A stretch of DNA of 64,000 nt from Candidatus Hydrothermarchaeum profundi (lineage in GTDB: Archaea > Hydrothermarchaeota > Hydrothermarchaeia > Hydrothermarchaeales > Hydrothermarchaeaceae), in NCBI GenBank assembly GCA_002011125.2, contig MTMF02000009.1, positions 160,001 through 224,000 of the forward strand, given 5' to 3'. The notes under the pieces were generated by a model. It was not told the DNA's origin, ran no database searches, and saw only the letters and a list, made by a program, of their open reading frames with translations. Made by a program: the position numbers and the translations under genes. Position 1 is the stretch's first letter. Every line of letters starts with the position of its first letter. Positions 1 through 64,000 of this stretch are shown piece after piece.

Positions 1-252
1 AGCATGATCCTTCTCAGTATGATTAACTATCACATAGTCAATTTCCGAGGGATCTATTATGTTCCTAATCCTTTCGAGTAACTCGGAGTGAAATCCCGTC
101 TTAACGGTGTCTATAAGGACATTTTTTTCATCTAAAATTAGATAGGCGTTATATGTGGTTCCAATCGGAGTAGTGTAGGAACCGCAAAAACGTATATCCC
201 AGTCAATAGCTCCGACCCAATATATCCCATCAGCTAGCTTGACATCTTTCAT
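1..252 (-). CDS. fprA: Flavodiiron protein (FprA/A-type flavoprotein), N-terminal part; runs off the window
   Basis: Manual translation MKDVKLADGIYWVGAIDWDIRFCGSYTTPIGTTYNAYLILDEKNVLIDTVK...DYVIVNHTEKDHA has the GTTYNAY and HxExDH motifs. GAGGT RBS upstream. Confidence 0.92.
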   Translation of the reverse strand, partial: MKDVKLADGIYWVGAIDWDIRFCGSYTTPIGTTYNAYLILDEKNVLIDTVKTGFHSELLERIRNIIDPSEIDYVIVNHTEKDHA

Positions 253-274
253 ATGAGCTACCTCGATTTAATAC

Positions 275-379
275 TTAAACCTTTGAGAAGGAATTTTTAG
301 AACCGCATTCGGGACACTTTCTTGGTTTACATCTACTCTCCTTCTCAAAGCCGCAGTTTTCACATTTCCAAGTTGCCAT
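275..379 (-). CDS. 34-aa rubredoxin-like (RCKP-type) protein, not in the ORF track
   Basis: MATWKCENCGFEKESRCKPRKCPECGSKNSFSKV: two CxxC pairs and an RCKP motif, packed between sor and fprA. Confidence 0.85.
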   Translation of the reverse strand: MATWKCENCGFEKESRCKPRKCPECGSKNSFSKV

Positions 380-381
380 CT

Positions 382-744
382 TTACTCAACCCTTATTTCC
401 GAGGTGTTCTCCCACATACCATGGAGATTGCAACTCTCAATTGCCCTAAGAGTAGTGGACCCATCTAGTGAAACTTTAAAAGTTACCTCAGGTTCACTTT
501 TAACAGGCGATAAATCAGCTCTACCTATAAAGGCCTCACCCGCATAGAGTTCGATCCACTGGATAAAGTGTCCATATTCATTAGGATGTTTTAATAATTC
601 TCCAACCTTAACTGTAACGCTAAAGGCTTCATTTGCCTTCACAACTTCCGGAGCATAAAGTACCGGCAGATGCTTCTTTTCAAGATCGCTTAGATTTTCT
701 GGGTCTCCCGGCCTATTTATAGATTTTAAAGAAAACTCGGTCAT
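382..744 (-). CDS. sor: Superoxide reductase (neelaredoxin / class II SOR-like)
   Basis: EKKHLP, HP...HFIQWIEL and CNLHGMWE iron-ligand motifs. Confidence 0.93.
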   Translation of the reverse strand: MTEFSLKSINRPGDPENLSDLEKKHLPVLYAPEVVKANEAFSVTVKVGELLKHPNEYGHFIQWIELYAGEAFIGRADLSPVKSEPEVTFKVSLDGSTTLRAIESCNLHGMWENTSEIRVE

Positions 745-759
745 TTTTTCTACCTCCCT

Positions 760-1173
760 TCATTTTGATAATAAGCTGTTCCAAGTATGAAGATGCTCTT
801 CTTCATCAGCCAAAACTTCTTCGTAAATTCTTCTCGTAACATAGTCGTTTTCCTCTATACAAATCTTTATATGCTTGTTATACATCTCAACGGCACCTTC
901 TTCAAGCTCCAAGTCATCTCTAATCATTTTTTCAAGATTACCTCCCACTTTAATAGGGTTAGGCTTTATTGTAGGTACTCCTCCAAGATAGTTTAATCTC
1001 TTTGCAAAGGCTTCAGCATGCTTCATCTCAGTTATAGAGATATTTCTAAAAATTTCTTTTATTTTTAGGCTCTCCATGCCAGTTGCCATGACATTATGCC
1101 ACATATACTGAGTTATAGCTGTTAACTCCCGAGCTATAGCTTGGTTTAACGCCTCTTTTATTTTTTCAGACAT
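760..1173 (-). CDS. Short bacterioferritin-like protein (copy 2)
   Basis: Ferroxidase residues (ELTAITQY, EMKH, EE..H) and the heme-ligand Met in EMKH; ends without a C-terminal E helix. Confidence 0.88.
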   Translation of the reverse strand: MSEKIKEALNQAIARELTAITQYMWHNVMATGMESLKIKEIFRNISITEMKHAEAFAKRLNYLGGVPTIKPNPIKVGGNLEKMIRDDLELEEGAVEMYNKHIKICIEENDYVTRRIYEEVLADEEEHLHTWNSLLSK

Positions 1174-1175
1174 TG

Positions 1176-1619
1176 TTATAACCCCTCCTCTCCGAGAGTC
1201 TTGATATCAAGCACTGAACTCCAAAAATCGTCATGTTCTTGTTCATCAGCTATTATTTTTTCGAGCATACGTTTTGTGACAAAATCCCCTTCCTCATCAC
1301 ATAGTCTTACATGCTCAGTGTATTGTTTAATAGCTATACGCTCGCCCTTAAGATCATCCTTAATCATCTTTTTTAAATCCCCCCCAACTCTAATTTCAGC
1401 TGGTTTTGTAGTAGGGGTGCCCCCAAGATAGGTTATCCTATTAGCAATAGCCTCTGCATGTTTCATCTCTACAATGGAAATTTCTTTGAACTTTTGCTGT
1501 ATATGCGGACTCTCTAAACCCGTAGCCATTACGTGATGCCACATATACTGAGTTATAGCACTAAGTTCAAGCGCTAAATCTGAGTTTAATGCTTCCACTA
1601 TTTTCTTATTCAAAACCAC
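1176..1619 (-). CDS. Short bacterioferritin-like protein (copy 1)
   Basis: ELSAITQYMWHH, EMKHAE, LGGTP, DEQEH; clear paralog of 760-1173. Confidence 0.88.
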   Translation of the reverse strand: MVLNKKIVEALNSDLALELSAITQYMWHHVMATGLESPHIQQKFKEISIVEMKHAEAIANRITYLGGTPTTKPAEIRVGGDLKKMIKDDLKGERIAIKQYTEHVRLCDEEGDFVTKRMLEKIIADEQEHDDFWSSVLDIKTLGEEGL

Positions 1620-1857
1620 TCGCCTCCAACGGTGCTCATTCGCGATATTTATCTTCTAAAATACGGTTAATTAACTTGATTACGAATAATAAAAAAAATA
1701 GGACATTAAATTATTGAATCACTACTTCAATCCTATTATAAAAAGACAAATATAGCAACGGCCCTAAAATTACTCTTTTTTAATCATAAAATAATGAAAT
1801 ATTGAAATATGAAAATACCATTTTTTTAATTCGATTTTCTTAAGAGGTGGTTACTCC

Positions 1858-2307
1858 ATGACTTGGAAGACATTAGTAACTAAAAATTTTATTTTTCTAT
1901 CATTGCTCCTTGCAGTTATCTTAATCGCAGGATGTGTTACGTCACAGCCTGAGGAAAACATACTAGCCCTTCCTAATGAAGCAATAAAGCTAAGCGAAGT
2001 TGTACCTGGGATGGGAGAGCACTGGGCGATTCCTTCTGATCTTCCTTTCGGACCGATATACCTAGTTCATGAAGGAAAGATCATTGGGATCGAGTATATG
2101 ATTCACGAAGATGAGTTAGAGAGCAACCCTATTACATTACCATCAGGCGAAGTAATAGGCAGGCCTTTCATTATGTCAACACTAGGCCAGAAAATCAATC
2201 ATGTAGAACTAAATTACCTGCCACAAGGACATGCAGGCGACGAAGAGCCTCATTATGACTTGCACATGTATTTCATATCGAAAGAAGGGCGGGAACAAAT
2301 AAAATAA
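1858..2307 (+). CDS. Putative lipoprotein with a His-rich metal-binding-like domain (DUF5602-like)
   Basis: Signal peptide with LIAGC lipobox; PGMGEHW, IGIEY and GH...PHYDLHMYF motifs. Confidence 0.6.
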   Translation: MTWKTLVTKNFIFLSLLLAVILIAGCVTSQPEENILALPNEAIKLSEVVPGMGEHWAIPSDLPFGPIYLVHEGKIIGIEYMIHEDELESNPITLPSGEVIGRPFIMSTLGQKINHVELNYLPQGHAGDEEPHYDLHMYFISKEGREQIK

Positions 2308-2377
2308 CCACAACCACTACATCTAAATTCAAATGATGCCCTACAATTATTTAATTGAAAAACAAAATATTTAATTT

Positions 2378-3094
2378 GTGAATAGAGGAATAGATAAAAA
2401 TCATCACGAAGTTTCTGTTGTAGTTCCAGCATACAACGAGGAAAAACTTTTAAAAAGCTGCCTAGAATCCCTAAGAAACCAGAGCCTTGAAGCACATGAA
2501 ATAATTGTAGTGGACAATGCAAGCACAGATGATACAGCCAAAATAGCAAAAGAATACGCAGATAAAGTAGTATATGAGCCTAGAAAAGGAGTTGCTTTCG
2601 CTAGGCAAAGAGGGTTTAAAGAGGCAAAGGGAGATCTAATAGCTTCTACCGATGCAGACACCATCGTTACTGAAAACTGGATAAGAGAGATACAGAAAAG
2701 TTTTCATAAAAATATAGTCTGCGTATATGGTCCAGTATATCTTGCTGACGCCACAGTATTTGAAAAATATTTAGCTAAGTTTGGATTTACTTTTTTTCTC
2801 ATAGCGAGTCATTACCTAGGGGTCCCAAATATAACAGGTATGAATTTTGCAGTATCTAAAAGGGCCTTCGAGCATGTAGGAGGTTTCGATTTAACTGTGA
2901 AATCTGCTGAAGATGTTACTCTTGCCCTGAAGCTTAAAAAAATTGGAAAGATGCATTTTAATTCGAAGATGCTGGTTTATACCTCTGCCAGAAGACTTCA
3001 AGCGGGAAGGAGAGATTTCTTAACCCATCATGCCTTAAATTACTTGTCTATATTATTCCATGGTAAAACGAGGGGATTTGAAGATATTAGATAA
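2378..3094 (+). CDS. Glycosyltransferase family 2
   Basis: VSVVVPAYNEE, VVDNASTD, TDAD (DxD) and ED motifs. Confidence 0.92.
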   Translation: MNRGIDKNHHEVSVVVPAYNEEKLLKSCLESLRNQSLEAHEIIVVDNASTDDTAKIAKEYADKVVYEPRKGVAFARQRGFKEAKGDLIASTDADTIVTENWIREIQKSFHKNIVCVYGPVYLADATVFEKYLAKFGFTFFLIASHYLGVPNITGMNFAVSKRAFEHVGGFDLTVKSAEDVTLALKLKKIGKMHFNSKMLVYTSARRLQAGRRDFLTHHALNYLSILFHGKTRGFEDIR

Positions 3095-3105
3095 ATGCAT
3101 AGACC

Positions 3106-3139
3106 TATATAAAAAGTATTCTAACAAATCGTTACTAAA
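3106..3139 (+). promoter_or_regulatory. Thermosome promoter: TATA box plus HSR1/Phr-type heat-shock repressor operator
   Basis: TATATAAA at 3106-3113, followed by CTAAC-AAATC-GTTAC (3121-3135), one mismatch from the A. fulgidus HSR1 site CTAAC-N5-GTTAG. Also fits the Phr pattern TTTnnTnnCn5GnnAnnAAA with one mismatch. Confidence 0.7.
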
Positions 3140-3277
3140 ATATTTTAAGATGTTATCCAACTCCCGTTTTCGTGTTAGAACTTAGAAATGGAGGTGCCGT
3201 GTAGGAGATTGGCAGAAAATCTACATGGAACCTTATTTCTGATTATTACCAAAAACTAAAATCAAGGAGGTGTGAAA

Positions 3278-4921
3278 TTGGCAGCACAGCTTGGTGGACA
3301 ACCGATACTAATATTGTCGGATAAGACTCAAAGAACTATTGGGAGAGATGCCCAACGGATGAATATTTTAGCGGCTAGAGTAATCGCCGAAAGCGTAAAA
3401 ACCACCTTGGGCCCGCGGGGAATGGATAAGATGCTTGTTGATAGCTTAGGCGACGTGGTGGTAACGAATGATGGTGTGACCATACTAAAGGAAATGGATG
3501 TTGAGCATCCCGCGGCTAAAATGATGGTGGAGATAGCAAAAACACAGGATGACGAGGTCGGCGATGGCACTACTACAGCGGTAGTAATCGGAGGAGAACT
3601 TCTCAAGCGAGCAGAAGAGTTGCTCGACCAAGACGTTCATCCAACGGTCGTGGCTAATGGCTACAGAATGGCTGCCGAGAAGGCTGAAGAAATTATAAAA
3701 GATATTTCCATCGAAGTGAAAAAAGATGATATCAAGACTCTGAAAAAAGTTGCAATAACTGCAATGACGGGTAAAGGAGCCGAGAAGTCCAAAGAATACT
3801 TAGCTGATCTAGTGGTCAAAGCCGTACTGGCGGTCGCAGAGGAAGAGGACGGAAAGATCATGGTCGACACTGACAATATAAAACTTGAGAAGAAAGAAGG
3901 AGGAGGAATCGAGGATACAGAGCTGGTACAGGGTATTGTAATAGACAAGGAAAGAGTACATCCTGGAATGCCCCGAAAGATTGAAAACGCCAAGATTGCC
4001 TTACTCAATACATCTATAGAAATAGAGAAGACCGAGATAGATGCGGAGATCAGAATCACAGATCCAAATCAACTCAAGGCGTTTATAGATGAAGAAGAGA
4101 GAATGCTTAAGGATATGGTAATGAAGATCAAAGAATCCGGTGCAAACGTGCTTATATGCCAGAAAGGCATCGACGACCTAGCCCAGCACTATCTAGCAAA
4201 AGAAGGAATCTTCGCCGTACGTAGAGCTAAGAAGAGTGATATGGAAAAGCTTGCCAGAGCTACTGGAGCGAAAATCGTAACTAATATCGAAGACCTAAGC
4301 CCTGACGACTTAGGATACGCTGGAGTAGTCGAAGAGATAAAAATTGGAGATGACGAGATGACCTTTGTCAGAGACTGCAAAGACCCGAAAGCGGTGACGA
4401 TACTTATACGTGGAGGTACTGAGCATATTGTAGATGAAGTAGAGAGAGCTTTAGAGGACTGCCTTGGTGTAGTGCCTGCAGCCTTAGAGGACGAGAGTAT
4501 AGTACCTGGTGGCGGAGCAGCTGAAGTTGAAATTGCAAAGAGACTCAGAGACTATGCTAAGACGGTTGGGGGCAGAGAGCAGTTAGCTATAGAAGCCTTC
4601 GCTGATTCTCTAGAAGTCATCCCACGCGCCCTCTCCGAGAATGCCGGACTAGACCCAATAGATATGATCGTAGAACTGAGAGCGAAACATGAGCAAGAGA
4701 AAAACGGAGTAAGATTCGGACTAGACGTTATCGAAGGTAAAGTGAAGGACATGTTCAAAGACGGCGTGGTAGAACCAGCACGAGTGAAAACCCAAGCGAT
4801 ATCAAGCGCAAGCGAAGTGGCTGTGATGATACTACGAATAGACGATGTAATCGCGGCCTCTAAGTTAGAAAAGGAATCGCCACCAACGCCTCCTGAAGGC
4901 GGAGAAGGTGGTGAATTCTAA
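3278..4921 (+). CDS. ths: Thermosome (group II chaperonin) subunit
   Basis: [19 protein letters not shown] and GDGTTT motifs. The TTG start at 3278 follows a GGAGGTG RBS. Confidence 0.97.
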
Positions 4922-4950
4922 GGGTGGATAATCCACCCATCTTATTTTTT
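4922..4950 (+). terminator. Hairpin plus T-tract after the thermosome gene
   Basis: GGGTGGAT-A-ATCCACCC inverted repeat followed by TTATTTTTT. Confidence 0.65.
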
Positions 4951-4995
4951 GTTTGATTAATTGCTCAGAAAAATTTTTGAGGGGGAGATTTAAAC

Positions 4996-5127
4996 ATGCC
5001 TCAGAAATGTTTTTGTGGAGTAGAATTAGAAATTATTAAAAAAGGTCGTATTTTAAGGTGCCCTGTGGAAGGAATAATTTATGAATATCCAAATAGAGTA
5101 AGTAGTGGAGAAGGTGCAAAGTCTTAA
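4996..5127 (+). CDS. 43-aa putative zinc-ribbon-like microprotein
   Basis: MPQKCFCGVELEIIKKGRILRCPVEGIIYEYPNRVSSGEGAKS, with a GGGGGAG RBS upstream. Confidence 0.5.
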   Translation: MPQKCFCGVELEIIKKGRILRCPVEGIIYEYPNRVSSGEGAKS

Positions 5128-5364
5128 AAAATATCTAATCTTTCTTCAAGTAGAAGTAAATCTTATGCTGGAGAGATTGATTAGGTATTTAGAGAATTAA
5201 TGCATCAATGCTAAGCTTTGAAAAAACATGAATTCTATTGGCTCCTCTCGTAGATTGATTACTAGGTGACTTATGCTAATAAAATCCGAAAAGGTCCAAA
5301 CAGCCTTATAGAAGTTTCTTCAATCCCCCCCAATATGAGGATAACCCATAATCCTTAAATCGAA

Positions 5365-5907
5365 TTATAAAATAAAAACTGCGGCGGCTACTACGGTTGT
5401 CCATCGACCGTCTTTTCCAACTACTGCCGACTGAGTAACGTTTGTGGTCCTCACGATTTTGCCGCTGATCTTCCAAAGTTCTCTCCTTTCATCATAGTCT
5501 TTTTCAGGATCAAAATCTATCCCAAGCGTAGTAGCCAGCATGCTCGCTGCCAGGTCCTCAGCATAATCTCCTGCCTTTGTTTCGTTTTCTCCAAACGAAT
5601 GATGCTCACTGAGATACCCGTATAATCCTTTTTCCGCGGGGATAGCACATCCAACTGAAGCGGCTAGAAGACGCCTAGGCTCATTACTAGAATTAACACT
5701 CATAACGCAGTGTACTATCTGTCCAGGTAGCAACTCTTTTAAACCTTTTTCCCTAGGAATAACCTTACAATTTGGAGGCAGTATGCTGGAGACCTTCACT
5801 AGATTGTATTTTTCAATTTTAGCATTTCTTAGAGCTAACTCAAAGGATTCTAATTTTTCTTTGTGCCTTCCTACACCTTTTGTAAAAAAGACTTTCCTAG
5901 GAATCAT
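5365..5907 (-). CDS. pdaD: Pyruvoyl-dependent arginine decarboxylase
   Basis: [25 protein letters not shown] with the SS self-cleavage site; GYLSEHH. Confidence 0.95.
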
Positions 5908-5909
5908 TA

Positions 5910-6947
5910 TTACACCGCGTATGATAAGCTAAGATTTCCGTTCCAATCGTATTTTGGCTTTTTCCTTTTTTTTGCTGTTTTTAAAGATTTCTCCAAGAGA
6001 GCATGAGAAACTATAGGCAAAGCGATAGTAGCATCGACATGAACTTGAATTTTACTAGCTACAGAATCAATCTTCCCCCAAGAAACCGCCTCCTCAAAAG
6101 TGCTCCCACTTAAACCTCCCCACTGAGGCATATCGGTCGTAAACTGGATCGCATAACTATGCCCCCCAAGATCGGTACCGGTATTCCTAGCTATAACCTC
6201 GGTTTGCTGAATAAAGTTTTTAGGTACACCTCCTCCGATATAAATTACTCCAGTTTTTTCTGCCTTCTCCACTATCTGAGTGACCTCCTCTACATCCTTC
6301 ATCTGATTAATGTTAGGGCATTCACCATGCTCTCTTGATAACATCGCCAATGCGATACCAATAGAGCTATCTCCCAAGGCAGGAACGAATAATGGGACAC
6401 CAGCTTCATATGCGCTTACTATTATGGAATCCTTAGCGCCCCCATTTTTTTTAATCTCTTCGCCTAAAAGATAAAGGAATTCCCTAGAAGAGTACTCCTT
6501 CTTATCCAATTTCTTCGCAAATCCTCCTATTAATCTGTCAGTTTCTGCAAATTTATCTTCATCGGCGAATATATCGTACATTCTATCGATTTTATATCTA
6601 TAAAGTTCAGCATCATTAACAACTGGAGTACCCACATAGTGTTTCTCGCCTATCGCTTCATAAATATCATGAAAAATATTTGCCCCAGTTGAAACCAAGC
6701 AATCTACCATTCTCTCCCTTATAAAAAAAGAGATTATGCGCCTCATGCCAGCAGGCACCATTGCCCCACTAAGGCCCATCAATATAACTATCTTATCCTC
6801 ATGTAACATAGAATCCCATATTTCTATACTTTCTGCAAGTTTTCTACCTTGGAAACCGGTATAGAGCATAGACTCAAGTAGACTAGAAATCTTTCTTTCT
6901 TTTACTATTATAGGCTCAGTAGGTCTTCTTAAAAAATCTCGCTTCAC
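5910..6947 (-). CDS. Deoxyhypusine synthase-like protein (DHS/SpeY family)
   Basis: [17 protein letters not shown] and [16 protein letters not shown] (catalytic Lys retained). Confidence 0.9.
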
Positions 6948-7053
6948 GAAATCTCACATAAGGGAAGATTATATTTAAAATTTCTGTAATTATTAGTAAT
7001 TTTTACCTAAAAATTTATTACGAAAATAAAAAGAATGTAAAGTAGGTGTAGAT

Positions 7054-7707
7054 ATGGTATACGAACTCGATGAATCAAAGCTTAAAAATATTAAAAAAGA
7101 ATTCGAAAAGTTAAGAGAGGATGTGAAATTAATTCTTTTTACCGGTGATAAGGACTCCTGTATTAACTGTAAGGAAATTGAAGAAATGATAGAGCAAATC
7201 GCAGCTCTATCAGACAAAATAAAGATTGCTAAAGGGCTCACACTTAAGTCAGAAGAGGCTAAAAAATATAAGATTGATAAACACCCTGCAATTGTGATTG
7301 AGGGCTCCAAAGGAAAGATAAGATACTTCGGCATACCTATTGCAAAAGAATTTATGCCGTTCATATATACGCTCGTAGATGTTTCCTCCGGCACCCCTAA
7401 ACTAAGCCCTACAACTGTTAAGAGAATTTCAAAAGTAAAAACCCCAGTTCATCTAAAGGTATTTACAACTCCAACCTGCCCATATTGCCCTACCATGGTG
7501 CGACTGACCCAAAAACTTGCTATGATTAATGAGAATATAATAGCTGATATGATTGATGCCCTGGAATTCCCAGAGTTAGCCCAGAAGTACCAAGTATTTT
7601 CAGTGCCAAAGATTATAATAAACGATAAATTAAACATTGACGGGGTTCAGCCTGAACCGGTAATAGTCGATAAGATCATAGAATCTACGCACTTAATAGA
7701 ATATTAG
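7054..7707 (+). CDS. Protein disulfide oxidoreductase (two thioredoxin folds)
   Basis: CINC and CPYC active sites; SVP cis-Pro loop. Confidence 0.9.
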   Translation: MVYELDESKLKNIKKEFEKLREDVKLILFTGDKDSCINCKEIEEMIEQIAALSDKIKIAKGLTLKSEEAKKYKIDKHPAIVIEGSKGKIRYFGIPIAKEFMPFIYTLVDVSSGTPKLSPTTVKRISKVKTPVHLKVFTTPTCPYCPTMVRLTQKLAMINENIIADMIDALEFPELAQKYQVFSVPKIIINDKLNIDGVQPEPVIVDKIIESTHLIEY

Positions 7708-7844
7708 AAAGATTTTAAAAATGAAAATCTAGCGATAAGTTGTATTATAGTTTGATTTATAATTATAATTTTAGATGATACGTTTAAAATTTATAGTAAA
7801 GTTTAAATATTAGTTCAATAAAGTTATGTGGTGGTGAAATAAAA

Positions 7845-8018
7845 TTGACCGTCTACAATGTAACCATATGGAAAGCAAAATGCCGTGTATGTGGTGAAAT
7901 CTTTTCTACTTGTCTAGAAGAAGAACTCAAACATTGTAATGAACCATGCGAAATAGCATTTGGTATTGAAAAAGAAATAGCTGTACCTAAGGTACCTTCC
8001 CGATTATTTCGTCCCTAA
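7845..8018 (+). CDS. 57-aa Cys-rich, desulforedoxin-like microprotein
   Basis: MTVYNVTIWKAKCRVCGEIFSTCLEEELKHCNEPCEIAFG...; TTTAAATA box at about 7802 and GGTGGTGA RBS; 3' end overlaps the mer 3' end. Confidence 0.55.
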   Translation: MTVYNVTIWKAKCRVCGEIFSTCLEEELKHCNEPCEIAFGIEKEIAVPKVPSRLFRP

Positions 8019-8964
8019 CGATTTCTAGAGACCTTTTTTTATTAGGACCTATAGGTGATCCTAATACTACTTGAGAAACACCAAGTTTCGAAATTTCTTC
8101 AATCCTCTGTAGGCAATCTGCTGGCGTTCCATAAATCGAGAAGCAATCCATCATCTGATCTGTGACAGATTCAAATGCTTTCTTAAATTTTCTTCTTTCG
8201 AGAAATTTCCTAATAGTTTCAGAATCTTCTTGAGATATATCATGCCTCTCTAATACAGCCTTGGGGGAACCTGCAACTATAAAGGCCACTATAGGCTCAG
8301 CTGCTCTTCTAGCTTTAATGGGATCAAAATCGACCGAAAAGCATGTGAAAGCAGATACATCGATTTCACCTCTATTACCTCTCCCTTTCTTTATCTGTTT
8401 TACCGCATATTCTAGGTCTCGCTTATGAGAGGCATTAACTAGAACTCCATCCCCTACACGACCAGCCATCTCAAGCATCTTAGGTCCTTGTGCACCTACA
8501 TATATTGGGATATCCCTATTAGCTTTGATATTTAAAGTAGCCCCTTGGATTTTAAAAATTTCACCATCAAAACTCACAGTTTCTCCTGCCAATAATCTTC
8601 TTATTATAGTAATGCTTTCTTCTACTGCGCTGACAGGGCTCTTCATCTCTATACCTAAGCAATTTAATGTAGCTCTGTCACCAGCCCCAATCCCTAGCAT
8701 AGCTCTTCCGCCTGAAACTCTATCAAGTGATAATAGTGCAGAAGCATTAAGGACCGGATTATATAAATAAGGATTTGTGACACCGGGACCTAGTAGAATC
8801 CTTTCAGTATAGTTTGCGATAGTAGTCAAAATTATATAAACGTCTTGATTGTTAAAGTGATGAGTCACCCAAATAGAATCAAAGCCAAACTTCTCTGCCA
8901 TTATGCCGTAACTTGCAATCTTCCAAAAATCCTCTCTAGGAACAAACTCAACTCCAAAGCGCAC
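7987..8964 (-). CDS. mer: F420-dependent methylene-H4MPT reductase
   Basis: MRFGVEFVP, GPGVTNPY, GIGAGD, GAQGPKM, INASH-like and GSPIGP motifs. It has THHFNN where Mer usually has TDHYNN. Confidence 0.88.
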   Translation of the reverse strand: MRFGVEFVPREDFWKIASYGIMAEKFGFDSIWVTHHFNNQDVYIILTTIANYTERILLGPGVTNPYLYNPVLNASALLSLDRVSGGRAMLGIGAGDRATLNCLGIEMKSPVSAVEESITIIRRLLAGETVSFDGEIFKIQGATLNIKANRDIPIYVGAQGPKMLEMAGRVGDGVLVNASHKRDLEYAVKQIKKGRGNRGEIDVSAFTCFSVDFDPIKARRAAEPIVAFIVAGSPKAVLERHDISQEDSETIRKFLERRKFKKAFESVTDQMMDCFSIYGTPADCLQRIEEISKLGVSQVVLGSPIGPNKKRSLEIVRDEIIGKVP

Positions 8965-9007
8965 TCTAACCTAACTCCAATCTAACATAATATCCGCTTT
9001 GCGGAAT

Positions 9008-9367
9008 TTAGAACGGAGCGGAAATGATTTTTCTAGTTTCAGAGACCTCTTCTATGGCTTCAATCGTTTTTTCAGGTTCGAGAATCATGCTAGCTTTAAT
9101 AAGTTGAGTTACTCCGAATTTAGAACCAAGCATATCATGAGCTTCAAGGTAAAGGATCGTTCTAGCGAGACGGCTATCCAATCTAGCTTCCGTCTTGGAA
9201 TCGAGAAGGATTCCTAGAAGTTTATCCGCAAAGGCCTTCTTTTCTTCTGGAGATAACCCTTCAGCTATCTCCTCACACATTTTATCGAGGTCTTTCTCAG
9301 TACGTATTTTTTCCAAATTTCTCACCCCCTCACCCACTAATAAGGGGTTATTCATATATTTGCACAA
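9008..9367 (-). CDS. Hypothetical helical protein
   Basis: Charged helical composition, co-oriented upstream of mer; no family recognised. Confidence 0.6.
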   Translation of the reverse strand: MCKYMNNPLLVGEGVRNLEKIRTEKDLDKMCEEIAEGLSPEEKKAFADKLLGILLDSKTEARLDSRLARTILYLEAHDMLGSKFGVTQLIKASMILEPEKTIEAIEEVSETRKIISAPF

Positions 9368-9620
9368 CTTTGTATTTATATTTTTTGGGTTCCCATAAAA
9401 CTTAGTCTGAGACCCCCCCTTTTCTAGACTTAATTTTGTCGATTTCCATCACTAATATTATTCCCAGCATTATACTCGCTAACGCCAAGTACATCGTTAG
9501 AAGCTCTTCACTCATAAATTTAGATTTATTTTGTATTTATTTATAATTTTTCTTTAAACTATTCTATCTAAAACCAAAAATATAATGAAATTAGGAGTTT
9601 TATTGTTTTTAAATGTTTAT

Positions 9621-10532
9621 TTATGTTTCTTTAATTTTTTCAGTTAAATATATTTTGTTTCTTCTTCCATGCGGCTCTTTTCTAATAACTCCTCTTTTCT
9701 CTAACTCGGATAATATTTTGCTCACTTTAGCTTTTGAAAATCCGGTTTTCTTTTGAATATCTCTTTGATCTATTCCATCCTCCTCTATTATTAAGTTCAT
9801 TATCTTCTGTTCATCTTCCTTCAAAATATCAATCTTAGATTTAGCCCCTCTTCGCCTTTCCTTTATACGAGTATACAGGGAGACTGCCCCTCCTGTTAAA
9901 ACTATCAAAGCCACTAGCCCGTAGATATACTTCTCTTTCCCAACCCACCATGGTAGAAATAGTCTTTCGTATAAAACTATAACTTTAAATCCTCGGTAAA
10001 AAGTCGGGATAGGCTCTCTCAAATCCCAGCTAAGTATATGTCTCCTTCCATCAGAGACTATTTTGGTTGGACCTGGACTAGCCTCAACTAAACCGAAGCC
10101 CTCAGGAAGAGTGAGAGTCATATCAAAATTTACAACACTTGCTAGGAGAGAATAGCTCTCAGTTAAGATATAAGTATTTTCTTTCCTAGTTATAGCGCCT
10201 TCTCTCGTAAATTTATAAATGATCGTGAAATTCTCAGCTATCGGCAATGGTTTTGAAAAAAATACGGTAACATATGTATTGCCCCCTCGATAAGCAGATG
10301 AAAAGTTAAGCATATCCCCCCTAGCATCATAAACTGAAAGGCCTATCAAACTACCTGGAAAAGGATATGTAAATTCAGTAAGATCCTTACTATATGTATT
10401 TAAAAAAGTGATTGAAATACTCTCATACAGCGTCATTTCTTCAATCGAAGCATCAACGCTGTAGGAAACTATCTGTTGCGCCAACACAGGGCTTGCAATA
10501 AAACACAATAGCAAGATTATGAATTTAATCAT
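9621..10532 (-). CDS. Membrane-anchored winged-HTH regulator (signal peptide, extracellular beta domain, TM helix, cytoplasmic wHTH; COG2512-like)
   Basis: C-terminal QRDIQKKTGFSKAKVSKILSELEKRGVIRKEPHGRRNKI. Confidence 0.85.
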   Translation of the reverse strand: MIKFIILLLCFIASPVLAQQIVSYSVDASIEEMTLYESISITFLNTYSKDLTEFTYPFPGSLIGLSVYDARGDMLNFSSAYRGGNTYVTVFFSKPLPIAENFTIIYKFTREGAITRKENTYILTESYSLLASVVNFDMTLTLPEGFGLVEASPGPTKIVSDGRRHILSWDLREPIPTFYRGFKVIVLYERLFLPWWVGKEKYIYGLVALIVLTGGAVSLYTRIKERRRGAKSKIDILKEDEQKIMNLIIEEDGIDQRDIQKKTGFSKAKVSKILSELEKRGVIRKEPHGRRNKIYLTEKIKET

Positions 10533-10822
10533 TTCCCTACTAGTTTCTCCAATGCTTCTCTTCCTTTCATTCCCTTAAGAATTCCCAACTTCTCTGCCTC
10601 GGTTGTGACATCAGTTATCTCGCCATCAAGGATATCAACGAAATCAGAGACACCTTTTATCTTTGCAGCTACGTCTTTAAGCTTTTCAGCCGCCTTTATA
10701 TCCAAGTAGCCACACATTATAAAGCCCTTATCTCCTTTAATCATCAAGAAGGGGGCATTTGGGAGTTCAACTTTAATTCCCAAGGCTACACCATTCTTTA
10801 ATGAAATTTCTTTTATCTCCAC
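10529..10822 (-). CDS. YunC/DUF1805 family protein
   Basis: KGFIMCGYLD...AAKIKGV...LGILKGMKGREAL. Confidence 0.88.
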   Translation of the reverse strand: MEIKEISLKNGVALGIKVELPNAPFLMIKGDKGFIMCGYLDIKAAEKLKDVAAKIKGVSDFVDILDGEITDVTTEAEKLGILKGMKGREALEKLVGK

Positions 10823-10893
10823 GTTATACTACCCCCGATAAAATTTTGCCCCCAAGTTTATATTTTTTCTGGTAGATTCATAAAATTGAGAGT

Positions 10894-12651
10894 ATGCGCT
10901 ACTTACTCATCTTTGTTATCTTGTTGTATTTATTAAGCGATGTAGAAGTCACTGCCGGCAGTATTATGATTGTTAGTTGTAACCAAGACGAAGACATAGC
11001 CAAACTACTCTCCGAGTCACTACAGGCGCCCTACCTCATTATAGAATGCGGTAAGTTCACTCAGGAAGTTAAAAATGAAATAAGAAAAATTAATCCAGAG
11101 AGGCTAATCATAATCGGAGGGCGGTTCGCAGTACCTTATGATGCCGAAAAATTAGGAATCCGCTATGAGAGAATCGGAGGTAAAAACAGGATTGAAACGG
11201 CTCAAAACGTTCTAAACAGGTTTTTCAACTTTAGTATCCAAGAATCGTACATACTCCCTTCGACATCTGAAGTTCAAAACTTTTTGATAAACTCAAAAGC
11301 TTCAAAACTCCATGTCTTTATAGGGAATTCTTCTGTAAGTCACCGATGGGGAGCATATTATACAAAGAGATTAGAAGATTACTTTCAAACCATTATATCT
11401 CATGAAGAAAGCTCGCTTAATAGACCTGCATTACTAATAGGAAATACGGAGAATAATGGAATAATCAAGAATTACTGGAATATAACAGGACTACCAGAAG
11501 CTGCCTCGATGCTACCCCTCGTATATTTGAAAGATGACATTTTATTTATAACTGGAACAGACCAAAATATATTTTTTAACCAAAGAGCCTTCGAAAAAAT
11601 AGAACCCCGCGAATATAATATAAGAGAGTTGCTAGTTTTTTTCATTTTACTTGTAGGAATCCTAGCCTTCCTAACTTTTTTCTTAAAACAATATGAAAAG
11701 ATGCTCATAAGCGGGATAATCTTAGGATTTACCCTGTTTTATCTTTACTATATCCCTCCAAAAGGACAGTTAATCTGGGATAGTCTTTATCTATATTTTG
11801 ACGGAGCTATTTCTCTTTTATTCAATGGAAAATATGAAACTATACTTACCGGACGAGGCTTACCTGGAACAAGTTTCCTGACATATCTTTATTTTCTACT
11901 TTCAGGCCCTAGTGATATCAACGCCAATCTTCTGATACTCCTCTTGTCCATTTTTATCCTTTCAGCCACTTATATAATAACCTACAGAATGTTTGGTAGA
12001 AAGGCCGCAATAACAGCTTTAATTCTTCTTCTCTCTAATCCTCTTTTCAATAAGCAAACCCTTCTATATTCCTCCGATATTCCATTTACAGCCCTAACCC
12101 TAGCCACCATTCTAACGATTATTTTTAAAAGTAAGTATTCACCCCTAGCTTCAGGCATTTTTTTGGGATTTTCAATGCTTATAAGGCCCTCGGCAGCTAT
12201 TTTAATTCCACTACTCTTATACCACTATAAATCAGTTAAAGAAAAAATATCATTGCTGATTTCAATCCCCTTATTTATAGTAGGCATTCAAACACTCGGA
12301 GGTGTCTCAGGCTATCTAACAGAACTAACAGTAAAATCACCTATTATAACTGCCTACACTCTGGATTATATAAAATCATTCTTTCAGGAAACCGGCATAT
12401 TGGCAGCGCCCCTTCTCCTAATTGGAATGTATAAATATAGGAACATTCTATCACAATATACCCTCCTTCACCTAGTAGCTCTTTTATTTTGGGTTACATA
12501 CGATACCCGATATATATTACCTATAATACCTTTTGCAGCAATGCTTCAGAGTTCTATTTTCTCCCTTACCAAAACAAAGTTTCTAATAGTGCTGGTAATA
12601 GCAACTATTATACTTAACATAGCCGGACTAAAAATTATCTTTTTATCTTAA
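10894..12651 (+). CDS. Fusion of a cell-wall-binding-2-like domain and a GT-C (PMT/ArnT-like) membrane glycosyltransferase
   Basis: N-terminal IIIGGRFAV...ERIGGKNRIETA repeat motif; C-terminal multi-TM domain with WDS..Y, SSDIPF, IRPS and DTRYILP. Confidence 0.75.
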   Translation: MRYLLIFVILLYLLSDVEVTAGSIMIVSCNQDEDIAKLLSESLQAPYLIIECGKFTQEVKNEIRKINPERLIIIGGRFAVPYDAEKLGIRYERIGGKNRIETAQNVLNRFFNFSIQESYILPSTSEVQNFLINSKASKLHVFIGNSSVSHRWGAYYTKRLEDYFQTIISHEESSLNRPALLIGNTENNGIIKNYWNITGLPEAASMLPLVYLKDDILFITGTDQNIFFNQRAFEKIEPREYNIRELLVFFILLVGILAFLTFFLKQYEKMLISGIILGFTLFYLYYIPPKGQLIWDSLYLYFDGAISLLFNGKYETILTGRGLPGTSFLTYLYFLLSGPSDINANLLILLLSIFILSATYIITYRMFGRKAAITALILLLSNPLFNKQTLLYSSDIPFTALTLATILTIIFKSKYSPLASGIFLGFSMLIRPSAAILIPLLLYHYKSVKEKISLLISIPLFIVGIQTLGGVSGYLTELTVKSPIITAYTLDYIKSFFQETGILAAPLLLIGMYKYRNILSQYTLLHLVALLFWVTYDTRYILPIIPFAAMLQSSIFSLTKTKFLIVLVIATIILNIAGLKIIFLS

Positions 12652-12653
12652 AA

Positions 12654-13538
12654 CTACTCTAAAAGCTTCCTAAGATGAAAATGAACCTTCCCTAAAGTCC
12701 CGCCGTAATTGCCCGCCGTAATTTTTTTAACTCCATCAACTTCTGCGGCTGCCTTTATACCTTGCTTCATTGCTTCGCCTACTTTTTCCTCGGATATTCC
12801 ATCTATCACTATCTCTAATACTGCCCCAATTCCCTTAACTTTGCTGTCCTTTACTTTATCTGCGATAGTTGGACAGTATTTATCATTAGTAGACGCTATC
12901 ATAAACTTATATTTTGACCCGACTTTAGAGCCTGCTGCGCATACGCCTCCAGGGAATGGAGTTATAACCCCCTCTACTCCCTCTATAACACAAACAGCCT
13001 CCTCAGCTGCTCTTAGCGCAGATTTTTGATCTTTAGCTAGGATTATAAAATTACCGCCTGCAACGCCTTTAGCGATTCCAAGCTCTTTTTCAATAAGAAA
13101 ATCCCCCATCATAATGGGTATAGAAACCATCTCCCTACCCCCCACGCTCGTAGTGCTCTCATATCCGTCCCCAAAAAATCTCATCTTATATCCAACATCC
13201 AACTTCTCATCACTATCACAGTAATTGAAAACAGCTGCAGTCGGCGAAGTTAGTATGCATTGACCAATCCTTCCAATAAGTTCTTTAGTCATCTTTTTCT
13301 TAGATGCCCAAATCTGAATTACACAGCCAGGTCTACCGTCTGGAGTGCTCTCCGAGGGCAACATCCCCTCAATACCCGTCTCCGCAGAACATTCTATTAA
13401 AGAAGTTCCATAACCAACTGCCTCAGTAGCTGCGATTCTTGCCCATTTTTCATTTACAGCTGTTATCAAAATCCTAGAATAAAACCCAGTAAAAGCTTCC
13501 GCATACGTATCCTCAATCTCTACGCCATTTAATTTCAT
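12654..13538 (-). CDS. ftr: Formylmethanofuran:H4MPT formyltransferase
   Basis: IEDTYAEAF, TPDGRPG, RIGQCILT, GVAGGNF, GSKVGS, AGNYGG. Confidence 0.97.
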   Translation of the reverse strand: MKLNGVEIEDTYAEAFTGFYSRILITAVNEKWARIAATEAVGYGTSLIECSAETGIEGMLPSESTPDGRPGCVIQIWASKKKMTKELIGRIGQCILTSPTAAVFNYCDSDEKLDVGYKMRFFGDGYESTTSVGGREMVSIPIMMGDFLIEKELGIAKGVAGGNFIILAKDQKSALRAAEEAVCVIEGVEGVITPFPGGVCAAGSKVGSKYKFMIASTNDKYCPTIADKVKDSKVKGIGAVLEIVIDGISEEKVGEAMKQGIKAAAEVDGVKKITAGNYGGTLGKVHFHLRKLLE

Positions 13539-13562
13539 ACAGTAGAAGAAAATAGAAATACC

Positions 13563-14546
13563 TTAAAAAATCTTTCGTATGCCAAAAGTCTTTTCCCATC
13601 TTTCATCGACTTCAGCCTGTATTTTATTAATCAACTCATCGCTTAGATGCCTAAACCTCTTCTGCATCTTCAAATAATCCCTCACAGGCTTTTTAACTGT
13701 AGGCGTATAAGTTACCCTCATCTCTCCCTTCTCGACTTCATATAATAACCACATACCACAGTCTACCGCAAGACGAGCTACTTCAATACTTTTCTCCGAA
13801 GGAATACCCCACCCAGGAGTACATGGTGCAAGAACGTGAATATAAGCGGGCCCATCTATCGCTACAGCCTTTTTAACCTTCTCCATATAATCTAGAGGAA
13901 AAGCCACAGAGGCTGTCGCTACATAATCCACTCCATGAGCAACCATGATCGAAGGCATATCTTTCTTGGGTCTTTTATTTCCAAAAGATACCTTCCCAGC
14001 CGGAGAGGTTGTTGTTACCGCTCCAAAAGGCGTAGAACCGCTCCTCTGAATACCTGTATTCATATATGCCTCATTGTCATAGCAAATATAAGTCATATTA
14101 TGCCCCCTTTCCATAGCGCCACTAAGTGCTTGAAAACCTATATCAACGGTCCCCCCATCTCCACCAAAAGCTATGACATTAACCCCTTCCTTCTTCCCTA
14201 AAGCTTTCAAGGCAGCCTCAATACCACTTGCAACTGCTGCAGAGTTCTCGAATGCAACATGAATCCAAGGTATCTTCCACGCAGTTTGAGGATAGGGACT
14301 GGAGACTACTTCCATACATCCTGTGCACTGGGAAGCTACAGTATTAGCGCCGCTTGCTTTCAAAGCAAGCCGGAGAGCTATGGTGCCTCCACAGCCAGCG
14401 CAGGCTCTATGTCCGTAGGAAAACAGCTCCTCTTCGGATACTTCTTTTATATTCTGAGAAAACTTCCAACATCTATTGCTATACAAGTTTGCTCTGCAAA
14501 CGTGCCTACATTTTACATAAGCCGGGATATCTTCAACTATCTTCAT
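13563..14546 (-). CDS. porB: Pyruvate:ferredoxin oxidoreductase beta subunit with an N-terminal extension
   Basis: [33 protein letters not shown]; the start overlaps the porA stop (ATGA). Confidence 0.93.
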
Positions 14547-15706
14547 TCTTTCAACCCAATCCAATGCACTTCGTCAATATCTTCTTTAATCGCTTTTTTA
14601 CAGATTGAAATAATTTCCCTCACATTGTCCATAGAAATATCTCTGCCACCTAATCCTCCTACAAAGCCTAATAATTTAGGCCTATAGCTAGAGGGATACA
14701 GTGAAGCCTTAATCTCTGAGAAGAGCGCGCCTTCCCCAAGTCCTATAACTATATCTTTCTCTAATACGCCAACTACTTTAGCGTCCTTTAAAGCTTTTAA
14801 GACCTCTTCTTTTGGGAAAGGTCTGAAGACCCTAATCTTCAAGAGCCCCACTTTTTCATCTAAAGAATCGATTACCTCTTTAATCGTGCCTGCCACAGAG
14901 CCCATAGTAACAAGTAAAACTTCTGCATCGTCCGTATTGTACTCCTCAACAATGCCATAGCTCCTACCGGTAAGCTCGCCAAATTCTTCATCAACCCTCC
15001 TTATTACCTCAAAAGCCCTTTTCATAGCTTTTTCCTGCTCTATTCGGAATTCCATATAAGTTTCAGGATCTGCAAAAGCGCCTTGAGTCATAGGGTCAGA
15101 AGGGTCAAGATAAACCTGTGGCTCGTAAGGAGGTAAAAACTTCTCTACTTCTTCTTTATCTGGGATCTCTACTGGCTCAATTGTATGGGTTAGAACGAAT
15201 CCATCTAAGTTTACCATGACCGGAAGTAAGATATTTTTATCTTCAGCAATCTTATAGGCCTGCACAGTAGTATCCAACGCCTCCTGATTTGTCTCTACGT
15301 ACAATTGAATCCAACCAGTATCCCTCTCGGATATTGAGTCCTGCTGATCATTCCAAATGTTAATAGGGGCTGATAAGGCTCTATTGGCGTTAGCCATTAC
15401 GATAGGAAGCCTCATACCAGAGGCTATGAAAAGTACTTCATGCATTAGGGCCAGGCCTTGAGAAGAGGTAGCTGTAAAAACCCGGGCCCCGGTAGCACTA
15501 GCGCCAATACATGCACTCATCGCCGAATGCTCTGATTCAACCATTATATACTCCGCATTTAGTTCACCGTTTGCTATAAGTTCCGCTAGGTCTTCTACTA
15601 TATGCGTCTGAGGGGTAATAGGATATGCAGCAATAACTTGGACATCGCAAAGCCTTGCAGCTTCCGCAACACATCTACTTCCGTGGAGAACATCTCTAAC
15701 AGGCAT
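14543..15706 (-). CDS. porA: Pyruvate:ferredoxin oxidoreductase alpha subunit
   Basis: [22 protein letters not shown]; the start overlaps the porD stop. Confidence 0.95.
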
Positions 15707-15963
15707 TACTTCTCCTCCAATACCATTTTTATAGCCTCTGTAGGGCATTCATTTGCACAGATACCACACCCCTTACAATAATCATAATTGAAGCTGTACT
15801 CTCCATCTTTTCTTATTACAGACATATCAGGACAAAATATCCAACAACTTCCACAGTCTATACACTTCTCCATATCAATTACAGGCTTAAAAGTCCTCCA
15901 TCCACCTGTTTTAAGGTTCTTTGTACTGCCAATATCTTTTACATGCCCGCCAATAGGTCTCAT
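15706..15963 (-). CDS. porD: Pyruvate:ferredoxin oxidoreductase delta subunit (2x[4Fe-4S])
   Basis: [35 protein letters not shown]. Confidence 0.95.
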
Positions 15964-16505
15964 ACCGACCCTCCAGCAACTTCATAAGCTACCTCTACAG
16001 CTTTAGAATTCTTAGTAGCTAGTTTTTCAGGGAACCTCTTAACTACGGCTCTTTTTAATGAATCTAAGGTTACCTCCCCCGTAATCGCTGCAAATGCACC
16101 AAGCATAGCTGTATTCACTATTGGAACCCCCAGCACATCTAAAGCTATCTTAGTTGCATTTATCGTGTAAACCTCCGCACTAGTATTCAGATTAATTTCG
16201 CCAGGCTTCTTCTCTGTGTTGACTATAGCTTTCCCATTATTGCTCAGACCTTCTGCTACATTTATAACTTCTAATAAAGTAGGGTCTTGAACTACGATGT
16301 AATCCGGCTTATATATTTGGTTCCTTCTTCTTATAAAGTGGTCATCTATTCTTGCGAAAGCGGTTACTGGCGCGCCTCTTCTTTCAACGCCAAAAAAAGG
16401 GAATGCCTGTGAATACTTTCCATCATAAAATGCAGCTATTGCTAGTATTTCCGCCGCAGTAACTGCTCCTTGACCACCTCGTCCGTGAAACCTTATTTCT
16501 TTCAT
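15960..16505 (-). CDS. porC: Pyruvate:ferredoxin oxidoreductase gamma subunit
   Basis: [33 protein letters not shown]. Confidence 0.95.
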
Positions 16506-17632
16506 TCTTTATACCTCAGTTTCGGAATTGATGTTGAGTGAGAATAAATTGTTCCACTATGTCTCTTTAAATCATTGGCTACCGTTGAAACATAAGGAGT
16601 TGGTTTCCAAGGCTCAGGTCCCTTCCCAACAGAAATTACTTCGTCTATAATCCCTTTATCCAATGCGTATGTTAACAAAGCCGTAACCACACCGCCATCC
16701 TGGCCTTTTTCATGTATATGCGTATCCGCGGCCCTTGCAGCATAGATATTTAAACACTTACCAATTCCTTGAACTAATTTTGTTCCATTAAAAATCATCT
16801 CCTCAAACAGAAGCTGAGGGAGAGATGTTCTGGGACAAGCAAGATAACATTCAAAACATTTTTCTTTTGAACACTCATTAGATAACTCGGGTCTTTGGTC
16901 AATTACTTTTACGCAATGATCAGGACATACCGCTTCACATGCACCACAGGATATACATGCACCAGCATCAATTACATCACGCTCCAAAGCGAAGAAGTCT
17001 TTGCCCTCCGCCGCTTTTTTTATCTTCTCCAAGTTTTTTTCTCCTAATGTCTTAATATGAAGCGGCGTTATTCCTATTTTGTTTCTCCGATTGGCCTCGG
17101 CGAGATTCTCTTTTTTCTTCTCATCAGCGATTTTTCTGATTAGAGATACCCCTGGCTTGACTTCCTCGATAGGCTTCAACTCGATATATCCCTCTTTCGC
17201 AGCCTTATCAACTAACTCTTGTCCTTTTTTAGATCTAGTTATCACAGTACTCCATTTCGGGGGGGTTCCAACGGCTCCAATCGAAACATCCGCTAACTCC
17301 GCAGTAAAATCTATACAAACCTGACAGCCTATCCTGACATATGGCTTAGATTTCTCTAACGGAATTTCTCTCTTTTCTCCATTTATGTAGGCAATTATGT
17401 TTTTCTTTTTAATATCAAATTTATCCACATCATTGAGCTTAACACCGAAATCGTCCTCTACAAGAGCTCTAAAACATGTATACGCCCAGTTTTCTCTGCA
17501 GAATAAGCCGATTTGTAGATTTAGATTTTTTTTCCACTCTTGATCTACTAATGCTTCGATTTTTCTTAGAGCTTCTATATCACAGGGGAGTCCTACGAAA
17601 GCAGTTTTCATTTGATCTACCTCGATTGTCAT
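16502..17632 (-). CDS. FrhB/FpoF-family F420-binding flavo-Fe-S protein with circularly permuted domain order (FrhB_C, ferredoxin, FrhB_N)
   Basis: Begins with AFVGLPC...IGLFC...[17 protein letters not shown], then [12 protein letters not shown] and CFECYLACP, and ends with [11 protein letters not shown]...WKP...SGTIYS. Confidence 0.85.
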
Positions 17633-17662
17633 AATTGATAATGCTAATTTATAAAAAGATTT

Positions 17663-18622
17663 CTAAAAATCTACTTCAATGCCCAGAAAGTCTCTTCTAC
17701 CTCTTAAAATATCCCTTGCAATTTCAGCGCTACCCATCGCAGCAGCATAGCCATTAATTCTATAAACTGGAGCAAACTTACTTAAAGTCTCTTTCAAAGG
17801 AATAAAAACCGAATCTTTGAATCCTGCAGAACCCGTTATAACAAATGCGTCCGGTGCTACCTCAGAAAGAAACCCAAATATCTCCATTTTTACGCTCATA
17901 ATTAATGATTTCAAACTTAATTCAGCTCTGCCTTCCCCTCTTAAGATTTCATTTGGCGATAATCGTGAAATTTTAATAGCCCCAGAAGAATAAAAAGCTT
18001 CATTCGCCGTTATCTCGCCGTTATCAATTCTTCTTATTGCCTCAAGATCCAAAGGCCCATGCTCAAGACCTATAGCCCCTATACATGCATCCATAGCCCC
18101 AAAAAAACGTCCATCTTTTATAACAATAGTTACTGTGTTAGAACTAATATCCGAAATAATCAAGTTCCTAGCATCTAAGTCCTTATTCGCCCTTAAATAT
18201 GCATGATAACTTAAACTTACTTTCTCAGAACTGGCACAATGCGAGTAAAGAGCCCGAAATCTCTCATCTAACACTTCTAACCCTCTATGTAACCCAGGAA
18301 TAACTACCGCCCTGAGACCTGAATTAGCTATTTCATCATATACCCTCGTGCCACCACCTATGTATTTTCCAACTTTCTTTTCAAGAACCCCCCGATTCTT
18401 AACCTTCCGAATATCAGTTATTTTAGTTATAGCGTCCCCCATCGAATATGTTATCCCAACTAATTCTATATCTTTTAAAGAGAAATGCTTCTCGATTTCT
18501 TTTAAAATAGAAACATTAAGAACCTCTTCTCTACGAAGTTCAAACATTATATTGTCTGGTATAATGCAAAATCTTACTGCTTGCGTACCATGATCCACGC
18601 CTAGTGTGGCTAATACATTCAC
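17663..18622 (-). CDS. Methanogenesis marker protein 12 (UPF0285, ASKHA-type kinase fold)
   Basis: GVDHGT, YSMGD, GGGTRVYDEI, IPGLHR, YSHCAS.EK and SDISSNTVT motifs. Confidence 0.85.
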   Translation of the reverse strand: MNVLATLGVDHGTQAVRFCIIPDNIMFELRREEVLNVSILKEIEKHFSLKDIELVGITYSMGDAITKITDIRKVKNRGVLEKKVGKYIGGGTRVYDEIANSGLRAVVIPGLHRGLEVLDERFRALYSHCASSEKVSLSYHAYLRANKDLDARNLIISDISSNTVTIVIKDGRFFGAMDACIGAIGLEHGPLDLEAIRRIDNGEITANEAFYSSGAIKISRLSPNEILRGEGRAELSLKSLIMSVKMEIFGFLSEVAPDAFVITGSAGFKDSVFIPLKETLSKFAPVYRINGYAAAMGSAEIARDILRGRRDFLGIEVDF

Positions 18623-18624
18623 CC

Positions 18625-18894
18625 CTACTTCTCAAGCGTAATTTCAATCGTCGACAGTCGGATAGGTGTACCCTCTTCACCAGTAATCTCTTCTGTGCCT
18701 ATTTGAATATCCTTAACCTTGACTTCCGGCATAAACCGATTTCTAACTATTTCCACTACATCTACTGCACGGCTTATCGCCTTACCTCTAGCCTTGACTA
18801 CCACTTGATTAGCGTTGTTAAACTGAGTAACCACTGAAAGAACGTAGCTCATTACCATTTTGTTACCTATGTAAACAACATTTTCGTCTGCCAT
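18625..18894 (-). CDS. albA: DNA/RNA-binding protein Alba
   Basis: [25 protein letters not shown]. Confidence 0.95.
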
Positions 18895-18990
18895 AACCAA
18901 CAATTTCTTATTGAGTTATATAAATCTGATGGGAATTACATACCACTCTCCAAAATTTATTTATGGAAGAAATTGCAAAACCCGGCTTGA

Positions 18991-19419
18991 GTGGTTAGTA
19001 TGACAGTGAAAGAAATAATGCATGGGATTACCCTTGTAGAACCCGGCACGTCTATCAGAGAGATCGGCCGAATAATGAGGGACAAAAATATAGGTTCGGT
19101 ACTAATAAAGGTAGATCCTCTACATTGGGGAATAGTAACCGAACGAGATATAGTAACCAAAGTGGTAGCTAAAGGATTAGACCCTAGAGATGTTAAAGCC
19201 TCTGACATTATGACTGAACTCAGGTATACCATAGATGCTGGTGCTAGTGTACAAAAAGCGAGCGAGATTTTTAATTTACACCATATTAGAAGGTTACCTG
19301 TAATGGAAGACGGAGAAATCATAGGAATGATAACAGCAAGAGATGTGGCAAAATACTGTGCCTTTAAGTCATTAAAATATAAAAGAGAATATGGCAGAGG
19401 TTCCTCTAGCCTTAGGTGA
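18991..19419 (+). CDS. CBS-domain pair protein
   Basis: GIVTERDI, IRRLPV, GMITARD. Confidence 0.92.
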   Translation: MVSMTVKEIMHGITLVEPGTSIREIGRIMRDKNIGSVLIKVDPLHWGIVTERDIVTKVVAKGLDPRDVKASDIMTELRYTIDAGASVQKASEIFNLHHIRRLPVMEDGEIIGMITARDVAKYCAFKSLKYKREYGRGSSSLR

Positions 19420-19790
19420 TCGTCATGAAAATGCGGATAAGAGACTTGGTAAATAAAGCATTTGAAGTTTCAGCGGAAGTAAGGCCTACAGAAGTAAAAA
19501 GAGTAGTCTATAGCCTCATTTCCGCTGAAAACAAAGAAGTAAAAAAAAGCCAGACTATCTTATTAGAGGTAAATCCTGTAGATGTACCCCCCTACGGTCT
19601 GATCATCGTAGGAGGATATGCAAGACATCCTCTCGGCAATGTTATTACTGTGCTGGAAGATAAACCTAGGTTAATCGAGCAGCCTAGAAAGATTACAAAA
19701 GCGGCCTTCCATGCATGGGAAGATGGAAAAGTAGAAAAAGGAGAGGTAGTGGGTGTAGTTGATATGATGCTGACTAAGGTTGTAAGGTGA
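19416..19790 (+). CDS. DUF22-like protein
   Basis: YARHPLG.V..V...PR.IE..R.I..A.F....DG.VEKGEV.GV pattern. Confidence 0.65.
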   Translation: MIVMKMRIRDLVNKAFEVSAEVRPTEVKRVVYSLISAENKEVKKSQTILLEVNPVDVPPYGLIIVGGYARHPLGNVITVLEDKPRLIEQPRKITKAAFHAWEDGKVEKGEVVGVVDMMLTKVVR

Positions 19791-19801
19791 GGTTTTGATA
19801 G

Positions 19802-20923
19802 ATGTCAATATCAGAGTATGCTTATGTAAACGCCAGAGTTGGCGGGATGAGATCTTACTTATTAAGTGTAGCTGATCTAAAGTCCCTAATGGAAGTCCAG
19901 AGTTACGAAGACTGTATCTCACTTTTGAAAAATACTGTATATGGTAAAGACATCTCAAAACTTTCATCTCTAACGCTAATGGAGATTGAAAACGTATTCA
20001 CGAAGTCTCTTTTGATAGATTATGATAAGATAGCAAAATCCCTGATGAGCGCTTATCCTAAAATGTTAGTTGAGGAGTTGCAGAAGAAATTTGAAGTCTC
20101 TGCCCTGAAGACTATAATAGAAATGAAGATAGCCGGATTCACAGAGAAAGAAATGAAAGGATATCCATGGATTTTAACAGAGATACTAACTGAACAGCTT
20201 ATAGAAAAGCTAATGCAGTTAGAATCAGTTGAAGAGCTAATAGAGATATTAAAGTTCACAGAGTATTATAAAGCTTTAAAGGAAGCCATTCCAAAATATC
20301 AAGAAACTGGAGTAGCAACACCGTTTATAATAGCTTTGGACAAACATCACTATACCGAAGTTGGCAAAGCCCTTGATAGACTCTCTGGTCTAGACCAAGA
20401 TAGGGCTAGGTTATTAGTGGGAACTGAAATAGATGCTAAGAATATCATTATAGCTATTAGAGCAAGAGGACTTCCTGAAGAAGATGTTTGGGACAGCTTT
20501 ATCCCCTACAGATATCGAGTGACAGACGATCTTCTTAGGAGCATTTTAACTGTTTCAAACCTAAATCAACTTTCCACAGAACTCCCGCAGTTCCGGTATA
20601 CCAAAGTAATTTCTTCTGCTCTCAAAGAGTACGAAAAAATTGGAGAAACCTTACCATATGACGCAGCATATGTTCCACTCATTATAGAAGCTGCAGAGGA
20701 ATATGAGAAAACCGAGTCTTTTCTTCCATTCGAGCTATCTCTTAGGAGATTTCTATATGTATTAAACAAACAGGAATTCGGAGGAAATAGATTCCATTTG
20801 GGAGTCCCGCTTGCCTACCTACATTTAAAAGAAAATGAGGTGAAAAATCTTATAGCAATTCTAAAGGCTAAAGAGGTAGGTCTTTCCGCTGCAGAAATCG
20901 AAGGCCTAGTAGTATACGGATAA
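19802..20923 (+). CDS. atpC: A/V-type ATP synthase subunit C
   Basis: YAYVNARV..M...LL, EIDAKNI, LAYL.LKENEVKNL. Confidence 0.9.
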   Translation: MSISEYAYVNARVGGMRSYLLSVADLKSLMEVQSYEDCISLLKNTVYGKDISKLSSLTLMEIENVFTKSLLIDYDKIAKSLMSAYPKMLVEELQKKFEVSALKTIIEMKIAGFTEKEMKGYPWILTEILTEQLIEKLMQLESVEELIEILKFTEYYKALKEAIPKYQETGVATPFIIALDKHHYTEVGKALDRLSGLDQDRARLLVGTEIDAKNIIIAIRARGLPEEDVWDSFIPYRYRVTDDLLRSILTVSNLNQLSTELPQFRYTKVISSALKEYEKIGETLPYDAAYVPLIIEAAEEYEKTESFLPFELSLRRFLYVLNKQEFGGNRFHLGVPLAYLHLKENEVKNLIAILKAKEVGLSAAEIEGLVVYG

Positions 20924-20983
20924 TTCCCCCTGCTTTTTTACACCAAAAATATATTACGAAGTGAAAGAAAAAATAATTTTCCA

Positions 20984-21565
20984 ATGTCAAGAAATATCGA
21001 ATTACTAGGTTACTTTCTTGGAGCCGGGTTCTTAGCAACTCTGCTAGTTGCGCTTGCCCCAATCACCACGGCGATAATAGGCAGAACAGGTTTCATAGAG
21101 GTAGTATTGCTTCTGATAGTACTCTATATTGCAAGTTATCTTGCTCTACGGGGGGGTGATATTCATCAAAGATTTCACCGAGTCACTAGGATAACTATAA
21201 TAGCAATTTTCCTAGAATTAATTCTAATTGGAGGAGGCATTTTTGTGAGACTACTAAAGCTATCTGACGTTAAAGCATTCTTAGCACCGCTAGCTGTAAT
21301 CTTCATATATGAATCCTTTAAGTTAGGTAAGAGGCTAAGGATAAAGAGGGGCAAAGTAACGGTAGTAGTTACTCAGAAACCTGAAAAGATAGAGAAAGAA
21401 GAAGAAGCTGCATACAAGTCATGGCGTATTCCCGACCTGAAGGAAAAAGTTCCTAGTACAGAATATTTTCCAACAGTGAAGAGGAGAAAGAAAAGGGCTC
21501 ATCGAACCTCCCTAGTATCATCCCTTAAAAGGAGATCGGAGTTTATTAAAAAGGAGAAAGATTAA
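20984..21565 (+). CDS. Hypothetical membrane protein (about 4 TM helices) with a basic C-terminal tail; first gene of the MoxR cluster
   Basis: Hydrophobic segments; its stop codon abuts the moxR start. Confidence 0.7.
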   Translation: MSRNIELLGYFLGAGFLATLLVALAPITTAIIGRTGFIEVVLLLIVLYIASYLALRGGDIHQRFHRVTRITIIAIFLELILIGGGIFVRLLKLSDVKAFLAPLAVIFIYESFKLGKRLRIKRGKVTVVVTQKPEKIEKEEEAAYKSWRIPDLKEKVPSTEYFPTVKRRKKRAHRTSLVSSLKRRSEFIKKEKD

Positions 21566-22549
21566 ATGATACCTCAGACATTTTCGGACTTTGAAATAAA
21601 AAAAATGGAAAAATTGAAACTAGTTTTGAGCGAGATTAAGAAAGTAATAGTAGGACAAGACTATGTACTAAATAGACTACTCCTAGGATTATTATCCGAT
21701 GGGCATATACTTCTAGAAGGAGTACCGGGCTTAGCAAAAACTATGATGGTTAGATCCCTAGCAAAAAGTGTAAAAAGCGACTTTAGGAGAATACAATTTA
21801 CCCCTGACCTTTTACCAGCTGATCTAATAGGAACTAAAGTATTCGATCCAAAAAAAACAGAGTTCGTAACTAAAAAAGGTCCAATTTTTGCTAATTTTGT
21901 TTTAGCTGACGAGATAAATAGGGCCCCTCCAAAAGTTCAGAGTGCCTTGCTTGAAGCTATGCAAGAGCGGAGAGTAACAATAGGGGGGGAGACATATTCT
22001 CTACCAAAACCCTTCTTAGTTCTTGCCACTCAGAACCCTATCGAAATAGAGGGAACGTATCCCCTGCCAGAAGCCCAAATTGACAGATTCATGTTCAAAA
22101 TAAATGTGGACTACCCAAATAAGGAAGAAGAAAAAGCTATAATCGATAGAATGGCCTCCGGAAGCCGGAGCGAAGTTGAATATGTATTAACTCCTAGAGA
22201 GCTTCTAGAGCTTCAACGACTAGTATATAAGGTGTATGTAGATGAGAAAGTGAAAAATTATATTGTCGACATAGTGTTTGCAAGTAGAAAACCCGCAGAT
22301 TATGGCCTGGATGAATTGAATGATATTATAGAGTATGGAGCCAGTCCCCGGGCCTCTATATATATGACTCTGGCAGCTAAGGCAAATGCTCTCATGGAAG
22401 GTAGAAGCTACACTATCCCAGACGACGTAAAAGAGGTCGCGCCAGATATACTGCGACATAGGATAATACTCAGCTATGAAGCTCTAGTCGAAGAGCTATC
22501 GGTAGAATCGGTACTAAATAAGATCTTTGAGGCCATAGAGGTTCCATAG
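21566..22549 (+). CDS. moxR: MoxR-proper AAA+ ATPase
   Basis: [47 protein letters not shown]. Confidence 0.96.
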
Positions 22550-22551
22550 AA

Positions 22552-23460
22552 ATGGCCCCAGCGGAAGTTTCTGAGATAGTTAAAAAAGTCAGAGAGATAG
22601 AAATAAAAACTAAGTATTTCGTAGAAAGTCTTTTTCAAAGTGCTTATGTAAGCGTGTTTAAGGGGCGGGGGTTAGAGTTCTCTGAAGTTCGGGAATACCA
22701 ATATGGAGACGAAATGCGCATTATAGATTGGACTGTTTCTGCAAGGATGGGAAAACTATACGTAAAGAAGTTTGTCGAAGAAAGAGACTTAACGGTATTT
22801 ATCCTCCTTGATGTTTCAGAAAGTTTAGAAACCGGTACGGCAACTCTGCTTAAAAAAGAACTCCTGATTCGAATATGCGCTACGATAGCATATAGTGCAT
22901 TAAAAAATAATGACCGAGCAGGACTAATTATATTCACCGACCGGATTGAGAAATTTATTCCGCCCAGAAAGAGAAGAGATCAACTATATAGAATTATCAG
23001 AGAAACAGTTGCATCAGATTTTAACAGTAAGCGAACCGACTTTAAGGTTGCAGTAGATTACCTAATGAAGGTCAATAAAGAAAGAGCTATAGTCTTTATC
23101 CTTTCTGACTTCCAGTTTCCCTCCTTAGATGAAGCAGTGAAATTGATAGCACGAGTTTCAAAAAAAAATGATACTATAGGAATAAGGATTATAGACCCGT
23201 CTGATTTTGAACTTCCTCCAGCGGGATTTGTACACTTTATTGACCCCGAAACCCAAGAGGCATTAATCATCGATACTTCAGACCCAAACATTAGGGAGAG
23301 ATATAGAAGACTCGCATTTCAAAAAAATATGCAAATAAAAAACGCATTAAACATTAAAAACTTCGAATTAATAGAGATATCAACCGCAGAAGATTACGTG
23401 AAGCCGTTGCTAAGATTCTTTAAACTCAGAGAAAAGCGGTTAGGGAGGGCAAGGTATTGA
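22552..23460 (+). CDS. DUF58 protein (VWA-like)
   Basis: FKGRGLEFSEVREYQYGD...IDW...VEERD, LSDF. Confidence 0.93.
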   Translation: MAPAEVSEIVKKVREIEIKTKYFVESLFQSAYVSVFKGRGLEFSEVREYQYGDEMRIIDWTVSARMGKLYVKKFVEERDLTVFILLDVSESLETGTATLLKKELLIRICATIAYSALKNNDRAGLIIFTDRIEKFIPPRKRRDQLYRIIRETVASDFNSKRTDFKVAVDYLMKVNKERAIVFILSDFQFPSLDEAVKLIARVSKKNDTIGIRIIDPSDFELPPAGFVHFIDPETQEALIIDTSDPNIRERYRRLAFQKNMQIKNALNIKNFELIEISTAEDYVKPLLRFFKLREKRLGRARY

Positions 23461-24389
23461 AATTCGAAGAACCCATGAGGCTTCTGCTCTTGATATTAAT
23501 ACCTATGCTGATATATTTATATCATATCTCCCTGAAGAGAAAAAAAATAATTGCAATAAAATTTGGAAATTTTGATACCCTTAAAAAAGCTACTGTTGGC
23601 ACATTACCTTATAAAAACTATGTGCCCTTAATACTTAAGTCTCTTATTTTAGTAAGTCTAATTATCACACTAGCAGGGCCACAGACAGAAACTACTATAA
23701 AGACGACTTCAACTGATGTAGTACTCACAATAGATGTTTCAGGTAGCATGTTGGCAAAAGATTTTCCGCCCAATAGGCTCGAGGCAGCAAAGGAATCAGC
23801 TAAAGTTTTTTTAAAAGAACTCGGTAGGGGAGATAGAGTAGGGATAGTAACTTTTTCAGGCGCAAGTTATGTGATCAGCCCAATAGGTGAAGACATAGAA
23901 GAAGCTGAAGAAAAAATAGATTCTATAGACATAGGAGCAGAGGACGGTACAGCGATTGGCGACGGCATAATAACGTCAGTAAGTCTTTTAGGCGGCTCTA
24001 TAGGGAAGAAGAAAGTAATTGTGCTCTTAAGTGATGGCGAAAATAATAGAGGGAGTTCTCCGAGAGAAGCAGCGGTTTTTGCAAAGAATTCAGGCGTAAC
24101 AATTTATACCATTGGGATAGGAACTACTAAAGGTGGATTTATACCTGGAACTAACGAAGTCGTAGGATTAGATGAAGAACTTTTGAAAGATATCGCTGAA
24201 AGTACAGGAGGTGAATATTCAAGAGCCACAACTCAAGAAGCTCTTAAGAAAATTTATTCTGAGATAGGCAAGAAGATCACTCTGGAAACAGGAACTGAAG
24301 ACATATCCATATATTTTGTTGTAATTGCAACATTTCTCCTGTTAACAGACTTTATACTTATGTCCACTAAATATAGAGCGTTACCATGA
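23457..24389 (+). CDS. batA: BatA-like membrane VWA protein
   Basis: N-terminal F..P..L BatA segment, LAGP, MIDAS DVSGSM, GTAIGDG, LSDGENN, C-terminal TM. Confidence 0.88.
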   Translation: MKFEEPMRLLLLILIPMLIYLYHISLKRKKIIAIKFGNFDTLKKATVGTLPYKNYVPLILKSLILVSLIITLAGPQTETTIKTTSTDVVLTIDVSGSMLAKDFPPNRLEAAKESAKVFLKELGRGDRVGIVTFSGASYVISPIGEDIEEAEEKIDSIDIGAEDGTAIGDGIITSVSLLGGSIGKKKVIVLLSDGENNRGSSPREAAVFAKNSGVTIYTIGIGTTKGGFIPGTNEVVGLDEELLKDIAESTGGEYSRATTQEALKKIYSEIGKKITLETGTEDISIYFVVIATFLLLTDFILMSTKYRALP

Positions 24390-24398
24390 GGCGAAAAA

Positions 24399-25343
24399 AT
24401 GAAGAAAATTTTGATCTTTCTGCTTTTAATACCCCTCATACAGGGGGCGACGCCAAAAATTATATTTCAAAAGACCATTGATAAAGATACATTACTCTTA
24501 GGAGAACCAGTAGTTGTTTATCTTATCCTAGAAAATAAAGGTGACATCCCCATAAAGGATATAAGGATCATCGATACCATGGATATGCCGGGGATTCAAG
24601 AATATCAACAGAACATTAGTGAATTACCTCCAAAATCTTCGATTCGCTTAGAATATAGCAGAGTTATACCAAAGAAAGAGGGAAACTATACACTTCCTCC
24701 AGCAAAGCTAGAATATTATGACCCAGAAATTGGCAGAACAATAGAGATAGAAACAGAATCATTAAAGTTTAGCGTCATATCTGCTATTTATAATGCCACA
24801 GGAAATGTTTCAACCAAATATAGCGTGGTTAGTGATGTAAGAAATGAAAGCGAAGAAAAGGTTCTCTATCAAAAAGTTGTTACTGAGAAAAAAACAAAGA
24901 TAGATTTCGTGGCGTTCTCGATATTGGGAGTTGGATTTCTGGGTTTTATTGGATTAGTTGCATATGCCTATTCAAGACGAAATAGATTAAAATCAACGCT
25001 TCCTAAAACGCCGCAGGAGGATGATAATATAAAAGAAAAACTAATTGAAGCCAAAACTCTCTATTACTCTGACGAAGACCCTGTAAAGGCGTTTAGCATA
25101 ATATCAGATGAACTAAGAAATCTCATAAAAAATAAATTTTCCATTAAAGGCACGCTTACAAATAAAGAGTATATCAATTTATTAAAAAATAAAAAAATAA
25201 ATGAAGACGTTACCAGCAAGGTTAAATATATTCTCGACTTTTGCGACCAAGTGAAATTCGCTAGACTTACACCAAGCGGCGAGGAATTCTATGACGTTGT
25301 CTACCAGTTCGAAGAAGTCAGAAGATATCTCATAAGCCTTTAG
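24399..25343 (+). CDS. BatD/BatE-region-like membrane protein (Ig-like domain, TM helix, helical C-domain)
   Basis: Signal peptide, EGNYTLPPA.LEY, TM helix, CDQVKFA motif. Confidence 0.7.
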   Translation: MKKILIFLLLIPLIQGATPKIIFQKTIDKDTLLLGEPVVVYLILENKGDIPIKDIRIIDTMDMPGIQEYQQNISELPPKSSIRLEYSRVIPKKEGNYTLPPAKLEYYDPEIGRTIEIETESLKFSVISAIYNATGNVSTKYSVVSDVRNESEEKVLYQKVVTEKKTKIDFVAFSILGVGFLGFIGLVAYAYSRRNRLKSTLPKTPQEDDNIKEKLIEAKTLYYSDEDPVKAFSIISDELRNLIKNKFSIKGTLTNKEYINLLKNKKINEDVTSKVKYILDFCDQVKFARLTPSGEEFYDVVYQFEEVRRYLISL

Positions 25344-25370
25344 AAATAAAAGCTAAGCTGCCCAGAATAT

Positions 25371-25724
25371 TTAACTGGGCAACTTTCCTATAAACATAAA
25401 GGCTATAACTAACCCGTACAGTGCAATTCCTTCAGCGAGAGCTACGATAATCAAACCCCAAGTTGAAACCTCGGGTTTCTCAGCAATAGCTCCCATAGCC
25501 GCTGACCCAGCATGGCCAATAGCGTATCCTGCGCCCAATGCTGCTAGGCCCATTGTTAGGGCTGCCGCCAATGCAATGCCAAAGACCCTAATATCCTGCT
25601 GGTAACTTATTCCACTTAATACTTCTCCTGTCTCCCCTTGCGGAAGCTCTTCTTGAGCAAATGCTAAACCGGCCGACAGGGTTAATAACAGAACGGTCCA
25701 TGCAACAATCTTCATACCGATCAC
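25371..25724 (-). CDS. atpK: A/V-type ATP synthase proteolipid subunit K (c), single hairpin with signal-like N-terminus
   Basis: GAGYAIG..G.AA.GAIAEKPE and ALAEGIALYG (ion-binding Glu). Confidence 0.93.
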   Translation of the reverse strand: MIGMKIVAWTVLLLTLSAGLAFAQEELPQGETGEVLSGISYQQDIRVFGIALAAALTMGLAALGAGYAIGHAGSAAMGAIAEKPEVSTWGLIIVALAEGIALYGLVIAFMFIGKLPS

Positions 25725-25749
25725 CTGTCCAAAATTTCTATTTGGATAT

Positions 25750-27747
25750 TTAAAGTTTTTGTTCTATATAAGTATATCTCCTAATCGCTTTAAATGGATT
25801 AAAGCTTTTTCCTTCTCCTGAATAGAATTTTGAGAAAATCTCATAGTAATGCAACCTTAGAGTCTGAATAAATGAAACAAACATCTCTATACCAAGAATA
25901 AATAGGTTCCCAAGAACAAAAACAAAAGCTTTTCCGGCAAATCCCACAATAGTTGGAGGCATCGAATCCATAACTAAAACCATCATAGAACTTAAGGCTT
26001 CATGAATGATAGCGAGAATGACGATCCTTATGAATGATATACTATTAACCAAATATCTAAAGAGATTCTCATATGTCTCGAAGAGGGACCATACGAGGCT
26101 AATTTTCGTAACCCTCCATTCACCGATCACCATCACCAGTAGCGGAAGAGCTAGTAAAGGGAAAATTAAAGGATCGTCTATAAGCGAGAAAATATCTGTC
26201 CCATGCTTTGTGACTAAAATTGTTCCTCCAAGAAGAAGCCAGATCCCCGCTACACCATAAGGCCCAACGAATGCATCAGCGTACTTTTTATGCATAATTT
26301 CATTTGCCATATTCAGTATGCATGAAAGGATCAATATTCCTATTCCCACCCTTAATGAAAATTTAATAGCCTCTGGTATATGATGCAACGGACTTTTCCA
26401 TAAGGGGTGAATCACTCCTTCAAGACCAAACACTGAACCGTAAATTGCGCCTGCTATTATTGAAAAAAATCCGCAGAGTATTATAGTCCTACCTAGCCTC
26501 TTTACCTGAATATTCGGCGTTTCAAGTCTTACCCCTAGATAATACCCTAAAGCCATCAGTATTAACCCCTGACCTACGTCACCAAACATTAATCCAAAGA
26601 TCAATGGGAAAGTCAATGCAATAACGCTTGTTGGATCGATTTCATGATAATTTGGTGCCCCATAGGTCATCGTAATTAATTCTAGACTTTCAGTGGGTTT
26701 TGGATTTTTAAGTAACGTAGGCGGCTCTTCATCTTCCTCAGGGTCACTAATCCAAACTACAGAATAGCCATCTGATGCTCTTTCGATGATCTCCCTCGCC
26801 TCATTAACTAGATGAAGAGGCACCCAGCCTCTTAATAGATACGTCCGAGAGGTCCTGCCAAAAAAGGTATTAGCCTCATCCATAAATTTTTCAATCTGAA
26901 GAGTTTCTTTCATTAAAAGAAGATTCCCGTATTCAGCGTCTGAGAGCTTCTTAAGTTCCTTATATAGATTCTCTTCCTCTTTCTTTATCGATGCTAATTC
27001 TGAGTCCGCTTTTTCTTTAGCACTATTTAAGTCTAGAAGGGATATATTAAACGGAATACTTATCTCCTCAAACCTCCGTAATCGTAGAGCCCTCCCAATA
27101 TCTACTTCAAATTTTCTTGGATAAATTACTAATATAAGCGAGTTCTTTTTGTCAAGTTCTACTGACTGATAAGCAAATAAATCTGTAATCTCTTTTATAT
27201 TTTCATCTAATTTTTCAATTTCTTTTGTAGGTATCACTCCAAAAACTGCAAGCATGGTCTTAAAGCCTTTTAGATCTCTAGGTCCAACCCCAAGTTTTTC
27301 CAGCTTACTTAACACGTCTTTAGCGTTCTCCCACTCCTCTTTTTCCTTTTTAAGCTTCTCAAGTTCTGATGATATCCTATTAACTTTTTCTTCTAAGAAG
27401 TATATCTTATCCTCAATTTCATCAAAAAGTTTCTCAACAGGGACTTCCTCAACCTTTTTCTTATTTACCTGTTCTCCCAAGAATTGGCTTACAATAGACT
27501 GATCCTTTCTTTCTCGAACAAGGTTAAAAACTTCAAGTATTCCATCGATCTTTGAGAGGAGTTCAGAAGAATTAACTTTTACCCAACTACTTTTTCCAGC
27601 ACTTAAATTAAGAGACTTATATAACGGAGTCTCTTTTATATCAATTAACTGTATTACCCCCCTCTCCTTTAGTTCTCGTAGAATGTCTTCTCTTTTTTCC
27701 TCAAGTATTACCGCATCTAATCTCTTCATCCTTACCGGTTTTAACAT
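25750..27747 (-). CDS. atpI: A/V-type ATP synthase subunit I (a)
   Basis: GWVP, PPTLLKNP, FGLMFGDVGQG, NSISFIRI (essential Arg), LRLHYYEIFSKFY. Confidence 0.95.
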   Translation of the reverse strand: MLKPVRMKRLDAVILEEKREDILRELKERGVIQLIDIKETPLYKSLNLSAGKSSWVKVNSSELLSKIDGILEVFNLVRERKDQSIVSQFLGEQVNKKKVEEVPVEKLFDEIEDKIYFLEEKVNRISSELEKLKKEKEEWENAKDVLSKLEKLGVGPRDLKGFKTMLAVFGVIPTKEIEKLDENIKEITDLFAYQSVELDKKNSLILVIYPRKFEVDIGRALRLRRFEEISIPFNISLLDLNSAKEKADSELASIKKEEENLYKELKKLSDAEYGNLLLMKETLQIEKFMDEANTFFGRTSRTYLLRGWVPLHLVNEAREIIERASDGYSVVWISDPEEDEEPPTLLKNPKPTESLELITMTYGAPNYHEIDPTSVIALTFPLIFGLMFGDVGQGLILMALGYYLGVRLETPNIQVKRLGRTIILCGFFSIIAGAIYGSVFGLEGVIHPLWKSPLHHIPEAIKFSLRVGIGILILSCILNMANEIMHKKYADAFVGPYGVAGIWLLLGGTILVTKHGTDIFSLIDDPLIFPLLALPLLVMVIGEWRVTKISLVWSLFETYENLFRYLVNSISFIRIVILAIIHEALSSMMVLVMDSMPPTIVGFAGKAFVFVLGNLFILGIEMFVSFIQTLRLHYYEIFSKFYSGEGKSFNPFKAIRRYTYIEQKL

Positions 27748-29120
27748 TGCATCACTTCTTTTGCAGTGCTGAGGAAATTTTTAACCATTTCTGGATATGA
27801 AAGGACATGTACGTGCATATAATTGGCCAACGTGTTTTTAAGTAAGAGGCCGTCATGCAGTCCGTCTACCCCCTTACCCCTTTCTACTTTATAAACATAT
27901 CGGATGTTACTCAAAAATTCTATTTTTGAATAGTGGAACTCATGCCCGATTATCTGTGCTCCTTTCTTTGCAATTGGGCTATCACGAAAGGCTTTATTTT
28001 TAACATAGCCCAGCGCCTGAAATCTCTTCAACATTTTTGTTTTAATCGGCAAAAAACCCACCATTTTGTATTCCTCTTCCTCCTTAGTGGTAAGGCTTTC
28101 ACCGAGGTACATTAATCCCCCGCATTCAGCATAAGTAGGCTTACCTGAATCACAAAATTCATAAATATCATTCTTCAGGGAGACATTAACTTCAAGTTCT
28201 CTTGCAAATATTTCAGGATATCCTCCACCGATATATAGGGCATCAATATCAGGCAACCTCCGATCCTTGATAGAATTTATGTATATTATTTCAGCGCCAT
28301 TAGCTGCGAATGCATCTATATTATCCTGATAGTAAAAAGTGAACACTTCGTCTCTAATGAAACCGAGCCTTACGTTTATGCTTTTATTAGGTGCGAATAT
28401 CGGGTTCTGCTTTACTTTTCTCATGCTTTTAGCTTGCTCGGCTATTTTGATAATAGCATCTACGTCTATATAACTCTCAACTACCTCTGCGAGGTCGTCA
28501 AAAAGTTTGTTTAACTTTTTCCGCTCATATGCCGGTATAAGCCCCAAATGTCTCTCCGGTATAAAAACCCTTTCATCCTTCGGCAATACTCCTATTACCC
28601 TCATTTTAGCAAGATTTTCTACAGCAAGCTTGGCCTTCATAGCATGTCTCGGATTTCCAAGTCTATTAAGGATAACCCCCTCTATATCTACATCCTTATC
28701 AAATACTTTATAGCCTAACACCAATGGAGCAGCTGTCCTAGCGATTCTCTCAACATTAGCTATTAGTATCACAGGCGATTTTAGGATTTTGCTAACATGC
28801 GCTGTGCTACCTTTTTCATCAATAGGATGATAAGAATCATACAATCCCATAGTACCTTCTATAACTGCGATATCCCCCCCCTCAGCGCTCCTTTGAAAAG
28901 TACAAAGTATATCTTGAGGAGTCATCATAAATGCATCTAGATTGCGGGAATATCTGCCTGTAGCATAGTGGTGATAGCTAGGATCTATGAAGTCTGGACC
29001 TACTTTAAAAGGTCTAACATCTAATCCCCTATTACGCAGTGCACGCATTAATCCAATAGAGACAACGGTTTTGCCTGCCCAACTACTCGTACCACTAAGT
29101 ATTATCCTAGGTATATGCAT
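27741..29120 (-). CDS. Cobyrinate a,c-diamide synthase family (CbiA or the F430 enzyme CfbB)
   Basis: GKT, FKVGPDFIDP, NLD, ERHLGL, GGGYPE, AECGGLMYL, GHEFHYS. The likely start is MHIPR at 29120. Confidence 0.9.
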   Translation of the reverse strand: MHIPRIILSGTSSWAGKTVVSIGLMRALRNRGLDVRPFKVGPDFIDPSYHHYATGRYSRNLDAFMMTPQDILCTFQRSAEGGDIAVIEGTMGLYDSYHPIDEKGSTAHVSKILKSPVILIANVERIARTAAPLVLGYKVFDKDVDIEGVILNRLGNPRHAMKAKLAVENLAKMRVIGVLPKDERVFIPERHLGLIPAYERKKLNKLFDDLAEVVESYIDVDAIIKIAEQAKSMRKVKQNPIFAPNKSINVRLGFIRDEVFTFYYQDNIDAFAANGAEIIYINSIKDRRLPDIDALYIGGGYPEIFARELEVNVSLKNDIYEFCDSGKPTYAECGGLMYLGESLTTKEEEEYKMVGFLPIKTKMLKRFQALGYVKNKAFRDSPIAKKGAQIIGHEFHYSKIEFLSNIRYVYKVERGKGVDGLHDGLLLKNTLANYMHVHVLSYPEMVKNFLSTAKEVMQC

Positions 29121-29173
29121 TGTTGGAAAAATATAAAAAGCCCGATTATAAACTTTTCCGAATGGTGTGACAA

Positions 29174-30217
29174 ATGAAAAAAGTAGCGGTTTTGGGTGCA
29201 ACCGGAATGGTTGGGCAGAGGTTTGTGCAACTTTTGATGGGCCATCCATTTTTCAAACTGGTAGACCTATGTGCCTCTGAAAGATCGGCCGGCAAACGGT
29301 ATAAAGAGGCTACTAGATGGATGCTTGACGCCGAAATGCCTGAGAAAGTAGCTGACTTAGAGGTAAAGAGGATCGACCCAAATTTAATCGACGCTGACAT
29401 CGTATTCTCAGCGCTACCTAAAGAAGTGGCAAAAAATGTTGAACCAAAGTTTGCAGAGGCGGGGTTCATCGTATCAAGCAACGCATCTGCCTTTCGAATG
29501 GTGGAAGACATTCCCTTGCTCATCCCAGAAGTTAACCCTGAACATTTAGAGCTCATCGAAGTACAGAGGGAGAACAGGGGCTGGGATGGAGCGATTATAA
29601 CTAATCCTAATTGTACTACTATTATGGCAATGCTACCATTAAAGCCTATTTACGACAATTTTGGTTTGAGAAGGGTTATTGTGACTAGCATGCAGGCCTT
29701 GTCTGGTGCAGGCTACTCTGGAGTAGTATCTATGGCTATATTAGATAACTTAATTCCGTTTATTAGGGGTGAAGAAGAAAAAGTTGAGACTGAAGGACTT
29801 AAAATCTTTGGAAAATTCGAAGATAATAAGATAACCAAAGCGGGTTTTAAGATATCTGCCTCCTGTAATAGAGTAAATGTCCTTGATGGCCATACTGAAT
29901 CGATTTTTGTTGAAGTTGAGGAGGATTGTTCGGTAGATGATGTCAAAGAAGTTCTTAGAAAATTCAGAGGACTTCCCCAGAAACTGAAGCTTCCAACTGC
30001 TCCGCAGAATCCTATTATTGTTAGGGAAGAAGAAGATAGGCCCCAGCCCAGGTTAGATAGACTACAACAAGGCGGAATGAGCGTTAGTGTTGGCAGGATC
30101 AGGGAGGACCCTGTGTTTGACTTCAAGTTTACGTCAATGGGCCATAATACGATTAGAGGCGCGGCTGGAGCATCTATATTGAATGCAGAACTCTTACTTA
30201 AAAAAAATAAAGCTTAA
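29174..30217 (+). CDS. asd: Aspartate-semialdehyde dehydrogenase
   Basis: [30 protein letters not shown]. Confidence 0.97.
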
Positions 30218-30235
30218 GCGCATTTGCGCTTAAGC
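30212..30235. terminator. Perfect 11-bp inverted repeat between the convergent asd and ferredoxin genes
   Basis: GCTTAAGCGCA-TT-TGCGCTTAAGC spanning both stop codons. Confidence 0.6.
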
Positions 30236-30415
30236 ACATGAATCATGGGTGATAGCCCCATTCGGGCAGGTTTCAACGCAGGAACAGCACTCGACGCACT
30301 CATCGACATTCACAGGGTTGGACTTCCCATCTATAAGTTCAAAGACCGCAGATGGGCATACATCTACGCAATCACCACATCCTTCACATTTTTCACTATC
30401 TACTTCTATCAACAT
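30230..30415 (-). CDS. 2x[4Fe-4S] ferredoxin
   Basis: CEGCGDCVDVCP and CVECCSCVETCP; AGGAGGT RBS. Confidence 0.93.
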   Translation of the reverse strand: MLIEVDSEKCEGCGDCVDVCPSAVFELIDGKSNPVNVDECVECCSCVETCPNGAITHDSCA

Positions 30416-30551
30416 AGCAGGACCTCCTACTTTTGACTTGGCTACAGTTTTTTAAAACTTTATTTAAATTTTTCGGTGGTCTGGTATTCTATCTCCCTGT
30501 GCGAATATCCCTAGTTCGTCAACTTTTAAAGGAATTATATTTGAAAAATCC

Positions 30552-32801
30552 CTATTTCCTTCCAAGTAGGGGTAGTAATTCTTTAATCTCTACTTTTTTC
30601 CTCACCATAATGACTGTTTTATTTGTTCTCTTTATGAATCTTTCAGGGAAAGCCCCCTTCACAAAATTTTTAATAAACGGCTGATTCGATGCACCTATTA
30701 TAATGAGGTCATACTCCTTAGCCCTCTCTACCAGGGCCCTAATCTTATTTTTTGTAAATTCAACTATAATATCCTCTTCGATTCCTTGAGATTGTTTGAG
30801 TTTCTCCAAATTTGCATATATTTTGTTTTTATCCGCATCAATGCTAGCGACATGGAGATAGCAGACTGTTGAATTAAGAGTTTTGCACAAGTCTTTTGCA
30901 ATTCTATTAGCGGTATATATGTGAGGGCCGCCAGCCGTGGGTACTAGTATCCTCTTGATATTGCTAACTTTAAAGCCTTGTTCAAACCTTACTACCGCGA
31001 CATCACATGGAGCTTTGAAAAGAAGTTGATCAATCGTGCTCCCTAAGATATAATCCCTCTTGTAAGTTCTTCCCCTGAAACCAATTATAAGCATGTCTGG
31101 TTTTTCTTCCTCTATCGTGTTTAGTATTGCATCTGGGATATTATGAGAAATCTTCAATACCTTATTCACAGGTATTTCCTCTGGTACCTTTAGTTTTTTT
31201 AACAGCTCCCGCCTCTTTTCAACGTATTTTTCTCCAGCAGATAGAGGCGTCTGCGCAGGTAATTTCATTATTGAAAGAATTACTATCTCTCCGTCTTTTG
31301 CTTTTGCTATTGTGCTCGCTAGAGATACTAGGTTTTCTGCAGTAGCAGGATTAGCCACAGAGACCATGATCTTATAGTGCTTTTCTTCTAGTGCTTTTTC
31401 CTGGAAAACTGTCTTGAACTCTTCTCCAAGTTTCTCTTTCCTTTTTTCCTTCGAATAAGAAACATAAACTATTGAACCGAGGGCTAGCCAGCCGATGCAA
31501 GCTGAAAGCGCTAGCATTCCATGCTCTAATTCTTTAATTAAAAAATAAGCGATTAGAACTTGAAGTATTATTGCAGTTAAAGGAACATACGGTACTAACG
31601 GCACTTTAAATACCCTTTTTACATTTGGTGCCTTATATCTGAGCATTATTAATGCCATATTGACCTGTATGAACAGCAATATGAACATTATATCGGTAGA
31701 GGCGGCAATCGCCTCTATAGGGAGAGCGAGAGCCATGAAAGCTATTATGATATATGTGAAGAAAATAGAGTAGTAGGGAGTCTTGTTGGTCTCATGAAGC
31801 TTACTCAGCCTTTTATCAAGCAGACCATCTCTTGCTAATGCAAAGCTTACCCTAGAGGAGGAGTATATAGTGGCATTCATTGCACTAGCAGTAGAAACAA
31901 GACCTGCGAATAAAAGGATAGCTGTTCCAAAAGGCATTATCTGATTTGCGGTTCTTATTAAACCGAGTTCAGCCAACCCCCCTAAGTACTCCCACGTTGG
32001 CATGCTTGTTACTACTGAACCTAAAACAGAAAAAGCCACAAGAATGTATATTACCACCGCTACCCATAGGGAGACAAAAATAGCCCGAGGGATATTCCTA
32101 TTAGGATTCTTAGCTTCTTCACCACTTTGTACAATAATCTCATACCCTTCAAAAGCTATATATGTTAGCCCCATTGCTGCTAAGACTCCTGTGATTCCCG
32201 TGGGGAAAAAGGAGGGATCCTCAAATGCCCCTACCCAATTAGGTCTAGAAATAGTCCTATATACACCAAACGCTATGAATAGCAGTAGGATGGAAACTTT
32301 AGAAAGAGTTATAAAAGACCCTACTCTCGCTGTCTCTTTTACTCCTTTATAATTAATGTAGATTAAGATAGAAATCGCAACAAACGTCGAAAATTTCACT
32401 AAAATTATTCTCGGAATAGGTACAATCCCTACGAAAATCTCAGCGAAAAATGCTCCGAATGTTACAGCATATAGTGCACAGGCAACTGAGTGAGCAAACC
32501 AATCAACCCACCCTGCAAGAAAGCTATAAGAATGGCCAAACGCCTCTCTTATCCACACATAGCCCCCACCTGCTCCGGGTATTGCCGAGGATAGCTCCGC
32601 ATATGCTGACGCCGTTATGGTAGCGATTATTCCATTGAAGAAAAAAGCAAGAATCAAGGCAGGCCCAGCCAATCCGGCTGCTATGCCTGTTAAAGCAAAG
32701 ACTCCAGCGCCAATCATCCCAGCGATTCCGATCATTGTTATATCCAAAAGGCCGAGTTCCCTGCTTAGCTTTACTTTGACTTCTTGGTCAGAATCCTGCA
32801 T
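30552..32801 (-). CDS. APC-family amino acid permease fused to two universal-stress-protein domains
   Basis: GMIGAGVF, YAELSSAIP.AGG.Y, FEGYE; C-terminal ANPAT...APCDV and VPTAGGPH USP domains. Confidence 0.92.
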   Translation of the reverse strand: MQDSDQEVKVKLSRELGLLDITMIGIAGMIGAGVFALTGIAAGLAGPALILAFFFNGIIATITASAYAELSSAIPGAGGGYVWIREAFGHSYSFLAGWVDWFAHSVACALYAVTFGAFFAEIFVGIVPIPRIILVKFSTFVAISILIYINYKGVKETARVGSFITLSKVSILLLFIAFGVYRTISRPNWVGAFEDPSFFPTGITGVLAAMGLTYIAFEGYEIIVQSGEEAKNPNRNIPRAIFVSLWVAVVIYILVAFSVLGSVVTSMPTWEYLGGLAELGLIRTANQIMPFGTAILLFAGLVSTASAMNATIYSSSRVSFALARDGLLDKRLSKLHETNKTPYYSIFFTYIIIAFMALALPIEAIAASTDIMFILLFIQVNMALIMLRYKAPNVKRVFKVPLVPYVPLTAIILQVLIAYFLIKELEHGMLALSACIGWLALGSIVYVSYSKEKRKEKLGEEFKTVFQEKALEEKHYKIMVSVANPATAENLVSLASTIAKAKDGEIVILSIMKLPAQTPLSAGEKYVEKRRELLKKLKVPEEIPVNKVLKISHNIPDAILNTIEEEKPDMLIIGFRGRTYKRDYILGSTIDQLLFKAPCDVAVVRFEQGFKVSNIKRILVPTAGGPHIYTANRIAKDLCKTLNSTVCYLHVASIDADKNKIYANLEKLKQSQGIEEDIIVEFTKNKIRALVERAKEYDLIIIGASNQPFIKNFVKGAFPERFIKRTNKTVIMVRKKVEIKELLPLLGRK

Positions 32802-33100
32802 AATTAAGCGTTCATCACCATATATTTAGAACTTTCCATAGTAACCATTGACTCGGTGCTTAAGCTATAACCTCTCTGATAATAAGTTAACAAAAATTTT
32901 CAACAATAATTTAGCGAATAGCAAATGTATATATCGATCTTTTTGAATTTAATTTTAAAATATCTCAGGAAATATAAGACATTGTTGTATTTTTATACAA
33001 TAAATTCGGCATATTAGTGTTATTTAGTTTTAACTTTTGTTTATTATTTGAATTTTAATCCAAAAAATATATATATCAGTAATTTATTTAAATTTAAGTA

Positions 33101-33177
33101 GATGGCAAGGTAGGAGCGGTTTTCACCTCCTCCAAAACCCCCCTCATTTCTCCTACCCTTGCCAATACTCTTTTTTT
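33101..33177 (+). ncRNA. Candidate small RNA with an anti-SD loop
   Basis: Outer stem TGGCAAGGTAGGAG / CTCCTACCCTTGCCA; inner stem GGTTTT/AAAACC closing the loop CACCTCCTCC; TATA-like ATATATAT about 25-30 nt upstream; T7 tract downstream. Confidence 0.6.
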
Positions 33178-33341
33178 ATTAAATCTTGTATAAAAATAGA
33201 ACGTTTATTTTAATCCAGCAAAAAGCTACCAAAGGTAAGAAGGTTTATATACGAGAGAAGCAAAGCGTTGTGCGGTATATATTGATTAGGCTTCTTTTCT
33301 GAAGTTTAAGCATTATATAACTAGAATATATAGGTGAAATA

Positions 33342-33500
33342 ATGGTATATGGAAATAGTAGTTTCGGCAGTCCTAGAGAGATGCATAAAATTACTTGCTC
33401 TGACTGTGGCCAGGAAGCCGAAGTTCCTTTCAAGCCCGACGGTACAAGACCTGTCTATTGTAGGGACTGTTACACGAAGCGTAGGCCAAAGAGATATTAG
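33342..33500 (+). CDS. CxxC-x17-CxxC domain zinc-ribbon protein (52 aa), not in the ORF track
   Basis: PREMHKITCSDCGQEAEVPFKPDGTRPVYCRDCY; AGGTGA RBS; hairpin plus T-tract downstream (33501-33558). Confidence 0.92.
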   Translation: MVYGNSSFGSPREMHKITCSDCGQEAEVPFKPDGTRPVYCRDCYTKRRPKRY

Positions 33501-33714
33501 AGGACGTATAGATAATCTCTGCTAATAAATTAGCGGAAGAATCTTATATCCTTTTTTTAATTTTTTTTCTCTATTTTTTACTAAATACCTCTAACGATCT
33601 TTAACAGATTAGCTTAGATACCCCGAGGAGAAGTTCGAGGAAAAGTCTGAGTAATTTCTCTTGCCGGAATCTTGCATTAGAAATTCTAGAAAATTAGAAT
33701 AGAGGCTTTAATTT

Positions 33715-36666
33715 TTAATCACAAAGTTTATCGATTGCTATGTAATCGGTGTAAACTTCAATTTCTCCCTCACAACATGCCTCGATGTGTACTTTCCCGG
33801 AGAAATATGGATTATCCCTGTCTTCATATCTTATAACTTCGTTTCCATTGATGAAGACTGCTATATTATTTTTGTTAGCTATTAGCTGAAGTGTATGCCA
33901 TCCTTCACCAATCCTTGTATCTCTGGATACTAGACTCGGATGTCTTAGCTCGTTTCCAACTTTTATTGTCTTAGAAAGAGAGATATGCTCTTTCTGTAGA
34001 TTAACAAAGTATCTACCATTCTCATTTTCCCTAAAGCCCAGATGTATGCTCCCTTTCGAGATATTAAACTTCAGCTTGATTGAAAAATCGCTGAAAATCT
34101 TGTGTAACTCGATGAATGCGTGTCCTCTACCAATAGCTATACCATCTTCTATTCCCCAGCCTCTTTCAACCCTCCAACTCCTAAATGTGGTGAAGTTATC
34201 CTCAAAGAGCATTCCACAGGTCTTCAGGTAGTATACGCATCCTATATCCTTATCCCACATATCAGTCGTCTTCGAGTCTCCATCATCGCAACATCCTTGG
34301 AAGAACTCTTCAACATATTTGCACTCTCCTCTTATACATGTAAAGAAGCCACATTCCTTTCTCCCAGAGCATCCCTCAACCTCTCCGTTAATAAACTCAT
34401 ACTCGCATCTTCTCGAGGTAAAATTATAAGAGTCCTTGGTGCACGGATTAAAATCATCGCAATTTATCTTATGAAATCTGCCATACTTATAGTATTTCTT
34501 TAAAAATTCGCTGAAATTCGCATCAAAGACTAGTGGTGGCTCAGTTGGCAGATGCTGTTCACCTCTCCATGGATAGAAGAAGTATCCTTTCACTTTCCCT
34601 AACGTTTCTTCAAAAAGAATACTCCATGCTTGCTCTATAACTTCTTCAACTGCTCTGCCCTTTTTAACTTCTTCAGCTAAAAATTGCTCAGGGATTCCCA
34701 CTTCCGAGCCGAGAATTATACCTTTGGTTTTATCTCTTTGATTCAGGATTTCAAGAAAGCTTAAAAAGTTTCTCACAAACCACCGGTAGTCCTCGTAACT
34801 TTTGGAAAATTCCGCATGCTTCGGATCAAAAAAGTAGGTGTTGTCGAAAATATCTGCCGAGACATAGTCATAGCCACTGAAATTCCAGAAGCTAAGATCA
34901 CCTTCTGGTCCAATACCATACTTAATCCATGCGATCTCGCCTTTAGGATGAAGCACTTCTCCACGATAAACTTCTCTTATCTTTGGCAAAATCTCTCTTG
35001 CCCATTTTTTACTATGGTTCCAGTCAACAAATAGATTCATTTCACACCATGGCGAAAACATATCTACTTTTTCTTCCTCAGCAAACTTCGCCGCTCTTAT
35101 CACAAATTTCGTTGCTTCTTCGAGAAATTCCTCCTGATTATCAAATGGACCATGCTCGCCTTCTACTCCATGTGTGTTAAACTCTGGTGACTTGCCTTCT
35201 ATCCAGTACTCTGGGTAGATCTGTAGTAAGACTTTAAGTCCTGCTGCTTTGGCTTCTCTTATCCTAGCCCTAACGTCTTCTAACCTCGATCCTCTCCATT
35301 CGACCTTTTCTTCTGGCAGGATTTCCCCAGTATCCCAATCAATTTCTATCCAGTACATTATGGCAACCCAGTTGGCTCCAATGTTCTTTGCAATTTTTAT
35401 TCCTTCTTTATCGTGAGGATGAATAACAACTCCCCTTACCTCTGGTAGAGTAACTGTGTAATAGCTTTTGATAACATTCATAGGGCCATCGCCCTGTCTC
35501 CCTGCTATGATTCTATCCATATATCTATGCCCATCCCTCTCCCTTTCAATCTCAAATTGGGTTATAATATCCCCTGGCACCCATGACCAAAACGAGTATC
35601 CATCAACCTTTCCATAACTTTCCTCAAAAATGATATTATATAGCTTCATTTTTGCTTTTTCCATTTCCTGCTCAGAGAGATTCCCATGACCCCAGAATTC
35701 TGTTCCTTTTTTTAACATTTCTTGGTTTGATTCAGGCGGCATAATTTCAGGCCCAAAGATTATTCCCTCTGCCTGATATCTCTCTTTAAAATAGGTTGAG
35801 ATGCTGAGAAGCCATCTAATTAGCTTTCTAAAATCTTGATAAGTCCTAACTCCCCCACTAAGAGGGCTACCTGTCGTAAAGACATCCGTAGACACATAGT
35901 CATAACCAGAGAAATTAAATCCACTAAAGTTATAGGCAGACTTTGCGTCGAGAAAGTTGAGCTGGGCTGTCTCGGGGTTTAAATCTATCTTTTGCACCAA
36001 CTTACCGGAGTATCTCTTCCTAACCTCTGAAATTAGAGAATTAGCCCAATCAAAGGCGCTTATATCTTTAAAAACCAAATAAAGCTGTCCCGCAGAAATA
36101 GGAGTGAAGATTTCAACATCTTCCTGCTCACATTTCTCCGCCCAGGCTAATATAACTGGCTTTAAATTCTTTTTGACATTCTCTTGCGCATCCCTAGAAA
36201 GCCCTCTGAATTCCTGAGGATTCAATTCAAATAAAAATGCGCCTTCCCTCTCTCCAGGGTACATTTTTTCTAAAGGTGTTCTAATTACAAACCAAACCTT
36301 TAATCCCCTCTCATGAGCCTTTCTTATCAGAGCCAATGCCTCAGATGAGTCTATCCCATATCTCGCAATATTCCCATCGGTATCGAGGAATATTTCTTGC
36401 GTAATAACTACGTAGTTTGCCCCAGCCTTGCGTGCCTTATCTATTGTTTCTACTTCCAGAGGGTTGAGTGCTAACGCTCTTATTTTGATTTCCTCATTCG
36501 GCTTTATTTCTTCGGTGCTCCCTATCTCTTCTCTAATACCCTCTACGCTCTCTATTTCTTGAATTTCTATGGGTCGTTCTTTTAAAGTAGGCTGCTCTTT
36601 CAGAAATATTCCAACCGAAAAGATTGTAATGAGAACTATGAAAATTAACAACTTCTTTTTCAACAT
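33715..36666 (-). CDS. Large secreted/anchored protein: two GH-A clan (GH113-like) TIM barrels, Cys-rich repeats and a concanavalin/DUF1080-like C-terminal domain
   Basis: N-terminal TM; internal duplication (IRKAHERGLKV / IREAKAAGLKV; NFSGYDYVSTDVF / NFSGYDYVSADIF; KVDGYSFW / KVKGYFFY); CDDFNPCTKD repeats; LFEDNF...WHTLQL...VFING...SGKV. Confidence 0.72.
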   Translation of the reverse strand: MLKKKLLIFIVLITIFSVGIFLKEQPTLKERPIEIQEIESVEGIREEIGSTEEIKPNEEIKIRALALNPLEVETIDKARKAGANYVVITQEIFLDTDGNIARYGIDSSEALALIRKAHERGLKVWFVIRTPLEKMYPGEREGAFLFELNPQEFRGLSRDAQENVKKNLKPVILAWAEKCEQEDVEIFTPISAGQLYLVFKDISAFDWANSLISEVRKRYSGKLVQKIDLNPETAQLNFLDAKSAYNFSGFNFSGYDYVSTDVFTTGSPLSGGVRTYQDFRKLIRWLLSISTYFKERYQAEGIIFGPEIMPPESNQEMLKKGTEFWGHGNLSEQEMEKAKMKLYNIIFEESYGKVDGYSFWSWVPGDIITQFEIERERDGHRYMDRIIAGRQGDGPMNVIKSYYTVTLPEVRGVVIHPHDKEGIKIAKNIGANWVAIMYWIEIDWDTGEILPEEKVEWRGSRLEDVRARIREAKAAGLKVLLQIYPEYWIEGKSPEFNTHGVEGEHGPFDNQEEFLEEATKFVIRAAKFAEEEKVDMFSPWCEMNLFVDWNHSKKWAREILPKIREVYRGEVLHPKGEIAWIKYGIGPEGDLSFWNFSGYDYVSADIFDNTYFFDPKHAEFSKSYEDYRWFVRNFLSFLEILNQRDKTKGIILGSEVGIPEQFLAEEVKKGRAVEEVIEQAWSILFEETLGKVKGYFFYPWRGEQHLPTEPPLVFDANFSEFLKKYYKYGRFHKINCDDFNPCTKDSYNFTSRRCEYEFINGEVEGCSGRKECGFFTCIRGECKYVEEFFQGCCDDGDSKTTDMWDKDIGCVYYLKTCGMLFEDNFTTFRSWRVERGWGIEDGIAIGRGHAFIELHKIFSDFSIKLKFNISKGSIHLGFRENENGRYFVNLQKEHISLSKTIKVGNELRHPSLVSRDTRIGEGWHTLQLIANKNNIAVFINGNEVIRYEDRDNPYFSGKVHIEACCEGEIEVYTDYIAIDKLCD

Positions 36667-36733
36667 AATATCTTATATAGCTAATAAAATTAAAATTCTT
36701 CTCTTATCCCTTTTGGATATTCTTTCTCCTTTC

Positions 36734-36757
36734 AAATGCGGTGAAGTTATCCTCAAA
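36734..36757. repeat. 24-bp direct repeat (23/24 identical) with 34183-34206
   Basis: AAATGCGGTGAAGTTATCCTCAAA vs AAATGTGGTGAAGTTATCCTCAAA. Confidence 0.8.
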
Positions 36758-36801
36758 CTTATTTTCTTATCACATGGGTTTAGTACTCCGCTTAATAATC
36801 T

Positions 36802-36990
36802 CTACTGGTTTTCACCACTTTTTCCACCTTTCCTAGGCTTCCACCCATACCGGAGATCCTCTATAAAATCTCTAATAAGACACTTATTCTCAGAGTCTAC
36901 GTTGCTTTTGTCTAAAAGAGTAAATTCGTATTGAAGCCTTTTATCGAAATTGTGTATGTCACGCCCCTCTTTTACCGTTCGTTTAGCTAT
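36802..36990 (-). pseudogene. Truncated N-terminus of a putative archaeal tyrosine integrase
   Basis: Frame reads ...RDIHNFDKRLQYEFTLLDKSNVDSENKCLIRDFIEDLRYG...stop, resembling the DIHN..RL...S.ENK.LI..F starts of archaeal integrases; lies just downstream of the tRNA 3' end; no ATG found. Confidence 0.55.
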
Positions 36991-37042
36991 GGAGACATCT
37001 ACTATAAATAAGTTTTTTGGGGATTTGACCCTTTGTATTATA

Positions 37043-37116
37043 AGCCCCCGGGGGGATTTGAACCCCCGACCGCCTGATTACAAGTCAGGCGCTCTGGCCA
37101 ACTGAGCTACGGAGGC
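37043..37116 (-). tRNA. tRNA-Thr(UGU)
   Basis: GCCTCCGTAGCTCAGTTGGCCAGAGCGCCTGACTTGTAATCAGGCGGTCGGGGGTTCAAATCCCCCCGGGGGCT folds as a cloverleaf with anticodon TGT; no intron, no encoded CCA. Confidence 0.97.
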
Positions 37117-37154
37117 GTCAGAATTTAAATACATGGTTAACGAAAAAAGTATTT

Positions 37155-37778
37155 ATGATTTGCGGGATAGACGAAGCGGGTAGAGGTCCGGTGCTTGGAG
37201 ACTTAGTTATCGCTGGAGTCGCATGTAACGAAGAAAACGAGGAGTATATGCGTGGTATTGGAGTACAAGACTCTAAAAAAGTTAGCTCTAGAGTTAGGGA
37301 GAGACTCTACAAAGTCATAACGTCAAAATTCGAATATTGTCTCATAAAAATTACGCCCCAAGAACTTGACAGGTCAAATATAAACCTCCTTGAGGCAATG
37401 AAATTCGCTGAGGTAATAAATACTCTAATGCCTAATGTGGCTTATGTTGATTGCGCAGATGTAGCTCCTAGTAATTTTTTTAAAAACCTGTCAAAATATC
37501 TCTTCCACAGCTGTAGCCTTGTAATCGAGCATAAGGCGGATGAAAAGTACCCTGTAGTTTCTGCTGCCAGTATAGTGGCAAAAGTAGAGAGGGATAGAAT
37601 TATCGAAAAGTTAAAAGAAGAATATGGAGATATCGGCAGTGGTTATCCTTCCGATCCCAAGACTGTAGCATTTCTTGAGAGGTGGTTAAAAGAGTATGGT
37701 ACACCACCACCCTTTGCTAGGAAAAAGTGGCGGACGCTTAGTAAGCTATCAAACTCAAGTCTTTTAGATTTTCTATAA
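37155..37778 (+). CDS. rnhB: Ribonuclease HII
   Basis: GIDEAGRGPVLG, DSKK, VSAASIVAKV, GSGYPSDP. Confidence 0.97.
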   Translation: MICGIDEAGRGPVLGDLVIAGVACNEENEEYMRGIGVQDSKKVSSRVRERLYKVITSKFEYCLIKITPQELDRSNINLLEAMKFAEVINTLMPNVAYVDCADVAPSNFFKNLSKYLFHSCSLVIEHKADEKYPVVSAASIVAKVERDRIIEKLKEEYGDIGSGYPSDPKTVAFLERWLKEYGTPPPFARKKWRTLSKLSNSSLLDFL

Positions 37779-37810
37779 ACAATTTTATTAGGCAAATCAT
37801 ATTTCCATAT

Positions 37811-39634
37811 ATGGGCAATAATCTTCTCATGTCTGTAAGAAAGCATCTCTTAGCGTATGTTATTGGGAGCACAGGGTGGGTTATTAACGCCATATATCTA
37901 GGTTATGAGTACCTTCGATATGGAACTGAATTTTATAAACACCTCGATGAACCCTTGCTAGAGCATATAATGATTATCCTAGCAATCCCTGTGTTCATGC
38001 TCGTCGGGCTTTTATTTAAAAAGCAGAAAGTAGCAGAAGAAGAGCTTAGAGAATCGGAGGAGAAATATAGGAGTCTTGTTGAAAACTCAATCGAAGGAGT
38101 GTGTATATCTAAAGGAAATCGTATATTGTTCGCTAATAAAGCTCTCTTAGATATTTTCGGCTATGAGTCGGTTGAGGAGTTCAGGAAAATACCCTTATTA
38201 GATCACTTTACTCCTGAGTTTAGAAACATAATAAAGGAAAGATTTGAGGGTAAAAAACGAAAAGAACCTACATTTTACCGGTTTGATTGCAAGGTTTTAA
38301 GAAAAGATGGGGAAATCCGTGATGTCGAAATATCTGCTTCCGAAGTTCAGATGAGGGGCGAGAAATATATTCAAAGTACATTTAGGGATATCACAGAACG
38401 TAAGAAAGCGGAAGAGAAGATAAAAAGAGATTATGAGATACAGCACACTATAACTTCTATCCTTCAGGTTTCATTGGAACCCATATCTCTTAAAGAAATG
38501 TTAAACCGTATTCTCGAGCTTATTCTCGCTATACCTTGGCTTTCATTTCAATCAAAAGGATGCATCCATTTGGTGGAGGATAAAAAAATTCTAAGTTTGA
38601 CCGCATATCATAGTTTCTCAAAAGCCCAAATAAACACTTGCTCGAAGGTTGACTTCGGCAGATGTCTATGCGGTAGATGTGCTGATACTCGTAGAATAAT
38701 TTTTTCCGGATGTGTAGATGAAGCGCATGAAATCGTATACAAAGACATGCCCCCTCATGGCCACTACTGTGTTCCAATTACCTCTGGCGAAAAACTTCTA
38801 GGAGTATTAAATATTTATGTTAAAGAAGGACACCAGAGGTCTCTAGAGGAGGAAGAATTCCTTTCGGCAGTCGCTAATGTTCTTTCTGGTATCATTGAAC
38901 GTAAACGTTCTGAAGAGCAGCTGAAAGAAGCCTTCGAAAGGCTTAAAGAACTTGATAAGATGAAGGACGATTTTCTTAGCACGGTCTCCCATGAACTTAG
39001 GACTCCTCTAACCTCTATTATTGGTTCCATTGATATCTTATTGGATGAATGTGAAGGTATTAATCAGAGAAAGTTACTTGAATTAGCTTTAAAGGAAGCA
39101 GTACGCCTTAATGATTTAATTGGCGACATCTTAGATATCACCAAAACTGAAAGTAGACTTCTAAGAATGACTTTGAAGCTTACTTCGCTGGATAAGTTAG
39201 TTGAAGAAGCTGTTGAGAGGGTAAAGGTTCATGCTCAGAAAAAAAGTATCTCAATAATTAAGCACATTCCTAAAGAGCTTCCGCAGGTAGAAGTAGATAA
39301 AGACCAGTTTAAGAGGGCTATTACAAATCTATTGGAGAACGCGATTAAATTTAATAAAGAAAACGGTACAGTCGCTATTGAAGCACGCGCTAAAGGAAAT
39401 TTTGTTGAAATAAGCGTAATCGATACTGGCATTGGTATACCTGAAAAGCATTTACCGAAAATTTTTGATAAGTTTTACCGCGTTGAAACTGGGACCGCTA
39501 GAAAATATAAAGGAACAGGTCTAGGACTCTACATTGTTAAAAAAATCATAGATGCTCATGGGGGGGACATCAGAGTTGAAAGTAAGGTAAATGAAGGAAG
39601 TAAGTTCACTATAAGACTCCCAATCAAAACATGA
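37811..39634 (+). CDS. Membrane PAS/GAF sensor histidine kinase
   Basis: 2 TM helices, PAS (RDITERK), GAF (CLCG, HGHYCVPI), SHELRTPL, NAIKF, DTGIG, GTGLGL. Confidence 0.95.
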   Translation: MGNNLLMSVRKHLLAYVIGSTGWVINAIYLGYEYLRYGTEFYKHLDEPLLEHIMIILAIPVFMLVGLLFKKQKVAEEELRESEEKYRSLVENSIEGVCISKGNRILFANKALLDIFGYESVEEFRKIPLLDHFTPEFRNIIKERFEGKKRKEPTFYRFDCKVLRKDGEIRDVEISASEVQMRGEKYIQSTFRDITERKKAEEKIKRDYEIQHTITSILQVSLEPISLKEMLNRILELILAIPWLSFQSKGCIHLVEDKKILSLTAYHSFSKAQINTCSKVDFGRCLCGRCADTRRIIFSGCVDEAHEIVYKDMPPHGHYCVPITSGEKLLGVLNIYVKEGHQRSLEEEEFLSAVANVLSGIIERKRSEEQLKEAFERLKELDKMKDDFLSTVSHELRTPLTSIIGSIDILLDECEGINQRKLLELALKEAVRLNDLIGDILDITKTESRLLRMTLKLTSLDKLVEEAVERVKVHAQKKSISIIKHIPKELPQVEVDKDQFKRAITNLLENAIKFNKENGTVAIEARAKGNFVEISVIDTGIGIPEKHLPKIFDKFYRVETGTARKYKGTGLGLYIVKKIIDAHGGDIRVESKVNEGSKFTIRLPIKT

Positions 39635-39639
39635 TTAAT

Positions 39640-40194
39640 TTAGTCCTCTGTATTCTTTTTTTCTTCGTAATTTGGAGTGTCTTCTCTATCTAATAGCCTT
39701 GCCATTTCCTTCTTTATTTTTTCTATTTCTCTTGGGAATCCAAAATAATCTGAAAATTTTTTAGTTGTTGTCAACAACTTAGTCCTACCCTTCGGTTCCG
39801 CAAGTATAAAATCCTTCATCGCCAGCTCTTTGATATGGGAATACGCTGAGTATCCCCTAGACTTTACAATTTCCGCTTGAGTGATAGGTTGTTTTAAGGC
39901 TATAAGGGACAGCGTCTTTAAAACTTCCTGAGAAACATCAGGTTTAACGAGATCTATCAATGGAGCAGTAAATATATCCCTTGCTTGCATTATATATCGT
40001 TCTTCACCTATTTTTCGGATTTCAATAGAACTGCCTCTCTCCTCATATCTCTTTTTCAGCTCTTCTACTATCTCCTTAACTCTATTTTTTTCGAGGCCTG
40101 AGATCTCAGAAAGTTTTGTAATTGAGATAGGATCAGTAGAAACGAAAAGGGCTGCTTCTATTAGCTGTTCTTCTCTCATTTTATCACGTATCAA
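39640..40194 (-). CDS. scpB: Condensin subunit ScpB
   Basis: IEAALF, TLSLIALKQPITQAEI...RG, TT.KF..YFG. Confidence 0.93.
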   Translation of the reverse strand: MIRDKMREEQLIEAALFVSTDPISITKLSEISGLEKNRVKEIVEELKKRYEERGSSIEIRKIGEERYIMQARDIFTAPLIDLVKPDVSQEVLKTLSLIALKQPITQAEIVKSRGYSAYSHIKELAMKDFILAEPKGRTKLLTTTKKFSDYFGFPREIEKIKKEMARLLDREDTPNYEEKKNTED

Positions 40195-40840
40195 GAGTTA
40201 TGAAAATTTCTCCAAAAAGCTCTTTTTGCCAGATAGTGATTTTCCTTTGAGAATCGAGATAAAGTAGTGCCAGCAGGATCTCTACGATTTCCTTTTTACT
40301 ACCAACTATATCAGAAAACTTTATTACTTCGGTAATTTCGGCCAACTTTTTTATCCTTTCAAACACTCTATCTATTTTTTCCTTGATATCACCTTCGTCA
40401 ACTTGAATAACTAACTTAGGCTTCTGCCTTATGTTCCTAGGAAAGTTCTTTCTTATCATCTCCTCACTTAAAGCCCTCTGCAACGCCTCAATTAACTCAA
40501 ATAAAGTTGTTTTTCTATTTTCTCTCCTTCTTACAGGAGCCGATAAAGGTAATATCTCCCTTTCTTTTTCAGAGCATTCTAAGCTACTTGGAAATTCAAA
40601 ATAAACCTCTGCCTCTTTCTCACTTTCCTCTTCAGGAATTATTCTCTCAGACTTCATTCTCAAAAGGATTGCCGCTGCCAAAAGGGTTTTTCCAGATAGA
40701 GCAAGATTCACCCTTGCCATGCTTCTAACTTTTTCCAAGAATCTCATTGCGATATCAGCTATATCGATGTTCCATGGATCCAGCTCATCAGCTATCACCA
40801 TGTCAATAAGCAGGTCAACCGGATGAATCTCAATCTGCAA
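40184..40840 (-). CDS. scpA: Condensin kleisin ScpA
   Basis: LDPWNIDI, LLAAAILLRMKS, Q.ELFGEI; start codon uncertain. Confidence 0.92.
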   Translation of the reverse strand: MQIEIHPVDLLIDMVIADELDPWNIDIADIAMRFLEKVRSMARVNLALSGKTLLAAAILLRMKSERIIPEEESEKEAEVYFEFPSSLECSEKEREILPLSAPVRRRENRKTTLFELIEALQRALSEEMIRKNFPRNIRQKPKLVIQVDEGDIKEKIDRVFERIKKLAEITEVIKFSDIVGSKKEIVEILLALLYLDSQRKITIWQKELFGEIFITLDT

Positions 40841-43800
40841 CTTCTTCCAACTCCACTCCAACTATTTTTGATACTCCCTCTTCAATACTAACACCAAAGA
40901 GCTGAGACGCGGAAGTCATTAAGTGCTCCCTAAGTGAAACGACTATGAACTGCGCTTCCTTTGATGAATTTTTAATAAGCTCAGAGACTTTTCGTATATT
41001 ATCATCGTCTAAGAACATATCTATCTCATCTAAAATATAAAATGGTGCGGGCTGATACCTCTGGATTGCAAATATAAATGATAGTGCAGTGATGGTCTTC
41101 TCTCCACCAGACATCAGCTCGATATACTGCGGATTTTTCCCCACCGGCTTAGCCTTTATCATCAGGCCTCCCTCTAGTGGATTATCCTCATCAAGCAAGA
41201 GATCGGCTGAGCCGCCATCAGATAACTGAGAGAATATTCTTCTAAAGTTCATAGCGATATTCTCAAAGGTCTCCATAAAAATATCCTTTTTCCTCTGATC
41301 TATTTCTTCCATCAACTTTTTTATGGCCTCTATTTCTTCCTCCAACTTTTCTACTCTCGAGTATATTTTATCATATTTTTCTTTAACGACCTCGTAGTCC
41401 TCTACTGCCCGCATGTTGATAGGTTCTAGGGAGGTTAACTCATATTCCATTTTCACAACTTCTTTCTCAAGCTCCACAGTATCTATCGGGGCAAGCAATT
41501 CTATATCCAAATCCTCATAGTCTTTAAGTCCTTCATTTATTCCGTCGAGTCTTGTGAGTACACGTGCCTCCTCAATTCTAGCGAGTTCAGACTTTCTTTC
41601 AATGCCTGATCGCTCTTCTTTTAAAGCTCTAACCTTTTCTTCTATTTTCTTTAATCCAGTAACCAGCTGGTTTCGTCTCTCTTTTAAACCTTTTATTCTG
41701 TTTATCACCTTGCTTTCTTCTTTCTTAAGTTCTCTAAGAGAATTATTCAGTTCTCCTAGCCTGCCCTGAACATCCCCAAGTAGAGATTCTTTTTCTAATC
41801 TCTCGGCCTCATTTATTTGCAACTCCTCTTCTAACCGCACTATCCTCTGTCCCAATATTTCATCGATCTTAGACTTATTTAACCTGATTTGGCCCCTCTT
41901 TTCCTCCCTTGTTCTCTCCAAGCTTTGAACCTTTGCCTCTAATTTTCTGATTTCTTTTATTACTATCTCGGCTGAAGAATCTTTTAGTTCTCTTTCAATA
42001 GATTTCTTCTGTTCTTCAAGATTAACAATAGATGCTCCTAGTCTCCTTATTTCATCTTCCTCTTCCTTTAATTTTAAAGAGAATTCTTTTAAAGTTCGCA
42101 TGAGTTCATTTGCTTCAGCTTCATGAGCAGTTAGAAAGTTTAAGATATCCTTCTTCTCCTCTTCAACACTCTTTACCTTCTCTGAAAGATTCTCTAGATC
42201 TCTTCTTCCATTATCCAATGATAAAGTTAGATCTTCAATTTCTTTTCTTATCTCTCCCTCTCTCAATGTGAGTTCTCTCTTCTTATCCCCCAGTTTCTTT
42301 ATTTCATCTTGAAGTTTTTCTACTTCTCTTTTAGTAGTATCAACTTCCTCAAAGCTTATGCCGGTTGGCTTATAGAATCCGCCACTCATAACGCCTGAAG
42401 GTTCAATCAAGTCGCCATCTAGGGTTACCATTCTAACTTCCCCTAGCCCCTCCTTCCTCGCGAATTTTACATCTTTAACCACTACGGTATTCCTGAATAT
42501 ATATGCGAAAGCCTCTCGATATTTCTCATCAAACTCTACTAAATCTACTGCAAAGCCATAAGACTTTTTAGCTACTTCTAATTCTTTCCTGTTTGGCTTT
42601 TTCACTCTTATCTTGTTAAGAGGTAGAAAAGTTGCTCTTCCAATCTGGTTTTGTTTTAAATAATTTATACATTTCTCTGCTGTTTCATCGTCGTCTACAA
42701 CTATAAACGTTAATCCTCCGCCAGCCGCAACTTCTAGTGCCTTTGAATAACTTTGATTCACCCTACCTAATTCTGAGATAGTCCCATAAACCCCCTTTAT
42801 TTTGCCTTCGTCCCTTAGTCTAAGGATAGCGTCAATTGCTTTATTAAATGAGAGCCTCTTTTGAGATATTTTCTCTAAGGCTTGATATCTTGCATTTAAT
42901 TTTGCAAACTCATCCAGCTTCAATTGCAATAGGGCATTTAGTTTCTCTATCTCACTTTTTAGTTCTACGTCCTTCTCAACGAGCATTAGCTTTTTAGAAT
43001 AATTCTGTTTAATTTCTAATTCTAATTGCTCGATTTTTTTCTTAGTATTCGACAAAAATTTATCTAATTCTAGGAGTTTTTTCTTTTTAAGATGTAATTG
43101 ATCCTGTAAATCTCTTAAAATTCTATCTTTTTCAGCTTTGCGCTCAGTTAAAATAGCATAATTTTTTTCTAACTCCAAAAGCTTAGCACGTTCCTCATCT
43201 AATTTTATTCTCACTTCTTCAAGTCTTTTCCTTCGCCTCTCAGATTCTTCATCTTCAGGCGATATTCGCTTATATTGGTCTTCAATCCGGCTTCTAAGTT
43301 TTTTTATCTCCCGGCTTATCTGATTATCTTCAACTATCAGCGCCTCATTTTCCTTTTCAAAGCTAGAAACCTGCTGCTTAGCAGCTTGAATATCGCTGAG
43401 TATCCTCTCCTTTTCAGTTATTAGTTTTTTAATATCACTTTCTAGAGAATAAGCTTTATCTTGTAAATATTTTATTTCATTTTTGAGCTTTTCTAGATTT
43501 TTAAATACTGAAAATTGCTCGGTTTCTTCTTTAATTATTATCTCTTTATTTATATTCTCTAATTCCCTCTTCTTTATATCTAATTTTATAGTGAGGGTTT
43601 CTATGAATTTTTTAAGTTTTTGTGCTCTCTTTCCTAATGCTTTTAGTTCTTTTTGTAATCTGTCTCTCTCCTCCTCGGCCTCTAATTTGCGAGAATAAAG
43701 TACTGTCCCTTTTGCTAGACGTATTTCCCTCTTTAAGTATTCATGACGTAAAGCGTCTTCTTTTTCCTTCTCCAACCTCTGGAGTTGTTCTTTAACTTCG

Positions 43801-44387
43801 TTTAACACAGCTCGAGTCTTCGAAAGGTTATTAGAGGTTTTCTCCAACTCTCGTAAGGCTTTTGACTTCTTTACATCATACTCGGCTATACCTGCTATCT
43901 CGTCAATAATCGCCCTCCTCTCAAGGGGACTCATCTCAATAATCCGCGTAATATCTCCTTGAAGAATTATGTTATGCCCATCCGGTTGTATCTTTGCTGC
44001 AGAGAGGATTTCAAGTATCTCCGACCTAGTGGTTCTTTTTCCATTTAGCTTATATATGCTATTTCCGGATGCATCCACAGATCTGTATATTTTTATTTCT
44101 TTCGGCTGAGAGGGTATTTCCATACCTGAATTATCCAGATATAGTGTAACTTCCGCCTTATCTGCAGGTTTACCTTTCTTCCCTCCATTAAAAATAAGGT
44201 CTGAAAATCTCTCGGCTCTAAGACTCTTAGCTGAACTTCTTCCTAATACGAAACATATCGCATCAATAATATTGGACTTCCCGGAACCATTCGGTCCAAC
44301 TATCGCAGTAAAACCGTCAGGAATAGGGATTGAGATTCTTTTAAAGGATTTAAAATTTCTCAAGCTTAATCTTGATATCTTAATCAT
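40830..44387 (-). CDS. smc: Chromosome segregation protein SMC
   Basis: NFKSF, GPNGSGKSN, hinge GVYGTISELG / GRATFLPL, MSGGEK, ILDEID. Confidence 0.98.
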   Translation of the reverse strand: MIKISRLSLRNFKSFKRISIPIPDGFTAIVGPNGSGKSNIIDAICFVLGRSSAKSLRAERFSDLIFNGGKKGKPADKAEVTLYLDNSGMEIPSQPKEIKIYRSVDASGNSIYKLNGKRTTRSEILEILSAAKIQPDGHNIILQGDITRIIEMSPLERRAIIDEIAGIAEYDVKKSKALRELEKTSNNLSKTRAVLNEVKEQLQRLEKEKEDALRHEYLKREIRLAKGTVLYSRKLEAEEERDRLQKELKALGKRAQKLKKFIETLTIKLDIKKRELENINKEIIIKEETEQFSVFKNLEKLKNEIKYLQDKAYSLESDIKKLITEKERILSDIQAAKQQVSSFEKENEALIVEDNQISREIKKLRSRIEDQYKRISPEDEESERRRKRLEEVRIKLDEERAKLLELEKNYAILTERKAEKDRILRDLQDQLHLKKKKLLELDKFLSNTKKKIEQLELEIKQNYSKKLMLVEKDVELKSEIEKLNALLQLKLDEFAKLNARYQALEKISQKRLSFNKAIDAILRLRDEGKIKGVYGTISELGRVNQSYSKALEVAAGGGLTFIVVDDDETAEKCINYLKQNQIGRATFLPLNKIRVKKPNRKELEVAKKSYGFAVDLVEFDEKYREAFAYIFRNTVVVKDVKFARKEGLGEVRMVTLDGDLIEPSGVMSGGFYKPTGISFEEVDTTKREVEKLQDEIKKLGDKKRELTLREGEIRKEIEDLTLSLDNGRRDLENLSEKVKSVEEEKKDILNFLTAHEAEANELMRTLKEFSLKLKEEEDEIRRLGASIVNLEEQKKSIERELKDSSAEIVIKEIRKLEAKVQSLERTREEKRGQIRLNKSKIDEILGQRIVRLEEELQINEAERLEKESLLGDVQGRLGELNNSLRELKKEESKVINRIKGLKERRNQLVTGLKKIEEKVRALKEERSGIERKSELARIEEARVLTRLDGINEGLKDYEDLDIELLAPIDTVELEKEVVKMEYELTSLEPINMRAVEDYEVVKEKYDKIYSRVEKLEEEIEAIKKLMEEIDQRKKDIFMETFENIAMNFRRIFSQLSDGGSADLLLDEDNPLEGGLMIKAKPVGKNPQYIELMSGGEKTITALSFIFAIQRYQPAPFYILDEIDMFLDDDNIRKVSELIKNSSKEAQFIVVSLREHLMTSASQLFGVSIEEGVSKIVGVELEEVAD

Positions 44388-44562
44388 TAGATTCCCCTTT
44401 TCTTATAATTATAATCTGCCTAGAAGGGTCAACCTCGATTTCTATTATATCATCCTTCTTGAAAGGATATTGGGAATCCCTTACAATAGCTGATGGAATT
44501 GTCACATACTGAGTATATGATTTTACACTTTGAATTATACGGCTTTTTTCTTTTAAAACCAT
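44380..44562 (-). CDS. AbrB/MazE/SpoVT-fold small DNA-binding protein
   Basis: TQYVTIPSAIVRDSQYPFKKDDIIEIEVD...IIIRK swapped-hairpin pattern; overlaps the smc start. Confidence 0.8.
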   Translation of the reverse strand: MVLKEKSRIIQSVKSYTQYVTIPSAIVRDSQYPFKKDDIIEIEVDPSRQIIIIRKGESND

Positions 44563-44571
44563 GTTTTTTCA

Positions 44572-44593
44572 ATGTGAAAGTCACATATATATA
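44572..44593 (-). promoter_or_regulatory. TATA box with an adjacent palindromic operator for the abrB-smc-scpAB operon
   Basis: ATGTGA-AAG-TCACAT (44572-44586) lies between TATATATA (44586-44593) and the ATG at 44562. Confidence 0.55.
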
Positions 44594-44621
44594 CCTTTCT
44601 AGCTCTGAGGATTATTTATAT

Positions 44622-45644
44622 TCAGCGTTTTATCAACAAAAGTAAGTAATACAGTTTTTCGCCGCTATGCCCTTTAAGTAGTTCGATATTAAAGCCCAGC
44701 TTCTCCGCATTCTTTTTAAATTCCCGCAGGTTTATCATTTTTATCTCCAATTCCTCAACCCAAGTATACGAAAATTTAACAGGAAATTTCTCTAACAGTT
44801 CATTATAGAGTGTGACTAATGCTTTTCCTCCCCTTGCTAGCACCCTCGAAATCTCTCTCAAAACTTCTCTAAAATTAGTGGAAATATGATTAAATCCAAA
44901 AAAGCATGTTACATATTCGACGGAGCCATCGTAGATTTCGAATTCTTTACGATGTGATAGATCATAGCATCTATTCATACTTCCGGCATTACCCTGTAGA
45001 AAGGTTATCTTACCTATGTCAGCACCCTGAGACTCCCAAAATAACTGAGCAAAATCTTTGTATATCTGAAATTCCGCCCTATTTTCCCTGAGGAATTCTT
45101 TGGCTTCTGGCCAATCTGGAAAAAGCTCAATATTAGTTCCCTCTATCCAGACCTTACCATCTCTATCGAAAAAAATTTTCTTAGTATACGAGTTATCTAA
45201 TGCAAGCACTCTACCTCTCTTTGAAAATAGTGGAGGGATCCAGCCGAAACCAGATGCAATATCTAAAATCTCTGCAGAATCTATATAATTAACAAATTCC
45301 TTTGCATATTTATAGTTTACATCGGGCTCAACTGCTATCTCCTCCCCAAAGAGAGACAATGAAACATCATTTCTAAAAGATTCTATCGAGGCATCGCCGG
45401 TTTTAATCCTTTTTAATTCTTCAAAAGATGACACAGGTATTGCATATCCTTCCTCCCAATATTCCATAATTCTCCTGAAATACCTCTTATCTTCTTCTAA
45501 TATTTCATCTAAAGGTGCAATAGAAACCGCTAATAACAGATCCTCTAAGATAGCGTCTTTGTCTTCCAGATAAGACTTTAGGACACGTAGAGATTTCTCA
45601 TTTAACAAAATAAACTCATCATGAAGTCCAAAAATCATAATCAC
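44622..45644 (-). CDS. Class I SAM-dependent methyltransferase with extra insertions
   Basis: ILDIASGFG motif I, ALD, VLREISRVLARGG. Confidence 0.8.
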   Translation of the reverse strand: MIMIFGLHDEFILLNEKSLRVLKSYLEDKDAILEDLLLAVSIAPLDEILEEDKRYFRRIMEYWEEGYAIPVSSFEELKRIKTGDASIESFRNDVSLSLFGEEIAVEPDVNYKYAKEFVNYIDSAEILDIASGFGWIPPLFSKRGRVLALDNSYTKKIFFDRDGKVWIEGTNIELFPDWPEAKEFLRENRAEFQIYKDFAQLFWESQGADIGKITFLQGNAGSMNRCYDLSHRKEFEIYDGSVEYVTCFFGFNHISTNFREVLREISRVLARGGKALVTLYNELLEKFPVKFSYTWVEELEIKMINLREFKKNAEKLGFNIELLKGHSGEKLYYLLLLIKR

Positions 45645-46540
45645 GGCTCAGCCATTAAATGAGTGTACCCCTCAACTAATCCCTTAGCAAATCCATAACC
45701 TATATTCATAAATGCACTTCCGATAAACTCCTCCAATATGCCGCTCTTCCTATACGTGACTACTTTTGGTTCTCCTTTTATCCCCCCCATACGAGAAGCT
45801 ATCTCTATGGCTTTTTCTCTATCCCCAATTTCATCTACGAGACCTAACTCGGCTGCTTTAACTCCGGAATAAACTTTTCCCTCAGCTATAGATCTAGCAT
45901 ATTCTATAGAAAAATTTCTGTTACTAGCAATCTTCCATAGGAACTGATCATATATTTCAGAAACAACTTCCTCCATCATTTCTATTTCCTCATCTCTCAT
46001 AGGCCTATATCCAGTTGAAAAATCCTTAAATTCTCCTCCTTTTATAATCGTGAAATTAACCCCGATCTTGTCTAGTAGCTCAGAAAACTGGGGAAACACC
46101 GATATAACCCCAATACTACCAGTGATACTCGCTTTGTCAGCTACAATATAATCTGCAGAAGATGCTACATAATACGCTCCAGAAGTAGCCACCTCACTAA
46201 GCCACGCCACTGTAGGTTTTGATGTTCTTTCAAGCGCAGTAGCTATTTCTTCAGATGCAACTACAGAACCTCCTGGAGAGTTTATATCTATAACAATAGC
46301 TTTCACTGAGTCATCATTCTCTGCCTTTTTAAGTTGCTCCTTAAATTTAGCGGGGGTTACCCTAGACTCCGCAAAAAAACCCGTATCCTGAGAATAAGAG
46401 ATAGTTCCATAGAGAGGTATTACAGCCACCTTTTCTCCAAAGGCAACTCCCTCATGCTTTGAAAGTAGGTAGGCTCCTATAACCGATATACTAAATGTAA
46501 GAAATATAAGGACTAAGATGAATATTAAAACCCTTCTCAT
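45641..46540 (-). CDS. sppA: Signal peptide peptidase SppA
   Basis: INSPGGS, ATSGAYY, TGSIGV, K.G.FKD. Confidence 0.95.
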   Translation of the reverse strand: MRRVLIFILVLIFLTFSISVIGAYLLSKHEGVAFGEKVAVIPLYGTISYSQDTGFFAESRVTPAKFKEQLKKAENDDSVKAIVIDINSPGGSVVASEEIATALERTSKPTVAWLSEVATSGAYYVASSADYIVADKASITGSIGVISVFPQFSELLDKIGVNFTIIKGGEFKDFSTGYRPMRDEEIEMMEEVVSEIYDQFLWKIASNRNFSIEYARSIAEGKVYSGVKAAELGLVDEIGDREKAIEIASRMGGIKGEPKVVTYRKSGILEEFIGSAFMNIGYGFAKGLVEGYTHLMAEP

Positions 46541-46595
46541 ATCTCAAAAAATATAAATACAAATACATTTAAGTCTTTCTCACGGAGGTCGAAAC

Positions 46596-46817
46596 TTGGG
46601 AAGAGTAAGACAGACATTCATAAAAAGAACTGCGCTCGAGATAATCGAGAGACATCGCGATATTTTATCGCTAGACTTTAAAGAAAATCGAGAAGCAATT
46701 GAAAAAGTATTAAACATCGAAAGCAAAATAATAAAAAATAAGATAGCGGGCTATGTTACTCACCTATTAAAGGCTAAAAAAGCACTCGGACAAGAAAAAA
46801 GCCCAATTATTTCATGA
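46596..46817 (+). CDS. rps17e: 30S ribosomal protein S17e
   Basis: MGRVRQTFIKR...DF.EN...SK.IKNKIAGYVT. Confidence 0.93.
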   Translation: MGRVRQTFIKRTALEIIERHRDILSLDFKENREAIEKVLNIESKIIKNKIAGYVTHLLKAKKALGQEKSPIIS

Positions 46818-46842
46818 AAATCTTAAGAATGGGGAGATTAAA

Positions 46843-47730
46843 ATGGGCAAGTTTGAAGGTTGCTTTACTGCAATAGTAACCCCATTCAAGGGGACAGGGA
46901 TAAGAACACCGATAGATTGGGAGGGTTTCAAGAAACTATTGGAGTTTCAAAAGGAAAATGGAGTAGATGGCATAGTTGCGACTGGTACAACAGGAGAATC
47001 TCCAACATTATCCCATGAAGAACATAATGCGGTTATAGAAACGGCCGTAGAGAATTTTAAGGGAATCGTAATCGCAGGAACTGGATCAAATAGCACCTGG
47101 GAAGCTATAGAGATGACAAAGCATGCAGCAGATGTGGGAGCTACCGCATCCTTACAGGTAGTTCCATACTACAATAAACCTAGTCAAGAGGGACTTTTCA
47201 AACATTTTGGAGCTATAGCAGAGGAAGTAGATATCCCCCATATACTCTATAATGTCCCAGGAAGGACAAGTAAAGAAATAACTCCTGAAACTATGGCACG
47301 TCTTGCTGAAGAATATTCCAATATTATTGGGGTAAAAGAAGCATCTGGAAAAGAGGAAGTATGGAAAGGTATTCGTAAGCTGTGTGATGATGATTTCGTA
47401 ATATTATCAGGCAATGATGGAGACACCCTGAAGCTCATGCGAGATTACAGTGCTACAGGAGTCGTATCCGTTGCTTCAAATGTAATACCAAAAAGAATGT
47501 CAGATTTCGTTAAAATGGGGTTAGAAAAAGAATTCTCTTCTATGGAAAAAGAAAACGAGGTATTAAAAGAATTCTTCTCTGTGCTATTTATAGATTCTAA
47601 TCCTATTCCCGTAAAGGAGGCTATGAACATCCTCGGCCTACCGGCAGGGGGATATAGACTTCCATTATGCAAGACTACTACTGAGAATAAGAACAAGATA
47701 AACTCGGTTTTACAAAAGGTAATTCAATGA
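46843..47730 (+). CDS. dapA: 4-hydroxy-tetrahydrodipicolinate synthase
   Basis: GTTGESPTL, PYYNKP, LYNVPGRT, GVKEASG, NPIPVK. Confidence 0.97.
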   Translation: MGKFEGCFTAIVTPFKGTGIRTPIDWEGFKKLLEFQKENGVDGIVATGTTGESPTLSHEEHNAVIETAVENFKGIVIAGTGSNSTWEAIEMTKHAADVGATASLQVVPYYNKPSQEGLFKHFGAIAEEVDIPHILYNVPGRTSKEITPETMARLAEEYSNIIGVKEASGKEEVWKGIRKLCDDDFVILSGNDGDTLKLMRDYSATGVVSVASNVIPKRMSDFVKMGLEKEFSSMEKENEVLKEFFSVLFIDSNPIPVKEAMNILGLPAGGYRLPLCKTTTENKNKINSVLQKVIQ

Positions 47731-48554
47731 TAAAAGTTGCTATCACGGGAGCCCTAGGGAGGATGGGCAGTAGTATAATAAAGACAGTATTAAGCCAAGA
47801 GGACATGGAGCTAGTAGCTGCCATTGAAGCCCCAGGAAATCCCAAAAAAGGAGAAGACATCGGAGAAATACTGGGTATAGGAAGAATGAATGTAAAGCTT
47901 TCAACAGCTGAACAACTTAAAGAAACCTTAAGATCTTCTATTCCTGACGTGCTTGTTGACTTTACAATCGCAGACGCAGCCGTAGAAACAGCTAAGATTT
48001 CTGCAAGGGAAGGTATAAACCTCGTAATAGGTACGACAGGATTTAGTAAGGAGCAGTTAAATGAGATAGAAGACGCAGTAAGAAAAAATAGCGTTTCTGC
48101 GGTAATATCCCCAAATATGGCCACAGGTGTTAACGTTTTTTTTAAAATTGCCCAACAAATGTCAAAAATCCTTGGGGACAGCTTTGACGTAGAGATAATT
48201 GAAGCTCATCATAAGCATAAGAAGGATGCCCCATCAGGCACCGCTATTAGAGTTGGAGAACTTATTGCTGAGGCTACTGGAAGAAATCTAGAAGAAGTAG
48301 GAGTATTCGGAAGAGGAAGGGGGATCATAGGAGAGAGAGGAAAAGAAATAGCATTTCACTCTTTAAGAGGAGGGGACATAGTAGGGGATCACACTGTTCT
48401 TTTTGCGGGAGCTGGTGAGAGACTAGAGTTAACTCACAGAGCACATAGCAGGCAGGCTTTTGTAAATGGAGCTATAAAAGCCATAAGATTTGTATATGAG
48501 AATAAGGGTCAGGGGAAAGTTTTTTCAACCTGGGATGTGTTAGGCATCAAATAG
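47727..48554 (+). CDS. dapB: 4-hydroxy-tetrahydrodipicolinate reductase
   Basis: GALGRMG, IGTTG, EAHHKHKKDAPSGTA. Confidence 0.97.
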   Translation: MIKVAITGALGRMGSSIIKTVLSQEDMELVAAIEAPGNPKKGEDIGEILGIGRMNVKLSTAEQLKETLRSSIPDVLVDFTIADAAVETAKISAREGINLVIGTTGFSKEQLNEIEDAVRKNSVSAVISPNMATGVNVFFKIAQQMSKILGDSFDVEIIEAHHKHKKDAPSGTAIRVGELIAEATGRNLEEVGVFGRGRGIIGERGKEIAFHSLRGGDIVGDHTVLFAGAGERLELTHRAHSRQAFVNGAIKAIRFVYENKGQGKVFSTWDVLGIK

Positions 48555-48564
48555 GGGGGAGGGT

Positions 48565-51228
48565 ATGCAGTGGTATAAAAGAGATATCCCAGATTGTCTT
48601 AGGGCACTTAATACCAGCGTAAGAGGTCTTTCAAACGAGGAGGCGTATAGAAGACTAGCTGAATTTGGACCAAATCAACTCGAAGAAGTTAAGAAAACCT
48701 CTCCGATAGGAATTTTTATAAGGCAATTTAAAAACCTTTTAATAGCCATATTGCTAATCGCTGTAACGGCTTCTTTTATTATCGGAGAAACCCTGGACGC
48801 TATCGTGATATCGATTATAGTTTTTTTTGTTGCTATATTAGGATTTATCCAAGAATTCAGAGCTGAGAAAGCCCTTGACGCGCTAAAAGCATTAACAGCG
48901 CCTAAAGCCAGAGTACTGCGGGATGGGAGAATAATAGAGATATTAGCTAAAGAAGTTGTTCCGGGAGACATATTAGTTCTTGAAACTGGAGACAAGATTC
49001 CCGCAGATGCACGTTTAATCGAGGCTGTAGAGCTAAAAGTGGATGAAGCTCCGCTCACAGGCGAATCTGTTCCTGTAGAAAAAAATGTAGCTCCAATTGA
49101 TAAGGACGTGGCAATTGGCGACCAACGTAACATGGTTTTCTCAGCTACAACAATCATCTACGGCAGGGGAAAAGCGGTCGTAACTTCCACCGGAATGAAC
49201 AGCGAGTTCGGAAAGATTGCCAAGATGCTTCAAGAGATAGAGGAGCCAAAAACACCCTTGCAGGAGCGATTAGACTATGTTGGTAAATGGCTGGGAATTG
49301 GAGTAATTATTGTCGTAGCGATAGTGGCTTCTCTTGAAATATTCATCCGAGGAGAACCTCCCTTTGAAATGTTTATATGGAGTATTGCCCTAGCCGTGGC
49401 CGCTGTTCCTGAAGCCTTGCCCGGAGTAGTAACCGGGGCTCTCGCTATAGGTGTTCAGCGAATGTCAAAGAAAAATGCTATAGTGAGGAGATTGCCTGCT
49501 GTTGAAACATTAGGTGCAACTACTGTGATATGCTCTGATAAAACCGGCACATTGACTAAAAATGAGATGGTAGTAAGGGAACTATATGTAGACAGAAAAA
49601 CAATAAGAGTAACTGGCGAGGGATTTGAGCCGGAAGGTAGTTTTCTTAGAGACTCAAAAGAGGTAGAGCCCGATGATACTCTAAAACTGCTTTTAAGAAT
49701 CGGAGCGTTATGCAATAACTCAAACCTGATTAAGAAAGACGGTTATAAAATTGAAGGAGATCCAACAGAAGGTGCACTTTTAGTTTCTTCTGCTAAGGCA
49801 GGAATATTTAGAGAAAGAGAAGAAGAAAAGTTTCCACGGATATGGGAGCTACCTTTTTCCTCTGAAAGAAAGCTAATGACAACGATCCATAGGACCTCAG
49901 AAGGCAAAATAATCGCATATGTGAAAGGGGCTCCAGAAGCCATACTGAATCTGTCGAGCCATATTTATGAATCGGGGGATGTTAAAGCCTTAACTGAGAG
50001 GGCCAGATCTAGAATCTTAGAAAAAAATGAAGAAATGGCCTCTAGAGCTTTGAGAGTACTTGCAATGGCTTATAGGGAACTGCCTGAGGCCATAGAATAT
50101 TCACCAGAATCTGTAGAAAAAAATCTTGTATTTGTTGGACTCCAAGGCATGATTGACGCTCCTAGAGAAGAAGCGATAAAAGCTATAGAAGTAACCAAAA
50201 GTGCCGGCATCAAAACAATAATGATAACAGGGGACAACAAAACCACGGCCATCGCAGTAGCCAAAGAAATGGGCATACTTGATAATGGCAAAGTAATTAC
50301 AGGCGCCGAGCTTGAATCTATGAGTGATGATGAGCTAGATAGAAATATTAAAGACATCACGGTCTGTGCTAGGGTTTCCCCAAGTCATAAAATTAGAATT
50401 GTCCAAGCCCTAAAGAATAACGGGCATATCGTCGCTATGACCGGAGATGGAGTAAACGATGCTCCAGCTCTCAAAAAAGCTGATATAGGCATTGCTATGG
50501 GCATCACTGGCACGGATGTTACTAAAGAAGCCAGTGACATAGTATTAGTCGACGATAATTTTGCTACTATAATAGCTGCCATAGAAGAAGGCAGGGTTAT
50601 CTATAACAATATAAAGAAGTATATCCTCTTTTTACTTTCCTGCAATATAGGAGAAATATTAGCCATGTTCTTTGCAGGGCTACTTGATTGGCCTTTGCCA
50701 TTATTAGCAATACATATACTATATGTCAACCTTGCTACAGATGGATTCCCGGCCATAGCGTTAGGCGTCGATCCACCAGAGCCTGATGTGATGAGAAGGC
50801 CCCCCAGAGACCCCAAAGAAAGCTTATTCAAGAAAATTAAAGCTTCCATTGGTATTATGAGCATATATATTTCAATAGCAATACTTTTAGTCTTCTATTG
50901 GGCCTTACAAAGAACAAATTTAGATATCACTCGCACCATAGTCTTTGCATCGTTGATTATGATTGAACTATTTAATGCTTATAATTGTAGATCAATAGAA
51001 CACTCCATCTTTAAAATCGGGCCTCTAAAAAATAAATGGTTGAATATAGCTGTAATATGGGAATTTATACTATTAAATATCATTATCTTTGTAGCTTTTT
51101 TCAATCCTCTACTGCATACCGCCCCCATTTCTCTTACTCAATACGCAGTGGTTTTCTCCATAGGTTTCTCTATAATCTTTTTTATAGAACTCTGGAAGAA
51201 GGTTGTCCAGCATCAAGTACGAGCTTAA
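48565..51228 (+). CDS. P-type (IIA, Ca2+-like) cation-transporting ATPase
   Basis: TGES, VPEALP, DKTGT, KGAPE, GDGVNDAPALK, NLATDG. Confidence 0.95.
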   Translation: MQWYKRDIPDCLRALNTSVRGLSNEEAYRRLAEFGPNQLEEVKKTSPIGIFIRQFKNLLIAILLIAVTASFIIGETLDAIVISIIVFFVAILGFIQEFRAEKALDALKALTAPKARVLRDGRIIEILAKEVVPGDILVLETGDKIPADARLIEAVELKVDEAPLTGESVPVEKNVAPIDKDVAIGDQRNMVFSATTIIYGRGKAVVTSTGMNSEFGKIAKMLQEIEEPKTPLQERLDYVGKWLGIGVIIVVAIVASLEIFIRGEPPFEMFIWSIALAVAAVPEALPGVVTGALAIGVQRMSKKNAIVRRLPAVETLGATTVICSDKTGTLTKNEMVVRELYVDRKTIRVTGEGFEPEGSFLRDSKEVEPDDTLKLLLRIGALCNNSNLIKKDGYKIEGDPTEGALLVSSAKAGIFREREEEKFPRIWELPFSSERKLMTTIHRTSEGKIIAYVKGAPEAILNLSSHIYESGDVKALTERARSRILEKNEEMASRALRVLAMAYRELPEAIEYSPESVEKNLVFVGLQGMIDAPREEAIKAIEVTKSAGIKTIMITGDNKTTAIAVAKEMGILDNGKVITGAELESMSDDELDRNIKDITVCARVSPSHKIRIVQALKNNGHIVAMTGDGVNDAPALKKADIGIAMGITGTDVTKEASDIVLVDDNFATIIAAIEEGRVIYNNIKKYILFLLSCNIGEILAMFFAGLLDWPLPLLAIHILYVNLATDGFPAIALGVDPPEPDVMRRPPRDPKESLFKKIKASIGIMSIYISIAILLVFYWALQRTNLDITRTIVFASLIMIELFNAYNCRSIEHSIFKIGPLKNKWLNIAVIWEFILLNIIIFVAFFNPLLHTAPISLTQYAVVFSIGFSIIFFIELWKKVVQHQVRA

Positions 51229-51559
51229 TAGCTTTTACTTCTCCTTTAGGAGTAATTTTAAATTTTTCAACAAGATCACCTGTTTCTTCCTCAATTTCAT
51301 AAGCTACTAAAACTTCTCCCTTTTTACAAAGGAGGTCGAGGTCATCGAGTATAAGATGAAAAAGGGGGTGTTTTTTCTTTTCTGCATATTTAAACTTCAG
51401 GTGCTTAAGGCTTCTCGGGAGGTTAATACCAAAAATCTCGTCAACTCTTTTATCAATATTCTCTACCGCTCCCTTGATATCTTTGAAATGTAACTCTTTT
51501 TTAATTAGTAATACCAAAAGCCAAATATCTGGATTTGATAGCATAATGTTAATCCTCAA
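51182..51559 (-). CDS. Hypothetical protein, possibly winged helix
   Basis: LDDLDLL..KG...FKITPKG resembles a wHTH C-terminus. Confidence 0.5.
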   Translation of the reverse strand: MRINIMLSNPDIWLLVLLIKKELHFKDIKGAVENIDKRVDEIFGINLPRSLKHLKFKYAEKKKHPLFHLILDDLDLLCKKGEVLVAYEIEEETGDLVEKFKITPKGEVKAIKLVLDAGQPSSRVL

Positions 51560-51627
51560 AACTTAATTCTACTTAGGTAGAATTATTTGTATATTCCCTA
51601 ATGGGAAGCGGGTTATATACATTTATA

Positions 51628-52434
51628 TTACTTTTTTACAACTAAAACAGATACAGGAGAATTTTTCACAATATGCGAGGAAAGACTGCCAGTAAGTTCC
51701 GCCAAGATGCCACGAATACCTGAATCCCCAAGAACTATTAAGTCAAAGTCTTTTTCTTGAGCTTCTAATACGATTTCCTCCTCTGGCACTCCCTCTCTAA
51801 AAACTGAACACGCCTCCAAGCCTTCTTTAAATGCTCTTTCTACTAACTTATCTGCGATTGTCGCTTTATCCTTATATATTGACTTCAACTCATCACTTGC
51901 TCTTTCACTTCTAATAGGATACAAAAAAGGCTCTGGAACCACATATAAAAACTCTAAGGGACTTCTTGTAGCTTTAGCAAACTTAATAGCGTTTGAAACG
52001 ACATATTCTGAATATTTCGGCAGATTAATACATGCCAAGATTTTTGATATCTTATTTCCTCTAAACACCAGCGTAGAAGTATTTATATTTTCAATTATAT
52101 GCTCAGCATCCCCTCCTAATAACTTTTCCAACGCTCCAGTTAACCCATGGGACCCTATTATCAAATAATCGAAATTTTTAGATTCTTCGAGTATCTCTTT
52201 TGCCGGATTTCCTCTTCTAACCCTTTTATCACATTTAAGCCCATATTTACTAAGAATCTGATCTACTCTCTCCTGAACTTGGCGAATATCGATCTTCCTT
52301 TTAGGATCGTCTACCGTCAGTAAAGTTATGCTAGCATCCAAACCTTTAGCTAACCTCGCGGTGCCTTCAATGGCATTATATGACTCCTCAGATCCTCCGC
52401 TAGCATAAAGAATTTTAGGTTTATTTACTGCCAT
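51628..52434 (-). CDS. Universal stress protein (two domains)
   Basis: GNPAKEIL...IIGSHG; GVPEEEI...GSLS..IVKNSPVSVLVV. Confidence 0.92.
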   Translation of the reverse strand: MAVNKPKILYASGGSEESYNAIEGTARLAKGLDASITLLTVDDPKRKIDIRQVQERVDQILSKYGLKCDKRVRRGNPAKEILEESKNFDYLIIGSHGLTGALEKLLGGDAEHIIENINTSTLVFRGNKISKILACINLPKYSEYVVSNAIKFAKATRSPLEFLYVVPEPFLYPIRSERASDELKSIYKDKATIADKLVERAFKEGLEACSVFREGVPEEEIVLEAQEKDFDLIVLGDSGIRGILAELTGSLSSHIVKNSPVSVLVVKK

Positions 52435-53431
52435 ATTTCTTCTCCCACATGACTCCTCTGATTAAAATATAAATTATGTTAAGACTCATTAGGGCAGCTG
52501 CAGAGATAATAATATATCCCGCCGCCAATCCCACACTTACGTATCCAAATGTTATTGATACTTGTTTTAAAACAACTGATATCGCTCCTGCAAATATTGT
52601 TAAAGCGAAATACAATCTTATCTTCATTCCTCTAACATACCTAGTTGCCACTGTGCCTATTTGAGCCCCGATAGAAGCTCCCACCAGCATTACCATAGCT
52701 GCAACGACATCCACCCGTCCTTCAATTGCATATAGTAATGTACCAATACCAGACGAAAATATTATCTCAAATAAGTCAGTACCTATTGCCACCGTAGTAG
52801 GAACGCCTAAAGTATAGATTAACGCAGGCATCCTTACAAATCCGCCGCCTACACCTAAGAAACCTGCGAGAAAACCTGTTATAAATCCAATAATAAAGAT
52901 CGCCCAAATCGATATCGATTTTATCTTTGAAGTTGGAAGTGAAATTTTTGGTGGGAGATTTATTGATTGCACCGCACTAGAAAAACTTGTCCCTATTTTT
53001 TCCGCTACACCATCATCTAATTCCCGGTTAAATCTAAAGTAATCAAACACCATATAAAAACCAACACCGCCTAGTAGGAGAATATATATACCCCTAACTA
53101 CCCCTCCCACAGCCCCGATGTCTTCAAGGTAGAGAACTAACTCTTTACCGACCTCGACCCCTAGAGCTGTGCCAATAAACATTAAAACTCCAAGCCTCAA
53201 ATCAACGTTTCCCATTTTTCTATGCTTTAAGGTAGCTATAATAGACTTCCCCATCACATGAGCTAGGTCAGTACCTATAGCATACGCCATTGGAAATCCA
53301 AAGATATTAAGAGCCGGAGTAACTATAAAAGCGCCTCCTATACCAAAGAACCCTCCCAGGACCCCTACACAAAAACCTATTATTATAAGAACAAAAGAAC
53401 TTATTTCAACTCCTGCTATTGGAAGATACAT
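52421..53431 (-). CDS. TauE/SafE family sulfite/anion exporter
   Basis: MYLPIAG start, GFFGIGGAFIVTP, GFLGVGGGF, AIGTDLF. Confidence 0.92.
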   Translation of the reverse strand: MYLPIAGVEISSFVLIIIGFCVGVLGGFFGIGGAFIVTPALNIFGFPMAYAIGTDLAHVMGKSIIATLKHRKMGNVDLRLGVLMFIGTALGVEVGKELVLYLEDIGAVGGVVRGIYILLLGGVGFYMVFDYFRFNRELDDGVAEKIGTSFSSAVQSINLPPKISLPTSKIKSISIWAIFIIGFITGFLAGFLGVGGGFVRMPALIYTLGVPTTVAIGTDLFEIIFSSGIGTLLYAIEGRVDVVAAMVMLVGASIGAQIGTVATRYVRGMKIRLYFALTIFAGAISVVLKQVSITFGYVSVGLAAGYIIISAAALMSLNIIYILIRGVMWEKKYGSK

Positions 53432-53432
53432 T

Positions 53433-53609
53433 TTAAGAAAACTCCTCTTTCGCTTCAATTCCAAACAAACTAAATATAAAATCAGCTAGTATGCCCAGGA
53501 TTATTCCCTCAAGAATAATAAGGATGATAGATAAAATAGCGAAAGTGTGAGGGTCTGTTTGACTAATCTTACTCAAATATGACAAAGCCTCGGATAGACC
53601 TACTACCAT
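53433..53609 (-). CDS. 58-aa membrane protein (DVU0150-like partner of TauE), not in the ORF track
   Basis: MVVGLSEALSYLSKISQTDPHTFAILSIILIILEGIILGILADFIFSLFGIEAKEEFS; stop 1 nt before the TauE start. Confidence 0.7.
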   Translation of the reverse strand: MVVGLSEALSYLSKISQTDPHTFAILSIILIILEGIILGILADFIFSLFGIEAKEEFS

Positions 53610-53739
53610 ACAAAAAAGGTCTCCCTAACGTAGGATTGTATAATAAATAACCGGGAGGCTGTAGATTGCCCCCCACCTGCTCACAACTACCCTGACCAAC
53701 TCCTTATGGAGCTTTTAGTGACGGCCTTGACATCAATTT

Positions 53740-54009
53740 TTACTTTGCCAAAGTAATTTCCATTGCTGAAACATTCATCGTTGTGCCGTCTTCTCTTGTC
53801 AGCTCCTCAGTGCTTATATTTATGTTCTTTATTTTCACACCTGGCATGAACCTATTTCTAACGATCTCTGCTGCATCTACAGCGCGGCTTATTGCTTGTC
53901 CTCTAGATTTGAGGACAACTTCACCTGCTCTGCTTAGCTGCGTTGTTACAGCCAGGACATAGTTCATAACGGGTTTATTGCCTACGTATACCACATTGTC
54001 TTCTGCCAT
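53740..54009 (-). CDS. albA: DNA/RNA-binding protein Alba (second copy)
   Basis: [27 protein letters not shown]. Confidence 0.95.
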
Positions 54010-54083
54010 GCTGACTACCTCCTTCGCTTAACTTGGAATACCTCTCGCATTACATTTCAAATGTTTATATTATAAAACATTTT

Positions 54084-54299
54084 CTATTGTGTGGATATGA
54101 GCATTATTTTACTTCCTTTTATTATCTTATTTCCAGCTCTAGATCCTTCCTCGCCAGTATAAGTCTCCAGGGTTAAATTTATATAATCATCATAATTCCT
54201 CAGAATCCCCTTTACCTCCTCACCATTTTTCAGTATCACTAACACAGGCTTATTTAAGGAAAATTTAAGTAGGTCATCAGGTTTAATTACCATCGTCAT
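54084..54299 (-). CDS. Sm-like (Lsm/SmAP) protein
   Basis: P...L...LNKPVLV.LKNG....G.L..YD...NL.L, IIKGS. Confidence 0.85.
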   Translation of the reverse strand: MTMVIKPDDLLKFSLNKPVLVILKNGEEVKGILRNYDDYINLTLETYTGEEGSRAGNKIIKGSKIMLISTQ

Positions 54300-54341
54300 T
54301 ATTTATATACTTCATATATAAAAAGTATTGGAGGTTTTGGC

Positions 54342-54881
54342 ATGGCTAAAGTAGAAATTGAAAATGTAGTAGCTAGTACTTCGCTCGGACAAAAATTTGA
54401 TCTCGGATTAATCACAGTAGCCCTCGATAATGTTGAGTATGAGCCGGAGCAGTTTCCCGGGCTCGTATATCATTTAGATGAACCAAAGGCCGCCGCATTA
54501 ATTTTTGGGTCAGGCAAAATAGTATGCACTGGAGCAAAAAGTATTGAAGAAGCAAAATTGGCGATTGACAGAATCGTTGAAAGAATTAGAGAAGCGGGAA
54601 TAGAAATTAATAAAAAGCCAGAAGTAATCGTTCAAAATGTAGTGGCTACTGCAAATTTAAATACGGAACTAAACTTAGATGCCATAGCTATCGGCTTGGA
54701 TAATACAGAATATGAGCCGGAGCAGTTTCCCGGGCTCGTATATCGGATGCAAGACCCAAAAGTTGTTCTCCTATTATTCGGGTCAGGCAAAATAGTATGC
54801 ACTGGAGCAAAAAGCGTGGAGGATGCTGAAAGAGCGGCTGAAAATGTCGCTAAAAAACTTAAGGAGTTAGGATTGTTTTGA
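54342..54881 (+). CDS. tbp: TATA-box binding protein
   Basis: Two repeats of NVVA...EYEPEQFPGLVY...FGSGKIVCTGAKS. Confidence 0.98.
   Translation: MAKVEIENVVASTSLGQKFDLGLITVALDNVEYEPEQFPGLVYHLDEPKAAALIFGSGKIVCTGAKSIEEAKLAIDRIVERIREAGIEINKKPEVIVQNVVATANLNTELNLDAIAIGLDNTEYEPEQFPGLVYRMQDPKVVLLLFGSGKIVCTGAKSVEDAERAAENVAKKLKELGLF
54438..54814 (+). repeat. Two identical DNA blocks shared by the tbp halves (34 bp and 35 bp, 273-bp offset)
   Basis: 54438-54471 = 54711-54744; 54507-54541 = 54780-54814. Confidence 0.9.
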
Positions 54882-55498
54882 ATTACGAGGAATTACTAGA
54901 AAAAGCTTACTCAGAATTACCAGATGTAGTGAAGGAGCACCATAGATTTGAGAAGCCCGAGATATATTCTATAATACAGGGGAAGGCCACGGTAGTCCAG
55001 AACCTAGGAGAAGTTTCAAAAGCAATTAATAGAGACCCAGATATGCTTGCCAAATTCCTCCTTAAGGAATTCGGTACCTCAGGTACCCATGACGGCCAGC
55101 ATTTGGTAATGAAAGGGCAATTCCGGAAGGAGCAGATACAGGAGCGCTTCGAGGCATTCTTAAATGAGTATGTCTTATGCGGAGAATGTGGAAGACCTGA
55201 CACCAAAATCGCTAGAGAAGGAAGAGTGAGTTTCCTTAAATGCGAAGCCTGCGGCGCGAGGCAGCCTTTAGGAGTATTAAAGACTACCCCCAAAAGGGAA
55301 GAGAATAAAAATCCTGAAGTCGGGGACGAAATAACGATAGAGATTACACGGACAGGGAAAAAAGGCGATGGAATGGCAAGAATGGGAGGGTATATCGTTT
55401 TTGTTTCAGGCGCAAAGATCGGTCAGAAAGTAAAGGCAAGGATCACAGGAGTTCAAGGTAGCACTCTATTTGCTAGCGTAATAGAAGTCCTTAATTAA
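54878..55498 (+). CDS. eif2b: Translation initiation factor aIF2 beta with C-terminal TRAM domain
   Basis: YEELL..AY, CGECGRPDT, CEACGA, GKKGDGMAR..G..VFV.GA. Confidence 0.95.
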   Translation: MNYEELLEKAYSELPDVVKEHHRFEKPEIYSIIQGKATVVQNLGEVSKAINRDPDMLAKFLLKEFGTSGTHDGQHLVMKGQFRKEQIQERFEAFLNEYVLCGECGRPDTKIAREGRVSFLKCEACGARQPLGVLKTTPKREENKNPEVGDEITIEITRTGKKGDGMARMGGYIVFVSGAKIGQKVKARITGVQGSTLFASVIEVLN

Positions 55499-55516
55499 AA
55501 TATTCTAAGTGTTGTT

Positions 55517-55570
55517 AAGGAGAGGAGAGTGCTATGGGGGAAAATAGCACCCGGACCCCATAGCTATAGA
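55517..55570 (-). ncRNA. Candidate structured RNA with alternative hairpins and C-rich tracts
   Basis: Minus strand GCTATGGGGTCCGGGTGCTATTTTCCCCCATAGCACTCTCCTCTCC in the gap between convergent eif2b and metG. Confidence 0.4.
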
Positions 55571-55628
55571 AGGGCATAAAAACTATTAGTATGTGATTTT
55601 TTATTTTTTACTTAAAAAAAAATTTAAT

Positions 55629-57632
55629 TTATTCTACCTTGCTTCCACTCTCGATCTCGCTGTCCGTGGTTATCAAGGAAATCTTTTTAGGTGTAACTGC
55701 CGCAAGGAGCATCGCCTCGCTTTTTATACCCTTAATGATGCGGGGTTTCATATTGTTGACTATCACTATAGATTTTCCGTTAAGCTCTTCTGGAGTGTAG
55801 TGCTTACCGATGCCCGCTATAAGTTGTTTTTCTCTACCCCCTACGTCTACTTTAATCTTTACTAAATCAGAATTTTTAATCCTCTCAGCCTTAATTATTT
55901 TAGCGGTTCTTAAATCAAGCCTAGAAAAATACTGATAGTCAACTTCCTCAAAGAGTTTGTCAAGTTCTGACACCTGTGATGTTACTTTTTTAAGGTCCTC
56001 AATATCTCTATCCCCCAGTTTTGGGAATAAAGGTTTTGGCTCATTAATCTTATGCCCAGCATTTATCCTCCGCCCTATGGATCTCATATCTCCTAATTCA
56101 ACATTCAATTGTCGACATATCTCGTGTGAACTCTTCGGAAGATAAGGACTTAAGAGCACCGCTAAATCATAGCAGAGGTTTGCACAAACATGTAATGTAG
56201 TTGCTGCTTTTTTTCTATTTTCTTTTACGGCTTTCCAGGGTTCATTAGCCTGAAAATATTTATTTCCCCTATCCGATAATTCCAATACCTTCCTCAAACC
56301 GTCACGCAAATGTATATCCCATATTAGGTCGCTTATAACTTCAGCATATTCCTTGCCTAAATCTATCACTTTCTCATCTTTATCTTCTAATTCCCCTTCG
56401 GGAACTTTACTCTCAAAATTCCTCTGGATAAAACTAAATGTGCGATAAATGAAATTTCCTAGATTTCCTACTAGCTCTTTATTAACCCTCTCTTGGAATT
56501 CTTTCCATTTCCATTCTGTATCATTAGTTTCAGGTATAAGAAGAGTTAGATAGAAGCGCCAGATATCTGAACTAAGACCCGCCTTAGGCAGATTTTCGCA
56601 GAAAACTCCCCAGCCTTTAGACTTAGAAATCTTGTCTCCTTCATAATTCAAATATTGTAATCCCGCAACCCTATAAGGTAGAGTGTATTCCCCACATGCT
56701 AAAAGCATTCCAGGCCAGAATATCGTATGGAATGGGATATTATCTTTTCCAATAAAATGGAAAATAAAAGAATCATCCTCCTGCCAAAATCTCCTCCATT
56801 CCTCTGGCTTTCCAATTTTCTTAGCCCATTCTTTAGTTGATGAGATATATCCTATCGGGGCATCAAACCACACATAAAATACCTTATCTTCATATCCTTT
56901 TAGAGGTATTTTTACCCCCCATTTTATATCCCTAGTAATACATCTGGGTTTCAATCCTTCTCCCATCCACCCCATTGCCATATTAACTACTTGACTTGAC
57001 CATAATTTCTCTTTACTTTTTATCCACTCCCTGAGTTGCGGTTCGAGTTTATCAAGGTTGAGAAAGAGATGCTTAACTTTCCTAAAAACAGGCCGAGTGC
57101 CACATATCGCACATCTCGGTTCATTTAACTCATCTGGATTTAATAATGTAGAACATCTCTCACATTGGTCTCCTCTGGCATTTTCATATCCACATTTAGG
57201 GCAAACTCCCTCAACATACCTATCTGGTAAAATTCTTTTATCTTTTTCACAATAGGGAAGCTTTAATACTCCCTCACTAATGTACCCATTTTCATAAATC
57301 TTTTTGAAAAATTCTTGAGTCGTTTTATGATGCTCAGGAAGAGAGGTCCTCGAAAAGTTGTCATAGGAGATATCAAGCCAATCGTAAATCCCCTTATGGA
57401 TCTCATAATACTTGTCGCATAATTCTTTTGGCGTCACTCCTGCCTTTTCCGCGGACACCTCGATAGGAGTTCCATGCTCGTCGCTCCCACCTATAAATAC
57501 GGTCTCGTACCCAGCTAACCTACAAAACCTAGCAAAAATGTCGCTCGGCAGATGTGATCCTGCTATGTTCCCAATATGCGGAACATTATTTACATAGGGT
57601 AATGCACAGGTTACTAGTATTTTCTTTTTCAT
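55629..57632 (-). CDS. metG: Methionine--tRNA ligase with C-terminal tRNA-binding domain
   Basis: ALPYVNNVPHIGN (HIGH), YVWFDAPIGY, KISKS. Confidence 0.98.
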   Translation of the reverse strand: MKKKILVTCALPYVNNVPHIGNIAGSHLPSDIFARFCRLAGYETVFIGGSDEHGTPIEVSAEKAGVTPKELCDKYYEIHKGIYDWLDISYDNFSRTSLPEHHKTTQEFFKKIYENGYISEGVLKLPYCEKDKRILPDRYVEGVCPKCGYENARGDQCERCSTLLNPDELNEPRCAICGTRPVFRKVKHLFLNLDKLEPQLREWIKSKEKLWSSQVVNMAMGWMGEGLKPRCITRDIKWGVKIPLKGYEDKVFYVWFDAPIGYISSTKEWAKKIGKPEEWRRFWQEDDSFIFHFIGKDNIPFHTIFWPGMLLACGEYTLPYRVAGLQYLNYEGDKISKSKGWGVFCENLPKAGLSSDIWRFYLTLLIPETNDTEWKWKEFQERVNKELVGNLGNFIYRTFSFIQRNFESKVPEGELEDKDEKVIDLGKEYAEVISDLIWDIHLRDGLRKVLELSDRGNKYFQANEPWKAVKENRKKAATTLHVCANLCYDLAVLLSPYLPKSSHEICRQLNVELGDMRSIGRRINAGHKINEPKPLFPKLGDRDIEDLKKVTSQVSELDKLFEEVDYQYFSRLDLRTAKIIKAERIKNSDLVKIKVDVGGREKQLIAGIGKHYTPEELNGKSIVIVNNMKPRIIKGIKSEAMLLAAVTPKKISLITTDSEIESGSKVE

Positions 57633-57693
57633 ACGCCCGCCATATTAGGTTAAGAAAATATATAAATTCGATGCTCCTTGTTTGCTTAATTAG

Positions 57694-60066
57694 CTACGTA
57701 GTTAGCTTCCTGTAGACTTCAGGAAGCTTCCGAGGCAAGTCTCTAACGTCATCTAATATTATATAACTCACATCTCCATACATATGAGAAATATAATCCC
57801 TTGCTTCTTTGTCTATTGTAATGCAGAAGGGCTTAATGTGCTTCTTTTTAGCCTCTATTAAGGCTTTTCGCGTGTCCTCAATGCCATGTTCACCCTTATA
57901 CTCGTCAAAGTCCTCTGGCTTACCATCACTTAATATAATCATAAGCTTTACCTTGGCAGGTATCTCCTCGAATATCGAGGTCAAATGCCTTATTGGTGGC
58001 CCCATTCTGGTGTAATCGAAGGCGTCCATTCCCGCTATTCTAGCTTTAACCTCGGCATTGTATTCTTGGTCGAATTCTTTTATCTTATAGAAATCGCATT
58101 GCTTTCTTGTTTTCCCAGAAAAACCATAGATAGCATACTTATCACCTAGTATTTCTAAGGCTTCACACATTAATACGATTGCTTCTTTCTCAGTCTCAAT
58201 AACCCAGCCCGTAGTAGAGCCACTTAGGTCCACCAAGAAGGCAACTGCGATGTCTCTTTCCCTTTTATCTGTTTTTATATAAACCTTCTCTGACGGAGTT
58301 ACCCCCGCAGCCATATCAGCTTTAGCTTCAATAAAAGCGTCAATATCTATCTCTTCCCCATAGATCTGCTTTCTCAGTTTTTTGTATTCCGGTCTCAGCA
58401 TCTCAAACTGCCTTCTTATTTGCGTAACTAATCCTAAATGCTTATCAATAGTCTTTTGAACGAATTTTTCATCTCCCTTCTTGATGTCTTTTTCTCTTAA
58501 GGCACACCACTTTGCTCTATAATGACCCATCTCGTGGTCCCATTCGTCATAAAGAAAAGCATTTTCTATATCCTCCTCTTCAAGCTCGACTTGGAATTTC
58601 GTTTCTTGAGCCTCTATCTCTGCCCTTACCATTCTCCCAGCACTATCCAGCACTTTAGTTAATAGACTTGCATCTATTTCCCCAAGCTCCCCTAAGCGCC
58701 TTTCTATCTCTTTTTTTATCTTCTCCCATACTTCGTCTGGTATCCTAATATTTAATTTTGCAAGAAATTCGAGGGGCGCCTCATGCATCAAAGGATCTAG
58801 AACCTCATTTTTGACTTCTACTATTTTTTTATCGAGATCCTCAGGCGGCTCTAAGTCTAATTGTTTAATCAAGTTCCTCATTTTATCCGCAAGTTCTTTC
58901 TCCGTGAGTTTAAGAGCAACCGTTATCCTTGCTGGTTTTATATCGCCTCTGAATAACACTAACGGTGCCTTGTTATAGCCGTAATCTAAAAACTCTTCAA
59001 AAAGTTCGTATATTTTTACAGTTAACGCCGCAGAGTCCTCAGCAGTAGCCCTGCCTTTCAACATATTATGAAGCAGCTTTACAGCCTTATCTACTGGGGC
59101 TTCAACTTCTTTGGGTATCTCTCCTTTCACCTCCCCCCAATAAGTTTTCTGCAAAAAAGCCTCCACAGCCGCTTCGCCAAGAGGAAGCTCGGAGGGTAAT
59201 GGCCTTTCATCCCACACTATCCTAGAGAGAAACTCAATGTCCCTTTTAATGCCTTTAAATTCTTGTGTAAGGTTTTTTTCTACTCTAGAGTTCTCTACGA
59301 TACTGAAGATATCAATAGCCAACTGCTTGTTAGGAAATAGCTCAAAGAAGGTTTCTAATGTCGACCTATCTCTTATGATATTTCTATAATATTTTTTCTC
59401 AAGATAACCTAAAACTTTAGACAACTTATGGGGATTTAGGTCAAAACTCCGATACCTTATCTGAGCATATTTATGGGCTACTATAACCTTATACACCCTA
59501 AAATTGTCTTCATCCGACTGAAAAAAGGAAACATTATTAGGGAGATAAATGTTCCTTGTATCCGTATAGATTTCTTCACTACCTTGTATTTTCAGCTTCC
59601 CGCCACTTAAAGCCTCAACATAGATCTCCAGTATCCGTGCTACTTCTTCTAAATCTAATCCTACTGCACGTATTTCCTCAATAGTTTCTCTAGTTATACC
59701 TTTGAAAAAATTCCTACCTGGTACCTCTCCATACCTCTCATAGAATTGAATGCCCTTTTCTACCCACTTCTTCATATCATCCATATTGAAATGCTTGAGG
59801 GCATCAGCACATGTTCTGAAAAAGTGATACGCCATCTCTGAGTCGCGCTTTGCAAGCTCTTTGCCCAGCTTATATATCTCCTCCCTGATTTCTGGATCCA
59901 AAGTTACTACACTGTCAACTGCTGCATCTATACTCATCAAGCCCCTCGCAAAATGCACTCCTGTAAATCTCTGTTCGATAAAGTCCTCTCCAAAGGTCGA
60001 TCTCCCTAAAATCTTAAAAAGTTCAGCCTTAACTTTTTCTACATATTCAGTGCTATTACCTGCCAT
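57694..60066 (-). CDS. CbbO/NorD-like VWA adaptor protein
   Basis: YDEWD....YR..WC.L.E, G.EIDIDA, MIDAS DLSGST, YTRMGPPIRH, LSDGKPED, PFCITID. Confidence 0.9.
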   Translation of the reverse strand: MAGNSTEYVEKVKAELFKILGRSTFGEDFIEQRFTGVHFARGLMSIDAAVDSVVTLDPEIREEIYKLGKELAKRDSEMAYHFFRTCADALKHFNMDDMKKWVEKGIQFYERYGEVPGRNFFKGITRETIEEIRAVGLDLEEVARILEIYVEALSGGKLKIQGSEEIYTDTRNIYLPNNVSFFQSDEDNFRVYKVIVAHKYAQIRYRSFDLNPHKLSKVLGYLEKKYYRNIIRDRSTLETFFELFPNKQLAIDIFSIVENSRVEKNLTQEFKGIKRDIEFLSRIVWDERPLPSELPLGEAAVEAFLQKTYWGEVKGEIPKEVEAPVDKAVKLLHNMLKGRATAEDSAALTVKIYELFEEFLDYGYNKAPLVLFRGDIKPARITVALKLTEKELADKMRNLIKQLDLEPPEDLDKKIVEVKNEVLDPLMHEAPLEFLAKLNIRIPDEVWEKIKKEIERRLGELGEIDASLLTKVLDSAGRMVRAEIEAQETKFQVELEEEDIENAFLYDEWDHEMGHYRAKWCALREKDIKKGDEKFVQKTIDKHLGLVTQIRRQFEMLRPEYKKLRKQIYGEEIDIDAFIEAKADMAAGVTPSEKVYIKTDKRERDIAVAFLVDLSGSTTGWVIETEKEAIVLMCEALEILGDKYAIYGFSGKTRKQCDFYKIKEFDQEYNAEVKARIAGMDAFDYTRMGPPIRHLTSIFEEIPAKVKLMIILSDGKPEDFDEYKGEHGIEDTRKALIEAKKKHIKPFCITIDKEARDYISHMYGDVSYIILDDVRDLPRKLPEVYRKLTT

Positions 60067-60075
60067 TGCCTATCC

Positions 60076-60894
60076 TTAAAAAACGGTTGAAATTAACTCC
60101 CTTATCGCCTTTTGCATTTCTGTGTCATCTGTTACAGGGTTAACCATAGCTACTTCACAGGCGGTATGTGGATCTATACCCTGACCAATAAGCTGACCGG
60201 CATAAATTAATAGCCTAGTACTTACTCCTTCTTCAAGTCCCTTATCTTTAAGATTTCTAATCTTCTCACCCAATATAACAAGGTCCTTAGCGATATCTGG
60301 CTTTATATTGCTTTCATGAGTAATAATCTCAACCTCCAAGTCTTTTGGGGGAAAATCAAAGTTTATGCCGATGAACCTCTGCCTTGTACTGTGTTTTAAA
60401 TCCTTTAATACACTTTGATATCCTGGATTATAGGAGATTATGAGCATGAATTCATCAGAGGCTTTAATTAGTTCTCCTCTTTTCTCAATTGGAAGTATCC
60501 TTCTATCATCCGTAAGAGGATGGATAACTACTGTAGTGTCTTTTCTCGCTTCAACAATTTCATCCAAATAGCAGATTGCACCGGATTTCACTGCCTTTGT
60601 AAGAGGTCCATCGACCCATACTGTTTCCCCGCCTTTAACTAGATATCGTCCAACCAGGTCACTTGACGTGAGGTCATCATGACATGCAACAGTTATTAAT
60701 GGTCTTTTGAGTTTCCACGCCATATATTGAACAAACCTAGTTTTACCGCAGCCGGTGGGGCCTTTTAGCATAACAGGCAGACAATTTTTGTAAGCTGCCT
60801 CAAAGATCTCTACTTCTCTTCCTATAGGAAGATAATAAGGCTTCTTGGTGATTGTGTACTCTTCAATCCTTAGTACTCTTTTTTCTTTTGGCAT
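60076..60894 (-). CDS. cbbQ: CbbQ/NirQ/NorQ family AAA+ ATPase
   Basis: [19 protein letters not shown]...[32 protein letters not shown]. Confidence 0.95.
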
Positions 60895-61073
60895 TGTCTC
60901 ACCTTTTCGTACACTAATTTAAATAATTTAGCCATCATGGTCCCTTTGTGAATCTTATTACACAACCAGTTTTAGATTGTGCATTTATTTGAGCATATCT
61001 ATTAAAAGTAAAAATATTTAAGTTGGAGATAACACATTTGCTCTTGGGTTTTAGCTTCTGGAGGTGAAAACCC

Positions 61074-61766
61074 TTGCATGAAGAAACTCTTATTGATAAA
61101 GACCTTAAATCAATTGCTGACAATATTTCAGTCTTCATCGGTAAGGATGAAGAGACAATTAGAATATTAAAGCAAATGGGCCTTACACTTGAAGATATAT
61201 CTGATGAGTTGAGGGAGGAGGTAAAAAAAATATCAGAAATTTTAGAGGATACGGAGAGTGACCCTATCCAGAGAATCGATATGGTTTGGGGGACTATAGA
61301 AAGGCTAAGCAATAGCCCTGAGGTTCCAGCGAATATAAGAAAGCTAATTTTTGGCTCTGCCCTTAGTAGGCTAGACACAGCGAGATCTAACATTATGTGG
61401 CAGAAGGGAGAAGAAAGTACAATGATGGATATAGGGAAAATCTCCTATTCCCTAGACCTCTTTATTAAAGATGATAGAGAAACGAAGATGAAATTGAGAA
61501 AGATAGGAATAAAAGAAGTCCCAGAATCAGTGCGACAAGCTGCGTTGGAGGCAAGGGCTATAATGGAAGATAAAAGGCTAGATGCTAAAGAGCGGGCCAT
61601 ACGAGCTGCGGATATACTTACCTCACTAATGACTCCTGCGGCATTAAGTAAGAGACTTAGGGACATACGAGAAGTCCACAGGGAACAGTTACAATTAGAG
61701 ATTAAATGTGTGCTTTGGGAGATTGCTAACGATTTCACTTATAGGGCGGCTAAAGAAGATACTTAA
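61074..61766 (+). CDS. Hypothetical helical protein with an internal duplication
   Basis: GGAGGTGA RBS; two similar halves (see findings). Confidence 0.75.
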   Translation: MHEETLIDKDLKSIADNISVFIGKDEETIRILKQMGLTLEDISDELREEVKKISEILEDTESDPIQRIDMVWGTIERLSNSPEVPANIRKLIFGSALSRLDTARSNIMWQKGEESTMMDIGKISYSLDLFIKDDRETKMKLRKIGIKEVPESVRQAALEARAIMEDKRLDAKERAIRAADILTSLMTPAALSKRLRDIREVHREQLQLEIKCVLWEIANDFTYRAAKEDT

Positions 61767-62008
61767 GGGATTATTGCTTCTCCACGGTATCCGGATGCTC
61801 TTATTTTTTCTATGTATCTAATTTCCTGACTAAATTTAACGGTTACTTCTGCTTTTTTTATCTTTTCTTTTGCTTTTTTTAAAGCCGCGGAGACCCTTGG
61901 TTGTGATATTCCTAAGGCTCTTGAGATTTCCTCTTGATTCATTCCCAATGCTGCCATGCGTAAAACTTGTGCCTGCCTCTCTGTAAGAATTCCTATCGAG
62001 CTTTCCAT
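61763..62008 (-). CDS. Tfx/sigma-region-4-like HTH protein
   Basis: LTERQAQVLRM...GMNQEEISRALGISQPRVS...KKAKEKI. Confidence 0.85.
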   Translation of the reverse strand: MESSIGILTERQAQVLRMAALGMNQEEISRALGISQPRVSAALKKAKEKIKKAEVTVKFSQEIRYIEKIRASGYRGEAIIP

Positions 62009-62089
62009 GGAGTATAATATAAAAGTATTATATTTATAGCTTACTATAAGCATGTTTTTAGCAAAAAATTTTAGTTACTTTTCAGTTAA

Positions 62090-62377
62090 ATGTATGGTAT
62101 GGTAGAAATTCTCAGCTATGGAGTTGAAGAAGAGTTTGAGATCGAAAAGCTGTTGGCTTCAATAATTAAAGCCGGAGCTAGTAAAGAATTAGCAGAAGAA
62201 GTGGCTAAAAACATTAGAATCAGAGACGGCATGACAACTGATGAGATAAGAAAACAAGTAATGAAAGAACTTGAGAAACGAGCCCCGGAAGTAGCAAAAC
62301 AATACGATTTATATAAGAAAAAGAAGCTGGCAAAATTAAAAAACAGAATGGATTCAGCATACATGGTATCTTCATAA
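62090..62377 (+). CDS. Stand-alone ATP-cone domain protein
   Basis: EEFEIEKLLASIIKAGA...A.EVA...MTTDEIR..V...L. Confidence 0.8.
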   Translation: MYGMVEILSYGVEEEFEIEKLLASIIKAGASKELAEEVAKNIRIRDGMTTDEIRKQVMKELEKRAPEVAKQYDLYKKKKLAKLKNRMDSAYMVSS

Positions 62378-62479
62378 CTCGGTTGTGCAATTTACATCAG
62401 AACCTGTTTATTATAAAAAACTATAAATATATACGGTAACTGCTTCCATAATAAAATACTATTATTTGGAGGCGAAGAA

Positions 62480-62821
62480 ATGGGAAGATTGTATGTTGAT
62501 GAAAAGGTAACGCCATATGTTGAAGAGATCACTGACGCTGATATAAAAGAATGGGAGAAAAAAGAAAAAGATGGAAGAATAGTAGATGATGTTGCAGGCG
62601 GTACAGATGTAAGTATACCCATCAGAGTAGACTACGCAAAGGATTTCCATAAAGCATGGGACCTGCTCCAGAAAAATAAGATTCCCCTTAAATACAAAAC
62701 GGTTATGACAGTTCCTCCTTTCCATGCAACAATACACGTTTTCCCAACTCATGGCGTAAAAGCGATGAAACTCTTGAGAAAAGCCGGAATAAAGATGTAT
62801 AAAGCAAAGCCTGTATTTTAA
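62480..62821 (+). CDS. Hypothetical protein (113 aa)
   Basis: GGAGG RBS, TATA-like elements upstream, T-tract downstream; no family recognised. Confidence 0.75.
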   Translation: MGRLYVDEKVTPYVEEITDADIKEWEKKEKDGRIVDDVAGGTDVSIPIRVDYAKDFHKAWDLLQKNKIPLKYKTVMTVPPFHATIHVFPTHGVKAMKLLRKAGIKMYKAKPVF

Positions 62822-62859
62822 AAATTCCTTTATTTTTTTATCTGAGAGGTGAATTTAGA

Positions 62860-63387
62860 GTGGGGTGTATCCATAGAGATATCGATGACTGTAAGCTAAC
62901 CAACAGCCCATGTTTTGGTCTAGTTTACAGCGAGCAAGATGAAGAATATGTCATAGACCCCTGGAAAGAGAGTATGTGCAATTCTTTTATCAGCGACGGC
63001 AAGAATGCAGAGATTTCAACTAAAGATGAGTGGAATATTAAGGAAGGAGAAAAATTCAGTGTATTAATTAGAATTTTTGGTAGCAAAGAAGACTCTCCCA
63101 GTTATTGCAATAATGAAATCTGTATTCCAGGAGAATATCGAACCCCAGAAGAAGATGCTGAAATATTGGAGTCCCTCCTGAATAGGAGATATTCTGGTGG
63201 GATAAAAGTAGAAGGATTCAGCTTAAACTCTCCGAGGATGAGCGAATTCCCTGAAATAAGAAAGCTGATTGAGGAGGGAATGGAGCCTCCAATCACTATG
63301 GTAAATGGTGAGATAAAGTTTATTGGAGACATACAGCTGAACCTACTTAAATTAGAAATAGAAAAGTTAGGTTTAAAACCCCGGTAA
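62860..63387 (+). CDS. Cys-rich N-terminal domain fused to a thioredoxin-like (ArsD/DUF1462-like) domain
   Basis: CIH...C....PC...C N-terminus; C-terminal C..C region and PITMVNGEIKFIG. Confidence 0.6.
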   Translation: MGCIHRDIDDCKLTNSPCFGLVYSEQDEEYVIDPWKESMCNSFISDGKNAEISTKDEWNIKEGEKFSVLIRIFGSKEDSPSYCNNEICIPGEYRTPEEDAEILESLLNRRYSGGIKVEGFSLNSPRMSEFPEIRKLIEEGMEPPITMVNGEIKFIGDIQLNLLKLEIEKLGLKPR

Positions 63388-63542
63388 TTTTGTATAGAGG
63401 ATATCATTAATTTGGAGGGATGGTATCCGTAGCTTTTTTGCACTATCTTTTTTATCTACATATAATTGATAGAAAACTGAAAATCCCTCTCTAATAAATA
63501 GAAAATCTCCTTAAAAGTTTAAGTCTCCCGAATAGTTAAAAT

Positions 63543-64000
63543 TTAAAACCTCTCTATTACTTTTTCAAATTCATCTAACCAGTTTAATAATCCCTGTAAA
63601 GTTCTCCTCCCTCCTAAATAAGGATAAATTTTTTCTATATATGTGATCGTTTTCCTTCTAATCTCTTCTGTTTTTTGTAAAGCTAACTCGGAGTTCTTAG
63701 CCCTTTCAGCTTCTACTAGCTCCTGCTTCGTTAGTGATAAATATTCATTGATTTCTAAATTGAGCTTACCTGCCGCTTCCCTAAGATTTTTCATTATTCG
63801 ACTACATCTCTCATGTACAGATTCCTTTTCTAAGGCAGATTCCCTAAAAATCTCCCTTATCCTACTTCTCATTTCAAGAGAGCCGTCTTCCATGACTGTT
63901 TTTAGAAATGTCTCTGGAGAAACCTTGCCACTGAGAATTAGCATCTCAATATCAGAGAGATCACTGCACACTATATTGCCCTCTTTTGCTAGCTTGCTAA
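63543..64000 (-). CDS. Hypothetical helical protein; reading frame open to the window edge
   Basis: The frame continues upstream of 63971 (SKLAKEGNIV...) with no stop. Confidence 0.65.
   Translation of the reverse strand, partial: SKLAKEGNIVCSDLSDIEMLILSGKVSPETFLKTVMEDGSLEMRSRIREIFRESALEKESVHERCSRIMKNLREAAGKLNLEINEYLSLTKQELVEAERAKNSELALQKTEEIRRKTITYIEKIYPYLGGRRTLQGLLNWLDEFEKVIERF

Follow-up and report, generated by a model that had tools for sequence, protein, structure and literature searches.

A circularly permuted FrhB/FpoF-family flavoprotein gene at the head of the porCDAB operon of Candidatus Hydrothermarchaeum profundi: a candidate F420-reducing partner of pyruvate oxidoreductase

Gene content of the frhB'-por locus

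The window analysed here is a stretch of 64,000 nucleotides from Candidatus Hydrothermarchaeum profundi (NCBI GenBank assembly GCA_002011125.2, contig MTMF02000009.1, positions 160,001 to 224,000). Within it, a gene for an FrhB/FpoF-family flavoprotein, here called frhB', is followed on the minus strand by porC, porD, porA, porB and ftr (Table 1), and all six open reading frames lie where the initial annotation had placed them. The four subunits of PorCDAB all score above their NCBIfam cut-offs, as expected of a four-subunit archaeal pyruvate:ferredoxin oxidoreductase (POR). The stop codon of frhB' overlaps the start codon of porC (ATGA), as is visible in the sequence, and the ORF coordinates leave a gap of 24 nt between porB and ftr; both had been described previously. 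The neighbours of frhB' are the methanogenesis marker 12 gene (mmp12) and porCDAB, and it is not located beside frhAG or the nuo/fpo-like operon. No fdhA was found near frhB'.

Table 1. Features of the frhB'-por locus, in window coordinates.
Feature	Position	Strand	Evidence or remark
Methanogenesis marker 12 gene (mmp12)	17663..18622	-	TIGR03281, 353.2 bits (cut-off 180.85); 30 nt upstream of frhB'
TTTATAAA, putative TATA-box-like octamer	17648..17655	-	Read in sequence; inside the 30-nt spacer after mmp12
frhB', permuted FrhB/FpoF-family flavoprotein gene	16502..17632	-	376 aa from first ATG; probably 369 aa from ATG at 17611
GAGGT, Shine-Dalgarno-like	17619..17623	-	7 nt before ATG at 17611
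FrhB_FdhB_C domain, residues 8-157	17162..17611	-	Pfam; [4Fe-4S] cysteines C17, C45, C103, C106
New junction made by permutation, residues 158-217	16982..17161	-	Canonical C-terminal tail fused to canonical N-terminal leader
Ferredoxin-like domain, residues 218-270, eight Cys	16823..16981	-	Fer4-family matches; alignment to 8RIU_B N-terminal ferredoxin domain
FrhB_FdhB_N domain, residues 296-367	16532..16747	-	Pfam; QDGG, WxP, GTxY motifs; aligns to FrhB residues 4-85
porC (gamma subunit)	15960..16505	-	NF006321, 293.6 bits (cut-off 225)
porD (delta subunit, 2x[4Fe-4S])	15706..15963	-	NF040684 PorD_Arch, 127.3 bits (cut-off 120)
porA (alpha subunit)	14543..15748	-	NF040682 PorA_Arch, 606.9 bits (cut-off 550)
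porB (beta subunit, TPP-binding)	13563..14564	-	NF008819, 471.1 bits (cut-off 405)
ftr, formylmethanofuran:H4MPT formyltransferase	12654..13538	-	NF002554, 426 bits (cut-off 297)

The TTTATAAA box is present upstream of frhB' (17655-17648), as had been noted. The leaderless start at 17632 that the initial annotation had also proposed is doubtful, because the starts of homologues, a database gene call of 369 aa and the upstream GAGGT all favour M8. Nine of 17 aligned homologues begin exactly at M8, while the other eight begin earlier. The second ATG (M8, 17611) is therefore the likelier start.

Rotated domain order of the frhB' product

The domains of the frhB' product follow the order FrhB_C, 2x[4Fe-4S] ferredoxin domain, FrhB_N, and the canonical order of N before C is not found. 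The Pfam match to FrhB_FdhB_C (PF04432; residues 8-157; E 1.6e-43; 148.6 bits, cut-off 23.3) precedes that to FrhB_FdhB_N (PF04422; residues 296-367; E 2.6e-23; 82.4 bits, cut-off 22), while the Fer4-type matches at approximately 218-270 are weak and all fall below their gathering scores. The rotated order that the initial annotation had read from the sequence is thereby borne out, as are the GLPC, GLFC and CQVC motifs that it had quoted. These motifs (VGLPC with C17, GLFC with C45, CQVC with C103 and C106) carry four cysteines whose counterparts in solved FrhB and in 8RIU_B are those of the PC, C-x-EN and C-x-x-C-x-D motifs, 8RIU_B being chain B of a solved carbon monoxide dehydrogenase (CODH) complex. 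The ferredoxin region contains eight cysteines within residues 226-266, and the N domain carries GQDGGVVT (310-317), WKP (342-344) and SGTIYS (359-364). The four core-cluster cysteines and the QDGG motif show no variation in 111 homologues, and C226, C229, C232 and C266 of the ferredoxin-like domain also occupy invariant alignment columns.

Alignments to unpermuted proteins locate the break. Against 8RIU_B, residues 10-178 of the frhB' product correspond to 178-344 and residues 213-367 to 9-162; against the genome's own canonical paralogue (residue numbers converted by -10), residues 11-196 correspond to 191-378 and residues 215-373 to 25-180. Residues up to approximately 196 thus align with the canonical C-terminal end and those from approximately 213 with the canonical N-terminal start, and the two swapped stretches (against 8RIU_B, FrhB and the paralogues in the genome) jointly cover nearly the full protein. 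The frhB' product is a genuine circular permutation, with the break exactly at the canonical N/C junction, where it had previously been suggested to fall and where the FrhB superposition also puts it. The rotation is a matter of architecture and not of homology: by sequence, the protein still belongs to the FrhB/FdhB/FpoF superfamily.

The AF2 model of the frhB' product is compact (pLDDT 94.5, pTM 0.93). Since the structural aligners used are sequential, the superpositions cover the C half, extending to the C domain-ferredoxin part in the case of FdhB. The C half superposes onto FrhB residues 91-282 with a Z-score of 16.3 (rmsd 2.1 A over 189 residues), onto FpoF/FqoF and FrhB structures with Z-scores of 15.5-16.3, and onto the CODH zeta subunit 8RIU_B with a Z-score of 14.0. 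Model residues 7-279 are collinear with residues 86-370 of FdhB (8rvu_E; Z 13.2). Adjacency of the new termini is suggested by their mapping to consecutive FrhB residues (~85-88 and ~91-96). Binding of FAD and F420 is predicted from motif conservation and fold similarity, and frhB' most likely encodes an intact FAD and [4Fe-4S] flavoprotein of a family that exchanges hydride with F420.

Mis-assembly, or decay of a tandem duplication to a fragment, could in principle produce such an arrangement. No support for this was found, and it is effectively refuted by an uninterrupted frame of 386 codons between two stops, by collinearity covering 94% or more of the query in 113 of 120 homologues among the matches listed, which come from many independent assemblies, by the presence of the gene in 32 of the 38 genomes of the phylum Hydrothermarchaeota, and by a confident, single-domain-like model. 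The gene is intact, as had been argued. Duplication followed by trimming is a plausible origin for it. No tandem intermediate was seen, and because the C domain-ferredoxin part is also collinear with FdhB, more than one parent arrangement is conceivable.

Conservation of the locus and partners of the permuted clade

Linkage of frhB' to por is conserved in the phylum Hydrothermarchaeota. In 22 of the 29 best loci of the phylum, porC-porD-porA lies directly downstream of frhB', and the whole of porCDAB does so in 13 of 17 close genome loci, the two sets of loci being overlapping. An Archaeoglobaceae MAG (L028) has the same frhB'-por arrangement. The orthologue is clearly away from por in four of the 29 relatives (L121, L127, L128 and L142), and likewise in L008, so an obligate role as a POR subunit is not universal. 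Upstream, mmp12 precedes frhB' in L006, L007 and L017 and in L125, L126, L137, L143 and L145, and one frhB' orthologue is followed by mtd. The link to ftr that had been pointed out holds at this locus, but is kept in only four of 13 por-linked loci.

Permuted order occurs in 16 of the best 150 50%-cluster representatives, and the best tree found holds all 27 permuted rows together (p-AU 0.982). The permuted proteins thus fit a single clade by sequence, which is conserved as a lineage. In Methanobacteriaceae, members of this clade are found within glutamate synthase clusters, flanked by the GXGXG and FMN genes of that enzyme (40 of 80 loci). These homologues are 34-41% identical to the frhB' product and collinear with it over the whole length, and the glutamate synthase type groups together with the por type (SH-aLRT 93). 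Permuted relatives also follow iorAB and occur within a nap operon, and orphan genes of the clade exist in Methanobrevibacter loci as well as in the source genome, where a second permuted FrhB paralogue has no redox neighbour. The earlier suggestion of a dedicated POR module is therefore sustained as far as conserved linkage goes, but not as to exclusivity: the permuted clade is neither por-specific nor a dedicated POR invention. Its occurrence beside genes for glutamate synthase, iorAB, nap and mtd is consistent with an F420 module of plug-in type.

Proposed role in pyruvate oxidation

The source genome (97.65% complete) encodes CODH and the H4MPT pathway, and porA is its only POR_N gene. The presence of cofH, cofD and mer points to both biosynthesis and use of F420, and mcrA was not found. 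Four further FrhB paralogues are encoded, three of which adjoin Fe-S enzymes (HdrA-like, cdhA/cdhB and sulfite-reductase-like). The nuo/fpo-like operon, approximately 1.16 Mb from frhB', lacks an F subunit.

We favour, with some reservation, a role for the frhB' product as a partner or subunit that enables POR to reduce F420, so that the sole POR would act as a pyruvate:F420 oxidoreductase. F420 as the substrate, the association with POR and the direction in which electrons move are inferred from architecture, synteny, genome context and precedent. The protein would be made together with PorCDAB and serve as its fifth subunit or dedicated partner. Electrons from pyruvate oxidation would exit via the PorD clusters and reach the FAD by way of the ferredoxin domain and then the core [4Fe-4S] cluster, and the FAD would reduce F420. 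The frhB' product thus probably lets POR pass electrons to F420 in place of ferredoxin. If so, the organism's only POR would become a pyruvate:F420 oxidoreductase, and the F420H2 that it generates would supply the H4MPT pathway and possibly also the Nuo/Fpo-like complex.

Soluble FpoF can serve as a ferredoxin:F420 oxidoreductase, and the frhB' product could similarly be a free enzyme, co-transcribed with POR to re-oxidise its ferredoxin or to equilibrate pools, without being part of POR. The orthologues located off por and the range of partner enzymes and orphan genes in the same clade speak for this explanation. We nevertheless consider it somewhat unlikely, given the ATGA translational coupling with porC, the fixed place immediately before porC in 22 of the 29 relatives, and the stable binding of solved FrhB-like modules to their partners through the ferredoxin domain (PMC11493965).

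Some members of the FrhB family, such as HCAR (5dqr; Z 10.4 to the model), use no F420, and the frhB' product does not reach the NCBIfam equivalog cut-offs for FrhB (TIGR03289, 239.8 against 331.5) or FpoF (NF040616, 133.1 against 475); both observations count against a role for F420. A FrhB-fold flavoprotein performing another POR-linked redox reaction is nonetheless highly improbable, as the nearest sequence relatives of known structure are all F420 enzymes (8RIU_B, 2.8e-56; FrhB, ~1e-54; Fsr, ~1e-42), the genome makes and uses F420, and mtd follows one orthologue.

The direction of electron flow could also be reversed, with the module supplying POR with electrons taken from F420H2 so that pyruvate is made for anabolism. 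With a single POR alongside CODH and the H4MPT pathway, synthesis of pyruvate from acetyl-CoA may be needed, and a POR that works only oxidatively would leave it unexplained if the organism is autotrophic. The standard potentials are approximately -340 mV for F420 and -500 mV for acetyl-CoA+CO2/pyruvate, so F420H2 alone cannot drive the reverse reaction, which is uphill by roughly 160 mV and would need flavin-based electron bifurcation or other energetic coupling. The homologous glutamate synthase module is expected to oxidise F420H2 (PMC3448663; PMC3087415). However, the frhB'-por operon encodes no second acceptor or additional bifurcation partner, and bifurcation by FrhB-type flavoproteins has no precedent in the papers cited here, which makes an anabolic role highly improbable.

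More speculatively, and with little expectation that it will hold, the sole POR could be a bidirectional five-subunit pyruvate:F420 oxidoreductase, in which the FAD of the permuted module couples F420H2 oxidation to reduction of the POR clusters at low potential by bifurcation or a similar process. Pyruvate synthesis, H4MPT C1 metabolism (with ftr in the operon) and respiration would then share a single F420 pool without free ferredoxin, and it would be the rotation that fits the same module to POR, IOR, glutamate synthase and Nap alike.

Comparison with known systems

The best solved sequence relative of the frhB' product is the CODH zeta subunit of Ca. Ethanoperedens (8RIU chain B; E 2.8e-56). 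CODH and Fwd of Ethanoperedens bear bound FrhB-like F420 reductases, for which structures have been solved and F420 reduction measured (PMC11493965). These modules are encoded next to the enzymes that they bind, and they turn enzymes that ordinarily work with ferredoxin into F420-reducing ones. Like CODH zeta and FwdI (8RJA chain E), the frhB' product combines a 2x[4Fe-4S] ferredoxin domain with a FAD/[4Fe-4S] F420-reductase core and is encoded beside an enzyme of ferredoxin type, here POR. Their domain order is Fd, N, C, whereas that of the frhB' product is C, Fd, N, and the partner would be POR in place of CODH or Fwd. The source genome also has a canonical homologue of the Ethanoperedens module, directly upstream of cdhA/cdhB.

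FpoF/FqoF and FrhB, canonical subunits of F420H2 dehydrogenase and hydrogenase, share both Pfam domains and the four cluster cysteines with the frhB' product, in which the order is rotated. In FdhB, the beta subunit of F420-dependent formate dehydrogenase, the ferredoxin domain follows the C domain as it does here, but the N domain lies at the other end and sequence similarity is much weaker (E ~1e-17). The FrhB-like subunit FGltS(II)-alpha (MTH193 type) of a putative F420-dependent glutamate synthase of Methanobacteriales probably belongs to the same permuted clade, but is paired with another enzyme and presumably carries electrons the other way; the Methanobacteriaceae loci described above were equated with it from the descriptions in the corresponding papers (PMC3087415; PMC3448663).

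The closest published gene clusters are the FrhB6-Por clusters of ANME-1 and Syntrophoarchaeum (Chadwick et al. 2022, PMC9012536), in which a FrhB-family gene likewise adjoins porB/A/D/G. F420 reduction by pyruvate oxidation has already been proposed for ANME-1 FrhB6-Por (PMC9012536). Counting against such a role, methanogen POR in purified form is cited there as not using F420. Locus tags of Syntrophoarchaeum (FrhB6-PorG-PorD-PorA-PorB) give the same gene order as at frhB', whereas those of ANME-1 put FrhB6 next to PorB (PMC9012536 S2 Data). The FrhB6 row of ANME-1 GB60 shows the canonical domain order, unlike the frhB' product (PMC9012536 S1 Data Fig16.faa). Of 301 genomes in the phylum to which genome G001 belongs, G001 alone gave a collinear match at E<=1e-40. 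An F420-coupled POR is thus not a new idea in itself, and it is the permuted module order that sets the frhB' locus apart from the published canonical case.

Circular permutation of FrhB'

The initial annotation described the product of frhB' (FrhB') as an FpoF-type protein with its domains in rotated order, and all the motifs that it quoted are present in the 376-aa sequence. The protein aligns out of order with three kinds of canonical relative, in which the FrhB N-domain precedes the C-domain; the full canonical order has the ferredoxin domain (Fd) first (Fd-N-C). Residues 213–367 and 10–178 correspond to 9–162 and 178–344 of the CODH zeta subunit of Ca. Ethanoperedens (8RIU_B; E 2.8e-56), residues 291–372 and 9–188 to 4–85 and 96–277 of solved FrhB chains, and residues 11–196 and 215–373 to 191–378 and 25–180 of a 380-aa canonical paralogue in the same genome (FrhB' numbering in this last alignment converted by −10). 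These swapped-order alignments argue at the sequence level for a true circular permutation, in which the former C-terminal tail runs into the former N-terminal leader at about residues 197–214. The protein now begins and ends at the canonical N/C domain junction (between canonical residues ~180 and 191), where the break had been placed.

AlphaFold2 modelling with 111 homologues gave a compact structure of high confidence (pLDDT 94.5, pTM 0.93). Its residues 4–192 superpose on residues 91–282 of the FrhB chain 9r51_B (Z 16.3, rmsd 2.1 Å, 189 residues), and the match to 8RIU_B has a Z of 14.0. Foldseek and VIA are sequential aligners, and they covered only the C half, or about half, of the model, as is expected for a permutation. 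We infer that the whole FrhB fold is retained and that the new termini are adjacent. The C-Fd part of the model is also collinear with an FdhB chain (residues 7–279 on 8rvu_E 86–370, Z 13.2), and all three known arrangements (Fd-N-C, N-C-Fd and C-Fd-N) can be read off a single ring by rotating it. By sequence similarity, the FpoF/zeta type is a better candidate parent than FdhB (1e-56 vs 1e-17). No tandem intermediate of the permuted gene was seen.

Operon structure and linkage to por genes

The genes from mmp12 (methanogenesis marker 12) to ftr are collinear and are all encoded on the minus strand.

Features of the mmp12–frhB'–por–ftr region and domains of FrhB'
Feature	Position	Strand	Evidence
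mmp12	17663–18622	-	TIGR03281, 353 bits
frhB' (376-aa protein)	16502–17632	-	ORF
FrhB_FdhB_C	FrhB' residues 8–157		Pfam E 1.6e-43
Fer4-type	FrhB' residues ~218–270		Pfam, weak matches
FrhB_FdhB_N	FrhB' residues 296–367		Pfam E 2.6e-23
porC	15960–16505	-	passes curated NCBIfam cut-off
porD	15706–15963	-	passes curated NCBIfam cut-off
porA	14543–15748	-	passes curated NCBIfam cut-off
porB	13563–14564	-	passes curated NCBIfam cut-off
ftr	12654–13538	-	passes curated NCBIfam cut-off

As annotated, the frhB' stop overlaps the porC start (ATGA), visible in the sequence, and the ORF coordinates give 24 nt between porB and ftr. The box noted upstream of frhB', TTTATAAA, is present at 17655–17648 and its role is putative; mmp12 may be co-transcribed with the frhB'–por operon. 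The start assigned to frhB' at 17632 should probably be moved to the second ATG (M8, at 17611), since the M8 column is the exact first residue in 9/17 aligned homologues, the database gene call is 369 aa, and GAGGT lies 7 nt upstream of this ATG. One of the two mer genes in the genome (F420-dependent methylene-H4MPT reductase, 416 bits) is found on the same strand ~3.7 kb downstream of ftr (8002–8958), and a second ftr paralogue, sharing 46% identity with that of the por operon, is located elsewhere (G000 C9:717870–718736).

Linkage to por is conserved. Among 80 genome loci, 17 encode proteins with at least 45% identity to FrhB', and 13 of these have porC-porD-porA-porB directly downstream, including one (L009) whose contig ends within porA, so that only porC-porD-porA is seen. 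The 13 loci come from MAGs of Hydrothermarchaeota and Pyrohabitans and from one Archaeoglobaceae MAG. Two close loci (L008 and L024) lack downstream por genes and two are on contigs too short to tell. At L024, in a Hydrothermarchaeota MAG (positions 3570–7095), a permuted FrhB with 46% identity directly follows iorA (POR_N + TPP_C + Fer4) and iorB; the same permuted module is thus recruited to indolepyruvate oxidoreductase too. The linkage to ftr, seen here, does not extend to most relatives, as ftr follows porB in only 4/13 por-linked loci.

Within the phylum of the organism, 32/38 species genomes carry a collinear homologue (E ≤ 1e-40), as do 20/21 high-quality genomes and 20/21 genera. Mis-assembly of frhB' was rejected on conservation alone. 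The 29 best non-self loci in the phylum comprise 22 with porC-porD-porA directly downstream, four clearly without (L121, L127, L128 and L142, the last with mtd after the permuted gene) and three too short to judge. Because the 17- and 29-locus sets overlap and contain related genomes, their counts are not independent.

Upstream of frhB', mmp12 is found at three loci of the 17-locus set and five of the 29-locus set. In four genomes of another phylum (L104, L106, L109, L119), mmp12 lies directly before porC with no frhB between, so the permuted gene looks like an insertion into an older mmp12–por arrangement. The mmp12–por association itself thus looks older than the insertion, which hints at a POR-related role for the mmp12 protein. 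Outside the phylum, a survey of the 301 genomes in the phylum of the Archaeoglobaceae MAG (G001) found the frhB'–por arrangement in G001 only; of that phylum's 30 best PorC loci, the one in G001 alone was preceded by an FrhB gene. Its permuted gene (G001:C1:27662–28702, equivalent to L028:6001–7041) is reported with one in-frame TGA, for which faulty sequencing, gene decay or codon recoding are possible explanations.

A permuted clade with several partners

Of the 120 best-listed homologues among 1822 matches, 113, drawn from many assemblies, align collinearly with at least 94% of FrhB'. They share 37–71% identity with it (leaving out the window's own 100% entry, P0002), and are mostly labelled 'F420 hydrogenase subunit beta'. 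In a library of 50%-identity representatives, 3332 proteins match at E ≤ 1e-3, and among the best 150 the permuted order is the less common one (16 permuted and 134 canonical sequences).

For phylogenetic analysis, the Fd-N and C halves were aligned apart and then concatenated (153 rows, 27 permuted). Thirteen rows with one poorly covered half were left out. These included the short FrhB-type proteins that lack a ferredoxin domain, two fragments of permuted proteins and the third canonical paralogue of the genome; FrhB6, the Por-cluster FrhB of ANME-1, was not in the tree. A quick free IQ-TREE search placed 26/27 permuted rows together, with P0126 split off, and recovered a subclade of the por and Methanobacteriaceae types (SH-aLRT 93). 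Two origins of the permuted form, as that split would imply, were dropped: a tree constrained to hold all 27 permuted rows together, P0126 included, scored 114 log-likelihood units above the free search (p-AU 0.982), so that the best tree obtained is one with a single origin. Among the canonical rows nearest to the permuted ones is the clade that holds the CODH-linked paralogue of the genome.

FrhB' had been proposed as a subunit dedicated to POR, an idea that does not hold for its clade, which also occurs with glutamate synthase, ior and nap genes. Half of the 80 loci (40, all Methanobacteriaceae-type, 34–41% identity) have the permuted gene between the GXGXG and FMN-domain glutamate synthase genes, preceded by a GATase gene. 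A glutamate synthase study (PMC3087415 or PMC3448663) notes that a putative F420-dependent glutamate synthase alpha subunit 'departs significantly' in primary sequence. In Ca. Pyrohabitans sp. JdFR-17 (L063:1105–7089), a permuted paralogue is last in an operon of napA, an unknown gene, and napG-like, napH-like and napD genes, with a multihaem cytochrome gene after it; the operon may encode a nitrate reductase linked to F420H2. No obvious redox gene lies beside the Methanobrevibacter copies or beside the second permuted paralogue of the genome.

The three canonical paralogues of the genome also have different partners. One cluster (L087:2167–7854) contains a 1004-aa HdrA-like protein, MvhD (FlpD) and a CCG/Fer4 HdrBC-like protein. 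In another, an Fd-N-C FrhB immediately precedes cdhA (Prismane family) and cdhB (epsilon) (L087:7990–12001; G000 C9:304986–308997), the arrangement also found for the F420-reducing CODH solved from Ca. Ethanoperedens and for FrhB7 of ANME-1. In a third (L088:595–7015), the paralogue comes after an AprA-like gene (FAD-binding), a small ferredoxin, ATP sulfurylase (sat) and two NIR_SIR sulfite-reductase-like genes; this cluster resembles an Fsr-like system for F420-dependent sulfite reduction, split into separate genes and joined to those for sulfate activation. Given this range of partners, the FrhB family acts like a module that can be plugged into Fe-S enzymes. The permutation cleanly marks, at the sequence level, one widespread F420-module clade, and it shows the same rotated module recruited to several Fe-S enzymes.

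Metabolic setting and proposed function

The named loci closest to FrhB' among the 80 are Hydrothermarchaeota. The source genome (2.19 Mb, 97.65% complete) encodes cofH, cofD and two mer genes, and mcrA was not found in it; the organism therefore makes and uses F420 and is not a methanogen. A nuoABCDHIJJKLMN-like operon (L152:6389–16397; G000 C9:1336388–1346396), with an unassigned 129-aa ORF between C and D, lacks genes for the E/F/G subunits and FpoF/FqoF, so that no electron input module is encoded there. For Hydrothermarchaeota, a published reconstruction proposes an Archaeoglobus-like oxidative lifestyle with Fqo and menaquinone, and genes such as frhB' are read there as hydrogenase beta subunits (PMC6775978).

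By analogy with Ca. Ethanoperedens, where an FrhB-like subunit, anchored by its ferredoxin domain, makes CODH and Fwd reduce F420 (PMC11493965), the most plausible role of FrhB' is to accept electrons from the PorD clusters and reduce F420 with them. Electrons would leave POR via PorD and pass through the ferredoxin domain and core cluster of FrhB' to FAD, with F420 as the final acceptor. Electron transfer from pyruvate oxidation to F420 is downhill, and the reverse is ~160 mV uphill by standard potentials. This poses a problem for the reverse direction, since there is no second POR in the genome: that of the window is its only POR_N-containing gene, and tblastn agrees. The main rival is a soluble ferredoxin:F420 oxidoreductase simply co-expressed with POR, which would also account for the relatives with the gene away from por. 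A predicted complex of PorC, PorD and FrhB', with PorA and PorB left out (score 0.01, mark 0.32), speaks neither for nor against binding.

Comparison with known F420-coupled systems

POR is treated as strictly ferredoxin- or flavodoxin-dependent. An F420-wired POR, if true, would alter reconstructions of carbon and electron flow for Hydrothermarchaeota and similar Wood-Ljungdahl archaea, and would add a third central enzyme to CODH and Fwd, whose coupling to F420 reduction was demonstrated recently. The coupling of POR to F420 is already in print for ANME-1, which limits the interest of the idea itself: Chadwick et al. 2022 (PMC9012536) reported FrhB6 genes within the Por clusters of both ANME-1 and Syntrophoarchaeum, and proposed that pyruvate oxidation reduces F420. 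A description of the permutation was not found in the searchable literature, which holds few subscription journals, nor in the text of PMC9012536 or PMC3448663; S16 Fig of the former and Figs 6 and S4 of the latter may show the domain order. The one FrhB6 sequence examined has the canonical order, whereas that of FrhB' is rotated. What is new here is therefore the rotated form and the phylum in which it occurs; the module and its type of partner were already known.
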